IMG/VR virus record: IMGVR_UViG_3300010158_000045
Location: 25,398-89,397 of that record
DNA: 64,000 nucleotides
Origin: a virus
Reading direction: 5' to 3' (one strand)
Position 1 is the stretch's first letter. Every line of letters begins with the position of its first letter. Of the stretch, positions 1 through 64,000 are shown one piece after another. The position numbers were made by a program, and so were the translations under genes. The notes below the pieces were generated by a model. The model searched no databases, had not been told where the DNA came from, and saw nothing but the letters and a program-made list of their open reading frames with translations.

Positions 1-2
1 AA

Positions 3-683
3 GCCTGCGTGACCAAAGGCATTACAGTTTTTGTTAGTTCAGGCGATAGCGGTGCAAACAATTTAAGTATGGCGCAAACTTGTTGCAGTCAATATATGGT
101 ATCAGCCGGTGGCACGACTACAGTACTAGATGGCAGTAATAACATCAGTAGCGAAGTTGCATGGAGCGGAAGTGGCGGCGGTATTAGCAGTTCAGTGCCC
201 TTGCCCAGTTGGCAAACTGGTTTAACCTCGACTACTAAAACAGCCAGCTCAACAGGTTCTCCAACTGCTTTACCTCGCCGAGGTGTTCCTGATATCAGTG
301 CTCCTGCAAATCCGTCTACCGGCTGGACATTTTATGTAAACAACTCCTTGCAGACCTGGGGCGGTACCAGCGCCAGCGCACCGTTTTTAGCAGGCACTTG
401 GGCAAGATTAACTGCACTATTAGGCACTAGAGTACCGTTTGATATGTCTATTTGGTATAGTAATTCTTCAATGTTCACTGATACTACAAGCGGTGATAAT
501 AGAAATGGATATACTACTGGTTATACTACAACCGCAGGCTGGGATGCTGCCACAGGGTTAGGCAGTCCAAAGGTAGATCAAATTTACAAATACTTCCATA
601 CCGGATCGACATTCCCTAAACAAAATTACGGATTTAGGTCTACAGGCCCAGTTTATCCTCGGAAAACAACAGGTGCCCGATAA
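3..683 (+). CDS. S53 (sedolisin/kumamolisin-like) serine-carboxyl peptidase, 5'-truncated by window edge
   Basis: SSGDSG oxyanion motif, AGGT, WSGSGGG, RRGVPDISA, catalytic GGTSASAP and GWDAATGLGSP Ca-binding loop; frame is open to the window start. Confidence 0.85.
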   Translation, partial: ACVTKGITVFVSSGDSGANNLSMAQTCCSQYMVSAGGTTTVLDGSNNISSEVAWSGSGGGISSSVPLPSWQTGLTSTTKTASSTGSPTALPRRGVPDISAPANPSTGWTFYVNNSLQTWGGTSASAPFLAGTWARLTALLGTRVPFDMSIWYSNSSMFTDTTSGDNRNGYTTGYTTTAGWDAATGLGSPKVDQIYKYFHTGSTFPKQNYGFRSTGPVYPRKTTGAR

Positions 684-705
684 AACTAGCACATTATAAA
701 CATTG

Positions 706-712
706 ATAAATA
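706..712 (+). promoter_or_regulatory. Putative T4-like late promoter (ATAAATA)
   Basis: TAAATA-type motif about 20 nt upstream of a structural gene start; recurs before many late genes in the window. Confidence 0.5.
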
Positions 713-732
713 TTAGATAAAGAGAGACCAAC

Positions 733-1350
733 ATGCAGAGTAAAGATCTAACCGGAATCCACATTGAAGGACATATTAAAATATGGGATCCTGAAAGTAA
801 GGAAGTCTATATTAATAAACGTAACGCAATTCATTACGAAAACATTAGTACAGCCCTAGCCAACAGTTTATCCAACAATAACGATGGCGGATTTATCAGC
901 CAAATGTCGTTTGGTAACGGCGGAACCGCAATCGATCCAACTGGAATTATTACATATTTTACTCCGAATAGTACAGGTAGTAATGCTGGTTTATACAATG
1001 AAACATATCATAAAATAGTCAATCAAAATTCTAGTAGCAATGCAGATCCTACAAGAAATTACATGGAAGTTAGACACGTCACCGGCACAAATTATAGTGA
1101 CATATTTGTGACTTGTTTATTAGATTATGGCGATGGAAATGATGCAGGACAAAGCGCATTTGATAATACAAATAATAATAACAGTACGTTTGTATTTGAC
1201 GAGCTTGGATTAAAAAGTTACAGTGCTACTGGAAATCCGTTATTATTAACACACGTAATTTTCCACCCTGTACAAAAAAGCCTTAATAGACTTATACAAA
1301 TTGATTATACAGTAAGGCTTCAAAGTTTAACCGGCCTAGTGTCAGTTTAA
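733..1350 (+). CDS. Putative virion (baseplate/tail) structural protein
   Basis: 205 aa; beta-rich, ends FDELGL...LLTHVIFHPVQKS...IDYTVR like tail-fibre N-terminal/baseplate modules; precedes fibre genes. Confidence 0.55.
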   Translation: MQSKDLTGIHIEGHIKIWDPESKEVYINKRNAIHYENISTALANSLSNNNDGGFISQMSFGNGGTAIDPTGIITYFTPNSTGSNAGLYNETYHKIVNQNSSSNADPTRNYMEVRHVTGTNYSDIFVTCLLDYGDGNDAGQSAFDNTNNNNSTFVFDELGLKSYSATGNPLLLTHVIFHPVQKSLNRLIQIDYTVRLQSLTGLVSV

Positions 1351-1360
1351 GGAATAAGAA

Positions 1361-3565
1361 ATGTCATATCAAGTTACATTTACAGACTCCACTAATCCAG
1401 CTAAACCGCCAATTACAGTAGCTGATCAATCACTTAATAGTCAAACTAGTTTGACTTTTGTTGGTAAAAACTATGCTGGATATGCTCCTATTGTTGCTAC
1501 TGATTTTTTACATTTATTAGAAAATTTTGCAGCCGACCATGCCCCGAGCAATCCAATAGAAGGTCAGTTATGGTATGATAATACCAGCGGTGTTCACTTA
1601 TTAAAAATTTATGACGGTACAACTTGGACGGCAGCAGGATCGGTTAAGAAAAGTCCTAGCAGTCAGCAACCTCCACCTGCAAATAGTGTTATTGGAGACT
1701 TGTGGGCTGACACAACTAATAGTCAGTTGTATATTTTTACAGGTAGTAACTGGGTATTAGTCGGCCCTCAATTTAGTCAAGGCACATTAACAGGCCCCCA
1801 AGTTGAAAATATTATCGATACATTAAATGTTTCGCACAGTGTTGTTACAATATATTCAAACAATACTCCCGTAGTTATTATCAGTCAGGATTCTTTCACA
1901 CCAAAATCTACAATAACCGGATTTATTTCTTTTAATAAAGGTATTAATTTATATACAGATACCGGTGATTTAGGTCTCGAGACCGGGTCAAGTGCGGGTA
2001 TATGGGGAACTGCTCAACAAGCTACTTCGTTAGTTTATAACGGAACTCCAGTTGTAGCAACTAATTTTTTAAGAAAAGACATTGCCGACGTAAGTAGTTT
2101 TCCTATCAGCGTTAGAGCCAACGGTGGTATAACTGTAGGTAGTGCATTAAGTGTCAGCTTGGTAACTGATAACGTTGGTAACGGAGTGTTGTATAATAAC
2201 TCTAGTAACAAGAGTATGAGTATACGTGTTACTCAGTCCAATGTTCCATATACTGCACTATACATAGATTCCAGTTTAAAAGTAGGCATTGGGAAAAATA
2301 ATTCAAGTCCCCAGGCCACTTTAGATGTGATAGGTCAAGTTAACATTGGAGATGATACTGCCTCTAGTTTGTTGGGCAGATTGCTTGTAAACGGGACTTC
2401 GGATGTAGGAGCACTCAGTACAGGGTTAGGAGATCCAGGCGGAGCAAGTATACAAACTTTGGGCGGTTTAAGTGTTGCCAAAAGTACCAAATTAGGCGAT
2501 GACACTACAGTTAACGGACAACTTTATTTAAATTGGATAGACGGTGTTACGGGTATACCTAAGACAGGATCAGCATTACTGCCAGTAACGACTGGAATTT
2601 ATGACATTGGCAGTGCCAGTCTTAGTTTTAGAAACATATACGCTAGTAGTTTTGTAGGAAATTTTACAGGCACGTTTACTGGTACATTACAAGGCAATAT
2701 TAGTGGATCTGCCGCACGATTAGCAAGCGCAACAGAGTTTAGTCTTGCAGGTGACGTTGCAAGTAGTGACGGCGGAACAGCGTTCACTGGCCAAACTGTC
2801 GACGGCAGGGCAATTCTAAACACAGTTATTAGCCCAGACTTTATATCAACTAAATCAGCGGCTACCGATTCGTTTTTAACTGACCAGTTGTTAGTTTATA
2901 GATCTAACTCAGGTCTTGTTAGTATGTCTAAGTCAGTTTTGTTTAATCATATTCCTCAAATTCCAGTAGGAATTATATTTCCATTTGCTGGCTCGGCCAG
3001 TGCTGTACCTACAGGATATTTATTATGCGATGGCAGTGAAGTTTTGACCTCGGCTTACCCCACGCTGTTCAGCGTAATTGGTTACACATACAAAGCATCC
3101 GTATCGTTACAGGGACTGGGAACTTTCGGCTTACCAGATCTTCGAGGCAGAGTGCCTTTAGGTAAAGATGACATGGATAATCAAAATGAGATTCCTAGCA
3201 ACGATGGGACCGGCACATTAATAAATGCCGGCGGCGGATCAGCTAACCGAGTATCGGACATTACTGGAAAAACATTAGGAACAGGTTCAGGATTGCAACA
3301 AGTAACAATTCAAACTAGAAATTTACCTGATCACAAACATAATTTAAGCAGTAATGCCGCTCAATACTATGCTCCAGGACTACCTAGTGGTGTTCCAGAT
3401 CCAGCGGCAATTCCATCTTACGGTTTACCTAATTTTAGTACTGGTTCGGGACTTCCAAACAGCGGCGGAGTTATTCCAGATCAAAATACAACTTTGGGAA
3501 ATGCGCTAAACGTAATGAATCCGTACTTGACTATTAATTATATTATTTACACTGGAGTTATTTAA
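1361..3565 (+). CDS. Tail fibre protein with tail-collar domain
   Basis: 734 aa, G/S/T rich; GQLWYD repeats; C-terminal collar motif PVGIIFPFAG...GYLLCDG...YPTLFSVIG...FGLPDLRGRVP and NPYLTINYIIY end. Confidence 0.8.
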   Translation: MSYQVTFTDSTNPAKPPITVADQSLNSQTSLTFVGKNYAGYAPIVATDFLHLLENFAADHAPSNPIEGQLWYDNTSGVHLLKIYDGTTWTAAGSVKKSPSSQQPPPANSVIGDLWADTTNSQLYIFTGSNWVLVGPQFSQGTLTGPQVENIIDTLNVSHSVVTIYSNNTPVVIISQDSFTPKSTITGFISFNKGINLYTDTGDLGLETGSSAGIWGTAQQATSLVYNGTPVVATNFLRKDIADVSSFPISVRANGGITVGSALSVSLVTDNVGNGVLYNNSSNKSMSIRVTQSNVPYTALYIDSSLKVGIGKNNSSPQATLDVIGQVNIGDDTASSLLGRLLVNGTSDVGALSTGLGDPGGASIQTLGGLSVAKSTKLGDDTTVNGQLYLNWIDGVTGIPKTGSALLPVTTGIYDIGSASLSFRNIYASSFVGNFTGTFTGTLQGNISGSAARLASATEFSLAGDVASSDGGTAFTGQTVDGRAILNTVISPDFISTKSAATDSFLTDQLLVYRSNSGLVSMSKSVLFNHIPQIPVGIIFPFAGSASAVPTGYLLCDGSEVLTSAYPTLFSVIGYTYKASVSLQGLGTFGLPDLRGRVPLGKDDMDNQNEIPSNDGTGTLINAGGGSANRVSDITGKTLGTGSGLQQVTIQTRNLPDHKHNLSSNAAQYYAPGLPSGVPDPAAIPSYGLPNFSTGSGLPNSGGVIPDQNTTLGNALNVMNPYLTINYIIYTGVI

Positions 3566-5235
3566 TGACATATCTGATCACTAAAACAGATGGCTCTACA
3601 CTAACGCAGGTAGCAGACGGAGTATTAGACCAAACAACAACTGACCTTACATTAATTGGAAAAAATGCAAGCGGGTACGGTAATTATATAGATAATAATT
3701 TTGTACATTTATTAGAAAATTTTTCTAATGTAGTTCAACCTATACATCCAATTACTGGACAGTTATGGTTTGACACTAGTGAAAATCGATTAAAAGTATA
3801 TGATGGAATTACATTCAAAGTTAGTGGCGGCACGATTATATCTAATACCACTCCTAGCGGCATAACTGCCGGAGATTTATGGATTGATAGTAATAGACAA
3901 CAACTTTATTTTAATGATGGAACAAGCACAAAACTAGCTGGCCCAATATACACATCAAGTCAGGGCATTACAGGATTTAGTACAGAAGATGTATTAGATA
4001 CTAACAGTATAAGCCGAACAATTCTATTATTATATGTTGCACAAACATTAATTGGAATTTTCAGCAAAGATAATTTTACACCAGCTACACCAATTGGCGG
4101 ATTTAGCGGTAGCATAACCGCAGGATTTAATATAGGCACTTATGCTGGCCTTAAATTTACAACTCCAACTACGCAAGCAGATTACTTGCTAGCTCCAGAC
4201 GGGTCAAGAAAAACAGCCGCTAATTTTTTAAGTACAACGGATAGTTCTAGTACAACTGGAACAATTACAATTCAAAATACTACACCACTTGTATTAGGTG
4301 TAGGCGCAAATACTGAAATTGATACAACTTCTACTTTATTCCAGATTAAATCAAATACAATAAATCAAAATTTTGGAATTAACACTTTAAATAATAGCGG
4401 TCTTCAAAATAGCGTGTTTATTAATACTGCTAATAAGTATGTTGGAATTTACACAAACACACCTACTAGTACACTAGATGTTAATGGAGATGTTACAGTC
4501 GGTGGTAATCTTACAGTAAAAGGAAGCACTTTAACAATTAGTACAAGTGTAATTAATATTGCTGACAAATTTATTACATTAGGCAAAGTAACTACGCCCA
4601 GTAACACTACAGCAGACGGCGGCGGCTTTACAATTGCTGGCGGCAACGATACTGACAAACAATTTTTATGGAATTTAAGTAATTTAAGTTTCAACAGCAG
4701 TGAAAATATTAACTTGACTGCTGGCAAATCGTTTAAAGTTGGAGGATTTAGCGTCCTAAGCCAAACTCAATTAGGTACAACAGTTACCAGTGCTCCGGGA
4801 TTAGTCAGTGTTGGAACTTTAGCAGGAGTAGGTGTCAGTTACATGACACTTGGCGGCACTGGTACTGAATCAACAATAGCCTATACAAATAGCAGTCAGA
4901 CTAATGGTACCATTTATCTAGTTCCAAAGGGATCGGGTAGCGTAGATATTGGAAATTTTAAGATAACTAACCTAGCCACTCCTACAGCTAATGGAGATGC
5001 CGCAAATAAATCTTACGTAGATACTGCTATTGCTAAGGCACCTTTAGCAATAAGTTTAACAACAACCGGACTAACAAACCCACAAATTGCAGGTAACTAT
5101 CTAAGTAAAGTATTTCCGGGAGGCGAGCATCCTGACAACACTATTGCAAGGGTTGTTTGTACTGATGGCGGCACTACTACAGTTAGGCAGTTCCAGTTAT
5201 TAGCTGGCACATGGGCATATCAGACTCAATTGTGA
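3565..5235 (+). CDS. Tail fibre/virion structural protein (paralog of neighbours)
   Basis: Shared N-terminal LIGKN..GYG..NFVHLLENF domain, GQLWFD repeats, ITNLATPTANGDAANKSYVD stalk motif. Confidence 0.7.
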   Translation: MTYLITKTDGSTLTQVADGVLDQTTTDLTLIGKNASGYGNYIDNNFVHLLENFSNVVQPIHPITGQLWFDTSENRLKVYDGITFKVSGGTIISNTTPSGITAGDLWIDSNRQQLYFNDGTSTKLAGPIYTSSQGITGFSTEDVLDTNSISRTILLLYVAQTLIGIFSKDNFTPATPIGGFSGSITAGFNIGTYAGLKFTTPTTQADYLLAPDGSRKTAANFLSTTDSSSTTGTITIQNTTPLVLGVGANTEIDTTSTLFQIKSNTINQNFGINTLNNSGLQNSVFINTANKYVGIYTNTPTSTLDVNGDVTVGGNLTVKGSTLTISTSVINIADKFITLGKVTTPSNTTADGGGFTIAGGNDTDKQFLWNLSNLSFNSSENINLTAGKSFKVGGFSVLSQTQLGTTVTSAPGLVSVGTLAGVGVSYMTLGGTGTESTIAYTNSSQTNGTIYLVPKGSGSVDIGNFKITNLATPTANGDAANKSYVDTAIAKAPLAISLTTTGLTNPQIAGNYLSKVFPGGEHPDNTIARVVCTDGGTTTVRQFQLLAGTWAYQTQL

Positions 5236-5246
5236 TGCAAAATAGA

Positions 5247-5253
5247 ATAAATA
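5247..5253 (+). promoter_or_regulatory. Putative late promoter (ATAAATA)
   Basis: Upstream of AAGGA RBS and ATG at 5277. Confidence 0.5.
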
Positions 5254-5276
5254 CACTAGAATAAGGAACGGGCGAC

Positions 5277-6767
5277 ATGTCATATACTATAAACAGATTT
5301 AATGGAACTCAAGTATCAGTAATTGCTGATGGAACCATTGATTCTACACTAGATCTTAAATTAATTGGTAAGAATTACGCAGGATACGGAGCTGTACAGA
5401 ACGAAAATTTTGTATATTTGCTAGAAAATTTTGCCGGCTCCACCCAACCTCCTCGCCCTGTAAGCGGTCAACTATGGTTTGATAGTAACACAAACAAGTT
5501 AAAATTTTACGATGTTAATGGTAAATTTAGAATTGCAGGTGGTGCAGAGATATCGGCTACTCAACCAACTGGGTTAACTACTGGTGATTTCTGGTGGGAT
5601 ACCGCTAATCAACAACTTTACTCTTATAACGGCTCTGGATTTACACTAGTAGGTCCGCAAGGTTCTGCAGGCGCAAATACTACTGAATTAAAAACAGCAA
5701 GTGTGTTAGATTCTAATGGTGGCGCCCATACTATTATCAAAGCTATTGATAGTGGCAATGTTATATTCACGATTAGTTCAGATGCTGAATTTACATTAAA
5801 TTCTTCAGCTAATGCTATTACAGGATTTACAAAAATACACCAGGGTGTTACCCTAGTTTATTCAAATAACGATTCTCTACCTGGCCAAACTACTAGTAAT
5901 CATAGATTTTGGGGAACAAGTACCAACTCAGATCGCCTGGGTGGACTAAGTGCTAGTAGTTTTATCCAAACTGGAAACGCAATATTCTCAAGTCTAGTTC
6001 AGTTTAGTGATGCAGGTTTTACGGTTGGAGCTACTCCAGCTAAGTTGAAAATTTACAATAATGCCGCTACAACACCTACTTTTATTAATCAAGTAGGCGA
6101 TACACTTACATTCCAAACAACAGTCAACGCTGTTACTAAAAATCCATTGAATTTAGTGGGCGCAGACATGTTGCCAGGCACAAATTTAACCAACAATATT
6201 GGATCTTCAACATTACAGTGGAACAATCTTTATGCTAACTATGTATATGGTACAGCACAACAAGCTGACGCTTTGAGTGTTAGTGGAACATATAGAAGTG
6301 CAAGTATAGCCAGTGCCATTAATACCATTGCAGTTCGAGACAGTAACGGCAACTTAAACGCTAATTTGTTCCAAGGAACTGCTACAAGTGCTAATTATGC
6401 TGACTTGGCAGAAAAATATTTAACAGATGTTGAATTAGAAGCAGGCACTGTAGTAGCTGTTGGCGGCTCTGCAGAAGTTCGAGCAACAGTCTGGGGTGAT
6501 AGAGCAGTTGGAGTAGTATCAACAAACCCAGCTTATATGATGAATAGCGAATTAGCCGGAGGAACATATATTGCCCTCAAGGGACGAGTTCCATGTAAAG
6601 TTACTGGTACTATTAATAAAGGTGATCAATTAGTTGCTACAAACGGCGGCGTAGGTATGTCTATAAACAATGATGTCAGTGCTCCGACACTTTACCCATT
6701 CGGAATTGCGCTAGAAAACTTCGATGGCAGTTCAGAAATTGGCACTATCGAAGTAATCGTACTATAA
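5277..6767 (+). CDS. Tail fibre protein with C-terminal intramolecular-chaperone/autocleavage-like domain
   Basis: Same N-terminal domain as upstream paralogs; C-terminal YADLAEKY...GVVSTNPAYMMN...ALKGRVPCKV...KGDQLV motif. Confidence 0.7.
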   Translation: MSYTINRFNGTQVSVIADGTIDSTLDLKLIGKNYAGYGAVQNENFVYLLENFAGSTQPPRPVSGQLWFDSNTNKLKFYDVNGKFRIAGGAEISATQPTGLTTGDFWWDTANQQLYSYNGSGFTLVGPQGSAGANTTELKTASVLDSNGGAHTIIKAIDSGNVIFTISSDAEFTLNSSANAITGFTKIHQGVTLVYSNNDSLPGQTTSNHRFWGTSTNSDRLGGLSASSFIQTGNAIFSSLVQFSDAGFTVGATPAKLKIYNNAATTPTFINQVGDTLTFQTTVNAVTKNPLNLVGADMLPGTNLTNNIGSSTLQWNNLYANYVYGTAQQADALSVSGTYRSASIASAINTIAVRDSNGNLNANLFQGTATSANYADLAEKYLTDVELEAGTVVAVGGSAEVRATVWGDRAVGVVSTNPAYMMNSELAGGTYIALKGRVPCKVTGTINKGDQLVATNGGVGMSINNDVSAPTLYPFGIALENFDGSSEIGTIEVIVL

Positions 6768-6770
6768 ATA
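6763..6770 (+). promoter_or_regulatory. T4-type late promoter TATAAATA
   Basis: Exact T4 late -10 consensus ending 21 nt upstream of ATG 6792. Confidence 0.6.
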
Positions 6771-6791
6771 ACATCAACTAAAGGTAAATGT

Positions 6792-7712
6792 ATGGCCGGC
6801 CAAGGTAATTTAATTGTAGCAAACGATTACAACACAATTCAAGCAAAAATCGCATTAGTTCTTGGAACAGGATCGTCAGATTACGGCTATTGTCAACAAG
6901 TATTAAGCAGTCAAGTTAACAATCTTAACACCAAAATTACAGTTAATCAATGGAATAATCTTCGTACTGATTTATTATTAGCAAGACAACACCAAACAGG
7001 CTCAGATCAAAGTGGCCAACTAGCATTACCAACTAGTAGCACCACTATCAAGGAAGCAGACAGGTCTGCTTATAACACGTTTGCAGATACTATTCTTACT
7101 AATAGACTAGTTACACCCCCAGCATCTCAATATTCATTAACTACAGTTCCAACTGTAACTCGAACAAACCCTTGGGCAAGTACAGTTAGTTATACACTAA
7201 CATTAAATTTTCCAGGATATACCAGCGGTTCAACAGTAGTATCTGCAATTAATAATGCTAGAGCATTTTTTAATGCCGGCGGACTAGTAAAATTTAGTGC
7301 TAGTTTTTCAAACTATACAACTGATGGGTCGCGAACAGTAAACGAGTCGTGGGCAACTTTGTTAGCAAACATGGGAACAATTACTTTTGGGGCGCATGCT
7401 ACTACTAACACCGGATCGGGCACTCCACAAGCTAAAGGATTTTTTGATCTTACAACAAGCAATCAATTAATGTTTACCAAACTAGTAGATCCAGCATACA
7501 CTCCAACTTATAGTCCTAATCAATACGATTTATATGCAAGATTTGGCGCCACCAATGCGCAAATTATTTTTACTCCAACTTGGAGTTACACAGCCGGCGG
7601 TAATGTGCTGGAAGCTGCCAGTGGAACTTTATCTAGCGTCTCGCAGATAATAACACCTACTGGTTCAAACGTATCAGTTGGTATTCCAACTTACGTAAAC
7701 TCAGCTTTATAA
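6792..7712 (+). CDS. Putative virion structural (tail-associated) protein
   Basis: 306 aa, T/S-rich, behind a late promoter in the fibre cluster. Confidence 0.55.
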   Translation: MAGQGNLIVANDYNTIQAKIALVLGTGSSDYGYCQQVLSSQVNNLNTKITVNQWNNLRTDLLLARQHQTGSDQSGQLALPTSSTTIKEADRSAYNTFADTILTNRLVTPPASQYSLTTVPTVTRTNPWASTVSYTLTLNFPGYTSGSTVVSAINNARAFFNAGGLVKFSASFSNYTTDGSRTVNESWATLLANMGTITFGAHATTNTGSGTPQAKGFFDLTTSNQLMFTKLVDPAYTPTYSPNQYDLYARFGATNAQIIFTPTWSYTAGGNVLEAASGTLSSVSQIITPTGSNVSVGIPTYVNSAL

Positions 7713-7723
7713 TATCTAATCTC

Positions 7724-7752
7724 TTGACAAGCTAATTACTGTAGTGTATTAT
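7724..7752 (+). promoter_or_regulatory. sigma70-like promoter TTGACA-17-TATTAT
   Basis: Perfect -35 and 17-nt spacer; GGAG RBS at 7762-7765 follows. Confidence 0.65.
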
Positions 7753-7772
7753 ATACATTACGGAGTTTATCT

Positions 7773-8123
7773 ATGGACGAAAGAATTGAAAAAGCGTTCG
7801 AAACTGCCAATTATATGGCCACGCTTTCGAATCAAAAAAGAATAATACAAGAAGAATTTAAGCAACAGCTAATATTTTATATTAATGGTAGCACATTTCA
7901 AATTACAACAGATTTAATTAGTTACATCAAAACTGTAGTTGATCTTGGCAATACAATTGATGTAGTTTTTATTGATAGTAATGGCGTGCCAGTTCTAATA
8001 GATGATGTACGGAAATTTTTAGATGATATTTCTTCCTGTTATCTTACAGCATGCCATGATTATATTAAAAAATACAATGATATTCGTGTTAAAAGAAAAA
8101 TTAAGGATATTATTGAATTATGA
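7773..8123 (+). CDS. Hypothetical protein (possible tail-fibre assembly factor)
   Basis: 116 aa ORF with GGAG RBS; first gene of the glycosyltransferase operon. Confidence 0.6.
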   Translation: MDERIEKAFETANYMATLSNQKRIIQEEFKQQLIFYINGSTFQITTDLISYIKTVVDLGNTIDVVFIDSNGVPVLIDDVRKFLDDISSCYLTACHDYIKKYNDIRVKRKIKDIIEL

Positions 8124-8968
8124 GTATCGGCGCAGTGCTTGTTGCTCAGAATAATTCTACTATTGATTATGTCAAGCTGGCAATTTTTTCTGCCCAGAGA
8201 ATCAAAGACTTTTTAGATATTCCAGTTAGCATACTAACTGATAGTCGAGGATATGTAGAATCTCAATATCCCAATCATCCATTCGATCAGATCATAGATA
8301 TTCCGTTTGGTGAAAATTTCTCTCAACGTAGATTTAATGATGGGTCTTTAACTAGCAAAATCCTTGAATGGAAAAATTTATCAAGATATCGCACTTATGA
8401 TTTAAGCCCATATGATACTACTCTGGTAGTTGATGTAGATTATATAATCAATTCTTCTGTGCTAAAATCTGCGTTATATTTGGACTGTCCTTTACAAATT
8501 TATTCAAATAGTATGGATATAGCTGAATGGAGAGATTTAACAGAATTTCAACGTATCAATCCTTACAGTATTCCTTTTTATTGGGCTACAGTTTTTATTT
8601 TTAACAAAGGCGCAATTACAGAATCGTTTTTTATGTTGCTAACACATATTAAAGATAATTGGGATTATTATAGAACTTTGTATTGTGTAACCAGTCCTAT
8701 GTTTAGAAACGATATAGCATTTAGTATTGCTATACATATTATGGATGGAAAAACATCGGGAGATTTTGCACAAGAATTGCCAGGAAAAATGATTTATGGT
8801 AAAGACACAGATGTACTGATAAGCATAGAAAATACTACAATGAAATTTTTAATAGAAAAGAAAAATTATCTAGGCGAATATACACTGGCCAAAACTCACG
8901 GACTTGATGTTCATGTTATGAACAAATTAAGTCTTAGTCGATATATAGACGGAGGCACCGGTGTCTAA
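8120..8968 (+). CDS. GT-A-fold glycosyltransferase-like protein
   Basis: SPYDTTLVVDVD (DxD) motif; FRNDIAFSIA; paralog of next gene. Confidence 0.65.
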   Translation: MSIGAVLVAQNNSTIDYVKLAIFSAQRIKDFLDIPVSILTDSRGYVESQYPNHPFDQIIDIPFGENFSQRRFNDGSLTSKILEWKNLSRYRTYDLSPYDTTLVVDVDYIINSSVLKSALYLDCPLQIYSNSMDIAEWRDLTEFQRINPYSIPFYWATVFIFNKGAITESFFMLLTHIKDNWDYYRTLYCVTSPMFRNDIAFSIAIHIMDGKTSGDFAQELPGKMIYGKDTDVLISIENTTMKFLIEKKNYLGEYTLAKTHGLDVHVMNKLSLSRYIDGGTGV

Positions 8969-9806
8969 AGGATTTTTAATTTTTGCACAAAATACAGATA
9001 CTGTCGATTATGTTGAACAGGCGTATGCACTTGCTTTAAGTATTAAACACAGTCAGCAAACTATTAAGAATATTTCGTTAGTTACTAATTCAAAAGTTCC
9101 TAAAAAATATACTAAAATATTTGATCAAATTATTCCAATTCCGTATTTTAAAAAAATAAAAAACAGCCCGTTACATGCAGAACATAGGTATCAATTATAC
9201 TCCGCCACGCCCTATACTGAAACAATAGTTTTAGATAGCGACATGCTATTGTCGGAAGATATAACAGATTGGTGGAACTATTGCAGTAATTACGATGTGC
9301 ATTTTTGTAGCCATATTACTAACTACAAATTAGAAACAATAGTAGATACAGTACATCGTAAAACATTTATTGAAAATAACTTGCCTAATGTTTATTATGC
9401 ATTACACTATTTTAAAAAATCGGATACAGCCCGGGAGTTTTATAAAATTCTTGAATTTGTTGTTAATAACTGGGAAGGCTGTTATGGCAGATTTGCTTCC
9501 GAACATTATCAGGATTGGGTAAGTATGGATGTATCTGCCGCCATTGCTATTAAACTTTCTGGTTTAGAAAATGCCGCGTTTAGTAAATTAAATCCTATGC
9601 AATTTACTCATATGAAAACACCTATTCAAGGATGGCCTGTTGTTCCTGATAGCTGGCAAACTGCTGTGCCTTGTGTCTTAAATAGCAGTGGAAATCTTGT
9701 AGTAGGCAATATACGTCAACATAAACTATTCCACTATGTTGAAAAACATTTTATTAATAAAAAAATATTATCTAAATTAGAAGGACTATTCAATGAAAAA
9801 AATTGA
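8961..9806 (+). CDS. GT-A-fold glycosyltransferase-like protein
   Basis: TPYTETIVLDSDML (DxD), FTHMK, FHYVEK; GTG start overlapping upstream gene. Confidence 0.65.
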   Translation: MSKGFLIFAQNTDTVDYVEQAYALALSIKHSQQTIKNISLVTNSKVPKKYTKIFDQIIPIPYFKKIKNSPLHAEHRYQLYSATPYTETIVLDSDMLLSEDITDWWNYCSNYDVHFCSHITNYKLETIVDTVHRKTFIENNLPNVYYALHYFKKSDTAREFYKILEFVVNNWEGCYGRFASEHYQDWVSMDVSAAIAIKLSGLENAAFSKLNPMQFTHMKTPIQGWPVVPDSWQTAVPCVLNSSGNLVVGNIRQHKLFHYVEKHFINKKILSKLEGLFNEKN

Positions 9807-10416
9807 AGACGGTTTGAGTGCTGAGGATCTAGATAATATTGCAAGACTATCTTTTAATCCAATTTATAGATTATATTTTAATCTTGAGTCGGGCGAAATA
9901 CTAGCCTTATCCAACGAGGATCGTTCCGAATATGATCATAACATAATTGTTTCTTATGAACAGTACGAAGCATTTATTACAGGCCGAGAGCATTTTAAAG
10001 ATTGGTCAGTTATTAACACTAAAAACGGAGTAGAATTAATACAAAAAGTATTTCAAGGACACACATTTAGAAATAACATGTTTGAATGGATTATAGATCC
10101 CCCGACTAAATCTACAGATTTAGTTGTGCATTGGGATGAGTACAAAAAGCATTGGATTTTTATAATTTCAGATAATGCAAGACAACGTTATTACGATAAA
10201 AAAATAACTACACCTATAGTTAAATTTTTTATTACATTGCAAAACGATTTTGATTTCTTAATAAGAACTATAGAAATTGAACTAAAACTACTAATAGTAG
10301 ACAAGGTTATTGTGCCGTTTGAATTTAATTTAGAATCAAAAATAGATCAAATATCGATCAGTTCTAGAACAGTATTTGATAGTTATGGATTGAAAATATG
10401 GAAAATAAAAAAATAA
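9793..10416 (+). CDS. Hypothetical protein
   Basis: 207 aa ORF overlapping both neighbours in the operon. Confidence 0.6.
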   Translation: MKKIEDGLSAEDLDNIARLSFNPIYRLYFNLESGEILALSNEDRSEYDHNIIVSYEQYEAFITGREHFKDWSVINTKNGVELIQKVFQGHTFRNNMFEWIIDPPTKSTDLVVHWDEYKKHWIFIISDNARQRYYDKKITTPIVKFFITLQNDFDFLIRTIEIELKLLIVDKVIVPFEFNLESKIDQISISSRTVFDSYGLKIWKIKK

Positions 10417-11309
10417 AAATTATAGATCAAGACATCGTATTTTTAAGTTACGACGAACCAAACGCTGAAAAAAATTATGCAGATTTGTTAGCAAAGGTTC
10501 CTTGGGCCAAACGTGTGCATGGTGTTAAAGGTAGCGATGCCGCACACAAGGCCTGTGCAAAACTAAGCGAAACAGAATATTTTATTACAGTAGACGGTGA
10601 TAACATTGTTGACCCTAAATTTTTAGAAGTTGAAATAGATTTAGATGAATTAGGTCTTACACCCGACCACGTATTCAGCTGGTGCGGCAATGTTCATGTA
10701 AACAATCTTATGTACGGAAATGGCGGGCTCAAAATGTGGACACGTCAGTTTGTTAACAAAATGAAAACACATGAAAATTCAGATCCTACAGATACTAAAG
10801 GATTAGTAGAATTTTGTTTTGATAACAAATACTATCAGTTTAACGAAAATTATAGTGAGAGCTTTACCAATGCAAGTCCGTTTCAAGCCTTTAGAGCAGG
10901 ATTTCGGGAAGGTGTTAAAATGAGTTTAGACCAAGGTGCTAAAGTAAAAGATCTTAAAAGTATTTGGTGGCAAAACTATGACAGATTGTTAGTATGGTGT
11001 AACATTGGTGCAGATGTTCCTAATGGTGATTGGAGCATTTATGGTGCAAGAGAGGGAGCATACTTGACCAATTGTACTGATTGGGACTATACCAATGTTC
11101 GTGATTTTGAATATCTAACACAACAGTGGGAAGAAAAATACAGTAAAATTACTGAAGAAATGTTATCTTATGAAATTATGGGATTAGGTGAAACTCTTAA
11201 ACATGAATGTAATTTAGAAATTACAGATATTGATGCTGCCGGAAGTAAATTTTTTAAACGAGTTTTTAACAATAGTCCCCGTATTACAAGGAAAAAACAC
11301 AATGTATGA
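10398..11309 (+). CDS. Glycosyltransferase-like protein
   Basis: DIVFLSYDEP, RVHGVKGSDAAH, FITVDGD (DxD), YGNGGLK, AFRAGFREGVK. Confidence 0.6.
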   Translation: MENKKIKIIDQDIVFLSYDEPNAEKNYADLLAKVPWAKRVHGVKGSDAAHKACAKLSETEYFITVDGDNIVDPKFLEVEIDLDELGLTPDHVFSWCGNVHVNNLMYGNGGLKMWTRQFVNKMKTHENSDPTDTKGLVEFCFDNKYYQFNENYSESFTNASPFQAFRAGFREGVKMSLDQGAKVKDLKSIWWQNYDRLLVWCNIGADVPNGDWSIYGAREGAYLTNCTDWDYTNVRDFEYLTQQWEEKYSKITEEMLSYEIMGLGETLKHECNLEITDIDAAGSKFFKRVFNNSPRITRKKHNV

Positions 11310-12015
11310 TATTGCATTTATAAGTTATAATGAGCCTAAAGCTACGGATCAATACATACTGTTATTAAAGAATCATACTTATAATAGAATTTTTAGAGTT
11401 CAAAATATTAAAGGTATACATCAAGCTCATATTGAAGCCGCTAAAAAATCAAATACTAATATGTTTTATGTAGTTGATGCAGATGCCAGTATATTACCTA
11501 GCTTTAAATTTGATTTAAAATTAGAAAAAGACGAAGAAGATACTGTGTATGTTTGGAGATCAGTAAACCCTATCAACGGATTAGAATATGGGTATGGTGG
11601 AGTTAAATTATTGCCCAAGCAAATGACTATTGATATGAACACATCTAATGTTGATATGACTACTAGTATCAGCAAGAAATTTAAATCATTTAATAAAATT
11701 AGTAACATAACAGAATTTAATATTGATCCGTTATGTACATGGCGTAGTAGTTTTAGAGAATGTGTTAAATTGTCCAGCAAGAGTATTACTGGACAATTAG
11801 ATGCGGAAACTACTGAGCGTTTAAAAATCTGGAGATTCAATCATAGCAAAGCCCCGTTCGCAGAGTATTCTAGGGGCGGCGCAAGCGCAGGAGAATGGTA
11901 TGGCTCAACGTATAAAGATGACCCAGAAGCACTGTCTAAGATTAATGATTTTGAATGGCTAGAACATCAGTTCAATGCGCATATTGCACAATTCCCGCCA
12001 GAGTCTTTTAAATAA
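11302..12015 (+). CDS. Glycosyltransferase-like protein (paralog of upstream gene)
   Basis: MYDIAFISYNEP, GIHQAH, YVVDAD (DxD), YGYGGVK, WRSSFRECVK; start moved to ATG 11302 by paralog alignment. Confidence 0.6.
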   Translation: MYDIAFISYNEPKATDQYILLLKNHTYNRIFRVQNIKGIHQAHIEAAKKSNTNMFYVVDADASILPSFKFDLKLEKDEEDTVYVWRSVNPINGLEYGYGGVKLLPKQMTIDMNTSNVDMTTSISKKFKSFNKISNITEFNIDPLCTWRSSFRECVKLSSKSITGQLDAETTERLKIWRFNHSKAPFAEYSRGGASAGEWYGSTYKDDPEALSKINDFEWLEHQFNAHIAQFPPESFK

Positions 12016-12688
12016 GATCGTTTGTTAAAGGAAAGATTTCAGCTATCACTCGAGCACAGGCAATTGCAACTTCTTGATGCTCTTTCTGTGTGCCATTGGC
12101 ACTACGTAATTCAATAAAATGAATCCAGCTACGTAATGTGCCATTCATATATAAACGGCTTTCTGTAAGTCCTTCGGGTAGTACAGCTCGGGCTTGTTCT
12201 TTAGCGATGCCTTTTTCAATAGCCCATGTATAAGCATTTTGGGCTGTTTCAATAACTTTATTTTGCATCTGTTCCCACTGATAAGCAAGGAACCGATCAG
12301 CATCATCATTTTGAATGTCTAATTCAATTGAGTTTTGTCTGTTCTTTGTATCTTGCTTTCGTGCATCTCTACGTACAAACGACAAGTCTTTAGTAGGGTC
12401 AGCATATCGCTGACTGAACTCTTGGAAACTAAAACTTCTGTGTCGCAAGATTTGACGGGCAATATCTCGGGTTGTAGTAATTTCGATGCAGGCTGAGACC
12501 ATTTCGAGTGGTGACCAGTGCTGGTGTTTGATGAGGTATCGGATGAGTTTTTCGGATGTGTCTGTGTTGAGTTGATTACTTGGATTGGACACACGGGCGC
12601 AATACGCAATGAGTTCCTGCGCATCTTTGATGCCCAAATTTGCAAATTCTGGTGTGGGTTGACTGTAGCTAAGTAACTGAACATTCAT
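12008..12688 (-). CDS. thyX: FAD-dependent thymidylate synthase
   Basis: HWSPLE, RQILRHRSFSFQEFSQRY (RHRx7S) and ARAVLP motifs. Confidence 0.95.
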   Translation of the reverse strand: MNVQLLSYSQPTPEFANLGIKDAQELIAYCARVSNPSNQLNTDTSEKLIRYLIKHQHWSPLEMVSACIEITTTRDIARQILRHRSFSFQEFSQRYADPTKDLSFVRRDARKQDTKNRQNSIELDIQNDDADRFLAYQWEQMQNKVIETAQNAYTWAIEKGIAKEQARAVLPEGLTESRLYMNGTLRSWIHFIELRSANGTQKEHQEVAIACARVIAEIFPLTNDLI

Positions 12689-12691
12689 TAT

Positions 12692-13012
12692 TTATAACTT
12701 CTTTTTCTTGAGAAATTTTTGAGTGCTATGTTCAATGTCTTTTTTAACCTTGTGCGTATCTAGTTTAAAATCGACATCCACAATTTCACTCTCGTAGCGT
12801 TTAACCATTTCGGATAGATTCTTTTCAAAGGCACTCCATCCGTCTTTTTTAACCTGACTTGTTATTTTTATTTCCCAAGTTTTACCATTTCTAAAATTGA
12901 TCAATACTGCATGTACGTAGCCAAGAGGCATCACATTTAGTTTAATATCCCCGAAAACTTCAGGCCAATTTGCTATGACATCTTTGGGAAGTACTTTTCC
13001 CGTTGATGTCAC
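12692..13012 (-). CDS. Hypothetical protein
   Basis: 106 aa ORF, coupled to neighbours. Confidence 0.6.
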   Translation of the reverse strand: MTSTGKVLPKDVIANWPEVFGDIKLNVMPLGYVHAVLINFRNGKTWEIKITSQVKKDGWSAFEKNLSEMVKRYESEIVDVDFKLDTHKVKKDIEHSTQKFLKKKKL

Positions 13013-13608
13013 GATTCAGTAGTTACCTTAGTTTTCTTTGTAGTTGGAACTAATGCTTCTGCTTGACGACGCAATTCAGCCGCTTGCTTGCTTAGACGAT
13101 CTGCTTCACTTCGAAATTGTTTTGCTTGAGCTTCCGGAGTTGATGGCACTGTAGCAGTCACAGTTGGAGCGACAGTTTCTGTAACCGGTACGGTCTCAGC
13201 CTTTTTGATTTCTGGAGTGTTTGACTTCAACGACAATTCGTCTACAGCTACACCTCGTTGCTCGGCAATAATTTGATTCAACTCGGATAATATAATAGTA
13301 TTAGAGTTAGTCGGAGTCATTTCAATATCGCTAGTGCCAACTTTAATTAATCGGCCTTGTGCATGCAAAGCAGATAACATTGTGCTACCATCGGGAAAAG
13401 TTGAACGAGCCATAACTTCGGCAAACTCGTAAGCATCTTGGCCAGCATTGCTTTCTACCAAATTAATAATTGCATCGTGATATGCATCGGGCAAATTTTC
13501 AGTTGGTACGATTAAACAATTATGTGCATCACCTGGTAATGTGCGATATACTATAATACATTTTTTCTTTGTAGTAGCAACTCTGCCTACGTGTTTAAGT
13601 TCGGCCAT
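13009..13608 (-). CDS. Hypothetical protein
   Basis: 199 aa with AAGGA RBS; C-terminal coiled coil. Confidence 0.65.
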   Translation of the reverse strand: MAELKHVGRVATTKKKCIIVYRTLPGDAHNCLIVPTENLPDAYHDAIINLVESNAGQDAYEFAEVMARSTFPDGSTMLSALHAQGRLIKVGTSDIEMTPTNSNTIILSELNQIIAEQRGVAVDELSLKSNTPEIKKAETVPVTETVAPTVTATVPSTPEAQAKQFRSEADRLSKQAAELRRQAEALVPTTKKTKVTTES

Positions 13609-13612
13609 AATA

Positions 13613-13855
13613 TTATCCTTGTGCTTTTTGAGCTTCGGCTTGCTTTTGTACTTGCTCTAAAAAGTTTGTTAGTTTATTGTAAATCGTACCAACTGCGACC
13701 ATTTCGTTTGGTTTGAATGCACCGCGTTGGCTGCCCAAATCAATAATGTTTTTCATTGCGGCCAAGTCATTGATAGTTAAATCATTTGCTTGATCTTGTT
13801 GTTGTGCATCCTGTGCAGGCGCTTGTTCTTGTGTATCTTGTACAGTATCAGTCAT
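13613..13855 (-). CDS. Hypothetical protein
   Basis: 80 aa, strong AAGGAG RBS, Q-rich N-terminus. Confidence 0.65.
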   Translation of the reverse strand: MTDTVQDTQEQAPAQDAQQQDQANDLTINDLAAMKNIIDLGSQRGAFKPNEMVAVGTIYNKLTNFLEQVQKQAEAQKAQG

Positions 13856-13895
13856 GTGTATCTCCTTTGAAAAGTACTAATATTAATTATCTTGT

Positions 13896-14174
13896 TTATA
13901 AAATCGGACAAGCAATCGTGAAAAAACTTAGTTCTTTTTCACTTTCAAAGCCAATTCGTGTATTATATACAATAGTATTTGAACTATCGAGCCCAATGCC
14001 CTGTCCTATGTAGTACCGATTATTTAAGTTCTTACTGATCCACGCATCTAAAGATTTGATTAACGTGGGATTATATCGGTCAATAATTGTGTATTTAAAA
14101 TGGGGACAGGCAAAATCAACCCTCCGCAAATTGAAATAATTTAAAGGATTGGCTTTGCCTGCTTTTAGTGTCAT
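13896..14174 (-). CDS. Hypothetical protein
   Basis: 92 aa, ATGA overlap with the upstream VWA gene. Confidence 0.6.
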   Translation of the reverse strand: MTLKAGKANPLNYFNLRRVDFACPHFKYTIIDRYNPTLIKSLDAWISKNLNNRYYIGQGIGLDSSNTIVYNTRIGFESEKELSFFTIACPIL

Positions 14175-15355
14175 GCTACTTCTTTAACTTCTTCGTAGTA
14201 CGCATACTCGCCGAATGGAGGAACAATTTTATCATTGCCGTGAATAATAAACACTGTATCACAGTAGTTTTCATCACCCCAGCTACCCCAAGGATAACCG
14301 TCTGTAAACATGATAAACTTCTTAGGATGAATATCATTTTCTTTCATGTAATCCCAGTTAACATCAAACTCTGTTCCGCCACCGCCCATTGGCTCGTAGT
14401 AGTCAAACTCGTCGATGTTATATCCATCAAAATCAGCTTCGTTGTATACTTTAGTGTCAAAGCACCACACTTTAATTTTAAAGTCTTGATACTCTTGCAT
14501 AATACCTTTGATCTCTGACAAAAAGTCTTTAGCCTGCTCGTCACCGATACTACCTGACATGTCAATGCCTACACAAATATCAATAGTTTCTTGAAATTGT
14601 GTACCGGGCAAAATAGCGTTCATATGCCAGCCCTTACGATTAGGACGCATAAACGAATAGTCGTTTTTAATAGTACTTTGAATTTGCTGGCGTAAGATCT
14701 CACGCCAATTCATTTTAGGTTCTGTAAAATCTTTAATCATTCGTTGTACACTTGCAGGAGTATTACCTGCACCTGCGGCATTTGCCGCTTGAATAGTAGC
14801 TTCACGAATTTCGTCACGAATCTGTTTTAATTCTTCTTTGGTATACTTAGGCTGATTACCCTTGCCGTCTTCGCCCCAATCAATGTGTTCATCCAACAAT
14901 TGACCAAGTGCATTAAGTTCATCTTCGTCCATTTCGTCAAAGATTTTGTCATAGACTTCTTCTGCACCCATACCGTAATATTTAGGGTCATGGAAGATTT
15001 TAATACCTTCAATATTGTGTTCACCGATACGGTCACGAACTAATTGTCCATTTACACAATAGTCAGCGGCAATATTAAAAATACGTGCGTTACGACCTTC
15101 ACGACGACCCATGTGGTCAAATACGTTGTGTAAAATTTCGTGTGCAATAACAAACTCTACTTGCTTAACACTAAGTGGAGCAAAAAATTCACGATTAAAA
15201 TAGATTGTGCGTCCATCAGTAGCGGCAGTGGGAACCCAATCTGATGCTTCTTGGATTTTTAAACGTGTAGCCATATTGCCGAAAAACGGATGGCGAAGTA
15301 GTAGACCCACACGGGCTACAATAATTTTATCAATAATTGGATCTGCGTTTGACAT
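14171..15355 (-). CDS. Metallopeptidase-like + VWA domain protein (DUF2201-like)
   Basis: TAATDG, HEILH (HExxH), MIDAS DMSGS, GGGGT, FTDG; start at 15355 has AGGAG RBS. Confidence 0.85.
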   Translation of the reverse strand: MSNADPIIDKIIVARVGLLLRHPFFGNMATRLKIQEASDWVPTAATDGRTIYFNREFFAPLSVKQVEFVIAHEILHNVFDHMGRREGRNARIFNIAADYCVNGQLVRDRIGEHNIEGIKIFHDPKYYGMGAEEVYDKIFDEMDEDELNALGQLLDEHIDWGEDGKGNQPKYTKEELKQIRDEIREATIQAANAAGAGNTPASVQRMIKDFTEPKMNWREILRQQIQSTIKNDYSFMRPNRKGWHMNAILPGTQFQETIDICVGIDMSGSIGDEQAKDFLSEIKGIMQEYQDFKIKVWCFDTKVYNEADFDGYNIDEFDYYEPMGGGGTEFDVNWDYMKENDIHPKKFIMFTDGYPWGSWGDENYCDTVFIIHGNDKIVPPFGEYAYYEEVKEVA

Positions 15356-15384
15356 ATTTGCTCCTGATTGTTTACTATGTATAT

Positions 15385-15413
15385 AGTATAACACCTCCCG
15401 AAGGAGGTGTCAA
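15385..15413 (-). promoter_or_regulatory. sigma70 promoter TTGACA-17-TATACT with palindromic spacer (cUUCGg hairpin)
   Basis: Minus strand reads TTGACA cctccttcgggaggtgt TATACT; 8-bp stem at 15391-15410. Confidence 0.7.
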
Positions 15414-15429
15414 ATACAGCTACACCAAA

Positions 15430-16521
15430 TTACTTCTCTGTAGCGGCGCTAATGTACTTACCAAACTTAGCGTGGAAAGCATCGAAACATTTGATCTCGT
15501 CTGGATCTAATGGCAATTTGTAAGTGCTCAATGCCAATTTAGTACCCATAATAACCAATTCTGTTTCAAAATTATCCATGATAAATTGGAAGAAGTTGTT
15601 AACTTGATCATTCCAATTTTTGGCTTTCTTTTCGCAAGACTCTTTAAGTTCGTAGCACAACGATACAGTCAAAGAATACATAGCACTAATTTCTTTAGTT
15701 TTAAGTTCTTTAATTTTACCGCTCAAAATGTCTGTAGGATTAGGCATTTTGCTTGCGTGTTTACGGTGTGCCATAAACTTAACTGCCAAACCTTCGCCTA
15801 CAGAACCTGACACTAAATCAGTTAACGTGTCGTTATCGCAGTCGTCGTCTGTAAGCAATTCGCTTACAAAACTCCAAGAGCGAGGAGTAGCAAACGCACG
15901 TGAGCTAGACTTTGGATCAAAGTCATACAAGTCTTTCTTGCTGAAAGTCAAAAAGCCCACAACATCCTGATGGATCTTGTTGTCTACGGCCCAGCCAAAA
16001 TAGTCATCCCAGTCCACTGTCATTTCCAAGTGAACAAAACGATTAGCCAACGGAGCAGGCATACGGAATGTAACGCCTTTATCTGTTTCGCGATTACCAG
16101 CCGCTACCAACATAACGTTGTCGGGCAAGTGATACGTACCTACACGGCGATTCAAAACCAACTGATAGGCAGCCGCTTGTACGCTAGGAGCCGCACTATT
16201 CATTTCGTCTAAGAACAAAATAATGTGTTTGTGTTTTGCCGCCATTTCTTGTGTTGGCAATTCGTTAGGCGGTGCCCAACGCATAGTATTGTCGTTAGAA
16301 TCAAAGTAGGGGATACCTTTAATATCAGTAGGTTCCCAAAGACTTAGCCGTACATCAATTACATGGGCATCAAGTTCGGTACCCAGTTGTTTAATAATAT
16401 CGGATTTACCAATTCCGGGAGGACCCCATAGGAAAATTGGACGTTTGTTTTTAAATGCTTTACGCAGAGACTTTTTTGCACCTTGGGGGCCTACGGTGCG
16501 AGTAGCGAGTTCTGATGCCAT
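15430..16521 (-). CDS. MoxR-like AAA+ ATPase
   Basis: Walker A GPPGIGKS, Walker B LFLDE, AAGN, LANRF, TPRSW; adjacent to VWA partner. Confidence 0.9.
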   Translation of the reverse strand: MASELATRTVGPQGAKKSLRKAFKNKRPIFLWGPPGIGKSDIIKQLGTELDAHVIDVRLSLWEPTDIKGIPYFDSNDNTMRWAPPNELPTQEMAAKHKHIILFLDEMNSAAPSVQAAAYQLVLNRRVGTYHLPDNVMLVAAGNRETDKGVTFRMPAPLANRFVHLEMTVDWDDYFGWAVDNKIHQDVVGFLTFSKKDLYDFDPKSSSRAFATPRSWSFVSELLTDDDCDNDTLTDLVSGSVGEGLAVKFMAHRKHASKMPNPTDILSGKIKELKTKEISAMYSLTVSLCYELKESCEKKAKNWNDQVNNFFQFIMDNFETELVIMGTKLALSTYKLPLDPDEIKCFDAFHAKFGKYISAATEK

Positions 16522-16577
16522 TTCTTTTCCTATCTTAGTTAAAAATAAATTGTTGTTGATTAACGCTGTATGTATGT

Positions 16578-16606
16578 ATTATACGGCATATAGTGTATCA
16601 AGTCAA
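16578..16606 (-). promoter_or_regulatory. sigma70 promoter TTGACT-17-TATAAT
   Basis: Near-consensus elements upstream of the AAA ATPase. Confidence 0.7.
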
Positions 16607-17010
16607 CTGTTATTTTGACTAGCTAGCTCTTTTTCTCGCTCATTCATGGCCTTAATTAAACCAAATTTTCTAATGTCGTCCGAAAACAACATTAGTTCAA
16701 AACCCTTGCGCTCTGAGAAAACAGTAATTGACATTGGTGTAAGATAATAAGGGCAATCAACGTATCTTTCCAAAAAAATAATTGTTTGGGGACTGAGTTC
16801 GATTGGTTCTGTAAACGGAATTTCGTGCTCTTTCAATTCCAATTCTTTTACCAAAAATTCATAACCTTCGTCGGTTAATCTAAATGCATTCTCTTTGCCT
16901 ACTCGATTGCTTTGCCACCATTTACGACCAAATAGTGTTACATTGGCATCGTCTGTACTTTTGCCCCATTGCTCCAAAAAAATCTTAGTAAGTGTATTTC
17001 GGTTGATCAT
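16603..17010 (-). CDS. Hypothetical protein (possible winged-helix)
   Basis: 135 aa; FRLTDEG wing-like motif. Confidence 0.6.
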   Translation of the reverse strand: MINRNTLTKIFLEQWGKSTDDANVTLFGRKWWQSNRVGKENAFRLTDEGYEFLVKELELKEHEIPFTEPIELSPQTIIFLERYVDCPYYLTPMSITVFSERKGFELMLFSDDIRKFGLIKAMNEREKELASQNNS

Positions 17011-17291
17011 TTTACTACTGTGCCAGTAGTTAGCATAACTACCTGAAAATCCTCACATCCAAAAGTTAAATTTAATTTTTTAGCAAGATTTTTAGCGTGT
17101 CCAGGATTACTAAAAGACACTTTTTTATACTTAGGACCGGGATAGTTGACTAAGCTGTTAAAACTTTTTAAATTAAAAGGCTCGTTTTTGTAGAACACGG
17201 CCCATATGGCTTCAGCTTCTAAAATCTGTTCAGATTTATAAGTTTTTTTATTAGTATGTTCTAATAAAACTTTTGGCTTAGGTCTTGACAT
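17007..17291 (-). CDS. Hypothetical protein
   Basis: 94 aa basic protein (MSRPKP...) behind a TAAATA motif. Confidence 0.65.
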   Translation of the reverse strand: MSRPKPKVLLEHTNKKTYKSEQILEAEAIWAVFYKNEPFNLKSFNSLVNYPGPKYKKVSFSNPGHAKNLAKKLNLTFGCEDFQVVMLTTGTVVK

Positions 17292-17329
17292 AATATGCGT
17301 CCTGGTAATATACGCATATATTTATCTCT

Positions 17330-17578
17330 TTATCCGGGTGGTCCGAAGCCACCGCCATCAAGTTGTACGGTAACAACTTCTGGATTTACACTAGCTTTTA
17401 AAGCATTATACATACTTTCGTAATCTTGATTCATTTTAATTAACATTTCGCTAAGTGCTAAATTCAACAAACGAGCTTGTTGAATAGTTATCCTAACTTC
17501 TTTGCTTTGACTTATTTCAGCGGCTTTTATTAACTGAATTAATTGAGTAATAGGCGTTGTATTAATTTGATTTTGCAT
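17330..17578 (-). CDS. Hypothetical protein
   Basis: 82 aa ORF in operon. Confidence 0.55.
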   Translation of the reverse strand: MQNQINTTPITQLIQLIKAAEISQSKEVRITIQQARLLNLALSEMLIKMNQDYESMYNALKASVNPEVVTVQLDGGGFGPPG

Positions 17579-18041
17579 TTGCCAACACCGTTTTCATTTC
17601 TAGCTTATCCATAAAAGGACCCTGGTATGGGTAACGTTCTATAGTAATTGCTTTAGGACAGAAACTCTTAACCCAGCCTTTGTTGAATTTAATAATGTAA
17701 TAGCCGGCGCAGTATAGACTTTTACTCTGTGCGCTTTTAGTAAACAACGGCAATTTACGTCTAACATCGTACATGCTGTTATACGGAGCACACATGGTTG
17801 GAAAACCGTGACATTCATGTATCTCTGGTTGTGTAACTTTTACTTTAACGCTATTTAAAAAGAAATCTTCTCCAAATTGTTTGGTTAGGTCTTGTTTCTT
17901 ATTAAACATAACTTCACCGTTAGTACTTGATAGTACAAACTTGTTGTTTTCTTTTTTGTGTAGTGTTGCAATCTTAGTTCCGTCTTGTTCAACAATCCAG
18001 AATTTGCCATCTACAATTGGCTTTGCGTGTATGTCTGTCAT
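17562..18041 (-). CDS. Hypothetical protein
   Basis: 159 aa ORF in operon. Confidence 0.6.
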   Translation of the reverse strand: MTDIHAKPIVDGKFWIVEQDGTKIATLHKKENNKFVLSSTNGEVMFNKKQDLTKQFGEDFFLNSVKVKVTQPEIHECHGFPTMCAPYNSMYDVRRKLPLFTKSAQSKSLYCAGYYIIKFNKGWVKSFCPKAITIERYPYQGPFMDKLEMKTVLANAKSN

Positions 18042-18043
18042 AA

Positions 18044-18739
18044 TTATTTCCTATCTCCAAACAGTTGTAACAAGTTGATAAACAAATTAATAAAGTCCAT
18101 ATACAGAGTTAATGCACCGGTAACTTCTGCGGCAGGTGATGTGTCTACACTTAGTTCTTCACGTATCTTTTGTGTATCGTAAGCGGTTAGCCCCAAAAAG
18201 ATAATAATAGCTAATGCTGAAATGACAGTTTGCATTACAGTCGATCCAATAAAGATATTGACAATACTGGCAATTACAATAGCAACCAATCCAACAAACA
18301 TAAATTTGCCAAGGCTATCTAAACTACGTCTAGTAAAATATCCATAACCACTCATGACACCAAACAAAATGGCCGCACCCATAAACGCACTTACAATTGA
18401 TCCCATAGTAAATATGGCAAAGATTGTGGCAAAACTCAAACCCATAAGTGCCGCAAATCCATGCAAACATAGTTGAGCAACTTCTTTGCTAGGATTATTA
18501 CCTAACACCATAGCAACACCAAAGATTGCAACAAGCGGAGCAAAGATTACAATCCACTTTAATACACCTGTAAAAAAGAATTGTAGTAATTCTGGGCTAG
18601 TGCCAACAAAATAACTAACAATCATAGATACAACAACTGCTAGGCTCATGTGTCCATAAACACGCCCCATTGCACTATTAATTTCTTCTGCTGATCGGTA
18701 ATTTAAAATACCGTTATTTGTATAATTTGCACCAAACAT
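18044..18739 (-). CDS. Bax inhibitor-1/YccA family membrane protein
   Basis: About 7 hydrophobic helices; AYDTQKI and ALTLYMDFINLF signature; start MFGANY at 18739 with AGGAG RBS. Confidence 0.9.
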   Translation of the reverse strand: MFGANYTNNGILNYRSAEEINSAMGRVYGHMSLAVVVSMIVSYFVGTSPELLQFFFTGVLKWIVIFAPLVAIFGVAMVLGNNPSKEVAQLCLHGFAALMGLSFATIFAIFTMGSIVSAFMGAAILFGVMSGYGYFTRRSLDSLGKFMFVGLVAIVIASIVNIFIGSTVMQTVISALAIIIFLGLTAYDTQKIREELSVDTSPAAEVTGALTLYMDFINLFINLLQLFGDRK

Positions 18740-18740
18740 T

Positions 18741-19727
18741 TTAGTTCTCCTTGTACTTGGCTTGGAACGGTTCAGCATACGTTTGTATGTTGTCTGCAAT
18801 TTTCTTCATGTCCCATGCATTGCAGAATTTAAGCATACGAATACCTACTTGGCTAACATCTTTAGGTACTGCGTTAACTTTAATGGTTTCTTTAATCTCT
18901 TCTTTAATATCATCAGGCTGTGCTGTTAAATCACACAACTGTACATTGCGCTGATAGTCTTCTAAGACACGGTGCTCTTCGCCATTGTGGTCAACCCATC
19001 TCTGTAACATGAGATTGTTCCACGCATATCCGCGGCTTTTACGATCTTCGAACGCTTCAGTAAGACCAACTTTGTTTTTAGAACCTTTAGTACGCACACC
19101 TGGATATGCCGAGAAGACATTATCACTGGTATCACCACGCATACATTTCTCAAACAGCATCCATTCTGGGTCTTGTGCTGGCTTTGGCTCGCCTGTTTTT
19201 TTGTCTTTAACGGGCTTACCTTTTGCATCAAAGATTCCTTTATGTGTAATATGTAAATCACCTACACCGTTATATTGACTAACTGTGGGGCTTACAAGTT
19301 GTGCAAAATCTCCATCTGTCGAGATAATAACGTGTTTAGAATCTGGATGTGCTTGGATCCAGCCGGCAATTAAATCATCAGCTTCTAGATTAGGGTGTTG
19401 CATTACAGTGGCATTAGTTTTTTCTGTAACGAATTTTTTAAATTCGTCAAAGGCTTCCCAGAACAACTTGTCTTCTTCTTGTTCTTTTACAGTCATTGCC
19501 GCACGAGTTTCCTGTCTGTTAGCTTTATAAGGTTTATAATAGTCCTTACGCCAGCTTCGACCTTCGAGACAGAACACCACATGACTACCGCCAAAATCTT
19601 GCCATGCTTTCTTGATACTGTTAAGGGTGATATGAAATGCCATGCCAAGTTTAATATCGGCACTGCCTTGAACTACATGCCTTGCACGGAAAAAAGTGTT
19701 AGCAGTATCAACTATAATATGTGTCAT
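18741..19727 (-). CDS. rnh: RNase H / 5'-3' exonuclease (T4 rnh-like, PIN/FEN fold)
   Basis: IIVD, WRK..YKPYKANR, EADDLIA, STDGDFAQL, GDTSDNV motifs. Confidence 0.85.
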   Translation of the reverse strand: MTHIIVDTANTFFRARHVVQGSADIKLGMAFHITLNSIKKAWQDFGGSHVVFCLEGRSWRKDYYKPYKANRQETRAAMTVKEQEEDKLFWEAFDEFKKFVTEKTNATVMQHPNLEADDLIAGWIQAHPDSKHVIISTDGDFAQLVSPTVSQYNGVGDLHITHKGIFDAKGKPVKDKKTGEPKPAQDPEWMLFEKCMRGDTSDNVFSAYPGVRTKGSKNKVGLTEAFEDRKSRGYAWNNLMLQRWVDHNGEEHRVLEDYQRNVQLCDLTAQPDDIKEEIKETIKVNAVPKDVSQVGIRMLKFCNAWDMKKIADNIQTYAEPFQAKYKEN

Positions 19728-20158
19728 TTAACTTCGGCTTTGCCGTTACCTAATTTACTTACATTAATAAAACCAGCACTTGTCCTTGCTGGGTCTTGTC
19801 CTGCCTCGGCTAACATATTTGATGCTAAATCTCTGAACCAGCGATCTACAATCTCTTCGTCAGGGTCACCATCAAATCCATAACCAGCTTGTTTCAATTG
19901 TACTATAAAAAGCTCGTTCCAGTCAAGCTCAAAAAATCCATTACGCACATTATCTTTGTTAACGTGTGTATCCAAAACTGCTACAAACGGTTCTCCTCGA
20001 GCAGTAGCTCGATCTTTTGGATCCATTTTGGCCTGCTCTTCTGCCTGTTGAGCTAGTACAGTTTCGGCAACTGCCTTATCTCTAACTATTTGAAGAGCAT
20101 CTTTTTCGGCTTGCAGTTTGTCAATGCCAAGCCATTTTTTAAATAAATTTTTAATCAT
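19724..20158 (-). CDS. Hypothetical protein
   Basis: ORF starting MIKNLFKK; GFFELDWN motif. Confidence 0.6.
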   Translation of the reverse strand: MIKNLFKKWLGIDKLQAEKDALQIVRDKAVAETVLAQQAEEQAKMDPKDRATARGEPFVAVLDTHVNKDNVRNGFFELDWNELFIVQLKQAGYGFDGDPDEEIVDRWFRDLASNMLAEAGQDPARTSAGFINVSKLGNGKAEVK

Positions 20159-20294
20159 CTTTCTTTCCTGTACAATCACACTCTCTGCCTTGTCTGCAAT
20201 TACCAGTACAAGCCGAATTATTGTCAGGAGTCATAATCATTATAACTCCTACTAATACTGCTACCATAAGTAATGCTATTAACATGGTTAACAT
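20151..20294 (-). CDS. Small membrane protein with Cys cluster (not in ORF track)
   Basis: Manual translation: MLTMLIALLMVAVLVGVIMIMTPDNNSACTGNCRQGRECDCTGKKDD; fills the gap between queE and the next gene. Confidence 0.55.
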   Translation of the reverse strand: MLTMLIALLMVAVLVGVIMIMTPDNNSACTGNCRQGRECDCTGKKDD

Positions 20295-21146
20295 TTAGGT
20301 ACCCCATTCGTTTTTAAAGAGTGGCACTTGTAAACGATCGCTATAACGCCAACCACGTTTCATGGCCGCCAATGCTACATTCTTAGCGTTCAATGTATAA
20401 ACGCTTTCAACACCGCCAACTGGCATCAAATATACATGGCCTTTAAATCCTGCAGAACGAAATGCGCCTACTGCACATTCTGCATCTGCAATATCTTGTT
20501 CTGTTGCTACAACAAATTTAAGATATGCGGTTCCTACTTCTTCATACTCACAAACAATTTCAGGACAAATAGCTTCTTCCCACTTTTCGCCGCTTGCTGG
20601 AAGTTTAGCACTTACGCTAAATGTAATCTCACGTTTATGTCTTGGAAGACCGTTCCATACGCTTAGATAATGCTTAAATTCTTGTGTAAGTTTTTGAGTG
20701 CCATTTGTTTCAAATGTAATTTCTTTTAAGCCTTTCATCTTAGGGTTGTCTAACAAATCTGGATAGGCACGTTGCCAACCAAGCAACGGTTCACCACCTG
20801 TGATGACAAGATGTTCATCTACCCATGTGCCATGGGGAATAATTTCACAAATACGATCTGCAATAGCGTCTGTAGTTAGCATTGGACTTAGATCTTTAAA
20901 ACGTGGATCCCAACTAGCATAGCTATCGCACCCTGTGCTTACTAATGGCAAATCTTCATATTTGTTAAACATATGAACAACTTCGGCAATATCTTCTGCT
21001 TCCGTGCTTAGTTCACCACGAGGCATACCAAATCCTGCACATTTAAAGTTACAACCAAATGTACGTAAGAAAACAGACGGTACACCCATGTAACGTCCTT
21101 CACCTTGTATACTATAGAATAATTCTGCTATCTTAATCTTACTCAT
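20295..21146 (-). CDS. queE: 7-carboxy-7-deazaguanine synthase (radical SAM)
   Basis: ELFYSIQGEG, VFLRTFGCNFKC...GCDS, VITGGEPLL, ETNGT, SDRLQ motifs. Confidence 0.9.
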   Translation of the reverse strand: MSKIKIAELFYSIQGEGRYMGVPSVFLRTFGCNFKCAGFGMPRGELSTEAEDIAEVVHMFNKYEDLPLVSTGCDSYASWDPRFKDLSPMLTTDAIADRICEIIPHGTWVDEHLVITGGEPLLGWQRAYPDLLDNPKMKGLKEITFETNGTQKLTQEFKHYLSVWNGLPRHKREITFSVSAKLPASGEKWEEAICPEIVCEYEEVGTAYLKFVVATEQDIADAECAVGAFRSAGFKGHVYLMPVGGVESVYTLNAKNVALAAMKRGWRYSDRLQVPLFKNEWGT

Positions 21147-21369
21147 TATCATCTCTTTCTAAAAACTGTGATACTTGATGCTCTGCGTCTTGAATACTTT
21201 CAGCCCAAACTGTAAATGTAGCAATGCCTTTACTAGCACTAATATCAAACGGAACAGTACCTTGAGGCAACCAGTTATCACCTACTTCACGTTTAATCTC
21301 AAACTTATTTAGGTCTGTAGTTTTCATACGATAAATTAATTCGTCAGTTAGTTGTTTTGCTGTTTCCAT
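21139..21369 (-). CDS. Hypothetical protein
   Basis: 76 aa ORF overlapping neighbours. Confidence 0.5.
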   Translation of the reverse strand: METAKQLTDELIYRMKTTDLNKFEIKREVGDNWLPQGTVPFDISASKGIATFTVWAESIQDAEHQVSQFLERDDNE

Positions 21370-21700
21370 TTTCTTCCCTAAATTTATCCGAATCTTCTAC
21401 AGCATTCAATAACACGTGGGCATAGTTGAAAGCCTGTTGGCGTGTTAAATGAACAGTGGATTCTGTGTCAACATATCCTTTGGTAATTAAGGTCCAAATA
21501 TGATACCATCGTGTTTTACTCCACCAGTTTGTTTTGCCTGTAGTATAGACTGTTACAACAACATCGCTCGCATCTGTTTCAACCCACACATTATGATTGT
21601 GATCTTCATCTCCACAATTACAGGCAATTCGATAAACTCGACTATCGCCCCAGTCGTTTGTTTTCATAATGCCTTCGGCAGGTATTTGTATTACTCTCAT
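21344..21700 (-). CDS. Hypothetical protein with CxC..HxH motif
   Basis: 118 aa; IACNCGDEDHNH possible metal site. Confidence 0.55.
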   Translation of the reverse strand: MRVIQIPAEGIMKTNDWGDSRVYRIACNCGDEDHNHNVWVETDASDVVVTVYTTGKTNWWSKTRWYHIWTLITKGYVDTESTVHLTRQQAFNYAHVLLNAVEDSDKFREENGNSKTTN

Positions 21701-22461
21701 TTTGAAGCATACTCCTGTTGCATTTTAATGTTGTCAAAGAATTCTTTCTTTGTGCCATGATCGTCTTTGAACGCACCTTTAAGTACAGTAGTCTGCGTTA
21801 AACTACTCTTGGCCATAATGCCACGATTCTCACAACATCCATGTACTGCTTGTACATACACACCTAAGTCTCTTGCACCTGTTGCTTTTTGGATTTCGCG
21901 GGCAATGTCGTTACACAATTCTTCTTGTAGTGTTCCTCTGCGAGCACACCACTGGGCAATACGTGTATACTTAGATAAGCCAATAAGTTTTTCAGCCGCA
22001 ATAATACCAATGTAAGCAACACCAACAACGGGCTGATGATGATGACTGCACATAGAACGAAGCTCACTACGTACAACCAACATGCCTTCATAACGGTCTG
22101 CTGAATCGTTTGGAAACGCTGTTGCGTCTGGTGCTGGATCATATCTACCTTCCATGATTTCATTAAAGTACATTTTAGCAAGACGCTTTGCAGTGCCCTT
22201 ACTATTAGGATCATTTTCTCTGTCAATAAGCAATGCATCTAAAACTTTTTCAAATGCTTCTGTAGCTTCTTTGATTAAAATGTCCTTGGCACCTTCATGC
22301 AAGTATTCGCTAATATTGTCGCCTGCCCAGAATCTTTTGCCATCACGTTTCATTTTAAAACGGATGTTATCTCCTAAGTATGCTTCTTTATAGTTTTTGT
22401 CGTCATCGCCTTGTTGTTCAGCGCCTGCAAGAATGTTGTTGTGTGTTTGGGATTCAGTCAT
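21697..22461 (-). CDS. folE: GTP cyclohydrolase I
   Basis: SMCSHH, IGLSKYTR, LQEEL, HGCCENRG motifs. Confidence 0.95.
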   Translation of the reverse strand: MTESQTHNNILAGAEQQGDDDKNYKEAYLGDNIRFKMKRDGKRFWAGDNISEYLHEGAKDILIKEATEAFEKVLDALLIDRENDPNSKGTAKRLAKMYFNEIMEGRYDPAPDATAFPNDSADRYEGMLVVRSELRSMCSHHHQPVVGVAYIGIIAAEKLIGLSKYTRIAQWCARRGTLQEELCNDIAREIQKATGARDLGVYVQAVHGCCENRGIMAKSSLTQTTVLKGAFKDDHGTKKEFFDNIKMQQEYASK

Positions 22462-22479
22462 TATTACTCCTATGTTTGT

Positions 22480-22508
22480 ATTATATAGGTTTATTTAGGT
22501 TTTTGCAA
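22480..22508 (-). promoter_or_regulatory. sigma70-like promoter TTGCAA-17-TATAAT with nested TAAATA
   Basis: Upstream of the folE RBS (AGGAG). Confidence 0.6.
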
Positions 22509-22520
22509 GATATTTTATAC

Positions 22521-22733
22521 TCAAAGTTTGTCGCTTAACAAAATTTTGCATAATTGATAATCTTTTTTTGATTTAAAACGGAATAGCATACAATCATCAT
22601 AGGGATGACTGGTAAAACGATCACCAGGTAATCCAAATATTTCCACGACATCCGCACACACTTCATTCCACCAATACTTGTCTTGGTTTGCCCAGTTTAA
22701 TCTAATTTCGTAAACTGAATCAACTGTTTCCAC
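22521..22733 (-). CDS. Hypothetical protein
   Basis: 70 aa ORF. Confidence 0.5.
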   Translation of the reverse strand: METVDSVYEIRLNWANQDKYWWNEVCADVVEIFGLPGDRFTSHPYDDCMLFRFKSKKDYQLCKILLSDKL

Positions 22734-22887
22734 GTTGTTCGGCTTCTTTAAGTTGATCTTCTAAATATTCTAAATATTGACCTAATATTCCGGCTTGTTT
22801 AGGATTTCCATCGGCATTTAATCTAGCTATATCTTGATTAGCTTGATCAATTTTATCTTTGAGTTCTGGTACAGTTAGGTCTCTCAT
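22720..22887 (-). CDS. Small hypothetical coiled-coil protein (not in ORF track)
   Basis: Manual translation: MRDLTVPELKDKIDQANQDIARL...EQRGNS, 55 aa; ATGA overlap with upstream gene. Confidence 0.5.
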   Translation of the reverse strand: MRDLTVPELKDKIDQANQDIARLNADGNPKQAGILGQYLEYLEDQLKEAEQRGNS

Positions 22888-23087
22888 TTACCAGTTCCAA
22901 ATTTGATTAAAGAACCGCTGAACAATATATTAAATGCCGCCCACGTTTCCCAAGTTAATGATATTTTCAGTGCTGGAAATAAAGTATTCAAAGCCCAAAT
23001 TCCCAAAATAGGACCAAGTGCAATAGCAATTACAATAAATGCTATTCCGAAACTAAGTTTAAGTAAACTTCCTGTTAATGTACTCAT
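22884..23087 (-). CDS. Small membrane protein
   Basis: MSTLTG... with two hydrophobic segments; ATGA overlap with the PRTase gene. Confidence 0.55.
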   Translation of the reverse strand: MSTLTGSLLKLSFGIAFIVIAIALGPILGIWALNTLFPALKISLTWETWAAFNILFSGSLIKFGTGK

Positions 23088-23572
23088 AGCCAAAATTCCT
23101 CCCAAGGATAAACTAGCCAACAATCTTCTTCTGCCTTGTTGACTTCCCATACAGAGTAATCAACAATTTCTTTACTAGCTAGATTATTAGTTAGCGTAGC
23201 AAAACGAACGGTGTTATGAAATGTAGTATCCCAGCGAATTGCACTGGGCAATGCACTTGACTGCCAATCTTTTTTAATCCAAGCAATAGTAGTGCCTTGA
23301 TCGTTAATATCGTCTACTACCAGTATGTTTTTTCCGTCGTATGCATCTTCGGCCATGCCGCAATTACTAACGGTAGATCCACCATCACGTAAACTAATAT
23401 CTACAGTTTGCATTGGTACTTGCATGTAGTGACTTAGCATGGTTGCAGGAATAAGACCTCCACGCCCGATGCCTACAATATAGTCAGGACGCCAATTGCT
23501 AGAACTAATTTGCCTAGCAATATCCAAACAAGCACCTTCTACTTGAGACCAAGTATAATAGATCTTTTTCAT
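23084..23572 (-). CDS. Type I phosphoribosyltransferase (xanthine/guanine PRTase-like)
   Basis: IVGIGRGGLIPA, PRPP motif ILVVDDINDQGTT, WLVYPWE. Confidence 0.9.
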   Translation of the reverse strand: MKKIYYTWSQVEGACLDIARQISSSNWRPDYIVGIGRGGLIPATMLSHYMQVPMQTVDISLRDGGSTVSNCGMAEDAYDGKNILVVDDINDQGTTIAWIKKDWQSSALPSAIRWDTTFHNTVRFATLTNNLASKEIVDYSVWEVNKAEEDCWLVYPWEEFWL

Positions 23573-23799
23573 GCTGTTAATGCAGATGCCAATGTTGCCA
23601 TTTCTTCTTTAGTCATGAAAAAATTGTATACAGCACTATCAGTAACTTCGCCATCTTTTATTGATTGTTGTTCTAAATCAACACTAAACAACCCTTTTGG
23701 TCTAAGTACTTCGTGCTTTTTTAATACAAGGCGAAAACCCTCGTGATCTTTAATAACTGTTTCAGTATAGGTATCTCTAATTGACTCATGCAACATCAT
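23569..23799 (-). CDS. Hypothetical protein
   Basis: ORF starting MMLHES with GGAG RBS. Confidence 0.5.
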   Translation of the reverse strand: MMLHESIRDTYTETVIKDHEGFRLVLKKHEVLRPKGLFSVDLEQQSIKDGEVTDSAVYNFFMTKEEMATLASALTA

Positions 23800-24187
23800 C
23801 TTCTCCTTTAATTGCTTCAAATGTTCTATATTTGCCCAAAGCCTGAATGTATTCGTCATACAACTTCTTTAGCTTTGGATGCTTCTTTTCAAGTTTAACA
23901 TCTCTTTCAGGAATTTGCAAGACCTTTTCGATTGTGTTTAACCGTTCTTCTAAATCGCGCCCGTTGATAACCATGTTACCTTTGACTTCTATTGTAGGAG
24001 GATTGGTTTGATTAATTTTCAGTGCTTCGTTTGGAACTGCTGTAGCGCCGGTAGTCCATATTGCATTGGTACTAGTACCGGCACCCGATATTAGATACTG
24101 TCCAGAAGTTCCAGTTGTGGTTGTAGGAATGGAAACATACCCTGGTGCCGAAGTTCCGTTAGATTGTGTTGTTATGAAGGCCGGCAT
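23786..24187 (-). CDS. Hypothetical protein
   Basis: T/G-rich N-terminus; C-terminal HPKLKKLYDEY helix resembling that of 24622..25038. Confidence 0.55.
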   Translation of the reverse strand: MPAFITTQSNGTSAPGYVSIPTTTTGTSGQYLISGAGTSTNAIWTTGATAVPNEALKINQTNPPTIEVKGNMVINGRDLEERLNTIEKVLQIPERDVKLEKKHPKLKKLYDEYIQALGKYRTFEAIKGEDDVA

Positions 24188-24656
24188 GCTTTCTATCGCT
24201 TAAATATTTTTCAAAGTGAATCCATTTATCTTTAACAATAAATCCCCACTCGCGTTGACGTTTACCAACAAAGAACAATGTCCAAGGAGTTACACCTTCT
24301 TTAAGTTCAATGCGATGGAACGTATGTGTATTTCCAAAACGGAAACTACCTGGGCCACGCCAGATTCTTACTTCGCAATTCTTTGTACCATCTGGATTAA
24401 ATTGTGCGATCCATTCATAGTAACCACCTGCAAGGATAATAGTAAAATAGTTCCAAGGATGATCATGCACATCATCTGGATCTGACTTTAAGAATTTATG
24501 TAAAAATACGTTGTATGGAAATGTCACACGTTCTTTGAACAGAACATAGTAACGCTCTAAGTATGGTTCGTTTTCTGTACGATCCATAATAATACGTTTG
24601 CGGTCATGGCGCTCAAGCCAATTAAGGACGTGGTCTTTGATCTTCTGGAGTATCAT
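24159..24656 (-). CDS. Cupin-fold (dioxygenase-like) protein
   Basis: LHKF...HDHPW...GGYYE...HRIEL metal-binding cupin pattern. Confidence 0.7.
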   Translation of the reverse strand: MILQKIKDHVLNWLERHDRKRIIMDRTENEPYLERYYVLFKERVTFPYNVFLHKFLKSDPDDVHDHPWNYFTIILAGGYYEWIAQFNPDGTKNCEVRIWRGPGSFRFGNTHTFHRIELKEGVTPWTLFFVGKRQREWGFIVKDKWIHFEKYLSDRKHAGLHNNTI

Positions 24657-25038
24657 AGTGGTCTTTCACTAATTTGTAAGTTGTTTTAAATTTTTCGTAT
24701 GCTATTTTTAAGCCAGGATATTCTTCGCACATTTTTTCAATTCTGGAAAACTCCGGAAAACAATTAACCCATTCTTCTGGCAAATTAATTCTAAAATTAG
24801 ATGTATCAATACTAATGCCGCCAATACCAGTAGACAATGTACTAATTTGCGTAGTAGTCAATGTTGGAATAGTATAACTAGTACCAGAGACATAGCAGTG
24901 ATTATTCAAAGTGATGGTATCACAGGAACTAAAACTATACCCTGGAGAGGTAATTGTTATGGTATCACTACCATGACAACTACTAGCATAATCAGTTGAG
25001 CTGGGCCAACAGGTTGTTTGCGGAGAAGAAGTTGTCAT
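24622..25038 (-). CDS. Hypothetical protein
   Basis: S/T-rich N-terminus; EEYPGLKIAYEKF C-terminus. Confidence 0.55.
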   Translation of the reverse strand: MTTSSPQTTCWPSSTDYASSCHGSDTITITSPGYSFSSCDTITLNNHCYVSGTSYTIPTLTTTQISTLSTGIGGISIDTSNFRINLPEEWVNCFPEFSRIEKMCEEYPGLKIAYEKFKTTYKLVKDHYDTPEDQRPRP

Positions 25039-26092
25039 GTAAATCCTTTGTTTGTTTACGTATGGCAGGTATCCTTGTAGAATAATTGTCCATGTGTTCT
25101 ATTATTGCACGGCATAAATCTGGTCTGTAAACTGTGTATGTGTCATAATCGTTGGTCCATACGCTGGGATATTTGAATGTGTCGTAATACATTTCAGTAT
25201 AACTTAAACGATCCGGAACCATGGGAATAGCATCAACTACCGCACCTTCATAGCAACTAATACCGAGTGTCTCTTGTAAATTTGCACTAAACACCATTTT
25301 AGCTTCACCTAACAAATTATGATATTCATTTTTTGTTAGCTGTTGATCCTGACATACTACAAATTCGTACTGTGGTAAATGATGTGCTAGATCTCTAAAG
25401 ATTTCAACTTGCTTTTCTGGAGCAATACGATGCGGAAAAAGAATAAGGTCACGTTTAGGCATGCCTTTATACATGGCCAGGGTATCATGCATATATTCCA
25501 TTGGCCAACCAGTTCGTACAATCTTAGAATATTCTCCGCTTAGTATTTCGGAAAGTTCTTCTTCGTACCAAGGATTTTCAGCAGTAGAACCATTGTTTAA
25601 TAATTCTCTGTTGAATAATTCAATATGAAAATCTGTAGCAAAGTAGTTGTGATCAAATGCAGAGAAAAAACTCTTTTCTGCATTACGTACCCAGGGCTTG
25701 TTGCCAACCAGTCGACCTAAAAAGTCTTGTGGGTCATAACTGCCGGCATGCCATAGTCCGTGTGTTGTTACTGGAATGCCTAGTAGCTCACTCATGTACT
25801 TTAAGTTTATAATGCCCGGATGCCAAGCGTCAGTAAAAATAAAGTGGTCGCCGGGATGAACGGATCCGCTACAAAATAACCGACCCATTTGTTCAACTTG
25901 AGCAGACTTGTATATATTGGTGCCACCAAAATTAAGAAAAGCACCAGGAGTAGTGGCTGTAGGAATATCCGTAGGGCCAGAGATAATTTGAACATTGTGT
26001 CCTGCCTTTCGTAAGAGTGCAGGTACATGAGCCTTCCACTGGCCCGTGTACCTTGTTTCAACAGCTTCTAGATCAACTAAGAATACGTTCAT
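24992..26092 (-). CDS. GT-B-fold glycosyltransferase
   Basis: HAGSYD, FPHRIAPEKQ, SANLQETLGISCYEG (ExxGxxxxE), VPDRLSY. Confidence 0.8.
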   Translation of the reverse strand: MNVFLVDLEAVETRYTGQWKAHVPALLRKAGHNVQIISGPTDIPTATTPGAFLNFGGTNIYKSAQVEQMGRLFCSGSVHPGDHFIFTDAWHPGIINLKYMSELLGIPVTTHGLWHAGSYDPQDFLGRLVGNKPWVRNAEKSFFSAFDHNYFATDFHIELFNRELLNNGSTAENPWYEEELSEILSGEYSKIVRTGWPMEYMHDTLAMYKGMPKRDLILFPHRIAPEKQVEIFRDLAHHLPQYEFVVCQDQQLTKNEYHNLLGEAKMVFSANLQETLGISCYEGAVVDAIPMVPDRLSYTEMYYDTFKYPSVWTNDYDTYTVYRPDLCRAIIEHMDNYSTRIPAIRKQTKDLHDNFFSANNLLAQLN

Positions 26093-26343
26093 TGTTGATA
26101 ACGATTATTTCCACTGCGGTTGTATTCCCCGCGAGGTTTGCGATCGCCTACAAAAGGCTTCTTAGGACGATTACGTTTTTCGTAATTACGCCATGCCCAA
26201 CTTTCTCTGTTGTAGAGGTCCGCTTCGTTAAACGGAAACATTTCCAACCTACAATAATCCAAATAAGATTCTAAATCGTCAAAGATTTTAACGACGTCTG
26301 GGCGGTTTTCGAAATATGCGTAATCTTTGTAATTCTTAGCCAT
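26089..26343 (-). CDS. Hypothetical protein
   Basis: 84 aa ORF with AAGGA RBS. Confidence 0.6.
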   Translation of the reverse strand: MAKNYKDYAYFENRPDVVKIFDDLESYLDYCRLEMFPFNEADLYNRESWAWRNYEKRNRPKKPFVGDRKPRGEYNRSGNNRYQQ

Positions 26344-26354
26344 TATAGCTTTCC

Positions 26355-26750
26355 TTAATATTTAATAAACGAACCATTTTCTCCGTCTTCGGAGACTTCA
26401 ATCCAAACCTCTCGGTTGGGATACTTTAGTGCGATGATGGTATGTAAATCATCTGACATCATCTCACAACTCTTGTAGTCAAGGCTTAGAACGGCACCTT
26501 GACCATTATACAGCGACTCGAGCCATCGTTTGAACTGGATAAACTCGATGTCCCTGTCATTGTGTTGCACACTGATCCACACCCTGAAATGAAAGATATG
26601 ACGGTGAGGATTAGCAAGAAACGACACATCATATTCATCTCCTGTTGCTAGGTTAGGATCTGTTGCCGCCGCTGGGTAGCAATGAATACCTTCCTTGCGC
26701 AAGGTAACCCAGATCATTTTGTTAGGTCTAATGTCTTGTTTAATAATCAT
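26355..26750 (-). CDS. QueD-like T-fold protein, probable DpdL-type CDG decarboxylase
   Basis: EGIH..., LANPHRHIF (LxxxHRHxF in place of QueD CxxxHGH), SCEM, VSEDGENG. Confidence 0.7.
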   Translation of the reverse strand: MIIKQDIRPNKMIWVTLRKEGIHCYPAAATDPNLATGDEYDVSFLANPHRHIFHFRVWISVQHNDRDIEFIQFKRWLESLYNGQGAVLSLDYKSCEMMSDDLHTIIALKYPNREVWIEVSEDGENGSFIKY

Positions 26751-26751
26751 A

Positions 26752-27408
26752 TTATACTTTCTTTAAGCGTTGTAGTGGGTAATCGGGAACAAACAAACCG
26801 TCTATAAAAAATACTAAAGTCAATCTTCCTGTATCTTCAATACCGTGATAGTCGTCTGCCGCATGGTACAAATGACTATCAAACATTACTAATCTATTGA
26901 ATTTATTTTTAACTGTAATAGATTTAGTAAACTGATCGTTGTTTTCTTTTCTAAATTTTTCAAACGCATCTGCCGAATCGGGATCCATGAAAGACTGCAT
27001 TTTTTCTTTGTGATTTAACAGTTCAGTTGCTTCCTTGTTAGATTCCCAAATAGTAGTTCCACTATCTAAATCAGACTCTGGATCAAGATAGATAATACCT
27101 GTAATCTTATCTAGATCTTTATGTACCCAACCTTGATTATAGCGTCTATCTACCATTTGGAATCCAGCAGTAGCATGCCATTTTACTTCGGTGTGTGTAT
27201 GATGAAAATCGTAAAACACACTTAATGATCGCATAATAATGTGGTTAAGTAGTGCAGGATCGATATCGTTAAGCAATGCTGTACGCTTACCAGGCCACAG
27301 GTTATGTGGATCTGTTTTAAATTCCTGCTGTAATGCAAATTCTCTAACCTTCATAGGGTTATCAAAGAAGTCATCCACAACTGTAGTTGGAATAATATAA
27401 TTCTTCAT
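26752..27408 (-). CDS. 2OG-Fe(II) oxygenase-like protein
   Basis: VVDDFFDNP, WPGKRT, WVHKD (HxD), GIIYL, SGT, NRLVMFDSHLYH, RLTLVFF. Confidence 0.75.
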   Translation of the reverse strand: MKNYIIPTTVVDDFFDNPMKVREFALQQEFKTDPHNLWPGKRTALLNDIDPALLNHIIMRSLSVFYDFHHTHTEVKWHATAGFQMVDRRYNQGWVHKDLDKITGIIYLDPESDLDSGTTIWESNKEATELLNHKEKMQSFMDPDSADAFEKFRKENNDQFTKSITVKNKFNRLVMFDSHLYHAADDYHGIEDTGRLTLVFFIDGLFVPDYPLQRLKKV

Positions 27409-27923
27409 GCAATAACAGTGTCTTGTGTATACTGATCCCAATGAGTATACTTGTCTTTACTCATCAAGCTCTGTAAGTGATGTGTCCACACACCTGGATT
27501 TGTAGCACCCCAAGTGCGGTCGTCCAGTTTAAGAGTGGCATTGTAGTTGAGTTGATTAATGTAAGGTAGTTTAACACTGATCATGGGAACAAATCGAGGA
27601 TACTCATTATAAGCAGACTCTAACACACCCTCAATATGTTCAACACCAAAGTCTAAACTAACCCAATAGTCTTTCTTCAAGCATTCTAGGATAACATCAT
27701 CCCACGGTCTGTATTCTGCTTGTGATATTGCCTTAGGGTTAAAACTTTGACTAGTGCCAAAATAGATATGTTTTACTTTGCTTTCTTCAGCTTTTGTAAG
27801 AATTTCTTTTATAGGTGGTGTACCTACAACAAACAATGTAAACATGCCATGACACACAGTATGTTCAACTTCATACCCTGTAAAGTAAACGACGCCTTGT
27901 CGTTCTTCAGTGTTTAGTCCCAT
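27405..27923 (-). CDS. Hypothetical protein of the deazaguanine locus
   Basis: MGLNTE...; TLFVVG, HIYFG, TNPGVW; function unknown. Confidence 0.6.
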   Translation of the reverse strand: MGLNTEERQGVVYFTGYEVEHTVCHGMFTLFVVGTPPIKEILTKAEESKVKHIYFGTSQSFNPKAISQAEYRPWDDVILECLKKDYWVSLDFGVEHIEGVLESAYNEYPRFVPMISVKLPYINQLNYNATLKLDDRTWGATNPGVWTHHLQSLMSKDKYTHWDQYTQDTVIA

Positions 27924-28819
27924 TTGATATAACCTCTGCTGTAACCACACGGACGATTAACGCCGTCCGCAAACGCTTGTTGCCATTCAGTGTTACGATT
28001 ATAACACCGGGTCCAAAAACTATCAACCTCTAGATAGCCTTTTTCAATCCAATACTTGGCAAAATGCATACAATCAATAAATTGAGGATTTCGGGGACTA
28101 GGTTTAATAGTAGTAACGGCTTTCCAAAGTTGTGACTGGGCTTCTGATTTACTAACTGCTTTGCCTACTCCGTCTATAATCAACGCATTGTTATTTAGAT
28201 TTATTTCTGTGCCTAGTTCGTATTTTCCAGTAAGGTCTACAACAACATCGTAACTTTCGCTGGTACCTAACAATAATTTATCGCCCCAAAGTTCTTGATT
28301 ATTTGAACCTAGCACATCCACATGATAGATATAACCGTTTAGACGCATGGTATGATAGGCAACCCACGCAAGAAATCCACTGCCAATAATTAACATTCTT
28401 GTATTGTCGTTTTTGCCTTGTCGCGACTCCAATTGATCTTTGGCCTGATTGATAAGATTAATGCCGCAAGCAACGGGTTCTAATATATACTTGGGATCAG
28501 CTTCTGGTATTTCTACATATTCATCCATGCGCACATTGTAATAGTCTGCATAAGCAGGCTCTCCACGTGTTGCTACATAGTCTCCAACTCGAGTTGTTAC
28601 TACATTTGATCCAACTTTAGTTACTCGGCCAATACCTTCATGGCCTTGCATGTGTAGAGGTAACGGGCCAAAGTCTCCCAACATCATATCAATGTCACTG
28701 CGACATACACCGGTCATAACTGCCTTGACTTCTATTTCGTAGGATGTTGGTTCGGGTTTATCAAACTCCACTTCTTCAAAGTGGCCTTGACCTGTTGTTT
28801 GTAAACATTTAACTTTCAT
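27914..28819 (-). CDS. Zn-dependent medium-chain dehydrogenase/reductase
   Basis: GVCRSD and GHEGIG catalytic Zn ligands, EPVAC, IIGSGFLA Rossmann motif; lacks the 4-Cys structural Zn lobe. Confidence 0.85.
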   Translation of the reverse strand: MKVKCLQTTGQGHFEEVEFDKPEPTSYEIEVKAVMTGVCRSDIDMMLGDFGPLPLHMQGHEGIGRVTKVGSNVVTTRVGDYVATRGEPAYADYYNVRMDEYVEIPEADPKYILEPVACGINLINQAKDQLESRQGKNDNTRMLIIGSGFLAWVAYHTMRLNGYIYHVDVLGSNNQELWGDKLLLGTSESYDVVVDLTGKYELGTEINLNNNALIIDGVGKAVSKSEAQSQLWKAVTTIKPSPRNPQFIDCMHFAKYWIEKGYLEVDSFWTRCYNRNTEWQQAFADGVNRPCGYSRGYIKWD

Positions 28820-29700
28820 AAAGTTTCTATTTTCTCATGTATCCATGTATCTATATCAAATTGATCTAACCAGAATTGATAATTATCTATGTTATCGATA
28901 GCATCTTTAATCATATTTAGGTATGCTTCTTCCGGACACCATCCTAATTCAAATCGTTCTATCTTGTTATCCGGCATTACAAACTCAATAGAGCTATCTT
29001 CTTCGTCCATACTACGCCAATTAGCTGTACAACGCCATTTACTGCCAAAGTTAATAACACACATATCATCGACATTGTATGTACCTTGTGGATTTACCAC
29101 TCCGTAATCAGTACTGTCAATGTCTTTTAACTCCCAACACTGCATAGCAGTTTTACCGCTAACAGTATCTGCTCTCCATTGAGAGTTCATAGCTACATAC
29201 AAACTTAACAAATGGGGCATTAAGTCTCGACTAACTCCGCCAAACGCTAATTTCTTAGTAGTAAACCAACTGCCAGGACTGGGAATACAATTTTTACGTA
29301 TCCAACGGATCTTAACTGTTTTAGCTCGATGGGCTAACTCTTTTAACTCAGCAATATTGCTACGCCACATATTATTTTTAACCATAATAAAGCGTGTTTG
29401 CGTAAACGTAGTTATTAGTTTTTGCCAAGTAGCACTGGTAGCAACGCCTGGTTTTTCAATAAAAACAATTTTACTAATAGGCGCAAGTTTTGCCGCAATT
29501 TCAAAATGCGTAAAATTTGGAGTACAAATATGCACAGTATCGAATCTACCATGTACTACAATAGCAGTATCAATGCTGATAAAATCTGCACCTTTACTGC
29601 TGTCATGATCGACGGTGACTACTTCATGTCCAAGTTTAGTTAAGACAGATTTGTATAACTGTCCAATACCCATGCCAATAATAAGGCTACGCTTGCTCAT
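28816..29700 (-). CDS. Gfo/Idh/MocA family NAD(P) oxidoreductase
   Basis: IIGMGIG, ICTPNFTH, FIEKP, GGVSRDLMPH. Confidence 0.85.
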   Translation of the reverse strand: MSKRSLIIGMGIGQLYKSVLTKLGHEVVTVDHDSSKGADFISIDTAIVVHGRFDTVHICTPNFTHFEIAAKLAPISKIVFIEKPGVATSATWQKLITTFTQTRFIMVKNNMWRSNIAELKELAHRAKTVKIRWIRKNCIPSPGSWFTTKKLAFGGVSRDLMPHLLSLYVAMNSQWRADTVSGKTAMQCWELKDIDSTDYGVVNPQGTYNVDDMCVINFGSKWRCTANWRSMDEEDSSIEFVMPDNKIERFELGWCPEEAYLNMIKDAIDNIDNYQFWLDQFDIDTWIHEKIETL

Positions 29701-29932
29701 TTTTCTTTTCCTCGTAGGCTCTAAACATTCGAGTTACTTCTTCCATTTGTTTTTGAAACACTTCGGGAGCACCTATTGCCGCAATTTGCATATCATATTC
29801 GCTGGGATAATGTCGTAAACAGCGTCTAGCACTATCTTTAATTGCTTTAGGCACTCGAGGAGTAGTTAAGATCTCTAGTAAAAATCTTTGAGTCTGTACT
29901 ACTGCTCGATATCTTTCATCAGGTAATGTCAT
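29687..29932 (-). CDS. Hypothetical protein
   Basis: MTLPDERYRAV...CLRHYP small phage-type protein. Confidence 0.6.
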   Translation of the reverse strand: MTLPDERYRAVVQTQRFLLEILTTPRVPKAIKDSARRCLRHYPSEYDMQIAAIGAPEVFQKQMEEVTRMFRAYEEKKNEQA

Positions 29933-31625
29933 GTACACTTGCCTCTAATGCGTCAAGTTTATCAATAGCCGATTCGTCAAAATCAACTTCTTCATCTGAT
30001 TGTACACTATCTTCGTCCACTTCGTCAAACAATACGGAGAACATTTTACCAGCATTTACCGTTTTCTTACCAGTTGCGCCACGTGTTCCAGGAATAGCTT
30101 GCCAAAATTTATCAAATCCGTCAATGATTGCTTCTGCCGTTGCTCTATCTGGAGCACTAAAAATGGCATCTACTACATCTTTAAAGTAAACTCTTTCAAA
30201 TTTTTCATCGACAAGCATAGCAGGACATAAGCCGGCGTCGTATTGACGATTGGCTTCTTGTACACTATTCAAATGTAACCATACATTATGACCCATCATA
30301 ATAGCATAGGTGAAGCTATCCCAACTTGTCTTGCCTTCTTTACCTATCTTATTTAGGTCTCCAGGGCCGTATATACAAATATCTTTTACTTCTACACCAT
30401 CCATTAATGGACTTGTAGTAAAAGAAGTAAAATGTTTGTCTTGTACTACTACATCTTGGAAGAGTCGTGTGTCTTTGCTGTATTTTTTGTTGTCAAGACT
30501 TGGCAACATGCGATAGAGCCATTTTTGTCTGTCTTCGATTTCTGTTTGGACATAGATCTGTCCGTTTGCTGTTGCCAGAAACGGTGAGGCGCAGTCAAAA
30601 GATATGGTAAAGTTTTCATTATGATATTTCCTTATAGCTCGTTGTATGTCAGTTAATAACAATGCCCACTCTAACTTAGAGGTGCCCAGGAAGTGCATCC
30701 AATCTTGATGACCTTTTTCAAGAAGACCGTCAAATTTCAATGCCACTAATCTACGTAATACCAAATCTACGTCACACATATTTTGTCCACCCATAGCCCA
30801 GCCATTAAATGCCTTATCGCCATAGATGTTGGGATCGCAAAAGTCTTTCATTTGTTGATACCAATCTTCTGCTTGTCCGTGATTTTCGCCTTGCAATACA
30901 TTTAAAAACTTACAAGCACCTGTACGATGTTTAATAAAGTATTCATTATTGTATTTTGTAGCGTTTACAGCTTGTTGATATGAACTAATACCAGTAGCCG
31001 CTTTTCCAACAGGGCTACGTTCAACCCACGCTGGAATATCAAGTACCATGCCGTAATCCATAAGTGCATCCATCCAAGTTAACACTTGTTCACGTTTCTT
31101 CTGCGCCGCATCTAACAGTGCTTGATAGTTTTTAACATGATCAATTTTAGTATACTTAGGATTTCCGTTTTTATCTAACTTAGGATCGCCAGTTGGATGT
31201 AATTGAGGTACAAGTTCAACTCCTTTAGCCTGCACTTCTTTCCATTTGGCCGCAACTTCAGGGCCGGTAGGATCACGCCATTCTCCTGCCCATACGCCTT
31301 TACCAATTTGGAATCCACCTGAATCTCCTAGGACCCAACTTGTTGAACGATCTCTGTTGCGGAACATGTCTTCGCTAGGATCTGGTTTGGTCAAATCTAA
31401 ATTAGCATGTCCTGCTGAGTATAAACAATGGTCAAAGTAAAATGCCGCATTAGGATTTAAGTAATTCATTGCTTCAATACCCAATGGCCCAAAACTCTTA
31501 GGGATACGTGCAGGGTCAACATAGTTACTATAACGTTGTTTACCTATATAAGTGCTATAAAATCCTGACGTTGCCGGCAGGAAATACGCATAGTCCGATT
31601 GAGTTGCTGTTAGATTTCTATTCAT
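29919..31625 (-). CDS. dpdA: TGT-fold base-exchange enzyme (DpdA-like DNA 7-deazaguanine transglycosylase)
   Basis: GDSGGFQ, VLDIP, NVLQG, WAMGG, HFLG, SFDCAS motifs of the TGT family; clustered with folE, queE and queD-like genes. Confidence 0.75.
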   Translation of the reverse strand: MNRNLTATQSDYAYFLPATSGFYSTYIGKQRYSNYVDPARIPKSFGPLGIEAMNYLNPNAAFYFDHCLYSAGHANLDLTKPDPSEDMFRNRDRSTSWVLGDSGGFQIGKGVWAGEWRDPTGPEVAAKWKEVQAKGVELVPQLHPTGDPKLDKNGNPKYTKIDHVKNYQALLDAAQKKREQVLTWMDALMDYGMVLDIPAWVERSPVGKAATGISSYQQAVNATKYNNEYFIKHRTGACKFLNVLQGENHGQAEDWYQQMKDFCDPNIYGDKAFNGWAMGGQNMCDVDLVLRRLVALKFDGLLEKGHQDWMHFLGTSKLEWALLLTDIQRAIRKYHNENFTISFDCASPFLATANGQIYVQTEIEDRQKWLYRMLPSLDNKKYSKDTRLFQDVVVQDKHFTSFTTSPLMDGVEVKDICIYGPGDLNKIGKEGKTSWDSFTYAIMMGHNVWLHLNSVQEANRQYDAGLCPAMLVDEKFERVYFKDVVDAIFSAPDRATAEAIIDGFDKFWQAIPGTRGATGKKTVNAGKMFSVLFDEVDEDSVQSDEEVDFDESAIDKLDALEASVHDIT

Positions 31626-31976
31626 TTAGATCCAGTGTTGTGCTAGTACCATTAGACTTAACCAAGCCCACATAGTATTAAAGCCTACTAGTGTTGGCAA
31701 TGCTTTTTTACGGCTTGCCCAAATAAGTGTTACGCTGGTTAGTAATGTTAGATAATATAGTTCCCAGATTTGAATACCAAATATTAAACCTGGAATAATG
31801 ATGATGGCTTTGGCCAACCAACTGACAAATTCTACAGTATTGTATCCTGTCCAATACTCTTTGGTAAACCACATCATATAGCAGTCACGCATATTTGCCC
31901 AGCCGCTATGGCTATAACTAATTGCCATTAGTACTAGCCATACACCTACTGCCAATAGAATTTGATCTGTAGTCAT
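31626..31976 (-). CDS. Small multi-pass membrane protein
   Basis: MTTDQ..., about 4 hydrophobic segments. Confidence 0.65.
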   Translation of the reverse strand: MTTDQILLAVGVWLVLMAISYSHSGWANMRDCYMMWFTKEYWTGYNTVEFVSWLAKAIIIIPGLIFGIQIWELYYLTLLTSVTLIWASRKKALPTLVGFNTMWAWLSLMVLAQHWI

Positions 31977-31977
31977 A

Positions 31978-32709
31978 TTATTTGCTCTGTGCCGGTAAAA
32001 TATATTCGTATTCTGCAATACCGCTGTCTACTGTAATTTGTAGTGCGCCTTGGTCACTAATACGCATTGTTTTGTCGCCAGTTAGATTAAGAATACTCAT
32101 AACTTGTACAACGGGCCAAGACCATGCTTGTTTTAATTTGCCATCCACACCTGCTTGGAACGTAAATGATCCAGCGTGTGTGCTTGCATCTCCGAAACTA
32201 AACACTAGATTGTTGTTGTCTGTTCGAACTTGGAATGTTTGTTCTTCAGTGTGAGCACTTGCTTGGAACTTTAGCTTTTGAATACTAGCCATAGTCGGAG
32301 CAAATTCTATGTTCCATGTTGCACCTTTGAACTTAACCGTCTTAAGTTTGTCATTGATGACTTCTGTGTTCATGAAACGATAGTCGTTTTCGAAGTCGCC
32401 AGGCCCGTTTTGAAAATGCAATCCTGTTGGAATTGTTTCTCCATTGCGTTCTTGCTTGACCACTTTAATGGTAAAGTTTTCTTTGTATTCTGGACACTTT
32501 AAATGGATGTCTAGTTTATTTAGGTTAGGCATACCAAATACGCCTTCTAAGTCGTCGATTGCTTCTTTGGTCTTTGCATTAAGGATAACGCTACGATCTT
32601 CAGCCATTGATTCGATAACTGTTTCTTTATCAGTTGCACTAATTTTAATTAGTGGCAAAAATCCTAGGCTGTGTGTATGTGCTACTAGGTCTTGTAAAAA
32701 GTCTTTCAT
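31978..32709 (-). CDS. Putative DNA polymerase sliding clamp (gp45-like)
   Basis: 243 aa alpha/beta protein ending YEYILPA; close to pol B; clamp loader present in window. Confidence 0.6.
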   Translation of the reverse strand: MKDFLQDLVAHTHSLGFLPLIKISATDKETVIESMAEDRSVILNAKTKEAIDDLEGVFGMPNLNKLDIHLKCPEYKENFTIKVVKQERNGETIPTGLHFQNGPGDFENDYRFMNTEVINDKLKTVKFKGATWNIEFAPTMASIQKLKFQASAHTEEQTFQVRTDNNNLVFSFGDASTHAGSFTFQAGVDGKLKQAWSWPVVQVMSILNLTGDKTMRISDQGALQITVDSGIAEYEYILPAQSK

Positions 32710-32729
32710 ATGATTCTCCGTATTGTGTT

Positions 32730-32757
32730 ATTATATAGGTTTTTGTGACTATGTCAA
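32730..32757 (-). promoter_or_regulatory. sigma70 promoter TTGACA-16-TATAAT
   Basis: Perfect hexamers upstream of the clamp gene RBS. Confidence 0.6.
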
Positions 32758-33522
32758 ATGTTTTCTTATCGTTTTATTATATTCTACTGCCGCATCGAGT
32801 ATGGTCAAAGGTTGTTGGGCCTTATTTGCATATTCGAGTAACGCATTAGTATCCTTGGGGAAACAAGCACCCCCAAATCCTCTGTCTCCGTCGAAGCCAA
32901 CAACAGTATGACTATTACCGATACGAGAATCGTGAGCAATAATTTGCCTTACTAAATTGTAGTCAGCGCCACTAACCTTGCATAGATCATATAACTGATT
33001 AAAAAATGCTACTTTAGTGGCTAGGAAACTGTTAATACTGTATTTGACCAACGATGCTTCAGTCACACTACAGTAAAAATACAATTTACAATCAGGAAGT
33101 ACTGATGTAAATAATTCTTGCCAAAATCCTTCTGGATCTTCTCCACCTAGTACCATGTACTTTTGATTGGCAAAATCCTCCACTGAGCTAACAGCCCGTA
33201 AAAATTCTGGATTGTAGCAAATACTGTGATTTTCAAATGCTGATTGTATTGCAAACAATTGATCCGGCACTATTGTAGATTTAATCAGTACTGGCATGAA
33301 TACAGGAACTGATTTTAATACAGCATAGACTTGACTGTCATCACATGCATGTTGCTCTGTTTGGGGAGTACCCACACAGACAATAATACCATCAGCATCT
33401 GAATGATCAGCAATCGACTCGTTGCCATATTTTGGATCAACAATAACTAACTCATGTTGTTTTTCTAGTGTACTTGCCACTGCTTTGCCTACAAAGCCAT
33501 ATCCTGCGATTATAATTTTCAT
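32749..33522 (-). CDS. ugd: UDP-glucose/GDP-mannose dehydrogenase (short form)
   Basis: IAGYGFVG, CVGTP, IKST, NPEFLR, N.FLATKV, catalytic GFGGACFPKD; C-terminal domain absent. Confidence 0.85.
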   Translation of the reverse strand: MKIIIAGYGFVGKAVASTLEKQHELVIVDPKYGNESIADHSDADGIIVCVGTPQTEQHACDDSQVYAVLKSVPVFMPVLIKSTIVPDQLFAIQSAFENHSICYNPEFLRAVSSVEDFANQKYMVLGGEDPEGFWQELFTSVLPDCKLYFYCSVTEASLVKYSINSFLATKVAFFNQLYDLCKVSGADYNLVRQIIAHDSRIGNSHTVVGFDGDRGFGGACFPKDTNALLEYANKAQQPLTILDAAVEYNKTIRKHLT

Positions 33523-33523
33523 A

Positions 33524-36193
33524 TTAAAACTCGAATAAACTGTTAAATGTATTTTTTTCTTCGGTACTTCTCACGTCCCATTTAAGCACACCAATCAAAT
33601 TTTCTAATTTCTTATCAATAATAGTGGCCTCCATTTCTGCATGATCAAAAGGCAAATCCTTGAACCACTGCGGAAGTCTCAGCTCGTCTACTGGATAAGC
33701 CACACTGGTAAACGCCAGCGGATTAGGTTTGAGTTTACAAACAATAACTTTCTGACCATCAGTAATGTTCATTGAGTATTTGTCGTTGTACATTCTTTTG
33801 AGCGTATTCCAATTAATACTTGCTCGTACATGACCAGGCATATTAGCCTTGCCAGCTTTCTTCTCTTTTGCTTCGTATTCTGTAACTTTGTTTGCACGTT
33901 TTGGACTTCCTTTTTCCCAACCTGGACGAGCTTTGAATTTACTTCTAAACTCACTAATGCTGTCTAACACAGCCTGTTCTTCCTTGCCAGTAAGCACCAT
34001 TTCTAAAACTTCGCTTAAAAAGTCTTGAATAAATTCTGGTGTATCACTGCGTTTGAGATCCAGCCCCATGGCTTTAATCTTGCCTGGTTTGCCATCTACG
34101 TCTGTGCGCTTGCCTTCTTTATCATAATACAGCACCGCATAACGTTTCTTGGTAATGAATAAACTCTTTGACCCAACAATTTCTCGGCCAGCTTTGATAA
34201 CTTCGCCACGTGATTTAGGTACGTGGAATGTGTCCAACATAAACTGTGGGAACGTGTTGTTAACTTCATCTGCAATTTGATCATACAGTTGAATTACATT
34301 TTCCCGACTCCACGGAATTGCGCCACTATCGATATCTTTCTTTAACGTCTTGTATGCTGAGAAATAACATGAGTCTGTATCACCATAGATAACTGCTTTA
34401 CCCACGTGGTCATACTCACCTGTGATAATTTCATTTACCTTACTGGCCATATGCTTGGCAATTTGTCTGCCAACCAATGTTGTCGACTGACCAATTCGCT
34501 TGTCAAAGAACCTGCATCCACTGTTAAGAATAGCACCATACAAACTGTTAAGATTAATTTTCTTAACCAACTGTCGTTTGTCCCAATATTCCTCTTCAAC
34601 TTTATTGCCGGCCTTGATAGCTTCTTTTAATTTGGCCTGCATTTCTTTACGTTCTGCATACCAGCGTTTTAGTAGTCCAGGAATAATACCTTCTTTTTCA
34701 TAAGTAAAAATTGTGCCGTTACTAGACAACATCCAAGGTTGGTTACTTTCAAATATGAGTCTATATACTTCGGCGGCACTTACTACGTCAACATCTCCGT
34801 TTTCCCAATCAATGGTAATGTCTGTGCCAATCTCTTGAGCCATTACTGCTTCATATTCATCCGCACCGAATTTACCTTCCCAGGCAGCCGCAAAACTTTT
34901 ACCTTTGGCTATTTGTGCTTCGATGTATTCTTCAGTTTTAGTCTGACGTAACTGTCCAATAATTGTTTCTGGACCCATGTTAAGCGCACGAATAGCACTT
35001 GGATAAAGACTATTGATATCCAATGAACCTACCCAGTCTTGAATACCTTCTTTGGGATAAGCAACATACGCACCAGCCGCACCTTCGTTATCTTCACGTT
35101 CACTCATCTTAGTGCGGTTAGGCACTTGCATGCCTCTGCGATGGCATTCGTTAATAATAGCTTGCTCAGTTACCGCCACAGCACCCATTGTTGTCTGTAG
35201 TAATACTGTATTTTCATGTGCCAGTGTATTGGCAAGGTCCATGAACTTTAATTTCTTATCAAGATCGTCAAGCAGTTTACAGTCATTGATGTTATATTCA
35301 ACAAACGTCTTAAAGTCATTGTTGTATAATTGGTCGAGTGTACCTTCATATTGTGTTTTACGTTTACCTAACTCATATTCCGCAATGGCGTCAAGTCTAT
35401 AACTGTGGCGTTCTTCATACGTATACTTACGGTACAACTCAAGATAGTCTAAATGAACGCGACCAATGTAGTCATAGGTTACACTATCACGACCAAACTT
35501 TTCATATTCTCTGCGTTTAGGAAACTGATCAAACAAACAGAAACGACGGGTATCTTCTTTACTCAATACCTTTGTCACTCTATTTGTGGTATAAGGCACG
35601 TCAAATCCTTCACTGTTCCAACCACTAAGCACGTCTGCATCTTTAATTAGATCCAAGAACATATCCAACAAGTCTGCTTCTTTGTCAAACAAATAAGTGT
35701 TAGGAAAATCTTTGACCATTTCCTTGGCTTCTTCCATCTTAAGACCTTTAGGAGGAATAGCCAAACATACCATAGTTTCTAACCATTGTAGGTAGACAGC
35801 AATCGCAGTAATTGGCATGAACGCATCATCTGGACTTGCATAGCCACGCTCTGGATCAAAGTCTACCTCAATATCGAAAAATGCTACATTTAGTTTAGGC
35901 GCATCTTGATTTAAATAGTGTTCACTTAGTGTAACAAAGATTGGATTAATATCGCTTTCAAACAATTCTTTGCCGCTGTTAATAGCCTGCTCTTTTCTGA
36001 GCTCTTTAGTATTTTTACAAACAATCTTGGTTAAGGAATCGCCGTAGATGGATTCAAATTTGCCGCGAGGGTCTTTAACATAGAACGTGTGTTTGACAGG
36101 AATGTCACGGAACTCACGCTCACCTTTTTTATTACGTTCAACAACGCGAATGATATCATTCTCGCGGTCAAACCATGCGTCTACATAAGACAT
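33524..36193 (-). CDS. Family B DNA polymerase
   Basis: Exo DIE, WNSEGFD, YNIND; polymerase DINSLYPS, KINLNSLYG, YGDTDS, KKRYA. Confidence 0.97.
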   Translation of the reverse strand: MSYVDAWFDRENDIIRVVERNKKGEREFRDIPVKHTFYVKDPRGKFESIYGDSLTKIVCKNTKELRKEQAINSGKELFESDINPIFVTLSEHYLNQDAPKLNVAFFDIEVDFDPERGYASPDDAFMPITAIAVYLQWLETMVCLAIPPKGLKMEEAKEMVKDFPNTYLFDKEADLLDMFLDLIKDADVLSGWNSEGFDVPYTTNRVTKVLSKEDTRRFCLFDQFPKRREYEKFGRDSVTYDYIGRVHLDYLELYRKYTYEERHSYRLDAIAEYELGKRKTQYEGTLDQLYNNDFKTFVEYNINDCKLLDDLDKKLKFMDLANTLAHENTVLLQTTMGAVAVTEQAIINECHRRGMQVPNRTKMSEREDNEGAAGAYVAYPKEGIQDWVGSLDINSLYPSAIRALNMGPETIIGQLRQTKTEEYIEAQIAKGKSFAAAWEGKFGADEYEAVMAQEIGTDITIDWENGDVDVVSAAEVYRLIFESNQPWMLSSNGTIFTYEKEGIIPGLLKRWYAERKEMQAKLKEAIKAGNKVEEEYWDKRQLVKKINLNSLYGAILNSGCRFFDKRIGQSTTLVGRQIAKHMASKVNEIITGEYDHVGKAVIYGDTDSCYFSAYKTLKKDIDSGAIPWSRENVIQLYDQIADEVNNTFPQFMLDTFHVPKSRGEVIKAGREIVGSKSLFITKKRYAVLYYDKEGKRTDVDGKPGKIKAMGLDLKRSDTPEFIQDFLSEVLEMVLTGKEEQAVLDSISEFRSKFKARPGWEKGSPKRANKVTEYEAKEKKAGKANMPGHVRASINWNTLKRMYNDKYSMNITDGQKVIVCKLKPNPLAFTSVAYPVDELRLPQWFKDLPFDHAEMEATIIDKKLENLIGVLKWDVRSTEEKNTFNSLFEF

Positions 36194-36208
36194 AAAATAC
36201 TTTCTCCA

Positions 36209-36259
36209 TGCAATTTAGGGCTTGCAAATACCTATGTGCTGTTTATGGCCAGCTAACCT
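36209..36259 (-). promoter_or_regulatory. Tandem stem-loop/pseudoknot element in DNA polymerase 5' leader
   Basis: AGGTta-GCTG-GCCATAAA-CAGC and AGGTatt-TGCAA-GCCCTAAA-TTGCA directly before the GGAG RBS. Confidence 0.55.
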
Positions 36260-36275
36260 TTAACAACAATATTTA

Positions 36276-36533
36276 TTAGATACGTTTTGTGATATCTAAA
36301 ATTGCTTCGATCTCTTCCCAATCTTCATTGTAAGCCGCCCAATCGCCTTTATGTGCAATCTTGATAGCTTTGTTAATAACACTTGGTTTAATTTGTAATT
36401 CTTCCGCAACTGCTTTAACAGTTTCTTTTAAGCCTTCTTGTAAGTCTTCGACTTCACGTAGTACTGTGCTACCTTCTGAAATCAAACGCTCGAGTTTTGC
36501 CTTTTCTTCTGCACCGTATGAACGACCGCCCAT
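36276..36533 (-). CDS. Small DNA-binding protein (T4 DsbA-like)
   Basis: 85 aa helical protein; LKETVKAVAEELQIKPSVINKAIKIAH pattern. Confidence 0.55.
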   Translation of the reverse strand: MGGRSYGAEEKAKLERLISEGSTVLREVEDLQEGLKETVKAVAEELQIKPSVINKAIKIAHKGDWAAYNEDWEEIEAILDITKRI

Positions 36534-36557
36534 GTAAATCTCCTAATGTATATGCCT

Positions 36558-36586
36558 ATTATACGTTACTTATCCTGTAAATGCAA
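36558..36586 (-). promoter_or_regulatory. sigma70-like promoter TTGCAT-17-TATAAT
   Basis: Just downstream of the terminator and upstream of the dsbA-like/pol genes. Confidence 0.55.
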
Positions 36587-36599
36587 CCTTTAGAGGTGG

Positions 36600-36626
36600 A
36601 AATGGCAGAAATTAATCTGCCATTTT
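36600..36626 (-). terminator. Rho-independent terminator
   Basis: AAATGGCAGA/TCTGCCATTT stem immediately after the stop of the LysM gene. Confidence 0.65.
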
Positions 36627-36627
36627 A

Positions 36628-38280
36628 TTACTTAATGTTTGCTATTCTTAACCAACGAGCCAACTCATCTGATTCTTTTACTGGTGCAGTGTCAGCTTTG
36701 GAGCCAGGTGCACTGGCTAAACTTGCGGCCGCCGGATTGTTTTGAACATTTTGTTTATCTTTATCAATCAGTTGAGCGGTAGTAGGAGTGTTTTGTGGAT
36801 TCAATTTATCTTTGGCAATTTGTTGATCCACATCACTCATTGCCGCAGTTTGCGCGGCTGGAGAACTTTTGATCTCCTCCAAATCATCCAATTGTGATTC
36901 TAAATCTTTTAGTTGACGAATATTATCTTCATCTTCAGATTTTTCTAAATCAATAATTAGTGCGGCTAACTGAGCTTTCATTGCATCAATTTCTTTTTGT
37001 GTAGCTTCAATTTCTTCTTTCTTTTTAGTGTCTTCAGCGGCCTTGGCATCATCAGCTGGTGTATCATCAGGACGAGGCTTTGCAATTGACGGTTGTTCAA
37101 CTGGTTTAGAGCCTACACCTTGGTCATATGTTGGCTTACCACTGGCTGGAGGAATTGTTATTGTTGCCCCTGCTGTAATCTTGTTAGGGTTTGTAATACT
37201 AGGATTAGCGGCCATCAATTCAGCAACGCTTACATTATTTCGTTTAGCAATAGTACTTAAATTATCACCAGGTTTGATCTGATAAGTCGTTGGCTCAGAT
37301 GTTTTAGCATCTGCACTTGGGTTAACAGCACTTGGAGTAGCACCTGCACTAGGTGCAGTAGTCGCACCGTTAGCTGTTGCCATTTGGTCAGCAGTTGGGC
37401 CATTTCGTTGACCTTGTCCGCCACCGATTTGACTACCAGCAGCCGCAACAGCCGCCAAGGCTGCCGCAATACTCTTCTTAGGATTATCTTTTAGCCATGC
37501 GCCTACGCCTGATTTCATATTGTCTGGAACAGCTCTCCAGGCCGCATCATCAATATCTGGGCGAGGTTTAGGCATGCCAACACGGCTACCCCAACCTGGA
37601 ATTTTGCTCCAGTCGTCTGGGTTTGATCCAAACTTTTTCATTATATTAGGAAGCATTTCTCCAGCTGACTGTGCCGCACCCAATGGCCCTGGCAATCTCA
37701 ACCCTGCTTCAAACAAATCGCTAAAACTTTCCATCAATGATTCTTTTAGAGGTTTGTCTGCTGGTGCATCTGTTTTTGCAGTGGACAAGGATGCTAATTT
37801 GTCTTTAAGAGCTTTGTACTTGGGAATTAAATCTGTTAATTGTTTTAATTCGTCATCCTCTTTAGTTTGACGGGCAATAGCCGCTTGACTGCCGCCTTGT
37901 ACTCCTGCATCATAATCTTTATTACTAGAACTGAAAGGATTTAAATGACGTAAAAATGTACTTGTATTTGCTTTAGGAGGAACTAGTCCACGCTTTGCCA
38001 ACAATGCATCGCTAGATTCTGTACCAGTAGCACTGATACGTGGTTTAGATTGACCTGTCCCGCTGTCACTGCGATCCATCTCTGGATCAGCACTGACAAA
38101 GTATCCACTAACTGGATCATATAGTCCGGGCAACTTATTATTTTGTGCAAGAGTCATTAGGATCTGAGCACGTTTTTGTTCGTCTTTTTCTTGACCAACT
38201 TGAGCTTCGATATCTTTTAGACGTAAGCCTTCGTTGAGCTCAATAGACTCTATGCGATTAATTAAATCTCGTAAGTTCAT
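36628..38280 (-). CDS. LysM-domain protein, probable internal head/ejected protein
   Basis: YQIKPGDNLSTIAKRNNVSVAELMAANPSITNPNKITAGATITIP LysM; hydrophobic segment; ends ESDELARWLRIA. Confidence 0.75.
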   Translation of the reverse strand: MNLRDLINRIESIELNEGLRLKDIEAQVGQEKDEQKRAQILMTLAQNNKLPGLYDPVSGYFVSADPEMDRSDSGTGQSKPRISATGTESSDALLAKRGLVPPKANTSTFLRHLNPFSSSNKDYDAGVQGGSQAAIARQTKEDDELKQLTDLIPKYKALKDKLASLSTAKTDAPADKPLKESLMESFSDLFEAGLRLPGPLGAAQSAGEMLPNIMKKFGSNPDDWSKIPGWGSRVGMPKPRPDIDDAAWRAVPDNMKSGVGAWLKDNPKKSIAAALAAVAAAGSQIGGGQGQRNGPTADQMATANGATTAPSAGATPSAVNPSADAKTSEPTTYQIKPGDNLSTIAKRNNVSVAELMAANPSITNPNKITAGATITIPPASGKPTYDQGVGSKPVEQPSIAKPRPDDTPADDAKAAEDTKKKEEIEATQKEIDAMKAQLAALIIDLEKSEDEDNIRQLKDLESQLDDLEEIKSSPAAQTAAMSDVDQQIAKDKLNPQNTPTTAQLIDKDKQNVQNNPAAASLASAPGSKADTAPVKESDELARWLRIANIK

Positions 38281-38282
38281 TA

Positions 38283-39851
38283 TTATTCCTTTGGTACACA
38301 GTTAGGCACTGTGCGTCCGCCTTTCTTTTTAGTTCCTACTGGCTTGTAACCATCCCAGCAAGGATTTGAATTTTTTAATGTTCGTTTCTTAGCGTTGGCT
38401 TCTTTGATAGGATTTTGATTGTGCTTTTTTAAATCGTTATCAAATTGTTTGATAGTGGCTTTATTGATACCTTTGAAACGTTTGTCACCTCGAGCATAGT
38501 CTCCTTCTGCATCGGCTTTCTTAGCATCTGCGTAGGCGGCTTTTTTATATTTGCCCAATGTGTCTGTACTTAGTTCGCTTAGACTTAAATGCCCCCCGTC
38601 TGGTGCGTTACTTTGTGCCCCAGGACCGTTGTGTAGATGAGCATGAGATAAGTTATCTTCCGGCAAAGCTCTAAGTGCATCTTTTATCAAATCGTTTAAT
38701 GTATGGAATGCCGCAGTAGTGATGCCTACACCTGCCAGTGTTTTAACCCATTCTCTAATAGGCCCTACCAACTGTGCTCCTGATCTTGCAACATTTGCAC
38801 CAAAGAACGTTACTACTTTTTCAATAATTCTGCATATTTTTTTAATTCTAGATAGATTAGCAACAACTTCTGCTCCAAGTCCTATCGGCCCGCCCATGGC
38901 TCCTGCAAGTGCTCCTGCCCCGACTATGCCTAAATCAAATGCAACTTCCATTGGTGTGTATGGAATATCTGGATGAATTCTTTTCTCCCACCATCCTGCA
39001 TCTTGGCCTTGATCATCTATATTGCCATTAGCCGCATGAATTGCTCCCCCACCTACTACAGTAGCAGATCCTTTTGGATTTGATTTAACTATGTTGGCCG
39101 CGCCTTTAGCAATGTCAATGGGATTAACTTCATTCAATTTACTTTCTTTCATCAATACACGTTCAGCAATAGTCTGCGCATACTGTTTGTAGAAGTTTTG
39201 TTTTTTAACTTGTTGTTCTTGTACAGCCTGCTCTGCTTGGTCAAAATATTTACGAACAACGCTTTCACGACCTACACGAGCTGGACGCTCTTGCTGACAG
39301 TTATCTTCTTTTTGATAGTGTTGCATGGCCATTTGTACTGGCAACGATACTTTATGCGGACTACCTTCCATCAATAAATTAACATTGTTTTTATCTACAA
39401 TTGATAAAAACTTACTTAGATCATTTTCTTGTACTGTTGTAGCAGGTGTTACGTAACGAACATTGTTGTTGTAACCTGCCGCTTGATCAGCGGCCTTTAC
39501 TGCTTGGTTCTTTGCGTAAGTTTGCTCCCAACGTTCAGCATTGCCGCCGGCAAGTTGATCGTAACGTGCTTGTAACTTAGCTATTTCTGCAGGATCGATG
39601 CCTTTGGCTTTGGCATCTTGAATTTGATTACGAACAGCGACCCACTCAGCGGCATTTGGGTGTTGAATATCCGCCAGTTCATCGGGTGTATATGTAGGAG
39701 TGCCGTCTGCCTGTGTATCTTGTCTCGGATCGGGCATCTGATTAAGATCTGCTTCGCTAACAACACGAAGGAATCGAGCCATGTCATTGGCGCCTACTAC
39801 AGGTTTAGTAGCAACTCCATCCATCGCCTGTAGTATGCGCTTCATTTCCAT
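38283..39851 (-). CDS. Mosaic putative internal head protein
   Basis: 522 aa; modules separated by xxE sites; central Gly-rich hydrophobic hairpin; C-terminal CWDGYKPVGTKKKGGRTVPNCVP. Confidence 0.6.
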   Translation of the reverse strand: MEMKRILQAMDGVATKPVVGANDMARFLRVVSEADLNQMPDPRQDTQADGTPTYTPDELADIQHPNAAEWVAVRNQIQDAKAKGIDPAEIAKLQARYDQLAGGNAERWEQTYAKNQAVKAADQAAGYNNNVRYVTPATTVQENDLSKFLSIVDKNNVNLLMEGSPHKVSLPVQMAMQHYQKEDNCQQERPARVGRESVVRKYFDQAEQAVQEQQVKKQNFYKQYAQTIAERVLMKESKLNEVNPIDIAKGAANIVKSNPKGSATVVGGGAIHAANGNIDDQGQDAGWWEKRIHPDIPYTPMEVAFDLGIVGAGALAGAMGGPIGLGAEVVANLSRIKKICRIIEKVVTFFGANVARSGAQLVGPIREWVKTLAGVGITTAAFHTLNDLIKDALRALPEDNLSHAHLHNGPGAQSNAPDGGHLSLSELSTDTLGKYKKAAYADAKKADAEGDYARGDKRFKGINKATIKQFDNDLKKHNQNPIKEANAKKRTLKNSNPCWDGYKPVGTKKKGGRTVPNCVPKE

Positions 39852-39855
39852 GGGA

Positions 39856-41460
39856 TTAACCGTTTAGACGTTGCATCAACTCTTTCATGCGATTGAATTC
39901 AGTTGACTCTTTTACAGTTTCTTTTTTCTTACCAGCACGTAATGCGGCCAAGTCTGATTTCTCAATCTTACCATCATGATCTGCATCAATCTTTTCTTGA
40001 TTGCCTGGCAAGTCTTTAGTTGCGGCTTTCTTTTCTGCCATGTAAGCAACAGTTTCTTTCATGTTTTTCCACATAGCGGCAGCGGCAATCTTCTCACCTT
40101 TCTCACCGCCACCAGCACTCTTGGCTACTTTGTCAAAACTCTTGCCTGGCTTGCCAATGTCTTTGCCTGCTTTAGCATCTTTAACTACAGCACTCTTCTT
40201 AGCTTTGCTTAGACCTGCGCTTGGTTTACCCTCGTCAACTTTCTTTTCAGGCTCGCCTAATTTTTTACGTAGCATTTTATTCAAATGACCTTTTGGATGA
40301 GGCTTTGATTTACTACCAGCCGGCTCTTCTCTATCGCCGTCGTATTGAGATTTATCAAACGGTGTTGGCTTTGCGGCTTCTTTAACTTTCTTCTTGCCAC
40401 CTTCTTCGTCTTTACCAAGACGTCCAGCAATAACATCACCGCGTGTTACTTTGTCATATGGTTTAGCGTTGTTAGCCAAGTTACCATCATTCTTCTTTTT
40501 AGCTTCGTACATGCCAAGACCTAAACTTTCGTCAACGTCTTTTTCTTTAGGACGGTTGTCGAACTTTTCGCCGTTCTTCATGCCATAAGTTGGTTTGTCA
40601 TGCTTTGGCAATTTGATATCGTTGCCCTTTTCAGCTTTTTTAGTTTCAGCATCTTTGGCCTTGGCATGAGTTTTAATACCCTTGCCTGACTTTTCTTCAG
40701 CTTCGCCATCGTCATGATAGCTGGTATTGGAGTGCTTCATGCCAGTATCAGTCTTGGTAGCTATACCTGTGCGTGTTTTGAAAGTATCGCCAGTCTTGCT
40801 TTTGTCTGTGAATTCTTCGTCCACTGACTCTTCATCATCTGGAACACCGTTGTGATTAGCATCTAAACGCTTGTGAGCGGCTTTAGTAGCTTTAACTAAA
40901 GTCTTATACTTGTCTACTTTGCTTTGAACATGCGCTGGAACTGGTTTTGGATCTTCGTAAACCATTCCTGTACCGCCACATTCCATACAAGGCTTTTGAC
41001 CACCGCCAATCATGCCTTCGTCCATCTTGTGATCGTGCTTGCCCTTCATCTTTTCAGCTTGTGACTTTTTCAAGTCTTTCATTTTATCTTTAGCTTCAGA
41101 TAACATTTCTTTTAGTCGCATTTTTTGTCCTTCGCTTAATGTATCGCTGTTGTCTAAATGATGTCCATACTCGCTGAACTTCATTTCGTACTCTAAATAA
41201 TGATAGACGCTGGCGATATAATCAGCGGCTTTAGTAATCTTAGCTTGCACCCAGCCTTCTAATTGATCTTCGTCCTGGATTTGTTGGAACAACTTGTGGC
41301 TATAATTGGCTAATTTGTACAAATCAGCTTTGGCCATAGCACCTTCGCGGTCTGCTTCGCCGTTGTGTAAGCCTACAACATCACTGCCCATTTCAGGTGC
41401 TGATGTGTCTGTTGGTTCTGCCCCCATATCTGGGTTCATTTGATCTAATTCTGATGGCAT
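39856..41460 (-). CDS. Highly charged (K/E/D) putative internal head protein
   Basis: 534 aa; LEGWVQAKITKAADY domain, CxxCGGTG, DxDxDG-type loops; TAAATA upstream. Confidence 0.6.
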   Translation of the reverse strand: MPSELDQMNPDMGAEPTDTSAPEMGSDVVGLHNGEADREGAMAKADLYKLANYSHKLFQQIQDEDQLEGWVQAKITKAADYIASVYHYLEYEMKFSEYGHHLDNSDTLSEGQKMRLKEMLSEAKDKMKDLKKSQAEKMKGKHDHKMDEGMIGGGQKPCMECGGTGMVYEDPKPVPAHVQSKVDKYKTLVKATKAAHKRLDANHNGVPDDEESVDEEFTDKSKTGDTFKTRTGIATKTDTGMKHSNTSYHDDGEAEEKSGKGIKTHAKAKDAETKKAEKGNDIKLPKHDKPTYGMKNGEKFDNRPKEKDVDESLGLGMYEAKKKNDGNLANNAKPYDKVTRGDVIAGRLGKDEEGGKKKVKEAAKPTPFDKSQYDGDREEPAGSKSKPHPKGHLNKMLRKKLGEPEKKVDEGKPSAGLSKAKKSAVVKDAKAGKDIGKPGKSFDKVAKSAGGGEKGEKIAAAAMWKNMKETVAYMAEKKAATKDLPGNQEKIDADHDGKIEKSDLAALRAGKKKETVKESTEFNRMKELMQRLNG

Positions 41461-41486
41461 GAGTATACTCCGTTATCTTTATATAT

Positions 41487-41972
41487 TTAGCGTCTTTTGA
41501 TGATAGGCGCCTTGATATTCTCCATAGGCCCGCCGAACAAACTTACTTCATCTTGATCAAGTGCGCTAACACTTTTTACTTTTTTCTTGCTATGTGCTTG
41601 TGTAGGGTTGGGCAATGTGGCTATATTACCGGATGTAGTAGTTGATATTGCATCAGACTCTGATATATCTTTTGTTTCTCCGTATGGATGCACTACAACC
41701 CACTTGCCGCCTTGATTTTGCACCCACTTTTTAGGGTCAAACTTGCTACGAATAATATTGTGTACCTTCAGTGCTTGCTCCGGTGTATCTCTGTATCCTT
41801 GCGCACGAGCTTCTTGTTCAACACGGTTAGAAATCATAGCTTGATGAACTCTATCGTTTTTGTAAATATACAACAGATTAGACTCGTCGCTCATATCTCT
41901 TTCACGTCGACCAAATCCTGTGCGGTTATTATGATAACTGTTGTAGCTTTCGTCTAATTCATGTATTTTCAT
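41487..41972 (-). CDS. Hypothetical protein (putative head-packaged)
   Basis: MKIHELDE N-terminus. Confidence 0.6.
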   Translation of the reverse strand: MKIHELDESYNSYHNNRTGFGRRERDMSDESNLLYIYKNDRVHQAMISNRVEQEARAQGYRDTPEQALKVHNIIRSKFDPKKWVQNQGGKWVVVHPYGETKDISESDAISTTTSGNIATLPNPTQAHSKKKVKSVSALDQDEVSLFGGPMENIKAPIIKRR

Positions 41973-41975
41973 AAT

Positions 41976-42230
41976 TTATTTTCCAAACCAATGTTTAAAC
42001 CACGCATCTGTGCCTGGTTTGATATCTTGTTCTCTAGCAACTCGCCCTTTGTCGCTGCCTTGCACCTGTGGTAACTGCAAATTATTATAATTGGCTAGGG
42101 CTTCTGCACTGCCTAACCCGCCCATCATACTGACAGCTTTTAACGCATGTACAGGATCATCCGGCGCAAGATAGCAATCTTCATCGCTTGATGGATTTAC
42201 ATCTTGACTAGTTATCCTGTACTGTTTCAT
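41976..42230 (-). CDS. Hypothetical protein
   Basis: MKQYRITS...IKPGTDAWFKHWF; ATGA overlap with dps. Confidence 0.55.
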   Translation of the reverse strand: MKQYRITSQDVNPSSDEDCYLAPDDPVHALKAVSMMGGLGSAEALANYNNLQLPQVQGSDKGRVAREQDIKPGTDAWFKHWFGK

Positions 42231-42664
42231 TTCAAACTGGATCTCAACATCCAACTGTGTTTCTTGTGCTGATCCTGACGGTCAGCTAGGAAATTACTTA
42301 GTCCATGATCGCCGTGTGCTTCGGCCATATCGAATGTAATACGAAATATATTGGCCATCTTATCGCTATCTTCTAATAGTTCGCCTAGCATACCGCTCCA
42401 ATCGGGGACTGCATTTTCATCTTTCACTTGAGTGAGCATGCTAAATTTGCTATAACTGGCAGGTGCATAAACCTGTAATGCTCGCAGTTCTTCTGCAAAT
42501 TGATCAATAGCACCATACACTTCATCGTATATTCTTTCAAACAACAAATGATGCTGATAGAACAACGGGCCTTCGGTATTCCAATGAAAGTTTTGAGCTT
42601 TCAACGCAAATGCATACTCGCTGGCAAATGCTGTTTTCAATGCTAAGTGGTATTTCTCGTCCAT
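42227..42664 (-). CDS. dps: Dps/ferritin-like DNA-protection protein
   Basis: KAQNFHWNTEG..F...HLLFERIY, DQFAEELR, HKKHSWMLRS; start MDEKY at 42664. Confidence 0.9.
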   Translation of the reverse strand: MDEKYHLALKTAFASEYAFALKAQNFHWNTEGPLFYQHHLLFERIYDEVYGAIDQFAEELRALQVYAPASYSKFSMLTQVKDENAVPDWSGMLGELLEDSDKMANIFRITFDMAEAHGDHGLSNFLADRQDQHKKHSWMLRSSLK

Positions 42665-42665
42665 A

Positions 42666-43061
42666 TTAAATTCCGTATTTGTTTCGTTTGATATTGGCCA
42701 CTGTACTGACTTTGTCGGTTCCGGCAGATTCTTCGCTTTTATTATTGGCAATGCGTGTGCCTTTTACGCCCATTAATTTATCTGCCAATTTGACTACTTC
42801 TTCATCCTCTGGACTAAATCCAACAATGGTTAAATTTTCTGCCCATGGACTTTCTTGTTCAAATGACACATGACCAGCCGCATCAGCACGGGCCGCCGCA
42901 ACAGCTAGTCCATAGCGATATTGCATATATGGATCGGTATTTCGCAATTGACGTTGTACCCATACACCTGGCAGTGCCGCATCCACATCTTTGCTCAAAC
43001 TGGCAAACTTACCGTGTGACTTGGCACTGGCACTTTCAGGTAAAAATTCTTTTGCTCGCAT
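42666..43061 (-). CDS. Hypothetical protein paralogous to the C-terminal domain of the upstream gene
   Basis: MRAKEFLPE...YRYGLAVA...SEE...KRNKYGI. Confidence 0.65.
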   Translation of the reverse strand: MRAKEFLPESASAKSHGKFASLSKDVDAALPGVWVQRQLRNTDPYMQYRYGLAVAAARADAAGHVSFEQESPWAENLTIVGFSPEDEEVVKLADKLMGVKGTRIANNKSEESAGTDKVSTVANIKRNKYGI

Positions 43062-43062
43062 A

Positions 43063-44358
43063 TTATATACCGTACTTGTTCTTTTTAGGCTTGGCAACTG
43101 CGCTGGCTTTGTTAACGTCTGCCATCTCTTCGCTACGTTTACCACTCCAGTTTTCTATAGTTCCAGCACCTACTTGCAAAGCGGCAGCTTTGACCATTTC
43201 ATATTCTTCTTCAGTGTAGCTGGAAATCAGCGGGTCTCCTCCGATCCAATTATCAGCTGCCATCTTTGTCGGGTAGTCCGGAGCACCGGCCAGCGCAATA
43301 CCCATGCGATAATTTTTATACATGCTGCCAGTTGCCATGTTCAAGCCTGGTATTGTGGACGTATTTTTCATGGCTGTTTTTTTCTCAACATCTATGGGTT
43401 TTGTTCCGCCCTTGCCCACTGACCCTTCTTTTACAAACTGATGTGCTCGCATTTCTCTTATTATCTTGTTAGCATATTTAATCGAATTTTCTTTGTACAT
43501 CTGCTGTTGTTTAATCCATTGCTCCAACGAAGCATATTCACTAGAACTAAATTGTGGTTGTACACCTTTGCTGTTGGCATCTTTTATACGTTGTAGATAC
43601 ATTCTTATATGCGGAGGCGGAAGAGCATCGGATAGTTCTTTATCTCTAGCAACTGCGGCTCTTACATCTGCCAAGCTAGTACTTGGTTTTTTGACCACTT
43701 TAGGTGCTTGTTTTGCCAGTAGTGACATTAATCCTTCTGCCGCTGGCTCTATAACCGGTTTTTCTTTCTTAACTTTCTTAACTTTTTCTGGATGCTGTCC
43801 TACTGCGGCAACTACTGTGTCGTAATAGTGTTGACCGTTTACTGCTAAATCTGGATTGGTGCCAGCGGCTTGATAAAACGCCTTCATATCTCCCGCACGA
43901 GCGGCAGTGCGTAATGCAGTGGCACTACTTACACGGGGACTTTCTACGTGTATGATTTTAGCAAAATTAAAATAACCATGAGTACTTTCTTTGCCATTGT
44001 ATTGATGCAGTAGTTTGCCTGCCCATGCCCAATCTTGACTATCTGTAACATAGGCAATGGTAGCGCCATCGCCTACTTGTTGATATATCTTAGCGGCTAA
44101 TGTAACAACACTTTGTTCGCCTAGAATGTGTCCTTTGATTTGAGGATCAATAGCAGTCATCCATGCTGTTTTTAAATCGTATGGCAATGGATCATTAGGA
44201 CCAATAGTTCCGGGATTAGTTCCAATAAACCATTTGTGACCAGCATGTTTAACGGCATTCCATACTTCCATGTGTCCTTGATGTGGAGGATTAAAGCGAC
44301 CAAAGCAAAATGCCGCAGTAGCTTTATGATGCGCTTCGAATAACTGTCTTAATTTCAC
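43063..44358 (-). CDS. Cytidylyltransferase-like (HIGH) nucleotidyltransferase fused to an extra domain
   Basis: FGRFNPPHQGH, NDPL, SSATALR; C-terminal domain ends KKNKYGI. Confidence 0.75.
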   Translation of the reverse strand: MKLRQLFEAHHKATAAFCFGRFNPPHQGHMEVWNAVKHAGHKWFIGTNPGTIGPNDPLPYDLKTAWMTAIDPQIKGHILGEQSVVTLAAKIYQQVGDGATIAYVTDSQDWAWAGKLLHQYNGKESTHGYFNFAKIIHVESPRVSSATALRTAARAGDMKAFYQAAGTNPDLAVNGQHYYDTVVAAVGQHPEKVKKVKKEKPVIEPAAEGLMSLLAKQAPKVVKKPSTSLADVRAAVARDKELSDALPPPHIRMYLQRIKDANSKGVQPQFSSSEYASLEQWIKQQQMYKENSIKYANKIIREMRAHQFVKEGSVGKGGTKPIDVEKKTAMKNTSTIPGLNMATGSMYKNYRMGIALAGAPDYPTKMAADNWIGGDPLISSYTEEEYEMVKAAALQVGAGTIENWSGKRSEEMADVNKASAVAKPKKNKYGI

Positions 44359-45599
44359 TGTGGTGCCTCCGGTGCTGTAACTGGCTTTTTACCAGGAGCC
44401 CATGTTGTAGGAACAATTTTAATGTTGCCGTACTTATGACCTTTTTGTGCATAGCGTACATGACCTTCGCCGTGTGTATCCCAAATTTCTTTGCGTGGTT
44501 GTTGTTTGATGGCGGCATCCACAGTATCTTTCATGTTGCGTATGCCTTTGATTAAAAATAGTATAGCATCTAATCCGCCAGGATGTGCCTGTATCATGTC
44601 AATGATATGCTGAATCTTTTTAGGACTTTTACCTTTACTGGTCATCCAGTTGGTAAATGTTGCGCCTGAGATAGTACCGAAGTCTTGCTCTGCATTAGCG
44701 TGTTTGTTGCTCATGTCATTGAAGAAAGGATAAAATATTCCATTCTTATCAGCATCAGGCAAACTATTTAAGAAACCATCTATGACTGCGGCATGTTTAT
44801 TTGTGTATTCGATCATACCATCTACTGCGCTAATGTCCGCGGCAGGTGCGGCATCTGTATAGATAGGCCCTTGTACAATAAGTCCCGGTGTGCCATTAAA
44901 TTCTTCAAAACTATCTTTAGGCTGTTGTGAACGATCGTCTGCACCAAACGATGGAAATGTTGCATGCCCTACAACCATGACCTTGGCCTGTGTAATACGT
45001 TGTCCTAGTTCACTACCAGCGTCTACATGATATGTTGTATTGCTTAATGGGTTGGGGCTAAATTCCCAAACACCCTGTGGATACTCTGCGGTCTTGGGCG
45101 CAAGACGTTTATTAAGAGCAGGATCTACACCAAACAATGCATCTGCATACACAAATCCTACAAAGTTTTTAGGAGTTGCGGCATCAAATAGCGGATATAA
45201 ATTACTAAAGTTAGTGGCAAACTGTTGACGCTTTTGTTGCTCTTCAGGAGTTTTGGCATTACCACTTTGATTGGCAATAAAATCGTACACACCTTCGGCA
45301 CTGTCGCTCTTAACACCGCGTCCCCATTGGTTGTGTCCAGCAAGTATCAAAGGCCCGCCTTTCTTTTCACGTCCCCAATATACTTGTGGATTGCCATCCC
45401 ACTTGCGTCTGACGGTAGTTTGTCCAGCTTTTTCGCTAGCAATTTCTTTAAAGTGGTTAAGTGCTTCTAGCGTACCATTAACACCTTTGAAAAATACTAA
45501 ATGCTCTGGATGATTAAAAGGTCTGCCGTACTTTTCCATGCTGTCGTCATTAACAGCAATAGCTTTGCCTTCATAATAGAACATTTCTCTTAACAGCAC
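44355..45599 (-). CDS. T4-like phage protein with ligase-like KxDG motif
   Basis: HPEHL, KWDGNP, ADALF, PN..TY, GEGHV, KIV: order resembles covalent nucleotidyltransferase motifs. Confidence 0.55.
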   Translation of the reverse strand: MLLREMFYYEGKAIAVNDDSMEKYGRPFNHPEHLVFFKGVNGTLEALNHFKEIASEKAGQTTVRRKWDGNPQVYWGREKKGGPLILAGHNQWGRGVKSDSAEGVYDFIANQSGNAKTPEEQQKRQQFATNFSNLYPLFDAATPKNFVGFVYADALFGVDPALNKRLAPKTAEYPQGVWEFSPNPLSNTTYHVDAGSELGQRITQAKVMVVGHATFPSFGADDRSQQPKDSFEEFNGTPGLIVQGPIYTDAAPAADISAVDGMIEYTNKHAAVIDGFLNSLPDADKNGIFYPFFNDMSNKHANAEQDFGTISGATFTNWMTSKGKSPKKIQHIIDMIQAHPGGLDAILFLIKGIRNMKDTVDAAIKQQPRKEIWDTHGEGHVRYAQKGHKYGNIKIVPTTWAPGKKPVTAPEAPQ

Positions 45600-45601
45600 G
45601 A

Positions 45602-45967
45602 TTAATCCTTATACTTGCCGTTAGATAGGTGTTCTTTGGTGTCTTCTAACATTTTTTTGCAAATATCATTGCAAAGTTTTTCGTCTAACTGTGGGGGTAG
45701 CTCGCGGATAGGAAATTTTTTCACATAGGCGTGATAACTGTTTTCTACTGCTGGGCGAAATACTTTACTGCTTATTTCACCTTTTTTATCAATACAACGG
45801 GTTAGGCTTGGAAATACATGACGACGATATACATCATCATCGTTGTGCATGAAGTGTATTAAGTCTTCGGCAAGATCAAAGTTTAATTCTCTACCACCAC
45901 CTTCTACAGGTTTGATAAACTTCATATCGTCGAAGTATTTGCCCTCTAATAGTTCATTTATACGCAT
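45602..45967 (-). CDS. Hypothetical protein (putative head-packaged)
   Basis: MRINELLE N-terminus; TAAATA upstream. Confidence 0.6.
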   Translation of the reverse strand: MRINELLEGKYFDDMKFIKPVEGGGRELNFDLAEDLIHFMHNDDDVYRRHVFPSLTRCIDKKGEISSKVFRPAVENSYHAYVKKFPIRELPPQLDEKLCNDICKKMLEDTKEHLSNGKYKD

Positions 45968-46035
45968 TTTTAAGCCCAAATTATTAAATCAGCAGAAATC
46001 TCTGCGGTTAGAGTATTTATCGCTTTTGCAGGGCT

Positions 46036-46674
46036 TTAGTTTTTAATGATACGCTCTACTTTGCTAATACTACCGCCCAAATGCATACGGGCCATAAGCA
46101 AATTGTTGTCCCCAGTGACGTAAAAATGTGTGCCACCCCAACTGCGCGGCTTGTGCAGATCTTTAACACAACTCTTTGTTAGTTTAAGTTTTTTGTTAGA
46201 TTCTGCCCACTCCACAAATGCACCATGCTCTTGGGTAGTTTTACCTAGGGTAATACGAAAATCATAATTCATTTTGGGCATAATTACAGTGCCCGAATCT
46301 AGCGTAGTATTATCCGGCGGCTTACTAATGTATTTCACATGATCCGTGCTAATCTTGGCTAATTTATTAATATCCACCAGCTTATTACTGTAGATACTGA
46401 GCCATGGACTTTCTACCCTGATGTCTATATCCGACATTTTAGATAATACTTTTTGCAATTGAAAAGCATAGTCTAAGTCTTCTTGATTACTGATACCACC
46501 GTGCCTGTAACCAAATTGATTTGGCTTAGGCTGATGTGGTATTGTAATTTCCAATAAGTTTTTATATACAGTATCTAGATCACTGTGCCTAAATAGGCTC
46601 GATCCGGCACATGTCAGCACAATTTTGTACTGATATATGCCGTTGAATAGTTTTTTAGTTACCTTGTACTGCAT
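46036..46674 (-). CDS. Hypothetical protein
   Basis: 212 aa ORF overlapping the end of clpA. Confidence 0.6.
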   Translation of the reverse strand: MQYKVTKKLFNGIYQYKIVLTCAGSSLFRHSDLDTVYKNLLEITIPHQPKPNQFGYRHGGISNQEDLDYAFQLQKVLSKMSDIDIRVESPWLSIYSNKLVDINKLAKISTDHVKYISKPPDNTTLDSGTVIMPKMNYDFRITLGKTTQEHGAFVEWAESNKKLKLTKSCVKDLHKPRSWGGTHFYVTGDNNLLMARMHLGGSISKVERIIKN

Positions 46675-48928
46675 GTTCTGCTGTATCTACCATCAGTAAT
46701 GGAGTCTTAGGCAACTTAGGTTTAGCCGCCAATGAAATTTTACCTTCTTGGACAGTAATAGTTAACCAACCACCATTCTTAAGATCTCCGAACAACATCA
46801 TTTTTGCCAAAGGACGTTTAATTTCTTTGTCGATAACACGTTGTAGCGGACGAGCACCCATCTTTTTATCAAAGCCGTTGTCGATTAACCAGTTGGTAGC
46901 TTCTTTATCAATCTTGATACGGATACCTTTTTCTTTAACTTGGTCACGCATCTCGTCAATAAACTTATCTACTACCTTAACAACAGTTTCTTTACCAAGT
47001 TTGTTGAATGTAATAACGGCATCTAAACGATTACGGAACTCTGGTGCAAAGAATTTCTTAAGTTCTTTATCGCTGTAGTCTTTTTCTTGACTACCAAAGC
47101 CGATATTGTTCTTTTCAGCGTCCTGCGCACCAGCATTGGTTGTAAGAATTAGCACAATGTTACGACAGTCAGCACGTTTGCCGTTTGAACCAGTAATAAA
47201 ACCATTATCCATCATTTGCAACAATACTGTGCTGACATCTGGATGACTCTTTTCAACTTCGTCAAACAACAGAACAGCATTGGGATTCTCTTGAATCTGT
47301 GTAATCAGCAAGCCTGCATTTTCTTCAAAGCCAACATAACCTGGAGGGCTACCGATCAGTTTACTGATGCTGTGCTTTTCTTGATATTCACTCATATCAA
47401 AACGTAACAACTTGGTACCTAAGTGTTTAGCCAGACTTTTGGCCGTTTCAGTCTTACCGCAACCAGTCGGGCCCATGAATACAAAACTACCAACGGGCTT
47501 GTTCTCTGGTTTAAGTCCAGCTTGAGCAACGATAATTTTGTCTACAATTTCTTCAATAGCATTATCTTGACCAAACACATCGGCATTCACGTTATCTTGC
47601 AGTTTGGCAATGCTTGAACTTTCACTTTCCATGATTTGCTCTTCGGGCATAGCAACCATCTTAGCAAGCTCATATTGAATTTCACGTTCTCCAATAACAC
47701 GATCATCTGCCATCTTTAAGTTAAAGCGACTACATGCTACGTCGATTAGGTCAATAGCCTTATCTGGTAGTTTCTTATCAGCTTGATATTTAACGCTTAA
47801 CTTAATAGCCGCTTGTAGTGCATCATTACGAATCTTGACATTGTGGAATGACTCGTAATACTTCTTAATACCTTGCAAGATACTGTAAGTCATTTCTTGA
47901 GTAGGCTCGTCAACAGTAATGCGTTGAAAACGACGCATCAGCGCACGATCCTTTTCAAAGTGCTTGCGATATTCTTCCCAAGTAGTACTGGCCACAACTT
48001 TAATGTTGCCTTTGCTTAGAGCAGGTTTCATCATGTTAGCGAGATCATTAGCTGAATTACCAGCAGATCCTGCGCCAGAGATCATATGTGCCTCGTCGAT
48101 GAACAGCACAGTCTTACCTTTCTTCTGCAGAGCTTTGATAACATGTTTAAAACGTTCTTCAAAGTCTCCGCGGTACTTACTGCCAGCCAACATGGCACTA
48201 ATATCCAAACTGTATACTTTGTATTCTTTTAGGAAATCTGGAACAGCACCCTTGACGATATTATAAGCAAGTCCCTCTGCTATAGCAGTCTTACCTACAC
48301 CAGGATCTCCTACAAGAATCACGTTGTTCTTACTGCGACGACCTAAGGCCAAACTAATATTTTCAAGTTCGTCAATACGTCCAATAACAGGATCAATTTT
48401 GTTCTTAGTAACTTGATCGTTAAGATTAGTAGTAAATGCCGCAAGTGCTCTAGTTAGTGTATTGCTTTCAGGAGCTTCGTCGTCTGAAACTTCTTCAACG
48501 CTGTTGTTGATAAAGTCGGCAAATTTATCGCGGTCAATGCCAGCTTGCTGAATATAAAAATGAGCCCAACTGCGTTTTTCACCCATCATGGCAATAAACA
48601 CATCTGTACTTTCTATACGTTGACGTCCGTTAAACAACACCTGGGTAAATGCACGATTAAGCACACGTTCTACACTTTGTGTCTTGCGAGGTTTGACCAC
48701 AACATCTTGGACTACTATTTCACCGCAGTTATTGTTCAAATAAGTAGTGAGATTTTTTTTAAGATCGTCGGCATTGGATCCAAAGTTTTTAATACATTCT
48801 TTAAAGTTATCTTCTGATAGCATTGCTAATAGAATATGCTCTATGGTCAGGTATTCGTGATGTAGTTTTTTTGCAGTTTCAATTGCTTTTTCAAATACTG
48901 CTTGTAGGTTATCACTTGGTTCAACCAT
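46655..48928 (-). CDS. clpA: ATP-dependent Clp protease ATP-binding subunit ClpA
   Basis: Clp-N HEYLTIEH, Walker A GDPGVGKT and GPTGCGKT, KYRGDFE and GYVG pore loops, IGF loop, GARPL; no ClpB coiled coil. Confidence 0.93.
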   Translation of the reverse strand: MVEPSDNLQAVFEKAIETAKKLHHEYLTIEHILLAMLSEDNFKECIKNFGSNADDLKKNLTTYLNNNCGEIVVQDVVVKPRKTQSVERVLNRAFTQVLFNGRQRIESTDVFIAMMGEKRSWAHFYIQQAGIDRDKFADFINNSVEEVSDDEAPESNTLTRALAAFTTNLNDQVTKNKIDPVIGRIDELENISLALGRRSKNNVILVGDPGVGKTAIAEGLAYNIVKGAVPDFLKEYKVYSLDISAMLAGSKYRGDFEERFKHVIKALQKKGKTVLFIDEAHMISGAGSAGNSANDLANMMKPALSKGNIKVVASTTWEEYRKHFEKDRALMRRFQRITVDEPTQEMTYSILQGIKKYYESFHNVKIRNDALQAAIKLSVKYQADKKLPDKAIDLIDVACSRFNLKMADDRVIGEREIQYELAKMVAMPEEQIMESESSSIAKLQDNVNADVFGQDNAIEEIVDKIIVAQAGLKPENKPVGSFVFMGPTGCGKTETAKSLAKHLGTKLLRFDMSEYQEKHSISKLIGSPPGYVGFEENAGLLITQIQENPNAVLLFDEVEKSHPDVSTVLLQMMDNGFITGSNGKRADCRNIVLILTTNAGAQDAEKNNIGFGSQEKDYSDKELKKFFAPEFRNRLDAVITFNKLGKETVVKVVDKFIDEMRDQVKEKGIRIKIDKEATNWLIDNGFDKKMGARPLQRVIDKEIKRPLAKMMLFGDLKNGGWLTITVQEGKISLAAKPKLPKTPLLMVDTAEHAVQGN

Positions 48929-49419
48929 TACTTTCTTCCCTTTTTCTTTAATAATTTCTTTTTAGCTAGTGCTAGTTTTAATGGACTAATATGTTCTGTA
49001 AAACAAATACCATCCAAATGGTCTAGTTCATGTTGAAAACATCTTGAATCTATTCCAGTTAGTTCTATTATACGCTTATTTCCTTGTCTGTCAAGGTATC
49101 CGACAGTAATATTATTATGACGTGGAACTTTTAAAAATAATTCCGGAAAGCTCAAACATCCTTCATTATCTTCAACCATGTCGTTGTCTCCATGTAAGAT
49201 ATACGGGTTGAACATGCAAAAAGGAACTTGGTCTTTAAGATGTATGGCAAACACTCTTTTGAGTAATCCCACTTGGTTTCCCGCAAGACCAATACCTTTA
49301 CTTTCAATCATAAGTTGAACCATGTCAACTTCGACTTCTTTTGCATTTAAGTCTGTTTCAAAATTCCAATCTACAGCTTTTTGTTTAAGTATAGGATCAG
49401 GAAATTTTACTAATTTCAT
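48928..49419 (-). CDS. def: Peptide deformylase
   Basis: GIGLAGNQVG, EGCLSFP, QHELDHLDG. Confidence 0.95.
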   Translation of the reverse strand: MKLVKFPDPILKQKAVDWNFETDLNAKEVEVDMVQLMIESKGIGLAGNQVGLLKRVFAIHLKDQVPFCMFNPYILHGDNDMVEDNEGCLSFPELFLKVPRHNNITVGYLDRQGNKRIIELTGIDSRCFQHELDHLDGICFTEHISPLKLALAKKKLLKKKGRK

Positions 49420-50260
49420 CGTTTATCTGACGTAGTTTTGCCACGAGAGCTGGATCTTCTATAGAAGGTGCTTTAATATTAATTACACTAACAAACCTAC
49501 CCCTGCCGCCATGGTTTACATTTTGAAATCCATTACCAGCACTGGCAAATTCTACTCCGGATTCCACTCCAGGGCGTATATCTAAATCAAGTTTAGTTCC
49601 ATTGATAATTTTAACAGTTTTTTTGCAACCTATCATTGCTTCAATAGGATTGATATGTACCGTTGTATACAAGTCGTCGCCTTGACGTTTGTAATTTTGA
49701 TCTGGCAATACTACTATAGTAACATTAAGATTACCTCGCGGCGCACCAGGCATACTATCGTCGCCTAACTCGCCATAGCGAATAGTTTCACCGTGCTGTA
49801 TACCAGCCGGCACATTAATAACTACAGTTTGAGTCCGACCACTTGGTAATTTATAATTTGCTTCAAGCTGTTTTCCAACATAAGAATCTAGTAATGTGAT
49901 CTGACATTGAATATTTAAATCTCGATTGCGTCGCATTTGACCTCGATGTCCGCCAAATATGTCCGCAAATGGATGACCTTGTGGAAAAGGGCTTCCGCCT
50001 CCGAACATATTGCCAAACGGATCAAATGGATTGCCAGTATTGAAGTGGAATTGCTGTCCACCGTATTGTCGCTGATGGTCGTATTCAGCTTTCTTTTGTG
50101 GATCGCTTAGGTTGTCGTATGCAACACTAATATCTTTGAACTTGGCTTGATCACCACCCTTATCTGGATGATGTTTATTAGCCAAAGTTCGGTATGCTTT
50201 TTTAATTTCGTCCGGGCTAGCATTTTCGTTAATGCCTAGTGTTTGGTAATAATCAGTCAT
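49397..50260 (-). CDS. DnaJ-class co-chaperone (class II/CbpA-like)
   Basis: J domain with HPD, G/F region, C-terminal domain; no Zn finger. Confidence 0.9.
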   Translation of the reverse strand: MTDYYQTLGINENASPDEIKKAYRTLANKHHPDKGGDQAKFKDISVAYDNLSDPQKKAEYDHQRQYGGQQFHFNTGNPFDPFGNMFGGGSPFPQGHPFADIFGGHRGQMRRNRDLNIQCQITLLDSYVGKQLEANYKLPSGRTQTVVINVPAGIQHGETIRYGELGDDSMPGAPRGNLNVTIVVLPDQNYKRQGDDLYTTVHINPIEAMIGCKKTVKIINGTKLDLDIRPGVESGVEFASAGNGFQNVNHGGRGRFVSVINIKAPSIEDPALVAKLRQINDEISKIS

Positions 50261-50266
50261 AGTCGT

Positions 50267-50320
50267 AAAAAAGGCTCCGTTAATAATAGTAATTATACTA
50301 TCTTAAGCGGAGCCTGTCAA
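50267..50320 (-). promoter_or_regulatory. Overlapping terminator-like hairpin and sigma70 promoter TTGACA-17-TATAAT
   Basis: AGGCTCCG/CGGAGCCT inverted repeat followed by T6 on the minus strand; -35 at 50315-50320, -10 at 50292-50297. Confidence 0.65.
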
Positions 50321-50329
50321 GTATTTGGA

Positions 50330-50563
50330 TTACTTTTTCTTGTCTGGAACTGCTTCGCCTTCGACTTTCTTGTGAACTTTGATTTTTTTACAATCTTCGG
50401 CTTGCTTGCCAGTTTTCTTATCCATTACTGCCTTGCCTGCTTTGTCCACTTTTGGTGTGCAAACTTCTTTAGTCTCTCCACCTGCATAAGCCATGCCAGT
50501 AGTAGCTACTAGGCAAACTGAATAAATGCCTACAATATATAATGCCGCTAATAATTTTTTCAT
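50330..50563 (-). CDS. Small secreted/periplasmic protein
   Basis: MKK-hydrophobic-AYA signal peptide; Lys-rich mature part with two Cys. Confidence 0.65.
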   Translation of the reverse strand: MKKLLAALYIVGIYSVCLVATTGMAYAGGETKEVCTPKVDKAGKAVMDKKTGKQAEDCKKIKVHKKVEGEAVPDKKK

Positions 50564-50573
50564 TTTAATTTCC

Positions 50574-51083
50574 TTATATTGCTGGTTGGCCAAAATCTGG
50601 CACAATCTTTTTACCACTTGCAGTTGTGTCTACGGTTGGTGTTGTCCCCCAACTTGCTGGCGGCGTAAAGCTACTTGCTGTGTTCCCGCCAAGTGGTGCT
50701 GACCCAAAACCTGTGCTGGGGGAACTGAATCCTCCTGTTGTAGGTGGGCTAAATGCTGGAGCCCCGCTCGCAAATCCTGTTGTTGGTGCCGGTACTTGTG
50801 CTCCGCCATTGTTTGCTCCGTTTAGTTTTTCTTGTGTACGACCAAATGCCGCGATACCTAACACTGCACCCATTGCAATGTGGAATAAACCAGCACCTTG
50901 CAAGGTCAATGGATTCCATTGTGTAATTTGTGTATGGGTAAATGTTTGTAATAGGCTCCATAAGATTGGAAATACAATCATGTCCATGGTACAGACTAGC
51001 ATATACATCCAGCCCATCATTGGACGCCACTTGGAATTCATCCAATCTTCTTTTTTTGATTCGCTTGTCACTTGGTCTGCCAT
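50574..51083 (-). CDS. Putative holin (3TM-holin-like)
   Basis: WRPMMGWMY, hydrophobic helices, GAVLGIAAFGRTQEK; within the lysis cassette. Confidence 0.7.
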   Translation of the reverse strand: MADQVTSESKKEDWMNSKWRPMMGWMYMLVCTMDMIVFPILWSLLQTFTHTQITQWNPLTLQGAGLFHIAMGAVLGIAAFGRTQEKLNGANNGGAQVPAPTTGFASGAPAFSPPTTGGFSSPSTGFGSAPLGGNTASSFTPPASWGTTPTVDTTASGKKIVPDFGQPAI

Positions 51084-51113
51084 AGTTCGCTCCTGTTGGC
51101 TTAATAGTAGTAT

Positions 51114-51374
51114 TTATTTGATACTGTCAAATATCTTTTTCTGGCTGTTATACCAGTCAATCCAGCTGTCTACGCTGTCCTTACAAGCATAATATTGCCC
51201 GTAATTGTCAACAACTACCGGCAAAACCTCGCTCAACTTGGTAGTTTCCGCTGTTTGTTTCAAATCAGGGCATGCTACTAACATATCTTTAGGAACATCT
51301 GGAAATTTTACAGTTACTGGTACTGTGGTGCAACCTGTAATTAACAATGCAGTTACTATAATAAGGTGTTTCAT
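51114..51374 (-). CDS. o-spanin (Rz1-like lipoprotein)
   Basis: Lipobox LITGC, Pro-rich, Cys pair; follows the i-spanin. Confidence 0.75.
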   Translation of the reverse strand: MKHLIIVTALLITGCTTVPVTVKFPDVPKDMLVACPDLKQTAETTKLSEVLPVVVDNYGQYYACKDSVDSWIDWYNSQKKIFDSIK

Positions 51375-51859
51375 TTTTTAACCTCCTCAATAGTAACACT
51401 TCCTTTTTTCATAGGATTTTTAGCGGCATCGTTTAGATCTTTAATTACTTCTGGAGCAACTTTACATTCTGCGTCAATAATCTGTGCTTCTTTAACAATA
51501 CGCTCTTTAACGGTAGTAATGTATTCTTTTCTGATAATTGCTTTCTTTTTACGCTCTTGCTCCAATTTAGTATTAACTTGCTGGCTTTCAGCCTCAGCTT
51601 TGGCAACTTTTGCTTGAGCTTCTTCTACCTTAGCTCGCCAGCGCATTTCAGTGTCGTATCCGCCACGTAACCATACACCCAACACAAGTAATACTACACC
51701 AACGGGTTTTAAAAACCTCACGTAATTGCCATAAAAAGGAATCCATCGCCCTAGCCAACTGGCCGCAATTCCACTAATACCTACAGCAATAATTAACCAA
51801 TACAACCAGTTGAGTATTGCGTCCGGAATCAGACTAATTATCCACTGAATCTGACCCAT
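51371..51859 (-). CDS. i-spanin (Rz-like)
   Basis: N-terminal TM helices, coiled coil, C-terminal Cys; next to endolysin. Confidence 0.7.
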   Translation of the reverse strand: MGQIQWIISLIPDAILNWLYWLIIAVGISGIAASWLGRWIPFYGNYVRFLKPVGVVLLVLGVWLRGGYDTEMRWRAKVEEAQAKVAKAEAESQQVNTKLEQERKKKAIIRKEYITTVKERIVKEAQIIDAECKVAPEVIKDLNDAAKNPMKKGSVTIEEVKK

Positions 51860-51862
51860 ACA

Positions 51863-52492
51863 TTATCCTTGTAGAATGTGTAATGCGTGAGTATAATGGT
51901 TTTGACGATCTTCTAAGCCCAATGTCCCGCCGTTAATACGTTTGGTCATTGTTAGGATGTCGCCACTGTCTGCGTATTGATTTAAATTGTTGGCTTCCCA
52001 AAACCAAGCGGCACTTTGTACGCAACCTTCGAATGTAGTTAAGTGTTCGCTTGCTTCGTCTAGCGTTTGCTCTGTGCTTGCGGCATAACGGCTATAGTTG
52101 TCTTTACCAGTTAACTGAATAAGTCCGCGTCCACAAAACTTCCAACCATCGCCTGACTCTTCTGGGCCGTTGCCCATGCGATTAGCGTATGCTCTATTGG
52201 CAATTTTTTCTGGTTGTTGTGCATAGGCATTGGCAACATCCATGTTAGGAAAATAACGTGGCCATACTTTACAAAGACTTGCGGCTTTGTAATTTAAATT
52301 TTCTTTAATTGCTTTAAAGCCGCCTGACTCGTGTGCGCACTGTGCTAAGAAGGCCGCAACACGTGGCACTGTATCGATGTCATAGTCTGGAAGTATTTCG
52401 CATAACGCTTCAAACCAATGTTCAGCATAAGGGTTTTTACCAATAATTGCTTCGAACTTTGCTTGTGTAAAATCAAATTTAAAATCGCTCAT
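51863..52492 (-). CDS. Endolysin, glycoside hydrolase family 19
   Basis: AAFLAQCAHESGGF, ENLNY, GRGLIQLTGKDNY, TKRINGG; start MSDFKF. Confidence 0.9.
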   Translation of the reverse strand: MSDFKFDFTQAKFEAIIGKNPYAEHWFEALCEILPDYDIDTVPRVAAFLAQCAHESGGFKAIKENLNYKAASLCKVWPRYFPNMDVANAYAQQPEKIANRAYANRMGNGPEESGDGWKFCGRGLIQLTGKDNYSRYAASTEQTLDEASEHLTTFEGCVQSAAWFWEANNLNQYADSGDILTMTKRINGGTLGLEDRQNHYTHALHILQG

Positions 52493-52493
52493 C

Positions 52494-53225
52494 TTATTTC
52501 CTTTCAAGGGCAACTGCCCAGCCATTATTTTCAAATATAAATGTATTACTAATTTTATTAATATTGTAATTCCCAATGACCTTAGTTAAAAACATAACTT
52601 CGGCCATATCTTTGCTTTCTAAAACAATTGGGCCTTTAATGCTGTCGTATACTTTGTTTTTATTACCACTGGCTACAATATCAAAAGTCACTGTTCCACT
52701 ATAAGGTCTAGTAAAACTAATGCTTTCATCTATAAGTTTAATTTCGTCAGCATAGCTATTCTTAAAAAACTCTTGGAAATTATCCATAGTGTTTCGTTTA
52801 GTAGCAAGTTCGTAAGAATCTTTATCTTGTGGAACTGCTATATTAATATTTTCAATATTAGCTTCTTGGCTTTTAAAATTTTTAAAATATCTAAATCGCA
52901 TGTGATCAAGATTAGCTAATTTTTTAACACCTTCTAATATTTCTAATATTTGTTCAGCAATATGTCTGCCGCGCTCTAATTCTACAAATACAAAATAACT
53001 TCCGTCATCAGTTTCGCCTGCTGTACAATCTGCATCTAGTACAAAACTATATCCCATTTCAATAAAATTTTCAAGATCCTTAGCGGCATCTTCGTGTTTG
53101 ACTTCAAAACTTACAACAACGACTTGATCGTCATCCCCAATTTTACTTTTAAACGCATCGATGCCAAATACTTTTTTAACCAAGTATTCAAGATCTCCAG
53201 CACGTAAACTTTCTGTTAATTGCAT
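52494..53225 (-). CDS. Hypothetical protein
   Basis: 243 aa; MQLTESL N-terminus. Confidence 0.65.
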   Translation of the reverse strand: MQLTESLRAGDLEYLVKKVFGIDAFKSKIGDDDQVVVVSFEVKHEDAAKDLENFIEMGYSFVLDADCTAGETDDGSYFVFVELERGRHIAEQILEILEGVKKLANLDHMRFRYFKNFKSQEANIENINIAVPQDKDSYELATKRNTMDNFQEFFKNSYADEIKLIDESISFTRPYSGTVTFDIVASGNKNKVYDSIKGPIVLESKDMAEVMFLTKVIGNYNINKISNTFIFENNGWAVALERK

Positions 53226-53233
53226 GTTAATCC

Positions 53234-53821
53234 TTAAACTGGAGCTGGTGCTGGAGCACCACCGGGCGGAGCAGTCATTCCTGGTGTCGGCGCAGGGCCT
53301 GCTCCCGGAGTCATACCTGGTGCAGTTGGTGCCGGTGCGCCTGCGGCATTGGCGGCCACAGCAGACTTAGGTGCTTCTGCTGTTTTGCCTTCATTTTTCA
53401 TCTTGTCCATATAACCTTTGTAGATATCAAATGCAATCTTTTTAGGCATTTGGATTTCTACAATCCAAATAGGATGACGGTCTAAACGACCTTTTTTGCT
53501 GTTAGGACGAATGTCTTCTGCTGTACGAATTTTGCGCGGCTCTATTAAGTGACTCTTTTGATAACTGATTTTGCAACCTAATTCCATTAGACGCTTACCA
53601 GCAGTGGGGTCAGGCATTTTATTTTGCGGCCACATAAACCCAGCTGTGATCCAATGACGATCCACACGTGGTCCATAAGCTAATTCGCCTTCTTCCCAGT
53701 TTTCGTACACATACGTATCCATCTCGTCTAACACACGTTCAAAGTCTTTAAGCACAGCCAGACTACTGTTGTTTTCGTATAAATCTTGTATGTTCTGTAT
53801 TACGTCTAAAATATCATGCAT
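53234..53821 (-). CDS. Hypothetical protein with Pro/Ala-rich tail
   Basis: 195 aa; TAAATA upstream. Confidence 0.65.
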   Translation of the reverse strand: MHDILDVIQNIQDLYENNSSLAVLKDFERVLDEMDTYVYENWEEGELAYGPRVDRHWITAGFMWPQNKMPDPTAGKRLMELGCKISYQKSHLIEPRKIRTAEDIRPNSKKGRLDRHPIWIVEIQMPKKIAFDIYKGYMDKMKNEGKTAEAPKSAVAANAAGAPAPTAPGMTPGAGPAPTPGMTAPPGGAPAPAPV

Positions 53822-53982
53822 GTTGGGTTCCAGAAACTTGTATACTTATTTAGCTGGTTTGAAACGATAACATAACAGTTTATTATTCTGTGTATTCGTT
53901 AAATAATAGTGTAGGACCTCTGTAGTTATCAGGGCGGTCACTGCAAGTCTTACTTTAACCAGTAAAGTAGGAGCTAAACTAG

Positions 53983-54702
53983 ATGAGTAAACAACGAGTG
54001 AAAAAGCGTTTTACATCAGAAGTTAATATCATTGATTTCCAGCCGTATCTTCCGGCAAAAAAGCAACGTGTTAATATTAATGCACGTAATGCTAATCAGA
54101 AACTTTATCTTAGCAAATTATACGAAGAATCCACTAGCATAGTACTTGCTATCGGACCTGCCGGCACGGGTAAAACCATGCTAGCCGTACAGTTTGGTAT
54201 TAAATTGTTTCAGGAAGGCAAAGTTGACAGAATCGTGGTAACAAGACCCGCCGTGTCCGTAGATGAGGATTTAGGCTTCTTACCAGGTGACTTGAATGAA
54301 AAGATGGCACCTTGGACAAGACCTATATTCGATGTCTTGGGCGAATATTATCAAAAGAAAGAAATAGCCAACATGTTGGAGGAAGGTGTTATTGAAATAA
54401 GTCCACTTGCTTATATGCGCGGCCGCACATTTAAAAATGCTTATATCGTCGCTGACGAAATGCAAAATGCCACAGTTAATCAAATGAAAATGCTACTAAC
54501 CCGTTTAGGAGAGGGCTCTAAGATGGTAGTGACAGGAGATCTAGCTCAAGCAGATAGAATAAACGACAATGGGTTAATTGATTTTTGTAACCTAATTGCC
54601 AAAAAAGAATATTTAGAGCACATTGATATTATTCAATTTGATGCTCGTGACATCGAACGCCATAATGCCGTGAAGGAGGTGTTAGCGGTTTATGGAGAAT
54701 AA
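53983..54702 (+). CDS. phoH: PhoH-like ATPase
   Basis: GPAGTGKT, TRPAV, LGFLPG, AYMRGRTF, DEMQN, LTRLG, GDLAQAD. Confidence 0.95.
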   Translation: MSKQRVKKRFTSEVNIIDFQPYLPAKKQRVNINARNANQKLYLSKLYEESTSIVLAIGPAGTGKTMLAVQFGIKLFQEGKVDRIVVTRPAVSVDEDLGFLPGDLNEKMAPWTRPIFDVLGEYYQKKEIANMLEEGVIEISPLAYMRGRTFKNAYIVADEMQNATVNQMKMLLTRLGEGSKMVVTGDLAQADRINDNGLIDFCNLIAKKEYLEHIDIIQFDARDIERHNAVKEVLAVYGE

Positions 54703-54727
54703 AGCGGCAACGCTTTAGATAGTCATT

Positions 54728-54753
54728 AAAAAGGGCCTTTGCGGCCCTTTTTT
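54728..54753. terminator. Bidirectional Rho-independent terminator
   Basis: AAAAAGGGCC tttgc GGCCCTTTTTT between convergent phoH and clamp-loader genes. Confidence 0.8.
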
Positions 54754-54754
54754 A

Positions 54755-55675
54755 TTAGGATAAATGACCTAGTCGGATCAGTGTTGCCGCCAGATTAATT
54801 TCTGGATCTGCAACAAACGTATGGTCTACTAGACCTTGTTTAATGATCAAGACAGCTTTGTCTTGTGTAGCTTCTTCGCCAAACAATGTGATATTATCAT
54901 ACAACCAGCGATAGATATCCTCCATTTCATCTGGACGAGCACGACCGCATAACAATTTCCTAGCATCGGAAATCTTACCTGCTTTAAACAATTCAACCAT
55001 TTCGACTTTATAATCGCTTACTCCACTGTCGCTGGTCTGCGGACTCATCAGTTTGCCTTCCATACTGTGTTGTTGTAACAGATTAATACACTTACGCAAA
55101 TCCGGATATACGCTTTTAACATAAGTATCTAAGGTATCTAGATCAAACTCAATATTTTCTTCTACTAGAATAGTAGCCGCCCGAGCTGTATATTCAGTTT
55201 GGTCAATGCTGGCAAAATGCATTTGTTGACAACGACTGTGTAGTGCTGGCACAATCCTGTTAGGAGTGTTGCAAGTTAAGATAAATCTACTGTGATCACT
55301 GTATTCTTCCATGACGCCTTTAAGTGCGTCTTGTGCTTCCGGACTAAGTCGATCAGCTTCGTCTAATAACACAACCTTAAATGGGCCAAACGGAATCATT
55401 TGCACAAAGTTAGTAATCTTTTCTCTAACAACTTCGCGAATACCAGTATCACGACTAGCATTAACTTCCAAAATATCAAAGTCTGGAATACCTAGTTCTT
55501 GCATCAGAACTTTAGCTAGAGTAGTTTTGCCAATGCCTGGGCTACCGCTTAACAATAAATGTGGAATACTGCCATCTTTAATCCATGATTTAATTTGTTT
55601 CTTTTGGCCTTCGTCCCTAAACACATAGTCGTCTAGTGTCTTCGGACGATATTTTTCTACCCATAACTGCTTCAT
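54755..55675 (-). CDS. Clamp loader ATPase subunit (gp44/RFC-like)
   Basis: WVEKYRP, GSPGIGKT, NASRD, LLDEAD, SRC motifs. Confidence 0.92.
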   Translation of the reverse strand: MKQLWVEKYRPKTLDDYVFRDEGQKKQIKSWIKDGSIPHLLLSGSPGIGKTTLAKVLMQELGIPDFDILEVNASRDTGIREVVREKITNFVQMIPFGPFKVVLLDEADRLSPEAQDALKGVMEEYSDHSRFILTCNTPNRIVPALHSRCQQMHFASIDQTEYTARAATILVEENIEFDLDTLDTYVKSVYPDLRKCINLLQQHSMEGKLMSPQTSDSGVSDYKVEMVELFKAGKISDARKLLCGRARPDEMEDIYRWLYDNITLFGEEATQDKAVLIIKQGLVDHTFVADPEINLAATLIRLGHLS

Positions 55676-56046
55676 TCTGTATCCTTAACAAACTGTTTCA
55701 AATTCGGCGGAGTCCAACCAACTGGTTTTAGTACTTTCCCGTCTTCACGCTTACGAACCTTGCCGGTCTCTTTATCAATCTTAGCAAAGTTTGTATTCAT
55801 TACTTCCTTCCAGCCGCCTTCTGAATCTGCGCCCATACTATGCATGGCACCAATACATACTACTACAATGTCTAGTAGTGCGTCAAGTGTTTCGACCCTG
55901 TCCTTGTGATTAAGTGCTAGGACCAGTTCTTTACATTCTTCTTCAATCAATTTAAGATACATGTTAAATTGATCTTCATTCCAATCACCTACTGTTTGAT
56001 CGCAGGCTTTCATAAATTTTTCTTGATCGCGAAAAGGATTTGTCAT
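55672..56046 (-). CDS. MazG-like NTP pyrophosphohydrolase
   Basis: LIEEECKEL, DALLDI, NFAK, REDGKVLKP. Confidence 0.8.
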   Translation of the reverse strand: MTNPFRDQEKFMKACDQTVGDWNEDQFNMYLKLIEEECKELVLALNHKDRVETLDALLDIVVVCIGAMHSMGADSEGGWKEVMNTNFAKIDKETGKVRKREDGKVLKPVGWTPPNLKQFVKDTE

Positions 56047-56273
56047 TATAGTATGTCCGGTGTAAGTTTTTTAATTTGATCTCGATTTTTTGAAATAGTG
56101 TCAACCATATTGTGATAGTCGAGTTCGTCTAAGGCAGTTCGATAAATGCTTAAGGCCTGTGTCATCATAATAGCGGCTACAGCCATAGCACCATGTTGTT
56201 CCATCATCATGGAAGCAAATTCTAATTGCCTGTGGTAAAGTTCATCCATCTCTGGATCATTGTAATTTAACAT
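56046..56273 (-). CDS. Hypothetical protein
   Basis: 75 aa ORF. Confidence 0.5.
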   Translation of the reverse strand: MLNYNDPEMDELYHRQLEFASMMMEQHGAMAVAAIMMTQALSIYRTALDELDYHNMVDTISKNRDQIKKLTPDIL

Positions 56274-56282
56274 ATAGTTTAT

Positions 56283-56321
56283 ATTGTACAGGTGAAAACA
56301 GGACTAGTCAATAGTCCTGTT
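56283..56321 (-). promoter_or_regulatory. Terminator-like hairpin whose loop holds the -35 of promoter TTGACT-17-TACAAT
   Basis: AACAGGACTA/TAGTCCTGTT stem; -35 at 56306-56311, -10 at 56283-56288. Confidence 0.55.
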
Positions 56322-56337
56322 ACTCGAAGTGAGTGTA

Positions 56338-56757
56338 TTATTTTGGATGGAAATCGTATTCTGGAGGACTTAAATCAATAGAGGTCAACCCAAACGACAG
56401 TTCCTTTGGCTTGTCATCAGCTGACATCAACATACAATTGGTGTCTACACGAAATATTTTGCGTGTAGTACCGTCAGTTTCTTCCACAGTGATAGCTCTA
56501 GTCCAACGACCGTGTTCAATAAGGATCCATTCGCCTACTTTGATATCTTTTTGTTGCGGGCCAACAGCATATACTCGCCCCCAACGAGGTTTGATACCTT
56601 CAGTCTTACCATCATCGCTAGGTATGTAAATACCACCGGCACTAATTTGTTCGTCAAAACTCATGTCGGTAACAAACACGTTGTCACGTATGGGCAAAAT
56701 TTTGCCTTGTACTGTGGGTTTAAATCCTACGTGGCCAATACCTTTTGAATCCATCAT
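56338..56757 (-). CDS. groES: GroES-like co-chaperonin
   Basis: PIRDNVFV, SAGGIYIP mobile loop, GRVYAVGP, IKVGE. Confidence 0.8.
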   Translation of the reverse strand: MMDSKGIGHVGFKPTVQGKILPIRDNVFVTDMSFDEQISAGGIYIPSDDGKTEGIKPRWGRVYAVGPQQKDIKVGEWILIEHGRWTRAITVEETDGTTRKIFRVDTNCMLMSADDKPKELSFGLTSIDLSPPEYDFHPK

Positions 56758-57083
56758 TACTCTTTCCCTTCTGGATCTTGATCAGAAACATCTTTTTTAA
56801 CAATAATAGTCGGTGCTACAGGTGGTACTGCAACAACTGGTGCGGGCGGTACTGCACGTATGTTGACTTGATCTGGAACTGGTGCTGGAGCATTGCTAGC
56901 GGCAATAATTTCTTCACGCTTGCGTACAATTTTTCCACCTGCGCCTAATTCATCGCCACGGGCATTAACTCGCATGTTGCCAACAGCAGGTGTTGTTTCA
57001 TTTAAGTTAATTAACTTATTCATATCAATTTCTTTACCTTGCATACTGCGGTAAACAGTTTTTGGTTGTTCTTTCATTGCCAT
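56757..57083 (-). CDS. Hypothetical protein
   Basis: YRSMQGKEIDM, AVGNMRVNARGDELG. Confidence 0.65.
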   Translation of the reverse strand: MAMKEQPKTVYRSMQGKEIDMNKLINLNETTPAVGNMRVNARGDELGAGGKIVRKREEIIAASNAPAPVPDQVNIRAVPPAPVVAVPPVAPTIIVKKDVSDQDPEGKE

Positions 57084-57110
57084 ATTAATCTCCTTGGATT
57101 ATAATAGTAC

Positions 57111-57614
57111 TTATCTCAGGAATTCACGCCAGTCTAAATTATAGGCTAAACTATCTATTTTATGAACTCCTATCAAATATAACACATAACTTGCTACACT
57201 CGACCCTCTGCCTACACCCCATAGAATTTCTTTTTCTTCTAAAGTATCTACCAAATATTTAAGGTAGTACAATAAATCCATCATGCCGTGCGCTATAAAT
57301 GCTTCTAATTCTTCGCTAACTCTGGTTGTTTGTTCTGGAGTAGTACACATTCCGTATAACATTTCTACTAGATTTGCACAGTAGTCCTTGGGCATAAACC
57401 AAAGTTGTTGACTGGCCCTGTCGTAATCTTGGATATTATTGTGAGTTTCGTATGGCGTAACAAATCTAAAACCAATTTGTTCTTCTAGTTGTTTTACAGC
57501 ATCAGTGCGTTCAACAATCATGGTGTCGTCCACATTAAATTGATATCCATTATAAATGGCATCAAATAAATCGTGTTCTTCAAAGATTGGATTACTGTAT
57601 TTGTCTAGGCGCAT
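57111..57614 (-). CDS. DNA polymerase III alpha-like fragment (mini-DnaE)
   Basis: RVSEEL, WGVGRGSSVASYVLYLIGVHKID..YNL..EFL motif of the DnaE NTPase/palm region. Confidence 0.75.
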   Translation of the reverse strand: MRLDKYSNPIFEEHDLFDAIYNGYQFNVDDTMIVERTDAVKQLEEQIGFRFVTPYETHNNIQDYDRASQQLWFMPKDYCANLVEMLYGMCTTPEQTTRVSEELEAFIAHGMMDLLYYLKYLVDTLEEKEILWGVGRGSSVASYVLYLIGVHKIDSLAYNLDWREFLR

Positions 57615-57623
57615 TTACCTAGT

Positions 57624-57854
57624 TTAACTGATATTGATCAGTTTGTCAAGTCCTTTATCACGGCTAGACATCATTTTTTCATATTCGGCTTGACGTCGTT
57701 TGCTTGTTTCTGCTTTATAGGTATCCAGCAAAGTACTTATTTGTTGTTGCACACCAAAATTATTAGTCAAAAAATACTTTCGAGTTAGATCATTGATTTT
57801 ATTTTCTAACTCGGAATCTTTTAAAGCACTAAGATCGCCTGCCAATGGATGCAT
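57624..57854 (-). CDS. Hypothetical protein
   Basis: 76 aa helical ORF. Confidence 0.6.
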   Translation of the reverse strand: MHPLAGDLSALKDSELENKINDLTRKYFLTNNFGVQQQISTLLDTYKAETSKRRQAEYEKMMSSRDKGLDKLINIS

Positions 57855-58969
57855 TAATGATACTCGCCTAAATATTTAATGTAAACATTAGTACCGGCGT
57901 CGTATGTCCATGCTTCAATCACTTTGATATTGTTACTAGTACTAGATGTTAATGTTGCAACCGCGGTAGCAGTTACTCCAGCAGTAGGCGCACTAATGGT
58001 AACAGTTGGAGCAACAGTAGTATAACCATCTCCTGCAGAAGTAAGATTAATAGATTTTATTCCGTTAGATACTGTAGCTTTTGCGTTGACACCCGATCCG
58101 CTAATTGCTGTTAAAGTATATGTACCTGGATATGGTCGATTCAATGTACCACTGCTAACTACGGTAAATGCTGTGATTGCACCTGTACCTTGTGTAATTG
58201 TGGCTACTTGTAAAATAACATCGCTGTGTGCATCGATAGCCAATTGATCGCCAACTTGGAAACCTGTGCCACCAACTGATACAGTTGCACTAACGATTTG
58301 ATATACAGCCGTTGCTGTAGGGCTAGTACCGCCTGACAATACCGGGCTAGTAAAACTTATGGTTGCCGGTGTAGTGTATCCAGAATTAGGAGTACTATTA
58401 ATGTTAGCATTGGTTACTTGAATACTGTCAACTCCTTCGCCTCCTACTGTAAATCCTAAAGTAGTAGTTCCTGGCAATGTTGGATAATCGGTAGCATAAT
58501 GAATTGTGCCAGATCGTTCTGTACTAAAACTAACAGTTCTAACTCCAGCGCCGTCGCCAACTAAAATAATTTGTATTTTAGCCCATTGACCGGTAGTTGA
58601 CGGCCAGTTCACAAATGTTAAGGTAGGATTTCCAGCCAGTTTAAATTTTTGTATAGGGCCACTGGTTAAATCTATATTTGCATTGGCACTGATACCTAAC
58701 AAGCTACCGTCAAAATATACGCCGTAAAATTGACTATACAATGCATTGTATATTGTACTGCCTAGCATGTTATTTTGTACAGTGGTAGTGCCTGTTGCTA
58801 AATCTGCTTTTAATATTGTATTAGATTGCAATGCTGTAATTTCTGCTTTGGCAACACCTAGCCCAGCTGAAATAGCTGTAAAGTTATCTCTAAATCCCTG
58901 ACTGTTGTTATCTTGTCCGGCAACTGGGTAAGTTGTGTTAATTGCACCGTAATTAATCTGACTGGTCAT
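57854..58969 (-). CDS. Putative virion structural protein
   Basis: YPVAGQDNNSQGFRDNF N-terminus; T/S-rich beta repeats with GxGY/F motifs. Confidence 0.65.
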   Translation of the reverse strand: MTSQINYGAINTTYPVAGQDNNSQGFRDNFTAISAGLGVAKAEITALQSNTILKADLATGTTTVQNNMLGSTIYNALYSQFYGVYFDGSLLGISANANIDLTSGPIQKFKLAGNPTLTFVNWPSTTGQWAKIQIILVGDGAGVRTVSFSTERSGTIHYATDYPTLPGTTTLGFTVGGEGVDSIQVTNANINSTPNSGYTTPATISFTSPVLSGGTSPTATAVYQIVSATVSVGGTGFQVGDQLAIDAHSDVILQVATITQGTGAITAFTVVSSGTLNRPYPGTYTLTAISGSGVNAKATVSNGIKSINLTSAGDGYTTVAPTVTISAPTAGVTATAVATLTSSTSNNIKVIEAWTYDAGTNVYIKYLGEYH

Positions 58970-61900
58970 ACTGTTATCCTATCGTTTTTGAATACTAGGT
59001 ATTTATCGCTTGTGTAACCGGTGACAGAATCTATTATATATCGGTCCACGGTGTAATCTAAATCTTTAAAATCAAACCCGCTATTTTCAATTAATAGCTT
59101 TATCCCTGCACTTTTACCCACTAAACAATAACAAATAGGAACGGCAAGCACAAATCCTATTTCTTGTTTAGTGCCCGGTTGAATACTGCGCATCCATAAA
59201 GGCAAATAATTGCGTTCTGTTAGGCCGGTTTGCCCAATACGATACTGCCAATTCGTTATACTACTGGGGAAAAACTTACTTACATTTGAATTGCTAATTT
59301 GATACCCTGTACTATCGGCAGTTACCACTTCTAATGGTCTACTGTTGCTAGGAGCATTTGCAGTCAAATCCGACAGATTTCTACTCCACAAATTTGGAAC
59401 ACTATCAATAGTTATGGTATCGGACTGATGTCCTCTACTTTTTATAGATGTTGGCAAATGTAATCCGTTAGGTTCTAATGGGTCTAGCATTTTTAAATAA
59501 ACAACTTCGTATACCGCTGTTGTAGTTCCCGGCAAGTAAGCTACAGCAGTTTCTACACTATTAAATATAAATCGTTTGCGTTTATGATTAAGCCCCATAG
59601 CTGAAGCAAGTTTTGCCGCACTATTGGTTTGGATTCCTGCATAGGCAACCATGCTAAGATTATATTGTAATCCAAAGTTTGGATCATTTGATCTGTAAAT
59701 TGATTGTGGCGCAAACACTGTGGTGTTGTTCATAAAACTCTTAAATGCAGTTCGTTGAGTATTATTCAAGTATGGCTGTACTCGTATGTTACTGTAGGCA
59801 ATAGCGTTAGGTACATCTATGTTTACTGTAAATGTTCGAGATACCGCACTGTAACCAAATTGATCTCTAGCTTCTACAGTGAACGAATACGAACGATCAA
59901 CAGTGGTAGCGGCTACATCGAATGTTAGATTGCCATGGTCAAAGCTGGTTAAGCCCAATATGTGGTTGGCTGGGTCGGGGAATTGTATAACTTTACCGAT
60001 TATTTCGCCATCGGTGGTTAAAGTGAGCCCGTTAGGCAACACTCCTTGAGTAACCGTATACAATACAACTGCATTTAAAATTGTTGTTGTAGCACTTACC
60101 CGTAGCGTAGAAATATAGTTTGCATGAATAGTTCCAAGATTGCTTGGAGTGTTCCAGGTAATTACGCTGTCTATTTCGCCTATGATTGTTATAGTAAATG
60201 TTCTGCTTGAGCTAAGACTATCACCTTTATTACCCGGACGAGTTGCAGTCAACGTAAATGTATAGATAGTAGTAATAGCTGGTTGGTACGGAACATTTCC
60301 GTATAATTGCGCAGTGTTTAAATCAAAACTCATACCAGGTGGTAGTGAGCATAGTGTGCCTATGTAAAATATAGTGCCGTCTGGAATATTCTGTAATAAT
60401 GTAGACGAAATATATACTCTATAAACTCCGTTACCTAAATTAATTACGTTGCTAATTCTATAAGTTTGTCCGGTCGCTCCAGGAATAATTCCTTCAAAAC
60501 AAATATATTGTCCTATCGCAATATTGCCTTTAACATTGGTTACTGTAAGATGGTTACTACGAAACGAATTGTCAGTGTTGGATATATTAATACTGGTAGC
60601 ACGGACTTCTCGATTAATCACTTCTTGATTATAATATACATTATTATTATCGTACAATGCTACTGGAATAGTAAGATAGTTACTGGCTCTGAATATACCC
60701 AAGTTAGGATTAGATAACCACACTGGCTGACGCAAATAAGTGGCATCTGCGGTAAATCCTTGATTACCAACAAATCCATCCAAACTGGTGTTGTCAGCAC
60801 GGAATGTATCATCACCTACTACAAATATTCTAAAAATTCTCTGAGCTATTTTGTAACCGTCTGTTACTGTTACTTTAAACTGGTAGTTGACGTTAAGACT
60901 GATAGGCTGACCGTCCGGTAAATTGTAATCATAAAACACATCATCGTAAAAATATGTATCAAATCCGTTGGTAGACAGTGTGGCAAAGTCGTAGGCTACA
61001 GCGTCATAAGTAGATTCGTCGTAGGTGCCTTTTCCGTCCGCTGGTGTAATTTTAAGAGTAGGCTTTATGTATCCGGTAATCAATCCAGTGGAGTCCATAC
61101 TTAGACCTGGAGGCAAAGAACCGTCTCCGGATGCTATGTAATAAGTTAAAATGTTTCCAAGGGCTTCGTCAAGATCAAATGCTTCTATTTTATAATTTAC
61201 ATAAGTTCTGTCAAGTGCGTACAGTTGTTGATGAATACCTACCGGCAATGCTCCTGCGGCTGTGACAAATGTGGGAACATTAACAGCACGGGTAGTTATG
61301 CTGAATGTTCTATCAGCAATGCTTACACCATTAGAGGCTCTTATGCAAAATGTAAATGTAGTATCAGTGGCAACAATATAAGGATAGCCAATGATGTGTG
61401 AACCGGATATTTGTAATCCGCCAGGTAAAGCACCACTGATTATATTATAAGTAAATGCCGCTGGATCCGTAGCGGGATAATTAACGCCTCCGGCAGTATC
61501 AGTTGTAATGTAATCAACACCATTTATAGCAGTAGGCAAATATAAATCAGAACGTTCAACAGCTACAAACGCATCGAGTTGCATGCGAACAGTATCAGTG
61601 TTTCTAAGTATAATTTTCGATAATGTTTGAGATTGCAACCAGTCAAAGTCTCCAGGTGCCCATGGCTGGTTTTCCCAGTATAGCGCATCACCATCGCGTA
61701 GTCTTATCATCTGGCTTGATATGATATTTTGAAAAGTTTGTCCTACCATAGCACCGGGAACTGGAGTTTCGGCTAACCCTCCGACCCACAAATCAATATT
61801 ATTAATATTAGTATATGCAGTTTGTAAAGCGGAAGCTACTACGCTGTCTGTAGTTATTTGACTAAATGAAGTGTACGCCGATAATCCTAATGCTGTACGC

Positions 61901-63162
61901 ATTTGATTTAAACTTGGTAATCCAGCATCACGTCCACGTTGTATATTAGTTGCGGCAAGATCCATTGCGGCAGGCGGATCATTTAATAAATTACGCAAGT
62001 CTTCAATGATATGTACATCTAATTTATTACTGATGTCGCTGGCTAATTTGCGTATAAACCCGTCAGCACCGCCATTACGTTCAAACTGTGCAGGTGTTAA
62101 AAAGAAAGCCTGAGCCAATGTCAAAGACTCTAAAATGTTACCCTGTTCGTCTACACGATCTTGCGCACCTGATACAATACTATGACCAAATCTCATTGCT
62201 GCCACAGCAAACTCTACAGTTACGCTGGCATCGATATTTGTTTTAAAACCTGTATATGCCGGAATAGTTGAAGCACCGACAATCTTTGGCAACCATTCTT
62301 TATATGTTATATTTTGAAATTCGGCAATAACTATGTTGCGAGCACGTTGATATAATTGTTCTCCAGTCCATGTTGGATGTAGTACTTTTAATCTGTCAAC
62401 ATGCCAGTTATGTTCTCTGATGAATAGTGTTTGTATAGACGTTAAATCTGGATTTTCTGTGCCTCGAGGATCTCCAAATACAAAACTATTATTAACAACA
62501 GGTGCATATTGTCCATTAGAGCTGGTAGACAATTTGCCAGTAGTTGCAGGTTGACCGCCTTCTCTTAAATTAATAGGATTTTGAAAAACAGTTGGACCTT
62601 GTGATACACCTGGAGGATAGGCAAGTCCATAAACAACACTACAATCTATCCAGCCAGTGACATCATTTATTGGCAGTGCTGTATGACCAGCTATACCTGT
62701 TCCTGGGGCAATAGCACTACGATTAACTGGAATATGACTTCCGGGAGTTAAATTAGTGTCACCTGCCGGCACAACAACATCTATGTTAGTACTACCAGGT
62801 CGAGCAAATTCTAAATCGTGTGTTAAAAATTGTCCAAATGCATACATGAATCCGCTATATCCAGTAGGATCAGTTTCTTCACCTTCGTTGACTTGATCCC
62901 ACACTACTAAATTACTAACAGTGCGAGCATTAGGCAAATCATTACGCATTTGATAAATGCCGTCTACATAACTGTTTACAGCATTACGAATAAAAGGGGC
63001 ACCGGCACTATTTCGTAAAGTAGCAACCGGATGATGTCCTTGCCCGGTATAACTGGGATTAGTTAATGCCCCGCCAATAGGTAAGGCAATATTTACTGAT
63101 GTTTGTTCAGTAAAAGTGCCGAGACTTGCTCCCGACTGTTTTGTCCATACATCTAAAGCCAT
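58966..63162 (-). CDS. Large virion-type protein: animal-type heme peroxidase domain plus Ig-like repeats
   Basis: Peroxidase motifs FGQFLTHD, TGWIDCSVVYG, GDPRGTEN, REHN, RFGHS, NIQRGRD, DLWVGGLAE, LRDGD, followed by several G.LP.G(L/M) Ig-like repeats. Confidence 0.85.
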   Translation of the reverse strand: MALDVWTKQSGASLGTFTEQTSVNIALPIGGALTNPSYTGQGHHPVATLRNSAGAPFIRNAVNSYVDGIYQMRNDLPNARTVSNLVVWDQVNEGEETDPTGYSGFMYAFGQFLTHDLEFARPGSTNIDVVVPAGDTNLTPGSHIPVNRSAIAPGTGIAGHTALPINDVTGWIDCSVVYGLAYPPGVSQGPTVFQNPINLREGGQPATTGKLSTSSNGQYAPVVNNSFVFGDPRGTENPDLTSIQTLFIREHNWHVDRLKVLHPTWTGEQLYQRARNIVIAEFQNITYKEWLPKIVGASTIPAYTGFKTNIDASVTVEFAVAAMRFGHSIVSGAQDRVDEQGNILESLTLAQAFFLTPAQFERNGGADGFIRKLASDISNKLDVHIIEDLRNLLNDPPAAMDLAATNIQRGRDAGLPSLNQMRTALGLSAYTSFSQITTDSVVASALQTAYTNINNIDLWVGGLAETPVPGAMVGQTFQNIISSQMIRLRDGDALYWENQPWAPGDFDWLQSQTLSKIILRNTDTVRMQLDAFVAVERSDLYLPTAINGVDYITTDTAGGVNYPATDPAAFTYNIISGALPGGLQISGSHIIGYPYIVATDTTFTFCIRASNGVSIADRTFSITTRAVNVPTFVTAAGALPVGIHQQLYALDRTYVNYKIEAFDLDEALGNILTYYIASGDGSLPPGLSMDSTGLITGYIKPTLKITPADGKGTYDESTYDAVAYDFATLSTNGFDTYFYDDVFYDYNLPDGQPISLNVNYQFKVTVTDGYKIAQRIFRIFVVGDDTFRADNTSLDGFVGNQGFTADATYLRQPVWLSNPNLGIFRASNYLTIPVALYDNNNVYYNQEVINREVRATSINISNTDNSFRSNHLTVTNVKGNIAIGQYICFEGIIPGATGQTYRISNVINLGNGVYRVYISSTLLQNIPDGTIFYIGTLCSLPPGMSFDLNTAQLYGNVPYQPAITTIYTFTLTATRPGNKGDSLSSSRTFTITIIGEIDSVITWNTPSNLGTIHANYISTLRVSATTTILNAVVLYTVTQGVLPNGLTLTTDGEIIGKVIQFPDPANHILGLTSFDHGNLTFDVAATTVDRSYSFTVEARDQFGYSAVSRTFTVNIDVPNAIAYSNIRVQPYLNNTQRTAFKSFMNNTTVFAPQSIYRSNDPNFGLQYNLSMVAYAGIQTNSAAKLASAMGLNHKRKRFIFNSVETAVAYLPGTTTAVYEVVYLKMLDPLEPNGLHLPTSIKSRGHQSDTITIDSVPNLWSRNLSDLTANAPSNSRPLEVVTADSTGYQISNSNVSKFFPSSITNWQYRIGQTGLTERNYLPLWMRSIQPGTKQEIGFVLAVPICYCLVGKSAGIKLLIENSGFDFKDLDYTVDRYIIDSVTGYTSDKYLVFKNDRITV

Positions 63163-63710
63163 TAGATAATTGTTCCAAAATTTACTTGTAGTTGGGGCTT
63201 AGGATCTACCAGCTGACCCATGTCAACAGTGTATCCTCTAAAATTAGTGTCAAGACCCGCCGGAGTTTGTATAGACCCCATGTCAACATTTACAGTACCT
63301 GATTCAATAATCATGCTGACTAAAAAAGACAAATTAGGAACATCAATGCCGCGTACTGTAGTTTGGGTATCGCCTGGCCCGACAATATTGTGTCCAGCTA
63401 GATTTAAATTAGCTGACAGTGTGGGAGCAAGATCGTTAGCCAGTCGTGTGTTAGCATGTAAGTTGACTGTGGTAGAAGTATTAGTAAACGTAACTGTACT
63501 GTCTGTACTAGTTAATGTTTTAAACTGTAAATTCACACCATCACGTGACGCATACACACCGGTGCCACTGCCCACGTTGGCTCCGCCTAAAATAGTAAAT
63601 TCTGTATCTAATGCGGCAAAATTGTCGTTTACTTTAAGAAACGCAGTACGCAAGTCATCGCCAGTACCGTCGTTTGCGTAGTTACCTAAGTTAATCTGTT
63701 GTAATGGCAT
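63162..63710 (-). CDS. Baseplate wedge/fibre-connector-like protein (T4 gp9/gp10 N-terminal motif)
   Basis: INLGNYANDGTGDDLRTAFLKVNDNF; TAAATA at 63729-63734 upstream. Confidence 0.7.
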   Translation of the reverse strand: MPLQQINLGNYANDGTGDDLRTAFLKVNDNFAALDTEFTILGGANVGSGTGVYASRDGVNLQFKTLTSTDSTVTFTNTSTTVNLHANTRLANDLAPTLSANLNLAGHNIVGPGDTQTTVRGIDVPNLSFLVSMIIESGTVNVDMGSIQTPAGLDTNFRGYTVDMGQLVDPKPQLQVNFGTII

Positions 63711-63739
63711 GTTCTGCTCCGTTTAGTATATTTACCGTA

Positions 63740-64000
63740 TTAGACTGCTGTGAATGTTGTTGTCAATGCTAATAAGGTAATTGCTGTTGATATCTTATTG
63801 CAAGTTCCGTATTGGAATACCGGACCAGTATATAATACCACATTGCCTGCAACACCATTAATAGCACGATTGGTTGCTTGTGCGACTGGCACGTTGAATG
63901 TACATACACCAAACTGCATACTTGCTGTGCCACTCATTGTGACACCATACGTATTGGCCGCTGTACTAGTATTGTTTAGAATACAGTTGCCCATGCCAAA
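63740..64000 (-). CDS. 3' end of a putative structural protein (truncated by window edge)
   Basis: Open frame of small beta-strand residues running to the window end. Confidence 0.5.
   Translation of the reverse strand, partial: FGMGNCILNNTSTAANTYGVTMSGTASMQFGVCTFNVPVAQATNRAINGVAGNVVLYTGPVFQYGTCNKISTAITLLALTTTFTAV

What the first reader, a model, noticed from the sequence alone, without database searches (positions are those of the whole stretch)
61560..63020. Animal-type heme peroxidase domain embedded in a phage virion/baseplate-type protein
Seen: roughly aa 50-535 of the 1398-aa protein carry the peroxidase-cyclooxygenase superfamily motif set in order. These are the distal Gln/His and Ca-Asp (FGQFLTHD), Ca loop (INDVTGWIDCSVVYG), distal Arg plus heme-ester Glu (GDPRGTEN), REHN, proximal His (RFGHS), its Asn partner (TNIQRGRD), DLWVGGLAE and LRDGD. 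The Asp before the distal His, which forms one heme ester in myeloperoxidase/lactoperoxidase, is Thr here. The domain sits between a short N-terminal segment and Ig-like repeats, in a late operon directly after a gp9/gp10-like gene; no signal peptide is evident. Inference: a heme enzyme displayed on the virion. It could detoxify H2O2, oxidise halides or phenolics to attack capsule or matrix, or cross-link virion tyrosines. I know of no characterised peroxidase-bearing phage particle.
Basis: partly seen in the sequence, partly recalled or inferred. Interest (0 to 1): 0.92.

Follow-up and report, generated by a model that had tools for sequence, protein, structure and literature searches.

The report
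Heme peroxidase cassette in phage appendage
An uncultured freshwater jumbo phage carries an apparently intact heme peroxidase as a swappable insert in a protein of its tail-fibre gene cluster; if bench work confirms it, this would be the first oxidative heme enzyme found on a phage particle.

Summary
The gene at window 58966-63162 (-) encodes 1398 aa. The block of aa ~32-566 is a clean insertion into an otherwise conserved ~862-aa protein made of Ig-like (He_PIG) repeats and an unnamed C-terminal domain.

It is not an assembly chimera. The exact protein occurs on 5 contigs. Contigs from two studies bridge both junctions. Dozens of independent metagenome proteins share the architecture.

The catalytic residues are invariant in 48 of 48 phage copies, and Thr always replaces the heme-ester Asp. 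This predicts a single-ester heme like that of DdPoxA. The cassette is patchily distributed and has been exchanged between divergent scaffolds. It is under purifying selection (dN/dS 0.16).

Virion display is inferred from conserved tail-fibre-cluster synteny, from other outward-facing modules on the same scaffold, and from a distant S8-protease-bearing relative in Agrobacterium phage Atu_ph07. It is not shown. This scan had already noted the same family on other genomes. Five literature searches found no phage heme peroxidase.

The parts
58966..63162 (-). Whole gene, 1398 aa (P0001): scaffold protein carrying the peroxidase cassette
   Evidence: The exact sequence occurs on 5 contigs, the longest 129,563 bp.
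63070..63162 (-). aa 1-31, conserved scaffold N-terminus (MALDVWT..NIALPIGG); its start codon overlaps the stop of the upstream gene (TAATG)
   Evidence: 84% identical to aa 1-31 of the 862-aa insert-free form P0028. Sequence read.
61465..63069 (-). aa 32-566, the inserted cassette (peroxidase domain plus its two linkers)
   Evidence: Absent from P0028, which resumes at P0001 aa 567 with 86% identity. The linkers aa 31-36 and 538-568 have pLDDT below 50.
61567..63054 (-). aa 37-532, An_peroxidase (PF03098) domain
   Evidence: E 5.3e-114, full profile. Foldseek to 8s6c: E 3e-31, TM 0.84 normalised by target; to 6erc_A: TM 0.79.
62815..62835 (-). aa 110-116, GQFLTHD: distal Gln111, Thr114 at the Asp-ester position, distal His115, Ca-ligand Asp116
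   Evidence: T114 is found in 48 of 48 phage copies, against Asp in 99 of 99 non-permuted stand-alone relatives.
62455..62466 (-). aa 233-236, RGTE: distal Arg233 and heme-ester Glu236
   Evidence: Both are invariant in 48 of 48 copies. Codons checked.
62182..62184 (-). Proximal heme ligand His327 (in RFGHS)
   Evidence: 48 of 48 copies. Codon checked.
59803..61464 (-). aa 567-1120, He_PIG / cadherin-like Ig repeat region of the scaffold
   Evidence: Pfam He_PIG, 3 stretches. Model residues 21-211 of the aa 909-1398 model match SraP and cadherin Ig-like domains, Z 10-11.
58969..59802 (-). aa 1121-1398, conserved unnamed C-terminal domain (candidate anchor), always C-terminal in relatives
   Evidence: 896 representatives at E<=0.001, with the match at the C-terminus in the listed rows. 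Shared with Atu_ph07 gp329 and the Phosso S8 peptidase at 24-25% identity. 2H-phosphoesterase-like fold, Z 10.1.
63162..63710 (-). Upstream 182-aa gene with a gp9/gp10-like N-terminus
   Evidence: phrog_677 E 2.8e-6, phrog_958 E 2.2e-5. A homologue lies upstream of the scaffold gene in 17 of 17 related loci.
57854..58969 (-). Downstream 371-aa gene whose start overlaps the stop of the scaffold gene (ATGA)
   Evidence: Weak phrog_460 'head closure Hc2' match, E 3.6e-5. Its N-terminal ~190 aa are conserved directly downstream in all 13 loci that reach that far.

Best explanation
The gene encodes a modular appendage protein of an uncultured freshwater jumbo myophage.

Shown: a conserved scaffold consists of a 31-aa N-terminus, He_PIG/cadherin-like Ig repeats and an unnamed C-terminal domain. 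A complete heme peroxidase of the peroxidase-cyclooxygenase superfamily is carried as a 535-aa cassette spliced in after residue ~31. The cassette keeps every catalytic residue except the Asp that makes the second heme ester. It is under purifying selection. It was acquired once from bacterial secreted peroxidases as far as the sampled sequences show. It has since moved between divergent scaffolds by recombination, and close sister phages lack it.

Inferred: the protein is made in the cytoplasm, since it has no signal peptide and only one Cys in the block. It takes up heme b there, then forms one autocatalytic Glu236-heme ester with H2O2. It is built into the virion through its C-terminal domain, so the peroxidase sits at the distal, outward-facing end of a flexible Ig-like stalk. 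There it would use ambient or host-made H2O2 to oxidise easily oxidised donors at the host surface: phenolics or tyrosines, iodide, thiocyanate. It would not oxidise chloride. The role would be an oxidative counterpart of the hydrolytic enzymes that phages carry on their fibres. Display on the virion is more likely than any one substrate or role. Within the displayed-enzyme reading I put surface attack or modification first, virion protection from H2O2 second, and covalent cross-linking or adhesion third.
For: Domain identity and integrity:
- Pfam E 5e-114 over the full profile.
- PDB sequence matches: 8s6c_A E 3e-75, DdPoxA 6erc_A E 5e-66.
- AF2 model pLDDT 73; Foldseek TM 0.84 to 8s6c and 0.79 to 6erc.
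- R233, E236, H327, N406, R409 and T114 are invariant in 48 of 48 scaffold-borne copies.
- dN/dS 0.16 against L002.

Insertion rather than chimera:
- P0001 aa 1-31 and 567-1398 align to P0028 aa 1-31 and 28-862 at 84% and 86% identity.
- The exact protein occurs on 5 contigs.
- Both junctions are bridged by contigs of two studies.
- 41 full-length fusions are among the 121 proteins examined.

Mobility:
- At least ~16 presence/absence changes on the scaffold tree, 12 of them forced by well-supported branches.
- P0003 shares 96.5% of the block but only 57.4% of the scaffold, while P0028 shares 86.7% of the scaffold and has no block.
- Between the window and L002, dS is 0.12 in the block while the scaffold is saturated (pS 0.77).
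- A second insertion site exists in six proteins.

Single origin in the sample: all 48 phage copies lie on one side of a branch (99*). The nearest stand-alone proteins are ~50% identical, and some carry RTX repeats or a Tat-like signal, so they are extracellular enzymes.

Appendage or virion reading:
- The scaffold gene follows tail-fibre, gp10-N-like and gp9-like genes in 17 of 17 loci, whether or not the cassette is present.
- Start and stop codons overlap with both neighbours.
- The same record holds baseplate hub, baseplate wedge and fibre genes.
- Other scaffold members carry CBM5/12 (5 of 40) and YHYH (7 of 40) modules.
- Atu_ph07 gp329 and its Phosso homologue have Peptidase_S8 + He_PIG + the same C-terminal domain. 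gp329 is the last CDS of the virion-protein cluster 'CDS 284-329' in Attai 2018 (PMC6102473, passages).

Chemistry by analogy: DdPoxA, with Ile at the Asp site, has one Glu ester. It oxidises I- and SCN- at >1e8 M-1 s-1, Br- poorly and Cl- not at all (PMC5787809, passages).
Against: - The scaffold itself matches no tail, baseplate or virion PHROG (only phrog_29085, unknown function, E 0.0025), and its C-terminal domain has no Pfam family.
- Whether Atu_ph07 gp329 itself was detected in virions is in Supplementary Table S5, which I could not open. It is also only 24-26% identical over the C-terminal ~400 aa.
- The gene lies at the border with replication genes: a DNA polymerase III alpha fragment, a GroES-like gene, MazG and the clamp loader follow.
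- The best fold match of the C-terminal domain is to 2H phosphoesterases (Z 10.1). That is an intracellular enzyme fold and does not by itself suggest an anchor.
- Both AF2 models are of middling confidence (pLDDT 73 and 71), and I could not inspect coordinates. That the N-terminal strands complete the first Ig domain is therefore inferred from sequence only.
- Nothing shows heme loading, activity, timing of expression or a host.
- Iodide and thiocyanate are scarce in fresh water (my own knowledge).
- The trees are FastTree only and were built on truncated top-120 hit lists, so 'one capture' holds only for what was sampled.
Confidence: 0.55

Rival explanations
1. The peroxidase is displayed on the virion but serves to protect the particle, or the adsorption step, by scavenging H2O2 in sunlit fresh water or near H2O2-producing hosts. 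It does not attack the host surface.
For: The enzyme is intact and conserved. The habitat is fresh water, from runs of 12 studies. Viral oxidative-stress genes are discussed for lake phages, e.g. ahpC in PMC12542629 (passages).
Against: Peroxidases need a reducing co-substrate and are poor catalases (my own knowledge). A general protective function fits poorly with the very patchy distribution among near-identical scaffolds, and with the same scaffold carrying carbohydrate-binding modules or, in distant relatives, a protease.
Confidence: 0.15
2. The displayed enzyme makes covalent cross-links (dityrosine or similar). These would either harden the phage's own fibres after release or glue the fibre to the host surface, as a peroxinectin- or peroxidasin-like adhesion device.
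For: The peroxidase is embedded among Ig-like domains, an arrangement also seen in animal peroxidasin (recalled, not tested). One-electron oxidation of tyrosine is within reach of a single-ester heme (inference from PMC5787809).
Against: No evidence of conserved target tyrosines. Sister phages do without the cassette, so it is not needed for assembly. Bromide-dependent sulfilimine chemistry is unlikely without the Asp ester.
Confidence: 0.1
3. The protein is not part of the particle. It is a soluble product, either an intracellular peroxide-handling auxiliary gene or an enzyme released at lysis, that merely sits beside the fibre genes.
For: No virion or tail family match for the scaffold. Replication genes follow directly. 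The C-terminal domain has a 2H-phosphoesterase-like fold.
Against: Position after the gp9-like gene is conserved in 17 of 17 loci, with overlapping start and stop codons. More than half the protein consists of Ig-like repeats, which have no evident use in the cytoplasm. Cellular relatives of the enzyme are secreted. The Atu_ph07 relative lies in a virion-protein cluster.
Confidence: 0.13
4. The domain is a catalytically dead binding or adhesion module.
For: The Asp ester is lost in all phage copies. Some animal family members act mainly in adhesion (recalled).
Against: R233, E236, H327, N406, R409 and the Ca-loop residues are invariant or nearly so in 48 of 48 copies, although scaffolds diverge to 33-60% identity. 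dN/dS is 0.16. DdPoxA shows that a single-ester enzyme is active.
Confidence: 0.05
5. The fusion is an assembly artefact.
For: The gene lies 838 nt from the end of a metagenomic contig.
Against: The exact protein occurs on 5 contigs. There are 41 full-length fusions among the 121 proteins examined. Contigs of runs X1 and X4, from different studies (2017 and 2022), bridge both junctions.
Confidence: 0.01

Closest known systems
DdPoxA, Dictyostelium discoideum peroxidase A (PDB 6ERC)
   Same: Same fold (Foldseek E 4.6e-29, TM 0.79 by target; sequence E 5e-66). Same distal Gln-His-Arg and proximal His-Asn-Arg triads, and the Glu that forms the heme ester. The Asp of the second ester is likewise replaced (Ile in DdPoxA, Thr here), so one ester bond is expected.
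   Different: DdPoxA is a secreted, glycosylated, stand-alone eukaryotic enzyme. Here the domain has no signal peptide and one Cys, and is nested in a phage Ig-repeat protein. About 29% identity.
Bacterial secreted peroxidases of the same superfamily: Cyanobacterium TDX16 peroxidase (PDB 8S6C) and ~630-760-aa metagenomic proteins, some with RTX repeats
   Same: Best solved match (E 3e-75; TM 0.84). The nearest stand-alone sequences are ~50% identical over 93% of the block. Same catalytic residues apart from the Asp.
   Different: They are stand-alone and exported, and carry Asp at the ester site (99 of 99 non-permuted relatives). The phage copies form their own clade, all with Thr.
Agrobacterium phage Atu_ph07 gp329 and Sinorhizobium phage Phosso S8 peptidase
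   Same: Same architecture: an enzyme head, He_PIG repeats and the same C-terminal domain, next to tail-fibre genes. Both are jumbo myophages.
   Different: The head is a subtilase, not a peroxidase. Only 23-26% identity over the last ~400 aa. Soil hosts. Detection of gp329 in virions was not verified by me.
Virion-borne depolymerases of phage tail fibres and spikes
   Same: The concept is the same: an enzyme carried on a particle appendage, exchanged horizontally between phages and patchily distributed (established knowledge; patchiness here).
   Different: Known ones are cofactor-free hydrolases, lyases, esterases or proteases, mostly trimeric beta-helices. This would be a heme-dependent oxidoreductase that needs H2O2, on an Ig-like stalk. 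No beta-helix was seen.
Animal peroxidasin and peroxinectin (recalled, not tested)
   Same: A peroxidase of the same superfamily combined with Ig-like or adhesive functions outside the cell.
   Different: Different domain order and origin. Peroxidasin has both ester bonds and uses bromide.

Membership tests
Peroxidase-cyclooxygenase superfamily (Pfam PF03098 An_peroxidase) | Full-length profile match above the curated cut-off | tested here: met
   382 bits against a cut-off of 25, profile 3-530 of 530.
Peroxidase-cyclooxygenase superfamily | Distal Gln-His-Arg triad | tested here: met
   Q111, H115, R233. R233 is present in 48 of 48 copies. Gln and His were part of my selection pattern, but all 41 listed fusions that span the region have them.
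Peroxidase-cyclooxygenase superfamily | Proximal His-Asn-Arg triad | tested here: met
   H327, N406, R409, each in 48 of 48 copies. The triad is as defined in PMC5787809.
Peroxidase-cyclooxygenase superfamily | Glu that forms the heme 1-methyl ester | tested here: met
   E236 in 48 of 48 copies. The bond itself is not testable with these tools.
Two-ester peroxidases (mammalian LPO/MPO/EPO, peroxidasin, LspPOX type) | Asp next to the distal His that forms the second heme ester | tested here: not met
   Thr114 in 48 of 48 phage copies; Asp in 99 stand-alone relatives.
Myeloperoxidase type | Met after the ester Glu (sulfonium link; position recalled) | tested here: not met
   Asn237 in 48 of 48 copies.
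Peroxidase-cyclooxygenase superfamily | Distal Ca2+ site residues | tested here: met
   D116 (36 Asp, 12 Glu), T169 (46 Thr, 2 Ser), W171 and D173 in 48 of 48, S175 in 44 of 48. The identities of the ligands are recalled from MPO/LPO.
Peroxidase-cyclooxygenase superfamily | Fold | tested here: met
   Foldseek to 8s6c: E 3e-31, TM 0.84. To 6erc_A: TM 0.79. To LPO/MPO: ~0.71. The model's mean pLDDT is 73.
Peroxidase-cyclooxygenase superfamily | Heme binding and H2O2-dependent catalysis | not testable with these tools
   Needs expression and spectroscopy.
Family 6 of the superfamily (bacterial / DdPoxA group) | Placement in a reference phylogeny of the seven families | not tested
   Only nearest solved structures and a tree with metagenomic relatives. 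No reference set was used.
T4 gp9/gp10-type baseplate or fibre-connector proteins | Sequence match of this protein to the family | tested here: not met
   No tail PHROG for P0001. The match belongs to the upstream gene.
Tailspike-type depolymerases | Trimeric beta-helix catalytic body | tested here: inconclusive
   Only Ig-like and 2H-like folds were listed for aa 909-1398. aa 700-908 were not modelled.
He_PIG / cadherin-like Ig repeat proteins | He_PIG profile matches and Ig-like fold | tested here: met
   PF05345 E 6e-19, 3 stretches. SraP and cadherin matches, Z 10-11.
2H phosphoesterases (C-terminal domain) | Two conserved H-x-T/S motifs | tested here: not met
   The fold resemblance is only Z 10.1 (6pfq_C, 170 aligned, rmsd 3.7). 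The one invariant His in 9 sequences is in NHKRK, and no His is invariant in 35 sequences.
Virion structural proteins (experimental) | Detection in purified particles | not testable with these tools
   No cultured member.

The most novel reading that the evidence does not exclude
Freshwater jumbo phages mount an active, heme-dependent peroxidase at the outer tip of a flexible Ig-like appendage. They use environmental or host-made H2O2 as a co-substrate to oxidise the host's surface layer, or to bond to it covalently, during adsorption. This would be a redox 'depolymerase', a class of virion enzyme not described before. It is traded as a cassette among phages much as receptor-binding modules are.
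Probability: 0.35. Interest if true: 0.88.

Novelty: new variant of a known kind. Interest (0 to 1): 0.8.

Why it matters
All virion-borne phage enzymes that I know of are cofactor-free hydrolases, lyases, esterases or proteases. A heme peroxidase on a particle would add oxidative chemistry to the tools phages use at the cell surface. It would also tie adsorption or particle survival to ambient H2O2, and therefore to light and dissolved organic matter in lakes. The Cys-poor, cytoplasmically folded, single-ester peroxidase with a defined insertion scaffold could be of use to enzymologists. The family is abundant: 41 full-length fusions are among the 121 scaffold proteins I examined, and 896 scaffold representatives exist at 50% identity. 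That gives natural with/without pairs at 87% scaffold identity, which makes the question directly testable.

Tried and rejected
Assembly chimera: rejected. In one search the contigs of run X9 reached only 26-30 nt past each junction, so I did not count them as bridging. X1 may be the source sample. X4 is from a different study and year.

Transcription: one RNA library (X20) gave two short contigs inside the block (149 and 216 nt). This does not show transcription, and I make no claim from it.

Habitat: I rely only on the runs that hold half or more of the sampled words (7 rows, freshwater or 'metagenome'). Small-share rows were not used.

DNA search of the gene against 50,697 phage records found nothing. 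tblastn of the whole protein and of the C-terminal 284 aa found only Atu_ph07 (two records) and Phosso.

BFVD fold matches to the Klebsiella phage K64-1 and Erwinia phage pEa_SNUABM_47 proteins (E 2e-16 and 3e-9, rmsd above 20 A) were not recovered by sequence. I make no claim from them.

The PHROG scan of P0001 gave no usable family. The protein-atlas search on aa 1115-1398 gave no usable hit.

The C-terminal domain as a 2H phosphoesterase: fold Z 10.1 only, and the His motifs are absent. I do not file it there.

A census of 40 long, diverse scaffold representatives (chosen by me as the 40 listed rows of at least 1044 aa that were not already known peroxidase forms, out of the 150 listed) found He_PIG in 38, YHYH in 7 and CBM_5_12 in 5. 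It found no further enzyme family. The esterase head mentioned in an earlier scan note was therefore not seen here.

Literature: five searches found no phage heme peroxidase. The hits were antibody-conjugate uses, MopA, or an ahpC thiol peroxidase auxiliary gene. Subscription journals are not covered. Supplementary Table S5 of PMC6102473, which would say whether gp329 is in the Atu_ph07 virion, could not be opened.

Caveats on counts:
- P0083, an N-terminally cut peroxidase fragment by its Pfam label, was mislabelled 'other110', so the count of ~16 changes may be off by one.
- P0070 was dropped from the tree as a fragment.
- Nine rows had an unresolved slot.
- Several loci are duplicates of one phage (L006/L011, L007/L008, L010/L017, L012/L013), so the 17 loci stand for about 13 distinct phages.
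- No complex prediction was run, and I claim no binding partner.
- I could not inspect model coordinates.

Full report
WHAT IS THERE. The window is the last 64 kb of an 89,397-bp linear IMG/VR virus record that CheckV rates 24% complete. This implies a genome of roughly 370 kb. Relatives of the gene lie on contigs of 223, 266 and 373 kb. The record carries a baseplate hub, a gp6-like wedge, a giant ~5000-aa structural ORF, several fibre genes, a T4-type DNA polymerase, a clamp loader, PhoH, MazG and a Lon-like protease. It is therefore an uncultured jumbo myophage. Public runs that hold the stretch are freshwater metagenomes.

The gene of the finding is window 58966-63162 on the minus strand, 1398 aa. 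Residues 37-532 match Pfam An_peroxidase over the whole profile (E 5.3e-114). Three He_PIG stretches follow.

THE ENZYME. By sequence, the best solved relatives are 8s6c_A (E 3e-75) and DdPoxA 6erc_A (E 5e-66), followed by lacto-, myelo- and eosinophil peroxidases and DUOX1. An AlphaFold2 model of aa 1-700 has mean pLDDT 73.2 and pTM 0.69. Its core is good and its confidence is low exactly at aa 31-36 and 538-568. The model matches 8s6c (Cyanobacterium TDX16 peroxidase) at E 3e-31 with TM 0.84, and DdPoxA at TM 0.79.

I took the 48 scaffold-linked copies that span the active site: 35 at the N-terminal slot, 6 at a second slot, and 7 further copies or fragments. In all 48, R233, E236, N237, H327, N406 and R409 are invariant, and the Ca-loop residues are nearly so. 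The Asp that forms the second heme ester in the mammalian enzymes is Thr in 48 of 48. The 99 non-permuted stand-alone relatives all have Asp. Gln111 and His115 were part of my selection pattern. However, every one of the 41 listed fusions that cover that region has them.

The solved precedent for a missing Asp is DdPoxA. It has one ester (Glu236) and Ile at the Asp site, with a lower redox potential. It oxidises iodide and thiocyanate very fast, bromide poorly and chloride not at all (PMC5787809, passages seen). The block has a single Cys, and the protein has no signal-like hydrophobic stretch. This fits folding in the cytoplasm.

THE CARRIER AND THE INSERTION. BLASTP against the 862-aa protein P0028 aligns P0001 aa 1-31 to its aa 1-31 (84% identity) and P0001 aa 567-1398 to its aa 28-862 (86% identity). 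The peroxidase is therefore a 535-aa cassette inserted after residue ~31 of a conserved protein, not a terminal fusion. At the DNA level both cassette ends carry an imperfect copy of the sequence found once at the empty site of L005.

The carrier family is large. There are 822 hits to the full protein and 1226 to the C-terminal 284 aa. There are 896 representatives at 50% identity, with the domain at the C-terminus in the listed rows. A model of aa 909-1398 (pLDDT 71) shows cadherin/SraP-like Ig domains (Z 10-11). Its C-terminal domain has best matches to 2H phosphoesterases (Z 10.1, 170 residues, rmsd 3.7). The His motifs of that family are absent, so I treat it as a structural domain of unknown role.

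NOT AN ARTEFACT. The exact protein occurs on 5 contigs, up to 129,563 bp. Contigs of run X1 (2017) and of run X4 (2022, another study) bridge both junctions. There are 41 full-length fusions among the 121 proteins I examined.

A MOBILE, SELECTED CASSETTE. Among those 121 proteins:
- 49 have an empty slot;
- 35 have the peroxidase at the N-terminal slot;
- 6 have it inside a later He_PIG domain;
- 19 have other inserts of ~60-150 aa;
- 3 are peroxidase fragments;
- 9 were unresolved.

On a FastTree of the scaffold part (120 rows), presence or absence needs about 16 changes. Twelve of these are forced by well-supported branches for the N-terminal-slot label. P0003 shares 96.5% of the block with the window but only 57.4% of the scaffold. 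P0028 shares 86.7% of the scaffold and has no block.

Between the window and L002, the block has dS 0.123 and dN 0.020 (ratio 0.16), while synonymous sites in the scaffold are saturated (pS 0.77). This indicates recent exchange of the 5' ~570 codons between divergent genes. Block GC (0.402) equals that of the phage (0.39).

All 48 phage copies fall on one side of a branch (99*) in a tree with 99 stand-alone and 16 circularly permuted relatives. This is consistent with one capture, within the limits of a FastTree built on truncated hit lists. The nearest stand-alone proteins are ~50% identical, 626-760 aa long, and some carry RTX repeats. Several are labelled as peroxidase family proteins of Mycobacterium sp. 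MAGs.

WHERE THE PROTEIN PROBABLY SITS. In all 17 related loci (about 13 distinct phages) a gp9-like gene lies upstream of the scaffold gene. It lies directly upstream or, in several loci, before a variable virion-structural gene. Wherever the locus extends far enough, gp10-N-like and tail-fibre genes precede it. A conserved ~190-aa N-terminal module gene and a DNA polymerase III alpha fragment follow. The same holds for the short forms in L005, L012, L013, L015 and L018. In the window the start codon overlaps the stop of the gp9-like gene, and the stop overlaps the start of the next gene.

Other members of the scaffold family carry CBM5/12 and YHYH modules or a ubiquitin-like N-terminus. The only cultured relatives are Atu_ph07 gp329 and the Phosso S8 peptidase. 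Both have a subtilase head, He_PIG repeats and the same C-terminal domain, and both sit beside fibre genes. Attai et al. 2018 report 131 virion proteins, mostly encoded in three clusters. One of these is 'CDS 284-329', so gp329 is its last gene (PMC6102473, passages). Whether gp329 itself was detected is in a supplement that I could not open.

All of this supports, but does not prove, an outward-facing virion appendage whose tip modules are exchangeable.

HOW IT MOST LIKELY WORKS.
- Shown: an intact, selected, mobile peroxidase cassette in a conserved Ig-repeat protein of the fibre cluster.
- Inferred: heme is loaded in the cytoplasm. One Glu236 ester forms autocatalytically with H2O2. The protein is incorporated into the particle by its C-terminal domain, and the enzyme is displayed at the distal end.
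- Inferred by analogy with DdPoxA: it oxidises phenolics, tyrosine, iodide and thiocyanate, but not chloride.
- Most likely role: oxidative attack on, or modification of, the host's surface layer at adsorption. This reading rests on the company the cassette keeps on this scaffold (carbohydrate-binding modules, a protease head) and on its patchy distribution, which resembles that of a host-range determinant.
- Rivals: peroxide scavenging, covalent cross-linking or adhesion, a non-virion soluble enzyme, a dead binding module. These are scored in their own sections.

COMPARISON AND NOVELTY. The domain is a member of the peroxidase-cyclooxygenase superfamily. It is closest to the bacterial/DdPoxA group, and its predicted single-ester heme is known only from DdPoxA. 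The carrier belongs to no named family. The combination corresponds to nothing that I could find in print (subscription journals not covered).

This scan had already noted the same family on other genomes (e1-5944888, e1-5809997, e1-5368433, e1-5944882, e1-5809992). My tests agree with those notes. They add the quantified cassette exchange, the dN/dS estimate, the junction bridging and the second insertion site. Nothing has been tested at the bench.

Noticed in passing
P0141-P0156 (e.g. P0145, 626 aa), not in the window: The closest cellular relatives of the phage block are circular permutants. They have a Tat/Sec-like signal, then the segment from the Ca loop to the end of the domain, then the distal-His segment (GQFLTHE at aa 549). 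They share the phage-type Thr. One 90% cluster has 222 members, and one member is labelled as a Chloroflexi bacterium MAG.
   Followed up: partly
P0042, P0044, P0046, P0047, P0053, P0057 (1337-1434 aa): In a divergent scaffold clade the same peroxidase sits at a second site, inside a later He_PIG domain (distal motif at aa ~586-685). The block is 63-66% identical to the window's, while the scaffold is only 36-40% identical.
   Followed up: partly
P0035, P0036, P0078, P0120: Some phage copies have an extra ~90-160 aa inside the peroxidase domain. The spacing from distal to proximal His is 305-375 aa instead of ~213, and Pfam splits the match in two.
   Followed up: no
window 61465-61480 and 63058-63072 (-), against L005:~655-670: Both ends of the cassette carry an imperfect copy (CCTATTGGCGG / CCCGCTACGGA) of a sequence present once at the empty site of the short form. 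This could be a trace of the insertion or recombination event.
   Followed up: partly
window 58969-59802 (-): The conserved C-terminal domain has a 2H-phosphoesterase-like fold (Usb1, Z 10.1; poxvirus cGAMP phosphodiesterase, Z 9.2) but lacks the two H-x-T/S motifs. An invariant NHKRKRF stretch is unexplained.
   Followed up: partly
window 57111-57614 (-): A 167-aa ORF matches only a fragment of DNA polymerase III alpha (PF07733 positions 6-94 of 260). It is conserved at the same place in 11 related loci, although the phage has a complete T4-type polymerase at 33524-36193.
   Followed up: no
L021:6850 to L022:2810 (own record, upstream of the window): One open frame of about 4986 aa, with a gp9-connector-like stretch and a match to a 3324-position 'virion structural protein' PHROG. 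It follows the baseplate hub and wedge genes.
   Followed up: no
P0066 (945 aa); P0062-P0074 group; P0087-P0093 group: Other cargo at or near the same N-terminal slot: a ubiquitin-like domain fused in front, and unnamed ~60, ~80 and ~150-aa beta-rich inserts after residue ~18. CBM5/12 and YHYH modules occur elsewhere in the scaffold.
   Followed up: partly
window 14171-15394 (-): A 407-aa HNH endonuclease (phrog_1314, E 9e-111) lies among the replication genes.
   Followed up: no
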